From IMG/VR virus record IMGVR_UViG_2695420564_000008: a DNA stretch of 4,595 bases; one strand, written 5' to 3'. This document shows, piece after piece, positions 1 through 4,595 of this stretch. Positions within the stretch are counted from its first letter, which is position 1; every line of letters starts with the position of its first letter. The translations under genes were made by a program, and so were the position numbers. Source of the DNA: a virus. Lineage: Duplodnaviria; Heunggongvirae; Uroviricota; Caudoviricetes. The notes under the pieces were generated by a model. It had not been told where the DNA came from, searched no databases, and worked only from the letters and a program-made list of their open reading frames with translations.

Positions 1-349
1 AAACAACAAGCAGCCAGCAGGCAATCACAGAAGCCACAGCAGCAATCATCACCAGCACAACACAACGAACCTCCGATGGATTTTGCTGTCTAACAGTTCA
101 ATGAATACCGCGCATTATAAGAGCCCGGCGTTTGACAGTATTATGGCGGAAACGTTGAAAGCTACTGACGAAGCGCAACGTACGGCGCTGTACACGAAAG
201 CAGAACAGCAACTGGATAAAGACTCGGCCATTGTTCCTGTTTATTACTATGTGAACGCGCGTCTGGTGAAACCGTGGGTTGGTGGTTATACCGGTAAAGA
301 TCCGTTGGATAACACCTACACCCGAAATATGTACATTGTGAAACACTAA
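1..349 (+). CDS. oppA: Periplasmic oligopeptide-binding protein OppA, 3' end (partial; gene begins upstream of the window)
   Basis: Frame-2 translation from about nt 86 to the TAA at 347-349 (LSNSSMNTAHYKSPAFDSIMAETLK...YYYVNARLVKPWVGGYTGKDPLDNTYTRNMYIVKH) matches my recollection of the E. coli OppA C-terminus. It is followed 85 nt later by oppB, the native operon order. The frame is open from the window edge, but nt 1-85 encode a low-complexity stretch I do not recognise as OppA (see findings). Confidence 0.85.
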   Translation, partial: NNKQPAGNHRSHSSNHHQHNTTNLRWILLSNSSMNTAHYKSPAFDSIMAETLKATDEAQRTALYTKAEQQLDKDSAIVPVYYYVNARLVKPWVGGYTGKDPLDNTYTRNMYIVKH

Positions 350-360
350 TGGCAATACGT

Positions 361-381
361 GGGGCAGGAGAGTCCTGCTCC
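361..381 (+). promoter_or_regulatory. Stable GC-rich hairpin in the oppA-oppB intergenic spacer (possible intra-operon attenuator or mRNA 3'-end stabiliser)
   Basis: GCAGGA (364-369), loop GAG, TCCTGC (373-378), extendable to about 9 bp with one G-U pair (361-381). A TTTTT run lies 10 nt downstream (392-396), so it is not a canonical intrinsic terminator. Its position between the binding-protein gene and the permease genes fits differential expression within ABC-transporter operons. Confidence 0.35.
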
Positions 382-434
382 ACGGTGTCTGATTTTTATC
401 GCATTACAGAAGGCACAGGCCAGAAGGTAGGGCA

Positions 435-1355
435 ATGTTAAAATTTATTCTACGTCGCTGTCTGGAAGCGATTCCGACGCTATTTATCCTCATTACTATT
501 TCGTTCTTTATGATGCGTCTCGCTCCGGGAAGTCCTTTTACCGGAGAACGTACATTACCGCCAGAAGTGATGGCCAATATTGAAGCGAAATATCACCTAA
601 ATGATCCGATCATGACGCAGTATTTCAGTTATCTGAAACAACTGGCGCATGGCGATTTTGGCCCTTCTTTTAAATATAAAGATTATTCGGTCAATGATCT
701 GGTTGCATCTAGTTTCCCGGTTTCTGCAAAACTCGGGGCCGCTGCATTTTTCCTTGCGGTGGTACTGGGCGTTAGCGCAGGTGTTATTGCCGCTTTAAAT
801 CAAAATACTAAATGGGATTACACGGTCATGGGACTGGCGATGACCGGGGTGGTTATTCCCAGTTTTGTAGTTGCGCCATTATTAGTGATGATATTTGCGA
901 TCATTTTGCACTGGTTGCCCGGCGGCGGCTGGAACGGCGGGGCGCTGAAATTCATGATCCTGCCGATGGTCGCTTTATCACTGGCTTATATCGCCAGTAT
1001 TGCGCGTATTACCCGTGGTTCAATGATCGAAGTTTTACACTCTAACTTCATTCGTACCGCACGCGCGAAAGGCTTACCTATGCGACGCATTATTTTCCGT
1101 CATGCATTAAAGCCTGCGTTGTTGCCCGTGCTCTCTTATATGGGGCCCGCATTCGTCGGCATTATTACCGGCTCTATGGTGATTGAAACCATTTATGGTC
1201 TACCGGGTATCGGGCAGTTGTTTGTTAATGGCGCATTGAACCGTGATTATTCGTTGGTCTTAAGCCTGACCATTCTGGTTGGGGCGTTGACCATTCTGTT
1301 CAATGCCATTGTCGATGTACTGTATGCGGTTATCGACCCGAAAATTCGTTACTGA
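435..1355 (+). CDS. oppB: Oligopeptide ABC transporter permease OppB
   Basis: 306-aa ORF with ATG at 435 preceded by AGGTAGGG; TGA stop at 1353-1355. The translation (MLKFILRRCLEAIPTLFILITISFFMMRLAPGSPF...DVLYAVIDPKIRY) is a full-length match to E. coli OppB as I remember it, hydrophobic multi-span throughout. Confidence 0.97.
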   Translation: MLKFILRRCLEAIPTLFILITISFFMMRLAPGSPFTGERTLPPEVMANIEAKYHLNDPIMTQYFSYLKQLAHGDFGPSFKYKDYSVNDLVASSFPVSAKLGAAAFFLAVVLGVSAGVIAALNQNTKWDYTVMGLAMTGVVIPSFVVAPLLVMIFAIILHWLPGGGWNGGALKFMILPMVALSLAYIASIARITRGSMIEVLHSNFIRTARAKGLPMRRIIFRHALKPALLPVLSYMGPAFVGIITGSMVIETIYGLPGIGQLFVNGALNRDYSLVLSLTILVGALTILFNAIVDVLYAVIDPKIRY

Positions 1356-1369
1356 TACTGGAGCTCGCG

Positions 1370-1585
1370 ATGATGTTAAGTAAGAAAAACAGCGAGACGC
1401 TGGAAAATTTCAGTGAAAAGCTGGAGGTCGAAGGCCGCAGTTTATGGCAGGACGCGCGTCGACGTTTTATGCATAACCGCGCAGCCGTCGCCAGTCTGAT
1501 TGTGCTGGTGCTTATCTCGCTGTTTGTGATTCTGGCGCCAATAATTTCTGCGATTAAAAAAAGTTACCTTGTATGCAATATGTGA
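1370..1585 (+). pseudogene. oppC: oppC, 5' fragment only (permease truncated after about 57 codons by a junction with foreign DNA)
   Basis: ATG at 1370 with CTGGAG Shine-Dalgarno. MMLSKKNSETLENFSEKLEVEGRSLWQDARRRFMHNRAAVASLIVLVLISLFVILAP matches the OppC N-terminus. After about nt 1542 the frame reads ISAIKKSYLVCNM and stops at 1583-1585, where native OppC continues for roughly 245 more residues. oppD and oppF are absent. Confidence 0.85.
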
Positions 1586-1625
1586 ATTAAAAGAGATAGT
1601 TGGCAATATCTGATAAGTATTCTCT

Positions 1626-1640
1626 GCCTGAGTATCAGGC
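1626..1640 (+). other. Short palindrome GCCTGA-GTA-TCAGGC followed by a T-rich run (terminator-like or operator-like)
   Basis: Perfect 6-bp inverted repeat with a 3-nt loop, followed by TCTATATTTTT (1641-1651). A wider imperfect inverted repeat CTGATA (1610-1615) / TATCAG (1633-1638) surrounds it. It sits immediately upstream of the TTG at 1650. Confidence 0.3.
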
Positions 1641-1649
1641 TCTATATTT

Positions 1650-2387
1650 TTGAGCACAATAATTCACCAGTATGAAGGCGTACTCTATCAAGCGGGAAAC
1701 TTGCCACCAGACCACGGCAGCAAAGACATAGAAAACTTATTATTTGGTTCTATTATTTCTACTAGAGAAGATACCGAAAGATATCTAAATGAAGGTGTTT
1801 TCGATGGTATGAAGTGCTTAGCAAGTGGATTATGGCACGTTCCTAGTGATTTCATTGCTTCCCTTGCAGGGGTTAAGAGAGCCCCTGACATTCCACTCAT
1901 ATTCTCACCAGCATATATAAAAAAAGAACTAGATATCACATCAGGACGTTACTTTTTCTACGATTTTCGCGAACATGATACCACCGTATCGTCTGTGGAA
2001 GATTTGTATATATCAAGACCGTGGGTTGAATATATAGCTGAAAGCATGGATAAAAATCAGCCAATACCCAGCATACTCCATTTGGGTTCACACGATCTTT
2101 ATGAAAAGGAATTTAAAAACATAGAGCATGGAAATAGAGCACGACATAGCCTGAACCGTGAGAATAGCATTATGGCGTTGATTTATGTGAAACGGCACTA
2201 TCCGGAAGAGTGCAAAGGGAAAAACGGGAAAGAAACCAACGAAGCGTGGGCAAACGCTACGATAGACCACTGGCCACATGTGGGTGGCGATTATGATGAA
2301 CCATCTACAGATTATTTAAAGAAGATCATATCTGACATGGACAGATTGCCGGAAAAACGTACCACGGCAGGAAAGAAGAAATCATGA
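1650..2387 (+). CDS. Hypothetical protein, 245 aa from the TTG start (192 aa if the in-frame ATG at 1809 is used); AT-rich orphan cargo gene
   Basis: Long open frame ending at TGA 2385-2387 in an AT-rich segment, with no overlapping ORF of comparable length on either strand. The start is uncertain: TTG at 1650 has only a weak Shine-Dalgarno-like TCAGG upstream and an in-frame stop lies 6 codons upstream at 1629-1631; the first in-frame ATG is at 1809, preceded by GAAGGTG. No transmembrane segment, signal peptide or catalytic motif recognised by eye. Confidence 0.6.
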   Translation: MSTIIHQYEGVLYQAGNLPPDHGSKDIENLLFGSIISTREDTERYLNEGVFDGMKCLASGLWHVPSDFIASLAGVKRAPDIPLIFSPAYIKKELDITSGRYFFYDFREHDTTVSSVEDLYISRPWVEYIAESMDKNQPIPSILHLGSHDLYEKEFKNIEHGNRARHSLNRENSIMALIYVKRHYPEECKGKNGKETNEAWANATIDHWPHVGGDYDEPSTDYLKKIISDMDRLPEKRTTAGKKKS

Positions 2388-2388
2388 T

Positions 2389-2420
2389 AATAAAATTTAG
2401 TATCGTGACAATAAAATTTA
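2389..2420 (+). promoter_or_regulatory. Tandem direct repeat AATAAAATTTA (2389-2399 and 2410-2420) in the intergenic region upstream of the AlpA-family gene; candidate operator
   Basis: Two identical 11-mers with a 21-bp centre-to-centre spacing (two helical turns), in the 112-bp AT-rich gap between the 245-aa ORF and the AlpA-like gene. TTGAGC (2434-2439) and TTAAAT (2450-2455) hexamers are nearby but with poor spacing, so no promoter is asserted. Confidence 0.3.
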
Positions 2421-2499
2421 CTGTAATTCACTTTTGAGCATGCACACCATTAAATACCCGTAACGAAGCAACAACTATCGCTAAGAGGTTACGGGAAGC

Positions 2500-2703
2500 A
2501 TGAACACCGACACGATTCCTACAAAAGGCTATATCAGACGCTTTCGCCTGGCTGAATTGCTGGGCGTTAGTGTATCCACCATCGACCGTAAAGTAAGAAA
2601 CGGTTCACTACCACGTCCGGTAAAGCTGGGAGAAAAAATAACTGCGTTTGATGCGGTTGAGATTCACAACTGGCTGGCAGAACGCCGCGGGAAGGTGGCC
2701 TGA
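2500..2703 (+). CDS. AlpA-family helix-turn-helix transcriptional regulator (prophage or island regulatory, excisionase-like)
   Basis: 67-aa ORF with ATG at 2500 preceded by AAGAGG/GGGAAG. The translation RLAELLGVSVSTIDRKVRNGSLPRPVKLGEKITAFDAVEIHNWLAERR has the arrangement I associate with AlpA / Phage_AlpA HTH proteins. Its TGA stop (2701-2703) overlaps the next ATG by one base (TGATG). Confidence 0.85.
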   Translation: MNTDTIPTKGYIRRFRLAELLGVSVSTIDRKVRNGSLPRPVKLGEKITAFDAVEIHNWLAERRGKVA

Positions 2704-3134
2704 TGGAAAAGAAAAACCGCCCATTACAGGCGGCTAATTCAGATACTCGCGTATCTGATGTTACGCCCCTTACAAAATCCCTTCAAGCACCAAAGCGCAC
2801 ACCGAAAAAGCATCGTGCCAGAGTCTATATGCTGCGTACTGGTATAGAGGGATGGACAGAAAATGACATTCTTCGCTACTGCCGTCTGTCTTCTGGTCGT
2901 AACTATGCAACAGAGTTAGAACGCCAGCTTGGAATCACTCTGGAGCGTATCGACGAAAAGAATCCTGATGGTATCGGAACACACCTTCGCTACCGTTTCT
3001 CCTGCCGCGGTGATGTTCTGAAAGTGATCACTCATATTAACCATCTTGCGAACATAAATGATCACAACGGACTTTCTCAGCAGGAAATTGCCGACATTCT
3101 GAAACTCTACCCGGACGCGTTTAACGCCGCCTAA
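2703..3134 (+). CDS. Hypothetical protein, 143 aa, basic N-terminal region; translationally coupled to the AlpA-like gene
   Basis: ATG at 2703 overlaps the upstream stop; TAA at 3132-3134. Lys/Arg-rich N-terminus (PKRTPKKHRAR). No family recognised from memory. Confidence 0.7.
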   Translation: MEKKNRPLQAANSDTRVSDVTPLTKSLQAPKRTPKKHRARVYMLRTGIEGWTENDILRYCRLSSGRNYATELERQLGITLERIDEKNPDGIGTHLRYRFSCRGDVLKVITHINHLANINDHNGLSQQEIADILKLYPDAFNAA

Positions 3135-3146
3135 CGGAGACTGAAA

Positions 3147-3980
3147 ATGAACATCGAAAAAAGCAGATTAATTTCTGAGGCCGCCCCTCATCTGAACGCC
3201 TCTCTGGGCACAATTAACGGTAATGAATTTGCCGCAATTGTCCCGGTTATTCCTGGTCACATCGGTGGGCGTGAAACCAATATTGTTAGCGCAAAAGCGT
3301 TACACAAAGCGTTGGGCGTGGGAAAAGACTTCTCTACATGGATCACTGATCGCATCTCTGAATATGACTTCACCATTGGGCACGATTACTCAGTCCATAA
3401 AACAATTTCCCCAAATTTGGGGAAAAGCCCGAATGGCGCGGCTTACAGCAAGATTAAGCAGTCTGGCAGACCCGGCAAAGACTATCTGTTAAGTGTCGGA
3501 ATGGCGAAAGAACTGGCAATGATCGAACGCAATGATCAGGGTCGCGCTATCCGTCGTTATTTCATCCAGTGCGAGGAAGAATTACAGCGTAGCGTGCCTG
3601 AAATCGCCGCCCGCTATCGTCGCCAGCTAAAAGCCCGTATCAGTGCCGCAAACAACTTTAAGCCAATGTGCGATGCGCTGAATATGGCCCGTGCCGAGCA
3701 GGGGAAAACGACGCAGCAACACCACTACACAAACGAGAGCAATATGATTTCTCGTATCGTTCTTGGAGGGCTAACTGCTAAGCAGTGGGCGCGGATAAAT
3801 GGCTATTCTGGCGAACCTCGCGACCATATGAACGCAGAACAGCTTGAGCACCTCTCATATCTCGAAAGCACCAATATCACGTTAATTGATATGGGCATGG
3901 AATATGAGCAGCGCAAAGGAGAACTCACCCGCCTGTCGCAACGCTGGCTCGCCAAGCGTCTGGAGGCGGTCCATGTTTAA
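3147..3980 (+). CDS. Phage antirepressor-like protein with an N-terminal AntA-type domain
   Basis: 277-aa ORF with ATG at 3147 and GGAG 7 nt upstream. The N-terminal region (ALHKALGVGKDFSTWITDRISEYDFTIGHDY ... DYLLSVGMAKELAMIERNDQGRAIRRYFIQCEEEL) matches the signature I recall for AntA/AntB antirepressor N-terminal domains. I cannot assign the C-terminal half. Confidence 0.85.
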   Translation: MNIEKSRLISEAAPHLNASLGTINGNEFAAIVPVIPGHIGGRETNIVSAKALHKALGVGKDFSTWITDRISEYDFTIGHDYSVHKTISPNLGKSPNGAAYSKIKQSGRPGKDYLLSVGMAKELAMIERNDQGRAIRRYFIQCEEELQRSVPEIAARYRRQLKARISAANNFKPMCDALNMARAEQGKTTQQHHYTNESNMISRIVLGGLTAKQWARINGYSGEPRDHMNAEQLEHLSYLESTNITLIDMGMEYEQRKGELTRLSQRWLAKRLEAVHV

Positions 3981-4143
3981 GCCGACAGGAACACCACAAC
4001 CTCAAAAACGCTACAAAGATGCCCACGGAGCACTCGTTACTGTCGAAAGCGTGTCTCACAACCGAGTGACGTTTTATCGCGACGGGTATCAATCGCCATG
4101 CGTACAACCGCTGGCGCGCTTCATGAAGGAGTTCTCTCTTTAG
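3973..4143 (+). CDS. Small hypothetical protein (56 aa), translationally coupled to the antirepressor-like gene
   Basis: ATG at 3973-3975 overlaps the upstream TAA (ATGTTTAA arrangement), with GGAGG 5 nt upstream; TAG at 4141-4143. The ORF track extends this frame back to an ATG at 3886 (85 aa), which would overlap the upstream gene by 95 nt; the coupled start is more parsimonious. No family recognised. Confidence 0.5.
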   Translation: MFKPTGTPQPQKRYKDAHGALVTVESVSHNRVTFYRDGYQSPCVQPLARFMKEFSL

Positions 4144-4240
4144 TCACGCTCACATTACGCGACCAATACTAACAAAACATTAACACTATCTGGCAAAATT
4201 TTGTTCTAAACTTGATCTCAGCGAAATGGCTGCGCCTGAA

Positions 4241-4269
4241 TTGTGATAAAAATCACATTTTTATCACAA
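4241..4269. promoter_or_regulatory. Perfect 12-bp inverted repeat TTGTGATAAAAA-TCACA-TTTTTATCACAA with an embedded CRP-like site TGTGA-N6-TCACA (4242-4257)
   Basis: Directly readable: left arm 4241-4252, spacer TCACA 4253-4257, right arm 4258-4269. The nested TGTGATAAAAATCACA fits the CRP half-site consensus with a 6-bp spacer. It lies about 200 bp upstream of the gapA start. Confidence 0.5.
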
Positions 4270-4285
4270 CTGCCCTTTAAAATTC

Positions 4286-4298
4286 GGGGCGCCGCCCC
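4286..4298. other. GC-rich palindrome GGGGCG-C-CGCCCC (short hairpin or protein-binding site)
   Basis: Near-perfect 13-bp palindrome. On the minus strand it is followed by GAATTTTAAA, giving a weak terminator-like appearance; no T-run follows on the plus strand. Function unclear. Confidence 0.25.
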
Positions 4299-4393
4299 CA
4301 TGTGGTCTCAAGCCCAAAGGAAGAGTGAGGCGAGTCAGTCGCATAATGCTTAGGCACAGGATTGATTTGTCGCAATGATTGACACGATTCCGC

Positions 4394-4421
4394 TTGACGC
4401 TGCGTAAGGTTTTTGTAATTT
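4394..4421 (+). promoter_or_regulatory. Probable gapA proximal promoter: -35 TTGACG (4394-4399), 16-bp spacer, extended -10 TGTAATTT (4414-4421)
   Basis: Hexamers and spacing read directly; a second TTGACA lies at 4379-4384. Consistent with my recollection that gapA has a strong extended -10 promoter, but not verified against the published start site. Confidence 0.55.
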
Positions 4422-4452
4422 TACAGGCAACCTTTTATTCACTAACAAATAG

Positions 4453-4595
<143 letters not shown>

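Follow-up and report, generated by a model that had tools for sequence, protein, structure and literature searches.

The window analysed here, a stretch of 4,595 nucleotides from the virus record IMGVR_UViG_2695420564_000008 (Caudoviricetes), carries beside an alpA gene and an antirepressor gene an AT-rich open reading frame (ORF) of 245 aa with a TTG start (1650-2387, + strand), and the question it raises is whether this is an accessory gene in its own right, possibly an anti-phage gene, as the initial annotation proposed. The ORF exists and is compositionally distinct as described: with 40.9% GC and a GC3 of 37.8% it has the lowest GC of all coding stretches in the window, and the value of about 40% given earlier for 1681-2100 comes to 39.5% when computed. 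Its coding neighbours lie at 46-50% GC (49.7% for the rest of the island, 2500-4134, and 50.5% for alpA), with oppB at 46.5% rather than the 50-60% first reported.

Origin of the window and of its reading frame

Alignments divide the whole window into a mosaic of five unrelated pieces, namely a prophage ssb fragment (ssb'), oppA'BC', 85 bp of Escherichia albertii intergenic DNA, a 2.5 kb island fragment, and gapA; among E. coli, no genome covers at least 80% of it. The name X is used below for the gene in the slot between integrase and alpA, which in E. coli 042 encodes WP_000735991.1 (281 aa). The features are as follows.

1-85, + strand: 3' part of ssb from a lambdoid/P22-like prophage, first mosaic piece
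84-1548, + strand: chromosomal piece with the 3' end of oppA, oppB and the start of oppC
435-1355, + strand: oppB, within the chromosomal piece
1370-1542, + strand: first ~58 codons of oppC, cut at 1542/1548
1545-1629, + strand: 85-bp filler, 30% GC, E. albertii intergenic DNA from another locus
1626-1650, + strand: hairpin GCCTGA-gta-TCAGGC plus T-run, made by the junction, terminator-like
1632-2387, + strand: remnant of X, codons 31-281 plus stop, 5'-truncated (mechanical ORF 1650-2387)
2389-2420, + strand: AT-rich motif AATAAAATTTA, in two copies at a distance of 21 bp, immediately behind the X stop
2457-2495, + strand: inverted repeat CCCGTAAC(23 nt)GTTACGGG, enclosing the alpA ribosome-binding site
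2500-2703, + strand: alpA, 67 aa, AlpA/Xis-type regulator (Pfam Phage_AlpA, E 2.2e-8)
2703-3134, + strand: p143, 143-aa protein, always after alpA, weak winged-helix signal
3147-3980, + strand: AntA/AntB-type antirepressor (Ant), 277 aa (Pfam AntA, E 1.1e-21)
3970-4134, + strand: DUF4222 gene, last 7 codons lost at the right junction
4135-4595, + strand: gapA upstream region and first 131 nt of gapA (start 4465), last mosaic piece

Positions 1-85 are 100% identical to ssb in at least 137 E. coli genomes, in which this ssb belongs to a Rad52-ssb-anti-RecBCD prophage operon; the fragment is unrelated to the oppA that follows and does not align to oppA of the genomes matching 84-1548. The latter piece is 98.9-99.2% identical to six NCBI assemblies (L002-L007) and about 90% identical to all E. 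coli, while from 4133 onward the window is 95.5% identical to E. coli gapA loci. The filler has zero matches across 5,426 E. coli genomes and is 100% identical to a contig of E. albertii NBRC 107761 (NZ_BBMY01000150.1; L025 903..819), where its flanks differ from those in the window. Judged from these matches, it belongs neither to the island nor to gene X, and the idea that 1549-1629 is a decayed 5' end of X, suggested by a weak resemblance, was rejected because of this perfect identity to an unrelated E. albertii region. The window matches E. coli 042 only over 1630-4134 (99.96-100% identity), an internal island piece of 2,505 bp that is cut within X on one side and within DUF4222 on the other, where the ORF runs on to 4143 in gapA-upstream DNA. 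The location of the ORF in a foreign island beside an AlpA/Ant module was borne out, the fragment keeping after X only alpA, p143 (named 'PM1773 family protein' in newer PGAP annotation), Ant and DUF4222', without int, primase or att. The antirepressor also has a PHROG anti-repressor match (E 1e-37) and, in its C-terminal half, a match to the PADLOC candidate PDC-S22 (E 9.7e-11). A metagenome scan gave no match to the 1629|1630 junction.

The ORF aligns at 244 of its 245 residues to residues 37-281 of the E. coli 042 protein and represents the 3' 87% of the 281-aa X gene. Homology to E. coli 042 begins abruptly at 1630, with the alignment breaking at the junction, and X is annotated there as starting 108 nt upstream of the position of the window's TTG. 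Because the island fragment was cut inside X, the window copy lacks the native ATG, the ribosome-binding site, the promoter and the predicted N-terminal winged helix; the lost first 30-36 residues, which are kept in all full-length homologues, would form the helix-turn-helix of a winged helix of the Xis/MerR/AlpA type. The choice between a TTG and an ATG start, which had been left as an ambiguity, is moot, since the ATG of intact copies lies 36 codons upstream of the TTG and is absent here. What had been taken for a single compact gene therefore consists of residues 37-281 only, with stops in its frame at 1611-1616 and 1629-1631, the second of them a TGA created by the junction itself. Judged by native start, ribosome-binding site and full-length alignment, the window ORF is not an intact gene.

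The palindrome that had been assigned to the gene as its own belongs to the junction. Its sequence, GCCTGA-gta-TCAGGC at 1626-1640 followed by a T-run, straddles 1629|1630, with the filler supplying its left arm and the island its right arm, and it scored as terminator-like and not as a promoter element; at the corresponding site E. coli 042 reads GGGAGTATCAGGC, without the hairpin. It might still be supposed that the 245-aa (or a 192-aa) product is expressed and works as an N-terminally shortened protein, given that the frame is open over 245 codons, is the same as the parent except for its start, and keeps the conserved C-terminal domain of X. This is very improbable: the ORF has neither a Shine-Dalgarno sequence nor a + strand promoter-like site upstream of it, the sole + strand promoter-like site (1729-1756) falls within it, the terminator-like hairpin lies directly before it, the short form is absent among full-length family members (short entries being partials at contig ends), and exact look-ups of two junction-specific ORFs matched no gene record. 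The ORF is thus, with high probability, a truncated remnant of the gene that occupies the int-alpA slot. With its start, promoter and putative DNA-binding head lost, a stop in frame and a terminator-like hairpin before it, the window copy is almost certainly dead and does not qualify as a defence-gene candidate.

The slot between integrase and alpA

The parent island, as seen in E. coli 042 and relatives, combines int and alpA with a DUF927 primase and occupies a fixed attachment site. Intact islands run in the order int - X - alpA - p143 - Ant - DUF4222 - Ash - ... - DUF927 primase - SSB/PerC; X alone separates alpA from the P4-type integrase, and it is read from the same strand. By their gene content, the parent elements are probable phage satellites of the EcCIMP1/PICMI kind and are taken to be EcCIMP1-like phage-inducible chromosomal islands. 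Phage Kapi1 mobilises EcCIMP1, whose satellite nature is proven (ISME J 2025, PMC11773190), and the backbone of EcCIMP1 is that of the parent island, with a P4-type int, alpA downstream, an antirepressor, Ash, a DUF927 primase and PerC; compared with it, the window is an internal 2.5-kb fragment without int or primase. Two islands of the thrW/proA type (L018 and L019) carry p143 and Ant genes 99% identical to those of the window. In EcCIMP1-type (thrW) islands the integrase is another one (29% identity) and the slot lacks X.

The order int, X, alpA was found in 11 of the 11 contexts examined, which are those of E. coli 042, U90, the IMG/VR record L008, Leclercia, Enterobacter hormaechei, Aeromonas schubertii, Arsukibacterium, Rheinheimera and three metagenome islands. 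These contexts differ in attachment site (yicC, mipA or ssrA) and in replication module, which is either a DUF927 primase or HTH_36 plus DnaB. Within them, spread over Enterobacteriaceae, Aeromonas, Arsukibacterium and Rheinheimera, the X family was never seen outside the int-alpA slot. The gap between the int stop and X measures 4-10 bp in Enterobacter and Leclercia and about 95 bp in E. coli.

The position had also been described as variable, and it is. Among E. coli islands with integrases 97-99% identical and p143 proteins 97-98% identical, the slot genes are unalignable or unrelated, the slot being filled by a gene of 281, 321, 216 or 293 aa; it is empty in islands with another integrase type. 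Gene content therefore differs between near-identical flanks, as expected of a variable locus. The unrelated 216-aa gene overlaps int by 4 nt, and any X DNA at all is present in 145 of the roughly 795 E. coli genomes that have the alpA-Ant module. The left boundary of the exchanged cassette is the start codon and the right boundary lies 43 bp before alpA, which means that the alpA-upstream region is swapped together with the slot gene.

The right boundary coincides with the inverted repeat at 2457-2495, where identity between the 281-aa and 321-aa alleles picks up again at 2457, and the GTAAC...GTTAC core of this repeat is conserved in all aligned island variants. Inside the cassette, the two copies of AATAAAATTTA are the only exact ones within the E. 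coli 042 locus (32.5 kb), and in L008, Enterobacter and Leclercia X is followed by a comparable GATAnTAAA...TTTAnTATC pattern. This motif may serve as an operator or belong to the alpA promoter.

The X family

The description of the ORF as an orphan did not survive the comparison with its 281-aa parent, which has relatives in 9 clusters at 90% identity and belongs to a family of 171 representative clusters (50% identity) at E<=1e-3, 51 of them at E<=1e-10. Most relatives measure 270-350 aa and are matched end to end; the family is unnamed, and a length of about 270-350 aa is that of its intact members. The earlier statement that no domain can be recognised holds, as neither the 245-aa nor the 281-aa form matches any profile of Pfam, NCBIfam, PHROGs or PADLOC. 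PADLOC-DB v2 gave 0 hits for these two forms and five other members, and 60 family members scanned against Pfam and PADLOC gave no recurrent match. A weak match to the PADLOC candidate PDC-S31 (E 0.002) was obtained for the 321-aa allele alone and was treated as noise, because it was not reproduced in the rest of the family. A profile search of PDB sequences returned only noise, Foldseek against BFVD returned nothing at E<=0.001, tblastn against 50,697 phage records gave no match, and a pattern scan of species-representative genomes with the close-family alignment found no relative.

The structure model of X was built from 27 sequences; a first model, from 10 sequences, had been discarded for its poor middle region (pLDDT 57). 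The predicted structure contains two winged-helix domains and no enzyme fold. One of the two, strongly conserved, lies at the N-terminus and the other at the C-terminus, with a variable region in between, and no enzyme, ATPase, nuclease, NTPase, TIR, membrane or other effector fold was predicted. From Aeromonas to E. coli, family members agree best in their N-terminal domain. Compared with the domains of Xis, AlpA and MerR, no Pfam model (HTH_17, Phage_AlpA or MerR) reaches threshold for X, which is 4-5 times longer than Xis or AlpA, and the domain of X that would correspond to their winged helix is the very part missing in the window.

Possible roles of intact X

The closest analogue of X, by position, is the iolg/icg gene (integrase-overlapping/-contiguous gene) of Vibrio PICMIs (Nat Commun 2024, PMC10803314). 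Both are single same-strand genes of a small int-alpA-primase satellite, with a tyrosine integrase on one side and alpA on the other; in both cases the slot gene is near the integrase, overlaps it or is absent, and the slot is filled by many mutually unrelated families without known domains, of which 13 have been described for iolg/icg (PMC10803314). Intact X occupies this position in the 11 contexts, whereas the window, in which int is absent, does not show it. PICMIs differ in their integration site, fis in Vibrionaceae, and in relying on virulent helpers. Deletion of iolg in PICMI115 abolished excision and transduction and was complemented with int and iolg together, so the effect may run through int (PMC10803314); the excision requirement is that of PICMI115 iolg only, and X is compared to iolg by position and description.

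Following this analogy, X would be the enterobacterial counterpart of the iolg/icg slot gene, and intact X may be a DNA-binding accessory or regulatory factor of the excision and induction cycle of the satellite. Its site of action could be the att sites, in concert with Int and AlpA, or the alpA promoter, which accompanies it in the cassette, and its variable parts might set helper-phage or element specificity. A role as a strict integrase cofactor is unlikely: near-identical integrases pair with unrelated slot genes, and thrW-type islands have no slot gene and are still inducible (PMC11773190), so the slot gene cannot be a universal cofactor of this kind. Taken as a whole, a truncated int-alpA slot gene with a role in the satellite life cycle is the best explanation of the locus, and we judge it somewhat more probable than otherwise; that intact X serves the life cycle or its regulation rather than defence we propose tentatively, at slightly under even.

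The defence role attributed to the ORF can be restated for intact X as that of a lone anti-phage or abortive-infection gene, carried as cargo in a hotspot near the satellite's integrase. The slot is indeed hypervariable between near-identical flanks, X is lower in GC than the island, its DNA is found in only a minority of the alpA-Ant genomes counted above, the divergent 321-aa allele has its weak match to PDC-S31, and integrase-adjacent hotspots with defence systems are known from P4-like satellites and Pseudomonas tmRNA islands (PMC9122126, PMC13586616, PMC12595487); hypervariable content within conserved flanks, low GC and a site beside the integrase are marks of such hotspots too. The P4-like hotspot (Rousset et al. 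2022, PMC9122126; PMC13586616) is likewise a variable locus beside a P4-type integrase, with conserved flanks, in an enterobacterial satellite, but its place is between int and psu and its content consists of recognisable multi-domain defence systems, whereas the X slot holds one small predicted winged-helix protein that has no defence-database match and recurs, as the same family, across orders of Gammaproteobacteria. PADLOC yielded no homology for the protein and no consistent family among the 60 members, the folds predicted are winged helices only, and the copy in the window is truncated in any case. Moreover, defence genes usually move among element types and loci, while the X family stays in the int-alpA slot across taxa; this lock fits a life-cycle or specificity gene better than free-floating defence cargo. 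Defence loci of related satellites are placed elsewhere, between att and int in PICIs according to the reports cited in PMC13586616, and in a hotspot between prim and fis in Vibrio PICMIs (PMC10803314). We therefore regard a defence function of intact X as unlikely.

A more specific regulatory reading compares X with Stl of SaPIs. X would be a sensor-repressor sitting on operators upstream of alpA, a helper protein would bind its variable part and release it, and the alleles would define the helper. The likeness is architectural, as no sequence or fold match to Stl was obtained for X: both would combine an N-terminal DNA-binding domain with divergent sensor parts, in X a variable middle and a helical C-terminal domain, and X resembles Stl in its size of about 280 aa, its place adjacent to int and its strong allelic diversity among otherwise similar islands. 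Exchange of X and the alpA-upstream region as one cassette is consistent with such a switch, as are the repeated or palindromic AT-rich motifs between X and alpA, which are kept in distant alleles. For Gram-negative PICIs, the literature leaves open by what route helpers activate alpA (PMC11773190, PMC10803314). SaPI Stl master repressors are transcribed divergently from the operon they repress, whereas X is co-directional with alpA; and X is most conserved at its putative DNA-binding end, where allele-specific operators would predict divergence. Islands without a slot gene are, in addition, still helper-inducible, as EcCIMP1 is (PMC11773190). A Stl-like repressor is thus doubtful, less likely still than defence cargo, and the proposal that the intact X family is the helper-sensing switch of Gram-negative PICI/PICMI-type satellites, as a functional analogue of SaPI Stl, is equally speculative. 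If it were true, X, as an allele-specific winged-helix protein, and the alpA-upstream operator region would form an exchangeable 'specificity cassette' that decides which helper triggers alpA and excision.

The ORF in the window is itself of little import, being a dead fragment in a patchwork that is not worth pursuing as a defence candidate. For the study of phage satellites the finding is of moderate value: enterobacterial EcCIMP1-like islands share the single-gene int-alpA slot known from Vibrio PICMIs, one unnamed family with two predicted winged helices fills it from E. coli to Aeromonas and Rheinheimera, and E. coli islands exchange the slot, together with the DNA upstream of alpA, as a cassette with precise limits. 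X consequently offers a concrete gene with which to study how alpA and excision are turned on by helper phages.

The truncated gene and the mosaic around it

The initial annotation is borne out in part, both in its observation and in its interpretation. The reading frame lies at the stated coordinates, and it is a truncated copy from a previously undescribed protein family. This family occupies the position between the integrase and alpA genes, a type of satellite slot already known.

1650-2387, plus strand: open reading frame (ORF) of 245 aa with a TTG start

From 1630 onward the window aligns perfectly with E. coli 042, and the DNA before this point is unrelated. The E. coli 042 gene, which encodes a 281-aa protein (WP_000735991.1, here X), has its start 108 nt 5' of the site equivalent to the window TTG. 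The ORF corresponds to residues 37-281 of this protein, with 244 of 245 residues identical and the TTG read as Met being the sole difference. Stops in the ORF frame lie at 1611-1616 and at 1629-1631 (TGA), the latter exactly at the junction, and the N-terminus is kept in all full-length homologues. Thus the native ATG, the ribosome-binding site and the upstream region are missing in the window, and what had been taken for a compact single gene has lost its 5' end. The two helices of the N-terminal domain are absent from the window copy, which is very probably non-functional, and the sole promoter-like site on the plus strand falls within the ORF. The palindrome formerly assigned to the gene (GCCTGA-gta-TCAGGC, 1626-1640) has one arm on either side of the 1629/1630 junction; a T-run comes directly after it, and it is scored as a terminator-like element.

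In a megablast search of 5,426 complete E. coli genomes, the match to the window is confined to 1630-4134, where it is 100% identical to E. coli 042 and its relatives, and none of the genomes covers at least 80% of the window, which is made up of five pieces.

Pieces of the window
1-85: ssb of a lambdoid/P22-like prophage, 3' part at 100% identity, unalignable to oppA
84-1548: oppA'-oppB-oppC', 99% to six NCBI assemblies, about 90% to E. coli
1545-1629: Escherichia albertii NBRC 107761 intergenic stretch, 100% identical, with other flanks there and absent from E. coli
1630-4134: island fragment, in which the last 7 codons of DUF4222 are also lost
4133-4595: gapA upstream region and gapA start, 95.5% to E. 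coli

The bases shared at the junctions (83-85, 1542-1548, 1629/1630 and 4133-4135) number 0-4 bp. The junction-specific ORFs and the 1629/1630 junction had no match in public assemblies or metagenomes, and the five-piece arrangement was found in no public genome examined. The window may represent either a real but scrambled locus or an assembly chimera, and X is beheaded in either case. The ssb stretch, here joined to the middle of oppA, belongs to the Rad52-ssb-anti-RecBCD operon of prophages and occurs in about 172 E. coli genomes.

The X family and its genomic position

The ORF protein has no match in Pfam, PADLOC, PHROGs or NCBIfam, in agreement with the earlier failure to recognize a domain, but it is not an orphan: when 1.84 billion representatives were searched with a profile, 171 family proteins were obtained at E<=1e-3, of which 51 reached E<=1e-10. 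Most of the 171 are 270-350 aa long and match end to end, and conservation thus extends beyond this locus. A word-indexed search gave nine clusters, all from Enterobacteriaceae, with 37-100% identity and 281-312 aa. The most conserved part of the family is the N-terminal stretch of about 40 residues (consensus LPLEYCxLDRAARLLxCExxDLLHWGAIGAIxL), the middle region is variable, and a C-terminal block (HxNxERxAxNRExxLxAAIY...P.EC) is common to many members. Apart from one marginal HTH_17 match, no member carries a Pfam domain; no sequence relative was found in the PDB, a BFVD search gave nothing significant, and the structure analysis shows no fold of a nuclease, NTPase, TIR or membrane protein.

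Each of the 11 distinct contexts examined has the family gene between an integrase of the P4 type (Arm-DNA-bind_3, Phage_int_M and Phage_integrase domains) and an AlpA gene, all on one strand.

Contexts of the family
E. coli 042 and U90: at yicC
IMG/VR island
Leclercia: adjoining mipA
Enterobacter hormaechei: at yicC
Aeromonas schubertii, Arsukibacterium and Rheinheimera: at smpB/ssrA, with DUF927 primase or HTH_36 and DnaB
Three metagenomic islands: one a minimal int-X-alpA-primase-SSB element

In 10 of the 11, alpA is followed by a protein of about 140 aa and then the replication module, the exception being a metagenome contig with the primase directly after alpA. This minimal island (ERZ28668902 NODE_A755, L029 1100-8212) consists of int, the X-family gene, alpA, a DUF927 primase, SSB and one further gene, the same architecture as described for the Vibrio satellites termed PICMIs. 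Between the integrase stop and the family gene lie 4-10 bp in Enterobacter and in Leclercia, against about 95 bp in E. coli.

The E. coli 042 island, adjoining yicC, has the order integrase, WP_000735991.1 (281 aa), AlpA-type HTH, 143-aa protein, AntA/B, DUF4222, Ash ... TOPRIM/DUF927 primase. The stretch that follows the primase (L001 23891-28727) carries genes for ejection proteins of the P22 type (DUF2824, 'phage DNA ejection protein'), which suggests either a satellite combined with the remains of a prophage or genes taken over from the helper.

A hypervariable slot and its flanks

The alpA-Ant module occurs in 795 of the 5,426 E. coli genomes (at least 80% of it in 577), any X DNA in only 145 and a full X match in only 37. 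In yicC-type islands the integrases are 97-99% and the 143-aa proteins 97-98% identical, and the slot holds one of four genes.

Slot genes of yicC-type islands
X, 281 aa
321-aa protein: very divergent but clear member of the family (family HMM, E 1.7e-61; BLASTP, only 39% identity over 54 aa)
216-aa protein: unrelated, with a 4-nt overlap with int
293-aa protein: unrelated

Islands of the thrW type, to which EcCIMP1 belongs, carry another integrase, and no gene occupies their slot. In E. coli ISHS7, an 87-aa island protein (WP_135129246.1, L017 6721-6984) bears the RefSeq name 'nicotinic acetylcholine receptor subunit beta', an evident mis-annotation.

The variable cassette begins directly after the start codon, so that the alleles have a common ribosome-binding site and upstream region; the int-to-slot intergenic region, ribosome-binding site and ATG of E. 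coli 042 (L001 14818-14915), of which the window has no equivalent, are shared with different alleles (L015, L008 and L017). This boundary is unusually precise. The right edge coincides with a conserved inverted repeat 43 bp short of the alpA ATG, so that the alpA-upstream DNA moves with the slot gene. This DNA has a repeated AT-rich motif, recurring in distant alleles and partly palindromic (GATAnTAAA..TTTAnTATC), with two copies directly 3' of X-family stops, and conserved between alleles of no more than 37-56% identity; in the divergent 321-aa allele its place is taken by a hairpin that is GC-rich and resembles a terminator.

AT-rich motif and inverted repeat
2389-2420 of the window; 2262-2297 of the IMG/VR island (L008); 10926-10968 and 10926-10969 of two other X-family loci (L011 and L010, respectively): AT-rich motif
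2457-2495 of the window: inverted repeat CCCGTAAC(23 nt)GTTACGGG around the alpA Shine-Dalgarno sequence

The GTAAC...GTTAC core of the inverted repeat is kept in all island variants aligned, including Enterobacter and Leclercia, and the repeat may control alpA, either as an operator or as a hairpin acting on translation. The gene for the 143-aa protein (2703-3134) begins on the alpA stop, with an ATGA overlap at 2700-2703. Its product, named 'PM1773 family protein' in newer NCBI annotation, has weak winged-helix (HTH_91) matches, and nearly all related islands, those of Aeromonas, Arsukibacterium and Rheinheimera included, have a protein of about 140 aa after alpA. Ant (3147-3980) combines a standard AntA domain in its N-terminal half with a C-terminal half (residues 165-266) matching the PADLOC 'phage defence candidate' PDC-S22 (E 9.7e-11).

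Life cycle or defence

Intact X is tentatively seen as an accessory of excision or induction or as a regulator, helper-specificity functions included, a reading given somewhat under even chances. It is favoured by the strict position of the family across bacterial orders, whatever the replication module or attachment site, by an architecture solely of DNA-binding-type domains, by the co-inheritance of X with the alpA-upstream region, and by the PICMI precedent: deletion of the slot gene (iolg/icg) of PICMI115 abolished excision and transduction, and this gene is missing in a few elements (PMC10803314). The defence cargo proposed by the initial annotation is a legitimate rival, since P4-like satellites and Pseudomonas tmRNA islands have documented defence hotspots beside the integrase (PMC9122126, PMC13586616, PMC12595487); the PICMI defence hotspot sits between prim and fis (PMC10803314). 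In favour of a defence or conflict role, the slot is hypervariable between conserved flanks, and EcCIMP1-type islands, whose type element has been proven by experiment to be a PICI of phage Kapi1 and shares the backbone of the X-bearing island (PMC11773190), dispense with a slot gene. The low GC content also counts for such a role (40.9%, GC3 37.8%, versus 49.7% in the rest of the island, 50.5% in alpA and 46.5% in oppB), although the contrast is smaller than first thought because oppB does not reach the 50-60% assigned to it. On the other hand, PADLOC gives no support and the window copy is truncated, and a defence role for intact X is considered unlikely. The window locus is of low interest, and the X family is of moderate interest for satellite biology.

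Follow-up and report, generated by a model that had tools for sequence, protein, structure and literature searches.

A conserved pair of 21-bp dyad units upstream of alpA, candidate operator sites in an EcCIMP1-like satellite island

Background

What are the short repeats that lie just 5' of an alpA-like gene in a satellite-derived piece of DNA, and what might bind them? In the available text of PMC6092414 and PMC11773190, alpA is silent without a helper phage in related PICIs, its promoter (PalpA) is helper-induced and positively autoregulated in Gram-negative PICIs, and the gene acts as a helper-induced, autoactivated master switch in EcCICFT073 and EcCIMP1. Helper-dependent excision and transfer are shown for EcCIMP1 with phage Kapi1 in the available part of PMC11773190. 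The available part of PMC6092414 describes the alpA inducer as "under study" and leaves the existence of a repressor unclear, and neither the inducer of PalpA nor its cis sites are identified in the available text of the two papers.

The DNA analysed here is a viral record of 4,595 nucleotides, referred to at its full length as the window. A first-pass annotation had pointed to two copies of an 11-bp sequence in front of its alpA-like gene. A regulator site at this place is biologically reasonable because PalpA is both helper-induced and autoregulated in related PICIs. Our best reading, which we regard as evenly poised between right and wrong, is that the repeats serve a dimeric regulator as paired operator-type sites at the alpA promoter of an EcCIMP1-like satellite island.

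Island fragment and its genes

The window is a mosaic. Positions 1-83 are a CAG/CAA-rich stretch; 84-1548 hold oppA'-oppB-oppC' at ~90% identity to E. coli, with a break in oppC near codon 57; the 81 nt of 1549-1629 have no match in E. coli; 1630-4134 are an island piece whose two ends fall within genes; and from about 4133 to 4595 there follow the upstream region and start of gapA, 95.5% identical to E. coli. These parts are contiguous in none of 5426 complete E. coli genomes, and the window may have arisen as a chimera or through misassembly, or may come from a heavily rearranged relative. The gapA upstream region includes a perfect 13-nt inverted repeat at 4241-4269 (TTGTGATAAAAAT/ATTTTTATCACAA), which contains TGTGA-N6-TCACA, a sequence similar to the CRP-site consensus.

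The island piece (1630-4134, 2505 bp) is 100% identical to a piece of the E. coli 042 island adjoining yicC. The gene order in 042 is integrase, X (281 aa), alpA-like HTH, 143-aa protein, AntA/AntB, DUF4222, Ash and others, and a TOPRIM/DUF927 primase. Both this parent island and that of E. coli MP1 have the composition by which we recognise an EcCIMP1-like PICI, with int, alpA, antirepressor, Ash and primase genes whose order is conserved, and no structural or lysis genes. The window holds only X'-alpA-143aa-antA-DUF4222'; int, the 5' end of X and the genes past DUF4222 are absent. The genes of the fragment are as follows.

1630-2387, + strand: gene X, 281 aa, WP_000735991.1 in E. coli 042; the first 29 codons are missing and the 3' end carries unit 1 of the repeat
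2500-2703, + strand: alpA-like gene, 67 aa, Phage_AlpA / excisionase-type HTH; product identical to WP_001090781.1 of E. coli 042
2703-3134, + strand: ORF in the island fragment for a 143-aa hypothetical protein
3147-3980, + strand: ORF in the island fragment for an AntA/AntB antirepressor-family protein
3973 onward, + strand: DUF4222 protein; the 3' end is replaced after 4134

X belongs to an uncharacterised family that occupies the int-alpA slot. The 042-type protein has no family in Pfam, NCBIfam, PADLOC or PHROGs, and neither a Foldseek search with the full low-confidence model (pLDDT 59) nor a sequence-profile search of the PDB gave a match; a weak PADLOC match to the X of UMNK88 was the sole family match obtained. 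Elsewhere in the fragment, a perfect 20-bp palindrome, TTTCCCCAAATTTGGGGAAA, lies at 3406-3425 within the antA-family gene. Downstream of the island primase, the 042 locus (L001, 21069-25727) carries a DUF2824 gene and genes for phage DNA ejection proteins, which are of note since EcCIMP1, a related island, has the temperate phage Kapi1 as its helper.

The repeat array

The 11-mer AATAAAATTTA is present at 2389-2399 and 2410-2420, 21 bp from start to start, just as had been reported at first, and it has no further exact match in the window. The similarity extends beyond it: a repeat search of the window aligned 19-nt copies at 2381-2399 and 2402-2420 (17/19 identical), and Tandem Repeats Finder returned a period of 21, 1.9 copies, 89% matches and a score of 66. 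The description as tandem 11-bp repeats was correct in that the 11-mers are repeated but imprecise in extent, since the true repeat consists of two tandem 21-bp units in which the 11-mers (unit positions 5-15) are the cores. The repeat exceeds chance. When 2300-2500 was shuffled 5000 times with dinucleotides preserved, an exact non-homopolymer 11-mer recurred within 40 nt in 6 cases; when the whole window was shuffled 1000 times, this happened in 27. The two units, of which the first directly adjoins the second, are as follows.

2385-2405, no strand assigned: unit 1, TGATAATAAAATTTAGTATCG; contains the 11-mer at 2389-2399 and opens with the stop codon (TGA) of X; imperfect palindrome, 7/9 arm pairs
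2406-2426, no strand assigned: unit 2, TGACAATAAAATTTACTGTAA; contains the 11-mer at 2410-2420 and adjoins a TTCACT box; 7/9 arm pairs

The stop codon of X (TGA, 2385-2387) is followed by a gap of 112 nt before the alpA-like ATG (2500). The repeat falls here, its 11-mers spanning 80-111 nt 5' of the ATG, and the location originally given, between the upstream ORF and the alpA-like gene, stands. Across 26.5 kb of the E. coli 042 locus the motif has no second copy beyond the array.

The minus strand of the array includes a promoter-like match, TTGTCA-16-TATCAT (2411 to 2384; 10/12 to consensus), facing the 3' end of X. Its hexamers vary among relatives, and we set it aside as a by-product of the unit sequence.

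Dyad symmetry of the units

Within each unit the sequence reads as an imperfect palindrome, with the family consensus TGAtAnTAA-www-TTAnTnTCA, that is, 9-bp arms around a 3-bp A/T centre. In the window and its relatives 6-9 of 9 arm positions pair per unit, compared with a mean of 2.8 in composition shuffles, of which 0.3% reach at least 7 pairs. In an alignment of eight sequences 85% of the cells pair, compared with 24-55% in controls with a slid partner. Compensatory changes occur in two pairs, positions 6/16 of each unit, a count matched by 48 of 500 shuffles; the covariation signal is modest because the X family comprises only 10 clusters and ~6 independent lineages. Dyad symmetry within each site, a property expected of paired operators, is therefore present in both units.

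With such symmetry, a dimer that recognises palindromes is a likelier binder than a monomer that recognises 11-bp direct repeats. The units are also head-to-tail direct repeats in helical phase (period 21 bp), the arrangement typical of AlpA/Xis sites, yet each is palindromic. The initial proposal of phased direct repeats for a cooperative regulator is partly supported: the same-face spacing of 21 bp is kept in relatives, save in three lineages in which unit 2 has 20 nt and a centre 1 bp shorter, but the repeated elements are palindromes. A rigid dimer might be intolerant of the shorter centre.

Conservation among X-family lineages

To follow the array in relatives, the X-alpA intervals were taken from all X relatives in the databases (10 protein clusters with 37-100% amino acid identity, from E. 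coli, Shigella, Leclercia, Enterobacter hormaechei and metagenomes). The array is at a fixed position in 10 of 10 X-homologue lineages. Unit 2 is the best conserved unit and intact in every lineage; in one lineage (L090) the left arm of unit 1, only half of that unit, has decayed beside an intact unit 2. The concern raised beforehand, that the repeats might be missing from homologous islands, is removed by their retention throughout the X family.

When the intervals are anchored on the alpA leader they have a common layout: unit 1 of 21 nt, unit 2 of 21 or 20 nt, a TTCAC-type box, an unconserved spacer of 17 nt, TTAAAT or TTTAAT, 1 nt, and then CCCGTAAC with the remaining leader. The distances from the array to the TTCAC box and to the CCCGTAAC leader are the same in the window, 042, L019/L020 (X identity 56-62%), and L021, L022, L023, L024-26, L018 and L028 (X identity 37-41%). 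As examples of divergence, the units are TGATAGTAAATTTTACTATCA (1) and CGATAGTAAAAAATACGATCA (2) in L019, and TGATACTAAAAATTAGTTTCA (1) and TGATACTAATTTTTAGTGTCA (2) in L021. Averaged over pairs among six lineages, identity is 0.73 in unit 1 and 0.70 in unit 2, compared with 0.38 in the spacer; the TTCAC box stands at 0.71, the TTAAAT box at 0.91 and the leader arm at 0.96. Sequence and position relative to the putative promoter are therefore both kept in diverged relatives, as in an operator pair, with unit 2 always adjoining the TTCAC box.

In the lineages with an X of 281 or 282 aa, unit 1 is non-coding, while in those with an X of 312 aa it encodes the C-terminal residues of X (DTKN/DTKK and the stop). 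An earlier stop codon in L028 makes unit 1 non-coding with its sequence unchanged. Because unit 1 is kept whether coding or non-coding, the constraint acts on nucleic acid and not on protein. A lineage-specific duplication, with relatives carrying one unit, was considered and dropped once anchoring on the leader showed that the 312-aa lineages also have a second unit, within the 3' part of the X coding sequence.

The array could be a functionless neutral relic, left when slippage long ago duplicated 21 bp at the 3' end of X together with its stop codon. An in-frame TGA opens both units (2385, 2406), as duplication of a stop region predicts, and the decayed arm in L090 is the kind of change that a relic would undergo. 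We consider this reading very improbable, since the units remain 70-73% identical where the spacer has fallen to 38% and X to as little as 37% amino acid identity, and since the dyad symmetry has been retained.

A motif scan of IMG/VR yielded 60 matches, mostly single and chance-like, in A+T-rich viruses, and no phage operator array. The matches include one L019-type island and one probable Fur box by a ferritin-like gene.

Candidate alpA promoter

Unit 2 ends exactly where the conserved TTCAC box starts, and this box is the first of two that may form the alpA promoter.

2427-2432, + strand: candidate -35 box, TTCACT; conserved at a fixed position, with TTCACT, TTCACA, TTCCTT and TTTCTT in relatives
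2450-2455, + strand: putative -10 box, TTAAAT, 17 nt past TTCACT; TTTAAT in some relatives

Two conserved hexamer-like boxes on either side of an unconserved 17-nt spacer are the signature of a promoter, from which we infer that of alpA. The gap had been put forward as the place that must hold the promoter of the AlpA-Ant operon. The boxes and their spacing favour this, and most plausibly the gap does hold the alpA promoter, but a consensus scan called no promoter on the + strand, and the hexamers TTAAAT and TTTAAT are both without the highly conserved A at -11 (hexamer position 2). In some lineages the -35 box is a poor one (TTCCTT, TTTCTT). Such weak -35 boxes would fit an activator-dependent promoter, and a weak, activator-dependent promoter is consistent with the published behaviour of the alpA promoter in related PICIs. 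If the assignment is right, transcription would start near 2462, and the unit centres (2416 and 2395) would fall near -46 and -67 and face the same side of the helix.

This placement bears on the idea that the units have no specific binder, and that in-phase AAAATTT cores every 21 bp instead make the A+T-rich DNA intrinsically bent, serving as an UP-like element or nucleating H-NS-type silencing of foreign DNA. The centres of all units are AnTn-type tracts in helical phase, relative to the candidate promoter they would span about -40 to -75, and the DNA is horizontally acquired. The bases that are conserved, though, lie mainly in the arms (TGA.A.TAA / TTA.T.TCA), and the centres vary among AAA, AAT, ATT and TTT; arms that are kept around variable centres are the reverse of what a pure A-tract would predict. 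The UP-element consensus (nnAAAWWTWTTTTnnnAAAnnn), which spans -59 to -38 and so would fit by position only if the proposed promoter is right, has few matches to 2403-2424 when compared by eye, and the likeness to an UP element fails on sequence. We judge bending as the sole function to be improbable.

Relation of the array to AlpA

The first-pass annotation had also suggested that the AlpA-like protein might autoregulate its operon through the repeats. Proteins of the Xis/AlpA/Cox winged-helix type often bind arrays of direct repeats, and such a protein could bind the phased units cooperatively at its own promoter; the repeats do sit 5' of the candidate -35 box. For EcCICFT073 and EcCIMP1, the available text of PMC6092414 and PMC11773190 describes activation of the alpA promoter by AlpA itself. 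Against this, the repeat and the alpA allele occur independently of each other. UMNK88 has an identical AlpA (WP_001090781.1) with another X allele, an unrelated upstream module and no repeat, whereas EC21Z-137 has a different AlpA allele (WP_032236940.1) behind an identical repeat. Many E. coli islands match the window at 98-99% identity from 2457 onward only, and of 351 matching E. coli records just 38 reach 80% coverage or more when the query includes the repeat. A search of genome contigs with AlpA gave only 6 loci; among the loci so found, those of Leclercia, Enterobacter adelaidei, Citrobacter, Tatumella and Erwinia (AlpA 65-94% identical) are without the repeat. An autoregulatory AlpA/Xis site should occur and vary together with its AlpA allele; in the sequences compared, the 21-bp units do not co-segregate with the alpA allele. 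AlpA is disfavoured for this reason and appears unlikely as the binder of the units, and there is little probability left for autoregulation through them; the absence of a second island copy of the motif also speaks against it.

A second element behaves in the way that the units do not.

2457-2495, + strand: leader inverted repeat, CCCGTAAC (2457-2464) / GTTACGGG (2488-2495), with a 23-nt loop

The Shine-Dalgarno sequence AAGAGG (2483-2488) closes the loop, its last G being the first base of the right arm, and the repeat ends 4 nt 5' of the alpA ATG. Over 11 lineages 98.8% of the cells pair, with three compensatory pairs, and none of 500 shuffles reaches the observed values. Arm variants are CCCCTAAC/GTTAGGGG in Tatumella and Erwinia and TCTCGTAAC/GTTACGAGA in E. 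adelaidei; this repeat co-varies with alpA. Judged by these alignments, the element that travels with alpA is the leader inverted repeat, unlike the 21-bp units. It may act either as a DNA operator or as an RNA hairpin in longer transcripts; a start at ~2462 would leave its left arm untranscribed. Rfam recognised no RNA family over 2300-2720, save a sub-threshold chance match inside alpA.

An RNA-level role of the units

The units could instead act as RNA: folded into one hairpin or two where the X or int-X transcript ends, they would serve as a weak terminator, an insulator or a 3' stabiliser that keeps read-through from alpA. Sister modules with other X alleles have canonical GC-rich intrinsic terminators at the equivalent place, directly 5' of the promoter region. 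The terminator of UMNK88 (L009, ~2935-2990) is GGCACAGTA-TCAT-TACTGTGCC-TTTTT (-14.3 kcal/mol), and that of PSS-13 (L010, ~2940-2990) is GGTACTG-CAAAATTA-CAGTACC-TTTT (-8.8 kcal/mol). In the 312-aa lineages units 1 and 2 are mutually complementary over a 17-bp stem (the 90-mer of L021 folds at -27.2 kcal/mol), and several mismatches of unit 2 are G-U compatible on the sense strand and, if counted as pairs, bring 6-7 up to 9 of 9.

In the window itself, however, the hairpins of the two units have energies of only -0.7 and 0.0 kcal/mol and no U tract, and a terminator scan of 2250-2600 found no terminator-like site; the stable G+C-rich stem and U tract of an intrinsic terminator are both wanting. 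The 131-nt region has a folding z of -1.6. Base identity is kept beyond what pairing would need, and independent mismatch events divide into wobble and non-wobble at ~4:6 (a hand tally) without strand bias. We therefore regard an RNA-level role as unlikely, though it is the alternative that we take most seriously. What weighs for operator sites is that the units of the window form almost no RNA hairpin and yet keep the consensus half-sites.

The UMNK88 and PSS-13 islands carry an alpA that is the same as that of the 042 type or nearly so. The right arms of their terminators have TTAC(T/A)GT in common with unit 2 of the window.

Candidate binders and consequences

Under the operator reading, one dimeric DNA-binding protein would occupy each 21-bp unit and the two dimers would contact each other across the 21-bp spacing. 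Occupancy of the units would decide whether the weak alpA promoter fires, and firing would start the excision-replication programme of the island. Our candidates for the binder are, in order of preference, a factor encoded by the helper phage, host Fur, and the product of gene X. The helper-phage factor is preferred because helper-dependent induction of the alpA promoter has been published for related islands, and it would be the best fit to the literature.

A bolder proposal, which we offer as speculative and rather unlikely, is that X and its private pair of 21-bp operators, the variable head between int and alpA, act as the module by which Gram-negative satellites of this class sense their helper. 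In one version X would be a Stl-like repressor that occupies both units until a protein of the helper phage removes it; in another the units would be docking sites for a helper-encoded inducer of alpA. If this were true, exchange of the head before the same alpA, as between 042 and UMNK88, would re-tune the island to a different helper.

Operator-type sites are an ordinary kind of element, and their value here is as a lead on helper induction. A conserved 42-bp dyad array beside the putative alpA promoter provides a concrete DNA bait in the search for the regulator. The finding of the same AlpA behind different upstream heads suggests a route by which helper or signal specificity may change, and if the binder were Fur or another host factor, activation of the island would be tied to host physiology. 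What is new is a candidate cis site at the alpA promoter, where the available text of PMC6092414 and PMC11773190 maps none.

Comparison with known systems

A+T-rich palindromic DNA can resemble many operators by chance, and likenesses are to be read with this in mind. Compared by eye with the units, the sites of LexA, IHF, TyrR, Fis and H-NS and the operators of P22 Arc, 434 and lambda do not fit in both sequence and spacing. The Arc operator has TGATAG...TACTAT in common with unit 1 of L019, with the spacing off by 1 bp, which we treat as a lead only. Arm-type sites of the integrase were rejected as well, the array being ~2.2 kb from attL at yicC in 042.

The units are Fur-box-like in sequence, and Fur sites are commonly clustered side by side. 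This lead came from an IMG/VR contig (L056) in which TGATAATAATTTTTATTATCA, at 8407-8427 and ~170 bp upstream of a ferritin-like gene with an integrase adjoining, fits the unit pattern exactly and the Fur-box consensus at 15/19 positions by hand count. Among the positions that the 21-bp Fur box specifies, the unit consensus departs from it only at the symmetric pair 8/14. Against the 19-bp Fur box GATAATGATAATCATTATC (PMC2189734), unit 1 matches at 14/19, unit 2 at 11/19 and relatives at 9-13/19; a match of at least 14/19 arises in 0.08% of shuffles. The differences are that the inner hexamers of the units are poor (AAAATT compared with GATAAT) without a complete 7-1-7 or 6-1-6 motif, that the context is unrelated to iron, and that the units lie 5' of the core promoter rather than on it.

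Among published islands, EcCICFT073 and EcCIMP1 have the same gene order of int, accessory slot, alpA and antirepressor-Ash-primase. EcCIMP1 of E. coli MP1 has an identical DUF4222 protein (WP_000476150.1) and keeps the 143-aa/antA/DUF4222/ash order and the sizes of the 143-aa and AntA proteins, but its AlpA is only 36% identical and the region upstream of its alpA is unrelated. In the SaPIs of Gram-positive bacteria, stl is transcribed divergently and encodes a proven DNA-binding repressor. The likeness would be that of a variable island gene next to int, together with operators that gate a lytic operon and a helper phage as inducer, whereas X is co-directional and its putative recognition helix is acidic.

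In lambda, OR1 and OR2 are tandem palindromic operators to which CI dimers bind cooperatively. The units resemble them as two adjacent dyad sites of ~17-21 bp, about two helical turns apart, by or over the -35 of a promoter that chooses between quiescence and a lytic-type programme. Their sequence is unrelated, the sites in the window lie 5' of the putative -35 and not over the core, and the locus has neither a divergent promoter nor an identified cognate repressor gene. In P4, Cox boxes upstream of PLL allow an Xis-like protein of the helper P2 to trans-activate the satellite. Cox boxes are short direct repeats as compared with the 21-bp palindromes described here, and the helper would be P22-like or another phage, not P2. 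The parallel lies in repeated sites upstream of a satellite promoter, through which a small winged-helix protein of the helper could switch the satellite on, and a scheme of this kind is consistent with the published helper-dependent induction of the alpA promoter.

Follow-up and report, generated by a model that had tools for sequence, protein, structure and literature searches.

Genes and features of the window

We analysed a stretch of 4,595 nucleotides (henceforth the window), which is the complete 4595-bp draft contig CCBU01000303.1. Within it, an array of four + strand open reading frames occupies positions 2500-2703 (67 aa), 2703-3134 (143 aa), 3147-3980 (277 aa) and 3973-4143 (56 aa). 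The features listed here are described with reference to two islands of E. coli, namely that of strain 042 and EcCIMP1, a phage-inducible chromosomal island (PICI) of E. coli MP1 which is mobilised by the P22-like Kapi1 (PMC11773190).

1..85, + strand: piece 1, 3' portion of an accessory ssb gene (..NEPPMDF), final codons missing
84..1544, + strand: piece 2, Escherichia albertii-type chromosome ('oppA to 349, oppB 435-1355, oppC 5' fragment from 1370)
1545..1629, + strand: piece 3, 85 nt of intergenic DNA belonging to an unrelated chromosomal locus (exact match, both ends abrupt)
1630..2387, + strand: start of piece 4, 5'-truncated 281-aa gene (EC042_RS21010), which follows the integrase in the 042-type island
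2381..2420, + strand: pair of 19-nt direct repeats, ATCATGATAATAAAATTTA / ATCGTGACAATAAAATTTA, with starts 21 nt apart, upstream of alpA
2500..2703, + strand: alpA-family gene, 67 aa, 042-type allele, excisionase-like HTH (Pfam and PHROGs)
2703..3134, + strand: orf143, conserved protein, 141/143 identical to its EcCIMP1 homolog
3147..3980, + strand: antA, 277-aa 'antirepressor' of the AntA/AntB family, AntA domain at the N-terminus
3973..4134, + strand: DUF4222 gene, 3'-truncated, 54/60 native codons by alignment to the 60-aa 042 protein
4135..4595, + strand: piece 5, E. albertii msrB-gapA intergenic region and gapA 5' end (gapA start 4465)

The genes of the array are tightly packed. The stop of alpA and the start of orf143 overlap by 1 nt (TGATG at 2701-2705), the spacer between orf143 and antA is 12 nt long (3135-3146, with GGAG at 3136-3139), and antA overlaps the DUF4222 gene by 8 nt (ATGTTTAA at 3973-3980); by direct reading, Shine-Dalgarno-like motifs lie 5' of 2500 (AAGAGG), 2703 (AAGGTGG) and 3973 (GGAGG). 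A first-pass annotation had described four same-strand, overlapping or abutting ORFs belonging to a single operon. The former is confirmed by the sequence and the ORF list, and the latter is supported. The annotated loci of E. coli 042 and E. coli MP1 have the same gene order and overlaps. Given that this arrangement was seen again in 10/10 other contigs, the array is not a product of chance. It is also true, as had been stated, that no integrase, primase, tRNA or att repeat lies inside the window. The fourth ORF is present as described, but it is not a native 56-aa gene: it joins 54 of the 60 DUF4222 codons to a foreign tail, with 2 foreign codons and a stop past 4134 (to 4143) coming from DNA upstream of gapA.

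Profile searches on the four proteins gave Pfam scores above cut-off for AlpA, AntA and DUF4222 and nothing significant for the 143-aa protein. Both regulator assignments (AlpA and AntA) made earlier therefore hold, and the proposed link to phage satellites and PICIs is supported by Pfam, PHROGs and the EcCIMP1 paper (PMC11773190). The statement that two of the four proteins lack an assignable function needs correcting, since DUF4222 has a Pfam family (PF13973; 84.9 bits vs. a cut-off of 27, 2.7e-24; 54/54 identical to EcCIMP1 over the shared residues) and only the 143-aa protein is family-less.

The alpA product matched Pfam Phage_AlpA (PF05930; 34.3 bits vs. a cut-off of 21, 2.2e-08, residues 12-59) and phrog_66, 'excisionase and transcriptional regulator' (9.5e-08). 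It is 100% identical to AlpA of 042, shares 21/67 identical residues with EcCIMP1 AlpA (34%, BLOSUM62 alignment) and is ~31-34% identical to experimentally tested AlpA proteins. From its position 3' of int and its co-variation with int, it is a predicted activator of the island's lytic operon. Experiments on EcCIMP1 (PMC11773190) and EcCICFT073 (PMC6092414) found that helper prophage induction turns on the alpA promoter, and that AlpA boosts its own expression and is required for island excision, circularisation and transfer in helper capsids (PMC11773190, PMC6092414). On the + strand between 2388 and 2499 we found no consensus sigma-70 promoter for alpA, consistent with a promoter that depends on an activator, and the direct repeats at 2381-2420 are candidate regulator-binding sites.

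For the antA product, the match to Pfam AntA (PF08346; 77.6 bits vs. a cut-off of 27, 1.1e-21) covers residues 47-129, and PHROGs returned anti-repressor Ant (phrog_5817, 1e-37). Its C-terminal half matched phrog_2657 (8.9e-23), a domain common to phage regulators, and residues 165-266 matched PADLOC PDC-S22 (9.7e-11), with only part of that profile covered. The protein is 273/277 identical to its EcCIMP1 homolog, and 8427 index blocks list the exact window version. We found no experiment on this particular AntA protein in the literature. At the level of the island, helper titres and CI-lux expression were unchanged by the presence of EcCIMP1, which argues against strong derepression of the helper.

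The orf143 product has 610 homologs across Enterobacterales, whose names, where given, are hypothetical, uncharacterised or 'prophage protein'. It had no significant match in Pfam, PHROGs, NCBIfam or PADLOC, the hit to Pfam HTH_91 (E=0.017, 15.3 bits) being below the cut-off of 27. The N-terminal ~46 residues are predicted to be disordered and are basic. In the AF2 model (mean pLDDT 63.5) the core has an H-H-H-E-E topology at a pLDDT of ~65-85, and a Foldseek search of this model against the PDB gave a sub-threshold best hit (E=0.058), with mostly winged-helix regulators among the top matches. The modelling weakly suggests that the core is probably a winged helix.

Parent islands and exchange between their variants

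Positions 1630-4134 of the window (2505 nt) are 100% identical to the E. coli 042 island, and the identity stops at 4134. This island (NC_017626.1, ~4198135-4218000; EC042_RS21005 onward, next to yicC) is annotated with an integrase, the 281-aa gene, the HTH gene, the 143-aa gene, AntA, DUF4222, Ash, small ORFs and a TOPRIM/DUF927 primase. Specifically, it has a tyrosine integrase and the full 281-aa gene, and after DUF4222 it continues with Ash, six small ORFs, the primase and P22-type ejection-protein genes, all of which the window lacks. We did not find a description of the 042 yicC island under a name in the literature. Positions 2693-4134 (1442 nt) are also 98.75% identical to EcCIMP1 (Pick, Stadel & Raivio, ISME J 2025; OR778291; helper vB_EcoP_Kapi1), which has the same four genes in the same alpA-143-aa-AntA-DUF4222 order. 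EcCIMP1 differs from the window in its AlpA allele and in having int, ash, primase, ejection-protein genes and PerC; the 042-type island differs from EcCIMP1 in its integrase (29% identical), its location (at yicC, not thrW) and its extra 281-aa gene.

More than 500 E. coli records contain the fragment at 90% identity or above. In all of the intact loci examined (12/12; 042, MP1 and 10 contigs), an integrase lies 5' of the array and DUF4222 is followed by Ash, small ORFs and a primase. The 10 contigs with the exact AntA protein fall into three chromosomal neighbourhoods, and in each of them the array is preceded by a P4-type integrase and followed by Ash and primase. The primase of the intact loci (Zn_Ribbon_Prim + Toprim_3 + DUF927) lies ~3 kb 3' of DUF4222. 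The suggested search of related genomes for an intact parent thus recovered integrase and primase at every one of these loci, and gave no support to the idea that the element is decayed. As it has neither integrase nor primase, the window holds a fragment of an EcCIMP1-like member and not a complete one. Judged from gene order, the four genes are the first part of what reads as a ~13-gene operon in a known, functional island family. This satellite family is already described, is annotated in RefSeq and occurs in a sizeable share of E. coli genomes; helper-dependent induction, excision and packaging have been shown for EcCIMP1 with Kapi1 (PMC11773190). No deposited phage record carries the module; Edwardsiella phage EPP-1 has just a distant AntA-like gene, and Stx/lambdoid phages share just a 53-nt stretch.

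Comparison of the island variants shows where they exchange DNA. Integrases that are 29% identical are paired with AlpA alleles that are 34% identical, while orf143 and AntA remain 96-100% identical, and the DNA breakpoint between variants falls at window position 2693, i.e., 10 nt 5' of the alpA stop. In this comparison alpA is swapped together with the integrase, as a recombination and induction cassette, and orf143-antA-DUF4222 forms the nearly invariant front of the replication block. Given that alpA co-varies with int and the other three genes with the replication block, the module comprises two evolutionary units and not one. The comparison thereby locates the swap site of EcCIMP1-like islands (int and alpA vs. 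orf143-to-primase) at the alpA stop, and pinpoints orf143, antA and DUF4222 as three invariant early genes. The EcCIMP1 paper describes a conserved core of antirepressor, Ash and primase with variable int and AlpA (PMC11773190), and the pattern seen here agrees with it.

From the tight gene order, transcription from the alpA promoter would be expected to run through orf143, antA, DUF4222, ash and the small ORFs into the Zn-ribbon/Toprim/DUF927 primase. Going by domain homology, AntA and orf143 may be DNA- or repressor-binding early proteins that act on the helper or on promoters of the island.

Joins in the contig and in its sister assembly

The contig is most likely a chain of five unrelated fragments that arose in assembly or library preparation. 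Piece 1 (1-85) is 100% identical to an annotated ssb found in 172/5426 E. coli genomes, and departs from the oppA sequence that the sister contig L004, from a second assembly, has upstream of window position 84. Piece 2 is ~89.8% identical to E. coli oppA-oppB-oppC (with an OppC_N Pfam match) and, over 84-1542, 100% identical to L004. Piece 3 has an exact counterpart in metagenome contig OLIF01000047.1 (L097 6001-6085, minus strand; 100% identity), where we read the neighbourhood by eye from ORF translations as metC-exbB-exbD-aldo/keto reductase; the snippet had no match in 5426 E. coli genomes or in the island loci compared. We rejected the possibility that this snippet represents an alternative start of the 281-aa gene, in view of its in-frame stops, this lack of matches and its exact match to an unrelated chromosomal intergenic region. 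The copy of the 281-aa gene that follows lacks its first 30 codons (by alignment, the longest ORF left begins after residue 36), and its product had no match in Pfam, PHROGs, NCBIfam or PADLOC. Piece 5 matches the E. albertii type strain at 99.6% identity (L017 1184-1646). In the native locus, the start codon of msrB is 11 nt left of the 4134/4135 join, and the only bases shared at this join are 'TC'. The deposited record has N's at 1540, 1543, 1544 and 1631, all four at most 2 nt from two of the joins, and these had been silently replaced by A in the window.

The sister assembly is demonstrably chimeric. L004 contains a single ORF in which fragments of YeaH, RsmB and SmpB are fused (with an N at the RsmB/SmpB join) and a ParE fragment fused to an MFS transporter. 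Its oppC-island join lies at a different point from that of the window and has 8 N's; the N pattern there, NATNNTNNTNCTGNCTGN, was compared by eye with a simple consensus of oppC and filler and was only partly consistent with it. Two joins are apparently common to both assemblies: 4134|4135, which has no N in either, and 1629|1630, for which the support in L004 amounts to ~6-8 N-peppered bases. Joins shared in this way make a random artefact unlikely unless the assemblies share reads, library or strain, and as a 2-nt overlap is too short for a de Bruijn join, an artefact would presuppose chimeric molecules or some merging of sequences after assembly. We also considered 4134 as a natural divergence or assembly-graph branch point, and rejected this since six variants are colinear through the equivalent position. 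No papers citing the assembly or the WGS accessions were found.

Overall, we put a probability of roughly 0.8 on 1630-4134 being an internal 2.5-kb piece of an EcCIMP1-like PICI of the 042 type that was stranded by an assembly or library artefact. The earlier picture of a self-contained module, whether a decayed element or a stand-alone cassette, is not supported: both ends of the island fragment lie inside genes (the 281-aa gene and DUF4222), the operon is longer, the contig is a patchwork and the sister is chimeric. What was found instead is the conserved core of a known, annotated element, its displacement by an assembly artefact being a strong inference and not proof.

It is unlikely, though still the best of the alternatives, that the contig holds a genuine decayed remnant, i.e., that in this E. 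albertii lineage illegitimate recombination left a 2.5-kb island fragment, maybe still expressed from its alpA promoter, between a truncated oppC and gapA. The 4134|4135 join, identical in two assemblies with no ambiguous base, would be expected under this scenario, the 2-nt microhomology fits illegitimate recombination, and the upstream region of alpA and three ORFs are intact. In the E. coli gene order, presumed to hold in E. albertii too, opp and gapA are separated by hundreds of kilobases that include essential genes. This distance speaks against a remnant, as does the fact that opp adjoins gapA in no E. coli genome. Moreover, the left side would demand two more joins (oppC to the 85-nt snippet, and snippet to island), each marked by N's, the oppC join lies elsewhere in the sister assembly, and the same assemblies hold impossible fusions of ParE, RsmB, SmpB and YeaH fragments. 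Among 153 billion gene positions, the 56-aa junction protein was recorded in just these two contigs; the right-junction 30-mer is absent from 185,579 species-representative genomes, which rules out the join as a species-level feature and nothing more.

Contamination is an even less probable source of the patchwork. Under this explanation, the island and ssb pieces would derive from contaminating E. coli, stitched to E. albertii sequence by the assembler, and the E. albertii strain would have no island at all. Both mobile-element pieces are indeed 100% identical to E. coli in a backbone that is ~90-95% identical to E. coli and 99.6% to E. albertii, and N's at the joins fit conflicting read populations. 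However, identity of mobile elements between Escherichia species is common, so contamination is not needed to explain the former; the other joins in L004 link E. albertii-type backbone pieces to one another, so chimerism extends beyond E. coli-like DNA; and neither contig contains housekeeping sequence of E. coli grade (>98%).

We regard as very doubtful a further reading in which the gapA join is real and alpA-orf143-antA, keeping its promoter but separated from integrase and primase, is a domesticated, helper-responsive phage sensor or interference module in this E. albertii lineage, or in which orf143-AntA-DUF4222 is the helper-facing part of EcCIMP1-like islands. Such a sensor could, for example, work through an effect of AntA on a P22-like repressor or on superinfection. 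Finally, the idea that orf143-AntA-DUF4222 (with AlpA) senses or interferes with helper or competing phages independently of island mobility is highly improbable: the PDC-S22 defence candidate is matched by the C-terminal half of AntA and the three genes hardly differ between island variants, but the match is only partial over the profile, the genes sit inside an int-to-primase operon at every intact locus examined with no stand-alone copy seen, and the SieA-like and P22-type ejection-protein genes of the islands are equally plausible candidates for EcCIMP1 immunity.

The element is a fragment of a known island in a probably chimeric assembly, and since its genes belong to an already described satellite family, it has little importance as a discovery. 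Its practical meaning is that some public draft assemblies, in this case GCA_000940615.1 and GCA_000936005.1 with contigs CCBU01000303.1 and CDRK01000047.1, hold contigs chained from unrelated fragments. Inferences of a 'stranded module', a 'fusion protein' or a 'deletion' from such contigs are unsafe, and isolated N's at joins are a useful warning sign of chimerism.

Relation to known satellites

The parent islands share their int, alpA and primase layout with EcCICFT073 and other Gram-negative PICIs (Fillol-Salom et al., ISME J 2018). In EcCICFT073, AlpA is the master activator: it is induced by the helper, activates itself and is required for induction and transfer (PMC6092414). The word antirepressor has 0 occurrences in that paper. 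EcCIMP1 is phylogenetically distant from the Gram-negative PICIs and lacks their recognisable packaging module (PMC11773190).

The parent islands also resemble satellite phage P4 and P4-like elements, which similarly combine an integrase and an AlpA/Vis-family HTH protein with an Ash-family gene, an early 'antirepressor' and a replicon based on a primase. P4 epsilon offers an analogy for an early antirepressor acting on a helper, and AntA is not known to be related to epsilon. P4 Psu, Delta and Sid had no Pfam match in the precomputed lists for the 10 parent loci, and neither psu, delta, sid nor epsilon appears in the annotations of 042 and MP1. An Ash-family gene (PF10554) is present in the parent loci, and the known helper of EcCIMP1 is P22-like and not P2-like, unlike that of P4.

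Four coupled genes and their family assignments

The feature under study comprises four ORFs on a single strand, taken from the ORF list together with their Pfam matches:

2500-2703, + strand: alpA (Phage_AlpA match)
2703-3134, + strand: orf143
3147-3980, + strand: antA (AntA match)
3973-4143, + strand: DUF4222 gene (DUF4222 match)

We found a 1-nt stop/start overlap between alpA and orf143 (TGATG at 2701-2705), a 12-nt spacer containing GGAG ahead of 3147 between orf143 and antA, and an 8-nt overlap between antA and the DUF4222 ORF (ATGTTTAA at 3973-3980). All three families scored above their curated Pfam cut-offs: 34.3 bits for the 67-aa AlpA protein (cut-off 21), 77.6 bits for the 277-aa AntA protein (cut-off 27) and 84.9 bits for the fourth ORF (DUF4222; cut-off 27). 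PHROGs assignments were concordant for AlpA (phrog_66, “excisionase and transcriptional regulator”) and AntA (phrog_5817, “anti-repressor Ant”), while the DUF4222 protein matched phrog_285 (function unknown). Based on these matches and coordinates, the overlapping same-strand arrangement and the AlpA and AntA assignments made in the first-pass annotation are therefore correct. Its statement that two of the four proteins lack an assignable function holds for orf143, which had no significant match in Pfam, PHROGs, NCBIfam or PADLOC; the fourth at least belongs to a named family.

Homologs of orf143 (610 in total) occur across Enterobacterales, in genera including Escherichia, Salmonella, Klebsiella, Citrobacter, Enterobacter, Serratia and Pectobacterium, and those with names are labelled hypothetical, uncharacterised or “prophage protein”. 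The AlphaFold model, for which 30 sequences were used (mean pLDDT 63.5), predicts a disordered, basic N-terminus of ~46 residues and a core (residues 50-139; 10-residue block means of ~65-85) with a helix-helix-helix-strand-strand topology followed by two helices. The model had no significant Foldseek match in PDB (best E=0.058); its top matches, all sub-significant, were mostly winged-helix regulators (e.g., TFIIE and the MarR/SlyA family), and a match to HTH_91 below the Pfam threshold agrees with this trend. The most that can be claimed is that orf143 is probably a winged-helix DNA-binding protein.

AntA combines an N-terminal AntA domain with a C-terminal half outside any Pfam family. That half matches phrog_2657 (“transcriptional regulator”), and residues 165-266 of the protein (window 3639-3944) match positions 156-259 of the 281-position profile PDC-S22, a PADLOC defence candidate (E=9.7e-11). 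Within antA, a 53-nt stretch at 3406-3458 contains the perfect palindrome TTTCCCCAAATTTGGGGAAA, scores as a terminator-like hairpin on the minus strand and matches ~70 records of Stx-converting or lambdoid phages at 91-94%; in one Stx2a phage its counterpart lies directly downstream of a 270-aa antirepressor-like ORF. The stretch falls where the Pfam domain match exceeds the profile by 15 residues, and is possibly a relic of recombination between ant genes.

Upstream of alpA, after the stop of the preceding gene (termed here the 281-aa gene), two 19-nt direct repeats (2381-2399 and 2402-2420) are spaced 21 nt start to start, and no consensus sigma-70 promoter was found on the + strand. We consider these repeats candidate regulator-binding sites, which AlpA or a helper-encoded activator could bind.

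Four genes of a known island, divided between two modules

When the window was compared with 5426 complete E. coli genomes using megablast, no genome covered it entirely; positions 1630-4134 were 100% identical to E. coli 042, and more than 500 E. coli records matched at 90% identity or more. In 042 the counterpart sits within an island adjoining yicC. Its gene order opens with a tyrosine integrase and the 281-aa gene (no match in any library searched), followed by an AlpA-type HTH protein, the 143-aa gene, AntA and DUF4222 (60 aa); beyond these lie an Ash-family gene, six small ORFs that overlap, a TOPRIM/DUF927 primase of 918 aa, genes for P22-type ejection proteins and a regulator of the PerC family. 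We infer that one transcript spans alpA to the primase. The 277-aa AntA protein is very common in its exact form (8427 index blocks list it), and in 10 out of 10 of its contexts, drawn from three different chromosomal neighbourhoods, a P4-type integrase lies 0.4-1.3 kb upstream of alpA, while DUF4222, (Ash), small ORFs and the primase follow AntA. With intact relatives (042, E. coli MP1 and these ten contexts) thus carrying an integrase upstream and a primase downstream, the proposal of a self-standing module is not supported: the four genes, though correctly read, are an unremarkable part of a satellite island that is known and widespread.

The parent islands also encode, beyond the primase, homologs of the virion ejection proteins of P22, namely DUF2824, P22_gp7, Inj_translocase/gp20 and P22_gp16 (29069-33727 in locus L001, ~17.4-20.8 kb in L006-L015 and 15481-20649 in L016); one parent locus also has a weak SieA match in the same region. 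A satellite with ejection-protein genes of its helper's type is unusual, with possible relevance to superinfection immunity or particle function.

Nor do the four genes form one unit. Across eight loci (042, MP1 and six others), two integrase types are 29% identical and their AlpA partners 34% identical, and a third AlpA allele (69%) accompanies an integrase close to that of 042. For orf143 and AntA, identity is 96-100% throughout. DNA homology between types starts at window 2693, which is 10 nt short of the point where alpA stops and orf143 starts. Given this divergence, constancy and boundary, alpA belongs with the integrase in an exchangeable recombination and induction cassette, while orf143-antA-DUF4222 is the front of a conserved replication block. 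All three AlpA alleles end in VA and have the last ~10 nt in common, a stretch that takes in the AAGGTGG ribosome-binding site and the TGATG overlap; this common end (2693-2705) coincides exactly with the start of inter-type homology. The coupled stop/start appears to be the recombination joint between cassette and block.

A patchwork contig

The window is the entire 4595-bp contig CCBU01000303.1 of GCA_000940615.1, in which five unrelated stretches are joined:

1-85: 3' part of an accessory ssb (E. coli copies are 100% identical)
84-1544: 'oppA-oppB-oppC'
1545-1629: 85-nt intergenic snippet, 100% identical to a metagenome contig locus
1630-4134: island fragment
4135-4595: gapA upstream region and gapA start

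By sequence identity the backbone is Escherichia albertii: window 4133-4595 and the type-strain msrB-gapA region share 99.6% identity, and YeaD of a sister contig, CDRK01000047.1 (GCA_000936005.1), shares 99% identity with its type-strain counterpart. The snippet, presumably from a metC-exbB-exbD-aldo/keto reductase neighbourhood (identified by eye), is absent from the 5426 E. coli genomes, and its metagenome match breaks abruptly at both ends. The island fragment is interrupted inside both end genes: the 281-aa gene copy is 5'-truncated by 30 codons (36 residues are missing from the start of its longest remaining ORF) and DUF4222 lacks its last 6 codons. The two sides of the right join have only “TC” in common, and the msrB start codon of native E. 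albertii lies 11 nt away. The snippet-island join creates a terminator-like hairpin (GCCTGA-GTA-TCAGGC, 1626-1640) absent from both parent sequences; short inverted repeats at joins are a feature of some polymerase template-switch chimeras.

We consider this structure an assembly or sample artefact, the mixed-sample variant included, with a probability of roughly 80%. The deposited contig has N at 1540, 1543, 1544 and 1631, all four of its ambiguous bases lying within 2 nt of the oppC-snippet or snippet-island join; the window shows A there, which hides this warning sign of misassembly. Apart from this contig, the 56-aa junction ORF is on record only in the sister contig (15 kb), which is itself a serial chimera of non-syntenic fragments (malY-add', ParE fragment/MFS transporter, 'oppA-oppB-oppC', island fragment, gapA-yeaD-mipA-yeaG-yeaH', RsmB fragment, 'smpB-ssrA). 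Its chimeric stretches (1770-2963 and 13177-14259) and Ns (2994, 5129-5146, 14062 and 15090-15095) include several joins at isolated Ns. One fusion ORF runs from YeaH (DUF444 positions 2-201 of 418) through an RsmB fragment into the SmpB C-terminus; an N falls exactly on the RsmB/SmpB join, and yeaH departs mid-gene from native E. albertii sequence. In another ORF, residues 184-261 of topoisomerase IV subunit B (ParE) are fused with an MFS transporter. Since parE is essential in E. coli, these contigs cannot faithfully picture a chromosome. The yeaE gene is missing between yeaD and mipA both in the sister contig (9943-10020) and in the type strain (locus L017, 3479-3557), and this gap relative to E. 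coli is therefore native.

A genuine remnant in the organism is improbable. In its favour, the right join is the same in both assemblies and free of N, and a de Bruijn assembler would not join across a 2-nt overlap; an artefact would therefore require chimeric molecules or some step that merged sequences, together with material common to both assemblies. Against it, the sister contig's oppC-island join lies 77 nt further along oppC, skips nearly the whole snippet and carries 8 Ns; opp-gapA adjacency occurs in none of the 5426 E. coli genomes, and none of 185,579 species-representative genomes contains the junction 30-mer. The window does lack an integrase, but the “stranded” state most probably reflects a patchwork draft contig rather than the organism.

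Relation to characterised islands

The element has already been described as an EcCIMP1-like phage-inducible chromosomal island. EcCIMP1 adjoins proA in E. coli MP1, and its helper, the P22-like phage Kapi1, induces and transduces it (Pick, Stadel & Raivio, ISME J 2025, PMC11773190). The MP1 locus reads tRNA-Thr, integrase, alpA, 143-aa gene, AntA, DUF4222, ash, icd, small ORFs and primase; its DNA is 98.75% identical over window 2693-4134, with 141/143 identical residues in orf143, 273/277 in AntA and all 54 shared residues in DUF4222. Among EcCIMP1-like elements the antirepressor, Ash and primase are conserved, and int, AlpA and PerC are variable; EcCIMP1 contributes to superinfection immunity and leaves helper titres and CI expression unchanged (PMC11773190).

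By analogy with these relatives, helper induction would switch on the alpA promoter, and AlpA would activate its own gene and be required for excision and transfer. AntA and orf143 are putative early DNA- or repressor-binding factors. In EcCIMP1, alpA keeps a conserved position after int, is needed for excision, circularisation and transfer, raises its own expression and has a promoter that responds to helper induction and not to DNA damage alone (PMC11773190); the same AlpA logic has been demonstrated in EcCICFT073 (PMC6092414).

Follow-up and report, generated by a model that had tools for sequence, protein, structure and literature searches.

Organization of the locus

The stretch of DNA analysed here (the window, 4,595 nt) is, judged by its sequence matches, a mosaic of opp genes, an island fragment and gapA. 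The sole island DNA is the segment 1630..4134 on the plus strand, a fragment of the early operon of an EcCIMP1-type satellite (PICI), which is 100% identical to positions 4199578-4202082 of E. coli 042 (NC_017626); both of its ends fall within a gene. On the flanks are opp genes, at best 89.8% identical to those of E. coli, and gapA, at 95.5%; the right-hand junction had no match among metagenome contigs. The window does not contain a complete element, as integrase, primase and ori are absent from it.

Three genes of the island fragment were considered, all on the plus strand. The first (2500..2703) encodes an AlpA-family helix-turn-helix protein of 67 aa (Pfam Phage_AlpA, E 2.2e-8; HTH_17, E 5.2e-6). 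The second, the target gene (2703..3134), encodes the 143-aa protein WP_000412546.1, and the third (3147..3980), which starts 12 nt past the stop codon of the second, encodes an AntA/B ("antirepressor") protein of the Bro network (Pfam AntA, E 1.1e-21; phrog_5817, E 1e-37). The first-pass annotation had described the target as a basic protein of 143 aa between an AlpA-like and an Ant-like gene, and the ORF, both neighbours and a pI of 9.5 were indeed found. The tight coupling to the AlpA-like gene that it had noted was also borne out by the junction at 2692..2705, where a Shine-Dalgarno-like AAGGTGG (2692-2698) is followed by the AlpA stop codon TGA (2701-2703), which overlaps the target ATG (2703-2705) in the sequence TGATG. 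This 1-nt stop/start overlap, as TAATG or TGATG, is kept in about 45 of 59 loci regardless of the AlpA subtype; the upstream ORFs in the other loci are likewise AlpA or HTH_17 proteins, of several subfamilies. The slot after the target gene is occupied in the other loci by AntA, Bro-N or Rha-type genes, with a common N-terminal leader, MxIEKSRFNSEA.

The ORF at 2703..3134 is a real coding gene. Besides its ATG start it has 610 homologues, which form 92 clusters at 50% identity and whose distant members are nearly all metagenomic proteins without a name, and codons 31-140 are under purifying selection: in 60 distinct gene sequences the amino acids are kept and the synonymous sites are saturated. 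L57, for instance, is 100% conserved while its codon entropy is 2.29 bits, and the core residues in general are invariant with free codons. The protein is annotated as "hypothetical protein", or as "PM1773 family protein" in some recent RefSeq records (newer PGAP versions). However, a search of NCBIfam release 20.0 with the protein gave no match, no mention of PM1773 was found in the literature, and no Pfam, PHROG, NCBIfam or PADLOC family claims the protein.

Satellite context and distribution

The gene order of the island in E. coli 042 is int - hyp281 - AlpA-like - target gene - AntA/B - DUF4222 - ash - small ORFs - TOPRIM/DUF927 primase - P22-like 14/7/20/16 genes. The order int - variable gene - AlpA-type gene - target gene is constant in 59 species, and a TOPRIM/DUF927 primase gene lies downstream in most of the 59 loci. 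Gram-negative PICIs are organised in four zones, namely an integration zone (int, AlpA), a Bro zone, a replication zone and a late zone, all in one direction (PMC10111431). E. coli 042 and E. coli MP1 both show this layout, as do most of the 59 loci, and the target gene is positioned at the boundary of the integration and Bro zones. Of 5,426 complete E. coli genomes, 647 (12%) carry the gene, and 126 relatives were located in IMG/VR elements, mostly of 16-24 kb, whereas no homologue occurs in 50,697 phage records. The target gene is therefore a conserved core component of EcCIMP1-type AlpA-controlled satellites and is restricted to satellites.

EcCIMP1 of E. coli MP1 has been validated experimentally as a PICI whose helper is the P22-like phage Kapi1 (Pick et al. 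2025, PMC11773190). The helper induces the alpA gene of EcCIMP1, which excision and transfer require (PMC11773190). Directly after this canonical alpA lies a gene for WP_000412531.1, which is identical to the target at 141 of 143 residues (99%). It precedes AntA/B, DUF4222, ash, primase, DUF2824 and ejection-protein genes, which is the same slot as that of the target. This orthologue, which was given no name in the publication (PMC11773190), is probably EcCIMP1_004, with the locus-tag number taken from the gene order. The presence of the orthologue in the same slot of a mobilised PICI places the target locus among the EcCIMP1-type AlpA-controlled PICIs, and the earlier suggestion of a satellite regulatory operon is well founded.

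The constancy of the block raises the question of excision. The target protein could be an accessory factor for excision or integration, acting with integrase and AlpA as an architectural protein or a recombination directionality factor; excisionases are known among the relatives of AlpA (PMC10111431), and the block from int to the target gene is constant even in small distant islands (loci L059 and L061), which carry the target gene and have no detectable TOPRIM/DUF927 primase. The comparison with EcCIMP1 argues against this role. The neighbouring AlpA proteins of the two islands are only 36% identical, while the target proteins are 99% identical, and both the integrase and the attachment site differ (tRNA-Thr versus the yicC side), the int/alpA pair being swapped as a module with the target gene unchanged. 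Moreover, the integrase identities fall into groups of about 90%, 60% or 25-30% and correlate only weakly with the identity of the target (rho 0.41). Since an integrase-specific partner should co-vary with its integrase, an integrase-specific excision role is disfavoured, and we consider an accessory role in excision or integration very unlikely.

The operon position also bears on the earlier proposal of a derepression or helper-interference factor, which would bind a repressor, capsid or terminase protein of the helper phage. The gene does lie in an early operon beside an AntA/Bro "antirepressor" gene, and the P4 derepressor epsilon is encoded in a comparable operon. Nevertheless, no positive evidence for such a factor was obtained. 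The protein has no similarity to any P4 ORF, PHROG or PADLOC model, and the family profile showed no homology to any of the P4 reading frames, including Eta/Kil, epsilon, ORF151 and ORF106 (best E 2.8). Its putative binding surface stays almost unchanged across hosts as far apart as Escherichia, Gilliamella and Zobellella, although the helpers must differ and known interference factors diversify fast; conservation of this kind fits a conserved partner better than fast-evolving helper proteins. In addition, a Kapi1-like prophage is present in only 2 of 21 strains that carry EcCIMP1, yet the target gene is among the better conserved genes. A helper-directed function is thus highly improbable, and this part of the earlier proposal was not upheld.

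Predicted structure of the protein

The AlphaFold2 model of the 143-aa protein (pLDDT 87.5, pTM 0.74) begins with a disordered basic tail, continues as a winged helix and closes with two helices at the C-terminus. The tail (codons 1-33, 2703..2801, plus strand) has a pLDDT of 58-72 and no secondary structure, and is variable and gappy in alignments. The predicted winged helix-turn-helix (codons 35-99, 2805..2999, plus strand; pLDDT 90-97) contains H1 at 35-45, a short strand at 51-52, H2 at 53-59, H3 at 68-76 and wing strands at 80-86 and 93-99. The H1-(strand)-H2-H3 order with a two-stranded wing that characterises the winged helix-turn-helix is thus present in the model, with pLDDT above 90 over residues 35-134. 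The C-terminal helices (codons 102-134, 3006..3104, plus strand) span residues 102-118 and 126-134 at a pLDDT of about 97, and could form a dimerisation element by analogy with PadR/MarR-like proteins. The basic character is unevenly distributed, with a pI of 10.4 for residues 1-33, 9.7 for residues 34-100 and 5.8 for residues 101-143, and the better conserved basic patch is P34-K35-K36-x-R38-A39, just ahead of helix 1. The family shares the motif G.TEN.IL..C.LSSGRNY..ELER...I.L.R..E.NPDGIG.H.RY, in which G50, N67 and N87 are invariant, and the invariant residues cluster on the wing and at the start of the recognition helix.

Structure and profile searches pointed to the same fold in general terms. 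The top structure matches were nearly all winged-helix DNA-binding regulators (MepR/MarR, PadR, ArsR, RTP), and they were generic, those to MepR/MarR having E ≥ 0.02 and a TM score of about 0.35 in Foldseek. The predicted topology, H1-strand-H2-H3-wing followed by C-terminal helices, is like that of MarR, PadR and ArsR-type regulators, and is overall close to the PadR and MarR structure matches. The best PDB match of the family profile was to the wing of the winged-helix regulator 3r0a. In Pfam, the winged helix domain HTH_91 (PF22324) was matched at 15.3 bits (E 0.017), below its gathering threshold of 27 bits, and 5 of 28 family members gave such sub-threshold matches, with a best E of 2.8e-4. 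The match to the MarR family (PF12802 / PF01047) was not significant, with MarR_2 at E 0.11 over 20 residues in 1 of 28 members. The view that no family could be assigned therefore holds, and the profile and structure searches gave no confident match to a housekeeping family.

Another likeness, between residues 101-141 and the P22 tailspike head-binding domain (PF09008; Pfam E 0.12, PDB E 0.64), was rejected, because it occurred in 1 of 28 members, disappeared with the family profile and fell in a region predicted to be helical. It was a tempting one in view of the P22-like 14/7/20/16 genes of the full island.

The first-pass annotation had also suggested nucleic-acid binding, and had attributed it to a Lys/Arg-rich N-terminus. 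The binding is plausible, as judged from the predicted fold and the conserved residues R66, N67, Y68, R82, H94, R96 and Y97. The attribution to the N-terminus was not sustained, since the tail is predicted to be disordered, is variable, and has its first approximately 12 codons constrained at the DNA level by an antisense terminator hairpin (see below). Alternatively, the winged helix could be a module that binds protein instead of DNA and docks on a highly conserved partner from the host or the satellite, for example RNA polymerase, part of the replisome or the satellite primase. Most of the structure matches, however, are DNA-binding regulators, and the conserved basic arm (PKKxRA) together with the wing Arg, His and Tyr fits DNA contact. 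As for the primase, L059 and L061 keep the gene although no TOPRIM/DUF927 primase was detected in them, and the correlation of the target with the primase may merely mirror shared host phylogeny. We therefore regard a protein-docking module as unlikely.

Overlapping predicted RNA elements in the first codons

Codons 2-12 (MEKKNRPLQAA) encode an A-run and a GC hairpin, which on the minus strand form an intrinsic-terminator-like hairpin with a T-run, directed leftward (2705..2735; stem 2735..2715, 9 pairs, tail TTTCTTTTCC). Of the 59 loci, 53-56 have a minus-strand terminator in this position (background rate, 1.55 hits per kb per strand), and its pairing is kept by at least 8 different stem sequences. 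Folding was better on the minus strand in 35 of 37 sequences (-12.8 versus -8.6 kcal/mol, p 2e-7), with z about -4 relative to shuffles. In the minus-strand RNAalifold result there are 8 pairs, 2 of them invariant G-U pairs, and 6 sequences show a GC-to-AU double change. A MAFFT/RNAalifold run over all clades together misaligned the stems and so produced no consensus. A covariance model (R1) made for the terminator recovered only the clades from which it had been derived, plus weak Serratia-type matches, and was therefore left out of the cross-clade pair counts. With its GC-rich stem-loop, U-run and compensatory changes, the minus-strand element is, at the level of sequence, a rho-independent terminator, and it is predicted to terminate transcription in vivo. 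Since this hairpin and its T-run lie inside codons 2-11, the Lys/Arg-rich N-terminus (the first 11 residues) is partly a nucleotide-level feature.

A second conserved inverted repeat, TCAGATAC tcgc GTATCTGA, which could form a hairpin, is located at 2739..2758. Its pairing is kept across clades with clade-specific sequences (ATCGGA/TCCGAT, AGAATA/TATTCT, ATTGGAG/CTCCAAT), and it shows no strand preference (18 versus 15; mean z -2.1). A candidate antisense sigma-70 promoter on the minus strand (2758..2786) consists of a -35 element TTGAAG at 2786..2781, a 17-nt spacer and a -10 element TAACAT at 2763..2758, the latter overlapping the second hairpin. The arrangement TTGAA[GCT] or TTGTAC, 17 nt, TAA[CT]AT recurs in Enterobacteriaceae-type sequences, and TGnTAGAAT is found in Morganellaceae; the candidate was nonetheless below the promoter scan thresholds and is weakly supported.

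The conserved terminator suggests a short antisense transcript over the start of the gene, and antisense control. Transcription from the candidate promoter would yield a leftward RNA of roughly 45-80 nt with its 3' end near 2705, and a promoter located further to the right a longer one. P22 sar and lambda oop are both short antisense RNAs; each has an intrinsic terminator and overlaps the end of a regulatory gene. The target locus resembles them in having a leftward terminator inside the start of a gene, in the position of this gene just upstream of an ant-type gene, and in the shortness of the implied transcript. It differs in that its transcript is predicted only, its promoter is uncertain, and it has no sequence or Rfam relation to either RNA.

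The P4 Eta/CI region follows the same logic as the target locus: where the early operon begins, a P4 ORF is translationally coupled to the gene for the AlpA homologue Vis and contains a structured regulatory RNA in its coding sequence (PMC10111431). The two RNA elements differ: the P4 one, CI, belongs to the Rfam C4 class and lies on the sense strand, and the target element is a minus-strand terminator without an Rfam match. An Rfam scan of the window gave only two sub-threshold intron-like matches, both inside the ant gene. In the E. coli 042 island, C4 and isrK RNAs are found about 2 kb downstream, within ash; the int-alpA, isrK and C4 RNAs of this island are all outside the window.

Search for a binding site

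Conserved k-mers were searched over the 59 loci for an operator, and only the gene's own 5' element and a GAGTCCATAAAAAA motif were found. RNAduplex pairing of the GAGTCCATAAAAAA motif with the C4 and isrK RNAs was no better than that of shuffled controls. Candidate sites for the target protein are the GAGTTTT..GAGTCCATAAAAAAGG repeats, the alpA promoter and the stretch ahead of the late genes.

The origin of replication was also considered, the target being viewed as a protein that binds the satellite origin or assists its initiator. In favour of this, the winged helix is a typical fold in initiators, the structure matches include the replication terminator protein RTP of Bacillus, target identity co-varies with that of the primase, and iterons are present downstream of the primase (locus L001, 23332-23444). 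These iterons, however, differ between loci that share the same winged-helix core (GAGACAACA in L004 versus TGAACCAAC in L009, and AGTGTGTCA in L040 versus TGAACCAAC in L060), so the target protein cannot set iteron specificity. No primase was detected in some distant loci, and an initiator function appears extremely improbable.

Proposed role

We propose that the target is a winged-helix DNA-binding co-regulator made with AlpA on satellite induction, with the antisense layer as a second part of the scheme, and give this reading about an even chance. DNA binding, dimerisation and a regulatory role are what we infer for the protein. A helper phage would turn on the alpA promoter, and ribosomes that finish alpA would re-initiate at the overlapping ATG, so that the target protein would be made together with AlpA at the start of the satellite lytic programme. 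It would then bind nucleic acid, most likely double-stranded DNA as a dimer, through the recognition helix (SSGRNY-ATELER), the β-hairpin wing (NPDGIG...H.RY) and the flanking basic arm (PKKHRAR). In this capacity it would serve as a second regulatory or architectural factor, acting on a site or partner that would be common to all these elements. The predicted antisense transcript, ending at the leftward terminator in the first approximately 55 nt of the ORF, could, in analogy to P22 sar and lambda oop, hold translation of the target down until induction.

A bolder and doubtful extension is that the junction between alpA and the winged-helix gene acts as an RNA-protein switch, in which a short constitutive antisense RNA, ending at the conserved terminator in codons 2-11, would block coupled translation in the resting island and, after helper-driven alpA transcription, the protein would be made and act as the missing second induction regulator. 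If true, this would be a new layer of immunity and induction for Gram-negative PICIs, distinct from the co-resident P4-type C4/CI RNA.

The embedded antisense terminator provides a concrete and cheaply testable hypothesis of post-transcriptional control of satellite induction, and illustrates that an overlapping RNA signal, rather than protein function, can shape the composition of an N-terminus. Satellites under AlpA control, which are common in Enterobacterales, move virulence and defence genes and alter the biology of helper phages. The place of the target gene beside alpA is steadier than the integrase or AlpA type with which it is paired, and this, together with its restriction to satellites, makes EcCIMP1/Kapi1, a tractable system, an obvious place in which to knock it out.

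Source of the DNA and the gene next to alpA

Only positions 1630-4134 of the window are island DNA. Both ends of this 2.5-kb fragment lie inside a gene, and E. coli 042, like several further strains, matches it at 100% identity. It is preceded by oppA'-oppB-oppC' (1-1548; best match 89.8% identity to E. coli), with oppC cut at about codon 55, and by 81 nt (1549-1629) outside both the opp match and the match to the 042 island. The gapA promoter/upstream region and gene start follow (4133-4595; 95.5% identity). In E. coli K-12, opp and gapA are about 560 kb apart. A 40-nt probe spanning the right junction of the window found no match in metagenome contigs. The mosaic of opp, island fragment and gapA may have arisen by natural rearrangement, by misassembly or by deliberate construction.

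The target gene (2703-3134, plus strand) is a 143-aa ORF with an ATG start, located between a 67-aa Phage_AlpA ORF (2500-2703; Pfam E = 2.2e-8) and a 277-aa AntA ORF (3147-3980; Pfam E = 1.1e-21), and the AntA ORF is followed by a small ORF matching DUF4222 in Pfam. The product has a pI of 9.5, with the basic charge confined to residues 1-100 and an acidic segment at residues 101-143. The first-pass annotation, which described a basic 143-aa ORF between AlpA-like and Ant-like genes, was therefore correct. It also proposed a tight coupling to the AlpA-like gene, and this was confirmed: the alpA stop codon TGA (2701-2703) and the target ATG have their A in common, and the same one-base overlap was found in about 45 of 59 loci surveyed across species. 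The sequence AAGGTGG lies 4 nt 5' of the ATG. When 60 distinct genes were aligned by codon, the amino acids of residues 31-140 were kept while synonymous sites were near saturation, as expected of a translated gene under purifying selection.

A satellite-restricted family with a predicted winged helix

We found 610 homologues of the target protein; the best 120 of them, all from Enterobacterales, are at least 72% identical to it and are named only "hypothetical" or "prophage protein". When 1.84 billion cluster representatives were scanned exhaustively with HMMER, 92 clusters matched, indicating a small family with a conserved core at residues ~29-139. The gene was present in 647 of 5,426 complete E. 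coli genomes and in 0 of 50,697 phage records. In IMG/VR, 126 relatives were found in elements mostly of 16-24 kb, where the gene lies ~2.6 kb from one end. The family is uncharacterised and restricted to satellites.

Pfam, PHROGs, NCBIfam r20 and PADLOC gave no significant match to the protein. Some newer RefSeq records label the identical protein "PM1773 family protein"; this label was not reproduced with NCBIfam r20, and the name PM1773 was not found in any paper. Pfam HTH_91 gave sub-threshold matches in 5 of 28 family members. The AlphaFold2 model, built on the 28-sequence alignment, had a mean pLDDT of 87.5 and a pTM of 0.74. In the model, residues 1-33 are disordered and are followed by a winged helix-turn-helix (helix 35-45, short strand 51-52, helices 53-59 and 68-76, and a β hairpin at 80-86/93-99) and by two C-terminal helices (102-118 and 126-134). 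Structure searches returned generic winged-helix matches only, the best by Foldseek being MepR/MarR, 3r0a and RTP in the PDB (E at least 0.02) and phage "HTH domain" proteins in BFVD (E at least 7e-3). Among PDB entries the family profile matched 3r0a best (E = 0.73), in the wing of this winged-helix regulator. A weak similarity between residues 101-141 and the P22 tailspike head-binding domain was attributed to chance after comparison with the family profile, the 28 members and the AlphaFold2 model. The invariant or near-invariant residues (G50, T52, E53, N54, L57, C60, S63-S64-G65-R66-N67-Y68, E73, R82, N87, D89, G90, H94, R96 and Y97) map to H2, the start of the recognition helix and the wing of the predicted fold.

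The complete elements of E. coli 042 and MP1

The complete element of E. coli 042 (L001) adjoins yicC. It carries, in this order, an integrase, a 281-aa hypothetical protein, the AlpA-like, target, AntA/B, DUF4222 and ash genes, six small ORFs, a 918-aa TOPRIM/DUF927 primase, DUF2824 and P22 gp7/gp20/gp16-like ejection-protein genes. EcCIMP1, the PICI of E. coli MP1, has the same gene organisation. It is excised, circularised and transduced only with the P22-like helper Kapi1, and its canonical alpA is induced by the helper and essential for the excision-to-transduction cycle (PMC11773190). The gene directly after this alpA encodes a protein identical to the target protein at 141 of 143 positions; that study of EcCIMP1 neither tests nor discusses this downstream gene. 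The AlpA of the window is only 36% identical to the canonical AlpA of EcCIMP1.

Three Rfam RNAs scored above their gathering scores in the 042 island, outside the window (L001 14826-14892, 17901-17978 and 18041-18128). They are an int-alpA RNA (60.6 bits) and, within the annotated 'ash family' gene, isrK (67.1 bits) and a C4/P4-CI-like antisense RNA (79.5 bits). These RNAs point to an RNA-based immunity of the P4/P1 type in the PICI family. A separate motif, (GAGTTTTnn)GAGTCCATAAAAAAGG, was observed in about 30 of the 59 loci, from Escherichia to Gilliamella (L001 16763, 17847 and 23723; many of L003-L057), usually 1.3-2.3 kb 3' of the target gene and directly ahead of the isrK/C4 region. Some loci (e.g. 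L013, L040 and L048) have 2-3 tandem copies ~24-36 nt apart, and a GC hairpin often follows. The window copy (3392-3402) is degenerate and lies within the ant gene. The motif could be an RNA target or a protein-binding site; clear complementarity to the C4 and isrK RNAs was not found.

Gene order across species

The context survey covered one genome per species, each of the 59 loci coming from a separate genome record, and included Enterobacterales, Orbales (Gilliamella), Aeromonadales (Tolumonas, Oceanisphaera and Zobellella) and one Porticoccaceae MAG. An integrase, a highly variable gene of 150-400 aa, an AlpA/HTH_17 gene of 62-97 aa and the target gene follow one another on one strand, and in most loci a TOPRIM/DUF927 primase lies 1-5 kb 3' of the target gene. 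The loci match the scheme proposed for Gram-negative PICIs, in which an integration zone is followed by Bro, replication and late zones (PMC10111431), with the target gene exactly where the integration zone meets the Bro zone. In the three most distant loci the order from the integrase to the target gene is preserved, and no TOPRIM/DUF927-type primase was detectable.

Integrase identities cluster at about 90%, 60% or 25-30% and AlpA identities follow them; judging from this pattern, integrase and AlpA are swapped as a pair between elements. The exchange of this module disfavours the target protein as an integrase-specific directionality factor. Target-protein identity correlated with that of the primase, AntA/B and other downstream genes at rho 0.8-0.9, for which host phylogeny may be part of the cause, and with integrase and AlpA at rho 0.41 and 0.44, respectively. 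The target gene keeps its slot beside alpA with greater consistency than does the type of integrase or AlpA paired with it.

The very variable gene between int and alpA (window 1650-2387; same slot in L003-L061) resembles a hotspot for cargo or accessory genes. The window's copy had no Pfam, PHROG or PADLOC match, and several variants have a common HTH-like N-terminus, LEYCRIDRAAxLLxCxVxDI. Upstream of alpA (window 2388-2430; L001 15752-15791), a 19-nt direct repeat was observed, ATCATGATAATAAAATTTA at 2381-2399 and ATCGTGACAATAAAATTTA at 2402-2420, with a 21-nt spacing. It could be a binding site for a regulator or an integrase arm of the int/alpA module.

The gene 3' of the target begins 12-14 nt after the target stop and is of AntA, Bro-N or Rha type. 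Its N-terminal leader MxIEKSRFNSEAAP (window 3147-3190; L003-L061) is fixed, and the domain that follows varies among these types, so that domains of the Bro network are clearly shuffled behind a constant 5' end. Within the ant gene of the window there is a perfect 8-4-8 palindrome, TTTCCCCAAATTTGGGGAAA (3406-3425), which, owing to the TTGTTTTAT that follows it on the minus strand, the scan scored as terminator-like there. Two sub-threshold Rfam matches to group II intron domain models in the ant CDS (3735-3812, plus strand, and 3506-3581, minus strand; 26 and 21.8 bits, where the gathering scores are 40 and 65.5, respectively) are probably due to chance.

Functions considered for the target protein

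In the 042 island, three copies of GTTGGTTCA and three of TGAACCAAC surround an AT-rich stretch directly 3' of the primase. This origin region (L001 23332-23444, and the same region elsewhere) contains 9-nt iterons in direct and inverted sets, whose sequence differs by element (TGAACCAAC, GAGACAACA, GAACCGAC, ACGGGTTA, AGTGTGTCA, TGGGATAA and others). Since at least ten iteron sequences occur among related elements, origin specificity is exchanged frequently. The target protein is disfavoured as its determinant, because the winged-helix core is constant in the same elements in which the iterons change.

The earlier suggestion of a helper-directed interference factor gained no positive evidence. 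A fast-evolving helper target would be expected for such a factor, whereas the surface of the protein is near-invariant across very different hosts. The protein is related to none of the P4 ORFs. The evidence best supports a satellite-specific winged-helix protein co-produced with AlpA as the induced programme of the satellite starts. It would most likely bind DNA as a dimer, and its role may be that of a co-regulator or architectural factor whose target is shared by all of the elements. In the main rival reading, the winged helix would bind a conserved protein rather than DNA. The gene itself is of an ordinary kind, a small HTH-type gene in the regulatory operon of a mobile element.

A putative antisense terminator at the start of the gene

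The start of the target ORF stood out in a k-mer screen for sequences common to many loci. In codons 2-11 (GAA AAG AAA AAC CGC CCA TTA CAG GCG GCT) an A-run precedes a GC-rich hairpin, and the terminator scan identified this hairpin with TTTTTCTTTTCC as terminator-like on the minus strand (stem 2735-2715). A minus-strand hairpin plus T-run was found within ~50 nt past the start codon in 53-56 of the 59 loci, where the background is 1.55 per kb per strand. The stem varies by clade with pairing kept: AGCCGCC/GGCGGUU, AGCCACC/GGUGGUU, CCCGC/GCGGG, GCCCGG/CCGGGC, GACGCUCG/CGGGCGUU, AAGCCCUC/GAGGGUUU and the 14-bp GGGGCUUGAACCUG/CGGGUUCAGGCCCU. For the hairpin alone, the minus strand is the better folder of the two in 35 of 37 distinct sequences (-12.8 vs -8.6 kcal/mol, p = 2e-7); with the 72-nt region this holds for 39 of 40. 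The difference arises because several pairs are G-U on this strand and would be A-C mismatches on the plus strand. In the RNAalifold analysis of the hairpin, two G-U pairs were invariant and one pair showed a double change from GC to AU, and comparison with shuffled sequences gave a z of about -4. Codons 2-25 have very low synonymous diversity although their amino acids vary, which is unique to this part of the ORF, and the R6 codon is the same one of six in all sequences. On this comparative evidence, the putative antisense terminator over the target-gene start is an unexpected and well-supported feature.

The putative terminator covers codons 2-11, and hence the Lys/Arg-rich N-terminus emphasised in the first-pass annotation is partly its translation. 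The conserved basic patch relevant to the protein may be PKKxRA at residues 34-39.

A second inverted repeat (window 2739-2758) is kept with differing sequences by clade, neither strand being favoured. Together with the putative terminator it covers window 2705-2758 (minus strand), with counterparts at this position among L003-L061. Rfam has no family for either this repeat or the hairpin element of the 5' codons, and the P4-type C4, isrK and int-alpA RNAs of the 042 island are located elsewhere, outside the window. A candidate minus-strand promoter, TTGAAG-17 nt-TAACAT (2786-2758), recurs in Enterobacteriaceae-type sequences, and TGnTAGAAT recurs as a candidate in Morganellaceae. The candidate promoter is weak, falls below the promoter scan thresholds and overlaps the second repeat.

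Conservation of the putative leftward terminator is suggestive of a short antisense RNA across the start of the target gene. Such a transcript could restrain translation in the resting island, or could keep antisense transcription out of alpA and int; functional parallels are P22 sar and lambda oop. The putative terminator would imply an undescribed antisense transcript in AlpA-type PICIs.

Follow-up and report, generated by a model that had tools for sequence, protein, structure and literature searches.

Transcription of gapA in Escherichia coli is described as starting from four promoters, P1 at -36, P2 at -153, P3 at -174, and P4 at -245 from the ATG, of which P3 is the one assigned to Crp (Table 1 of Olvera et al. 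2009, PMC2759082, citing Charpentier & Branlant 1994). The P3 promoter string given in that source is TCACATTTTTATCGTAATTGCCCTTTAAAATTCGGGGCG, which ends in TTCGGGGCG and opens with TCACA, the right half-site of the CRP box considered here. On glucose, Olvera et al. saw P1 transcripts alone, and P3 is a minor promoter (PMC2759082). Shimada et al. 2011 (PMC3105977) recovered gapA, a known CRP target, by Genomic SELEX and refer to RegulonDB for the E. coli gapA CRP site, and PhyloScan places gapA/yeaA among its top cross-species CRP predictions. Kim et al. 2018 (PMC5888115) described class II binding of CRP over the -35 box with Cra downstream at pdhR-aceEF and stated the same interaction for gapA, where Cra overrides CRP.

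Here, we analyzed a window of 4,595 nucleotides, the whole stretch of DNA under study, in which the first 43 codons of gapA (4465-4595, + strand, start codon at 4465-4467) are preceded by a palindrome at 4241-4269. The core of this palindrome is very probably an orthologous copy of the already described cAMP-CRP site of gapA P3. With the E. coli site, insofar as it is reported from Charpentier & Branlant 1994 via PMC2759082, it has in common the locus and the distance from the ATG (-223), as well as the right half-site, the flank, the -10 element, the downstream promoters, and a dyad at -41.5. The E. coli site reads CGTGATGAAAATCACA followed by TTTTTATCGTAA and forms 9 of 13 arm pairs; the window differs from it in a left half-site that is consensus TGTGA, an A5 spacer, a downstream ATCACAA that completes a palindrome with 13-nt arms, and the loss from the contig of the divergent neighbor msrB. 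As in class II CRP promoters of the galP1 and melR type, the dimer site lies at -41.5 over the -35 region, with a recognizable -10 and no good -35 hexamer; unlike class II promoters in general, gapA P3 is a minor promoter, upstream of the strong CRP-independent P1 that mainly drives the gene. Because the published P3 is Crp regulated and the geometry matches, we identify the element with the known P3 CRP site. Comparison with the reference gapA upstream region, which the original prediction had proposed, thus returned an imperfect version of the element at its native locus with an already described function, and the outcome is a second identification, in a bacterium closely related to E. coli, of a CRP site attributed to gapA P3 some three decades ago and later found again by both SELEX and comparative genomics.

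The CRP box and the gapA promoters

Nested within the palindrome, TGTGA-TAAAAA-TCACA at 4242-4257 (TGTGATAAAAATCACA) matches TGTGA-N6-TCACA with 0 mismatches and is the single match in the window at up to one mismatch, against a chance expectation of 0.17. The textbook 22-bp consensus for CRP is AAATGTGATCTAGATCACATTT. The 22-mer AATTGTGATAAAAATCACATTT at 4239-4260 agrees with this string at 18 of 22 positions, as a position count and not as weight-matrix log-odds, and its mismatches fall at position 3 and in the central spacer. On the basis of the sequence, TGTGATAAAAATCACA is predicted to be a cAMP-CRP-type site for a dimeric regulator in this organism. A full-text literature search with the string of the E. 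coli site, GTGATGAAAATCACA, gave no match.

The gapA ATG at 4465-4467 sets the start of the box at -223. When the P3 start mapped in E. coli (-174, PMC2759082) is transferred to the + strand of the window, it falls at 4291, so that the dyad of the box, at 4249.5, lies at exactly -41.5, which would be the class II activation position, given a P3 start taken from E. coli. The same dyad is at +29.5 from P4 and -179.5 from P1. From the distances in that table, the P4 start is placed at 4220 (-245) and the P2 start at 4312 (-153), both on the + strand, the latter with its -10 CCCCATGT just upstream. P1 occupies 4394-4429 on the + strand, with its -35 TTGACG at 4394-4399, TGn at 4414-4415, -10 AATTTT at 4417-4422, and +1 at A4429 (-36); these elements are as given in PMC2613000 and the start is also in PMC2759082, and the window is identical to E. 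coli across the P1 region. A simple sigma-70 scan of the window called none of P1 to P4, all four of which are non-consensus.

We infer that P3 starts at the same place and depends on Crp in this organism as well, both properties being drawn from the E. coli literature through a secondary citation. If so, a cAMP-CRP dimer would bind 4242-4257 (within 4239-4260) at the upstream promoter P3 of gapA, where, centered at -41.5 and overlapping the P3 -35 region, it would contact RNA polymerase directly in the class II manner. High cAMP, as on poor carbon sources, would then raise gapA transcription from P3, and the strong constitutive P1, 138 bp downstream of P3, would supply most transcripts on glucose. 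The CRP box itself belongs to the native msrB-gapA spacer and is unrelated to the inserted island fragment.

Conservation was assessed from an anchor that is unbiased with respect to the box: one genome per species was scanned with the first 35 nt of gapA alone, which yielded 120 loci, and the upstream DNA was then inspected. Among the 112 independent genomes with 400 nt upstream of gapA, 86 carry GTGA-N6-TCAC starting between -221 and -227 from the gapA ATG (one at -241), and the pattern has zero matches elsewhere within the 400 nt in the 112 genomes. A further 11 genomes (seven Photorhabdus and one each of Yersinia, Tatumella, Silvania, and Ewingella) have a box with one mismatch at the same position, and those that have none are mostly non-Enterobacterales, plus an endosymbiont. 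A profile of the 86 orthologues was anchored on the box, which fixes the half-sites; in it, the four central columns of the spacer hold 0.02 to 0.28 bits, and the flanks AAT on the 5' side and (A)TTTT on the 3' side are conserved as in the CRP 22-mer. The original prediction of nested CRP half-sites at the correct spacing is thus borne out by a perfect match that is conserved in position.

The -10 of P3, TAAAAT at 4278-4283 on the + strand (-13 to -8), lies inside the published P3 string and keeps a fixed offset from the box in the orthologues: in 63 of the 86, TA...T (TAAAAT or TATATT) starts at 28.5 bp from the dyad, and neighboring offsets score 0 to 10. The constant spacing of box and -10 points to a class II promoter arrangement conserved across Enterobacterales, and this Enterobacterales-wide unit emerges from sampling that is free of motif-based bias.

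Native DNA, island DNA, and other regulators

The original prediction left it undecided whether the element belonged to the native gapA region or to the right end of an island. E. coli 042 has an integrase-bearing island, an internal piece of which matches positions 1630-4134 with 100% identity; this piece carries a truncated hypothetical gene, an AlpA-like helix-turn-helix (HTH) gene, a further hypothetical gene, an AntA-family gene, and a truncated DUF4222 gene. The match to the 042 island ends at 4134 and the match to native contigs begins at 4133; this junction between the island and the native msrB-gapA spacer, at 4133/4134, is 11 to 12 nt upstream of the expected ATG of msrB, which is absent, and the palindrome lies some 105 bp inside the native DNA. 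Positions 4148-4470 are matched in 5,426 of 5,426 complete E. coli genomes, at about 94% identity and at the gapA locus with msrB divergent, and all 5,426 have the imperfect palindrome aatCGTGATGAAAATCACAtttttatcGTaat at the same position. Two metagenome contigs are 99.4% identical to 4133-4595 and contain the exact 29-mer, with an intact msrB adjoining. Of the two placements, the native one stands and the island right end falls.

Other dimeric regulators were weighed against CRP for the same DNA. Perfect symmetry some 100 bp from island-derived DNA would suit an operator for a repressor encoded by the island, a reading that the original prediction had also entertained; the AlpA-like HTH or AntA-family protein of the island would be a candidate. 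However, the DNA of the element is native in genomes that lack the island, and island DNA stops at 4133/4134, so that the element is neither the island's right end nor an island operator. The 29-mer, moreover, has no second copy in the window at up to 3 mismatches, the regions upstream of the island genes included, and conservation follows the CRP box rather than the 29-mer. With the homology boundary at 4134 and the site present in most Enterobacterales irrespective of the island, we reject an island end or island operator and leave any operator of this kind a very slight probability. A site for FNR, or for another member of the CRP/FNR family, draws on the match of GTGAT-AAAA-ATCAC to TTGAT-N4-ATCAA at 8 of 10 positions. 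Yet both mismatches fall at the positions that discriminate CRP (G/C) from FNR (T/A), and the window has G/C. So do the 86 orthologues, although these were retrieved by a pattern that requires GTGA-N6-TCAC, and the comparison covers the strict boxes of this kind in 86 of the 112 genomes. The published regulator of P3, as PMC2759082 gives it, is also Crp. An FNR site was accordingly rejected, and we consider it extremely improbable that the box serves FNR or a relative in place of CRP. The expectation of a dimeric regulator holds, in the form of a predicted CRP-type site at the native locus.

The outer symmetry of the palindrome

Positions 4241-4269 read TTGTGATAAAAAT-CAC-ATTTTTATCACAA and are perfectly symmetric over 29 bp. 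The repeat finder returns two arms of 13 nt (4241-4253 and 4257-4269) that are 100% complementary and 3 nt apart, with the loop CAC at 4254-4256 and the axis at 4255; the 12-bp arms and TCACA of the original prediction are the same object. Its claim that such symmetry is rare by chance also stands. The element is the longest perfect inverted repeat of the window (loops up to 10 nt), and, at the same loop limit, none of 400 dinucleotide shuffles of the whole window and none of 3,000 shuffles of the 322-nt spacer gave arms of at least 12 nt.

The axis (4255) and the CRP dyad (4249.5) are 5.5 bp apart. A second CRP site within the palindrome was considered and rejected: the mirror image of the box reads TGTGA-N6-TGTGA, with its half-sites in direct repeat and 3 central mismatches, and the palindrome thus holds one CRP site and one orphan half-site. 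A third TCACA, at 4264-4268, lies 11 bp past the second half-site, in the P3 spacer at -27 to -23, and completes the outer palindrome. Its E. coli counterpart is TCGTA, and TCACA is absent from this third position in every other sampled genome.

The source lineage is Escherichia albertii-like, and the perfect 29-bp extension is special to it. From 4148 to 4300, 17 of 153 positions are not those of E. coli, and the 29-mer accounts for four of these (4242 C>T, 4248 G>A, 4266 G>A, and 4267 T>C). Each of the four is a transition that turns a mismatch into a pair, and together they take the arms from 9/13 pairs in E. coli to 13/13. The 29-bp extension depends on the A5 spacer, the T5 flank, and the conserved ATC together with these changed bases. 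The exact 29-mer is present in the two metagenome contigs and in a second assembly (L126, below), and in a metagenome relative (L124) a T at 4270 lengthens the arms to 15 nt. The remaining sampled genomes form 0 to 10 of the 13 arm pairs, and a BLAST search with the low-complexity filter on found no E. coli genome that shares a 28-nt word with 4228-4282.

That all four substitutions in the 29-mer create pairs is the one feature that a conserved CRP site leaves unaccounted for. When the observed number of substitutions was applied at random to the E. coli state, 13/13 pairs were reached in about 1e-4 of 200,000 trials, an estimate made after the fact that takes E. coli for the ancestor, which it is not. 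Quasi-palindrome (template-switch) mutation hotspots occur in E. coli, and a quasi-palindrome is known to become a perfect repeat by template-switch correction. The present case resembles such hotspots in that an imperfect repeat was made perfect by several changes, two of them adjacent (4266-4267). It differs from them in that nothing points to a single event. One of the four changes is present in E. ruysiae and one in E. whittamii, so a stepwise origin is possible and fits equally well. That the E. albertii lineage passed from a quasi-palindrome to a perfect 29- to 33-bp palindrome by something other than drift strikes us as unlikely, whether by a template switch or by selection for a hairpin or cruciform coupling P4 readthrough or supercoiling to CRP control. 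Studies of quasi-palindrome mutation or leader structure may find the cause of the perfect flanking symmetry of modest interest.

A stronger claim is that the full palindrome of 29 bp (to 33 bp) is itself functional and selected, as an RNA hairpin of the P4 leader that affects stability or readthrough, or as a cruciform that alters the activity of P3/P4, or competes with CRP. The P4 start lies upstream of the palindrome, and as RNA the element would be transcribed from P4 only, at +22 to +50 from the start placed at 4220. The predicted hairpin has a free energy of -11 kcal/mol (z of -5.1), against -5.2 for the E. coli version and -13.6 kcal/mol for the 15-nt arms of L124, and the pair-creating transitions, with the simulated frequency given above, point the same way. 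However, the outer symmetry is missing from every other sampled genome, the probability estimate has the limits already stated, and correction by template switching could perfect the repeat in the absence of selection. The stem is A/U rich and is followed by CUGCCC, with no U-run, so the hairpin is not an intrinsic terminator, and a terminator scan makes no call there; an Rfam search had 0 matches at E-values up to 1. Because the outer part is not conserved and terminator and Rfam signals are lacking, we treat the outer symmetry as probably functionless and specific to this lineage. A function of its own for the whole palindrome, under selection, is in our judgment quite improbable. The 29 bp, which had been proposed as the site of a dimeric regulator, probably do not form a separate functional unit, with an axis off the CRP dyad and an outer part that is not conserved outside the lineage; the unit that we retain is the CRP box at 4242-4257.

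A longer stem that encloses the palindrome in the P4 leader was also predicted, by pairing of 4228-4240 with 4282-4296 (minimum free energy of -27.4 kcal/mol, z of -3.3), and the lineage differences at 4234, 4238, and 4295 create pairs in it. This candidate was rejected: the orthologues form 5.6 of 13 pairs, equal to partners slid by 1 to 3 nt, and the stem, being no better conserved than these controls, speaks against a functional palindrome.

Neighboring elements and the mosaic contig

Several other elements of the spacer came to light. At 4170-4185 on the - strand, TAACAAAACATTAACA forms a TGTTA-N6-TGTTA direct repeat, which we take to resemble an ArcA-type direct repeat. The motif covers -50 to -35 of gapA P4 and lies upstream of msrB in native contexts, and 81 of 113 genomes have it between -292 and -299 from the gapA ATG. 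At 4286-4298, GGGGCG-C-CGCCCC is a perfect G+C inverted repeat that spans the P3 start just upstream of the P2 -10 (CCCCATGT). It is imperfect in E. coli because of an A at 4295, and this is another lineage change that raises symmetry. P2 itself is reportedly sigma-32 dependent. Between P2 and P1, TGTCGCAATGATTGACA at 4355-4386 is a 17-bp palindrome with two unpaired bases flanking the center, and it does not vary among the Escherichia sequences compared. According to Kim et al. 2018 (PMC5888115), gapA has a Cra site downstream of its CRP-dependent promoter. Far from gapA, a stretch of 20 nt in the oppA-oppB spacer (390-409) is 85% complementary to 4236-4255, the region of the left arm of the palindrome, and this is probably a chance A/T-rich match.

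The window is the entire NCBI contig CCBU01000303.1 (GCA_000940615.1), with the N's at 1540, 1543, 1544, and 1631 written as A, and it is a mosaic: an A/C-rich, unmatched 83 nt; oppA'-oppB-oppC'; 81 nt; the 2.5-kb fragment of the 042 island; and the gapA upstream region without msrB. The junctions lie near 83/84, 1548/1549, 1629/1630, and 4133/4134, and the N's coincide with mosaic junctions. The opp segment shares 99% identity with E. albertii CP030783.2. Positions 1520-1660, which include the 81-nt piece, had no E. coli match, and a database search found no record of the 71-amino-acid open reading frame that results from the oppC fusion. The same mosaic order recurs in a second assembly, GCA_000936005.1 (L126), with add and a major facilitator superfamily (MFS) gene at one end and gapA-yeaD-mipA-yeaG at the opposite end; the order is either a true rearrangement or an assembly artifact common to both assemblies. 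Within the island fragment, the gap upstream of the AlpA-like gene has two adjacent 19-nt copies at 2381-2420, with starts 21 nt apart (ATCATGATAATAAAATTTA and ATCGTGACAATAAAATTTA), which may serve the island as an operator or promoter repeat.
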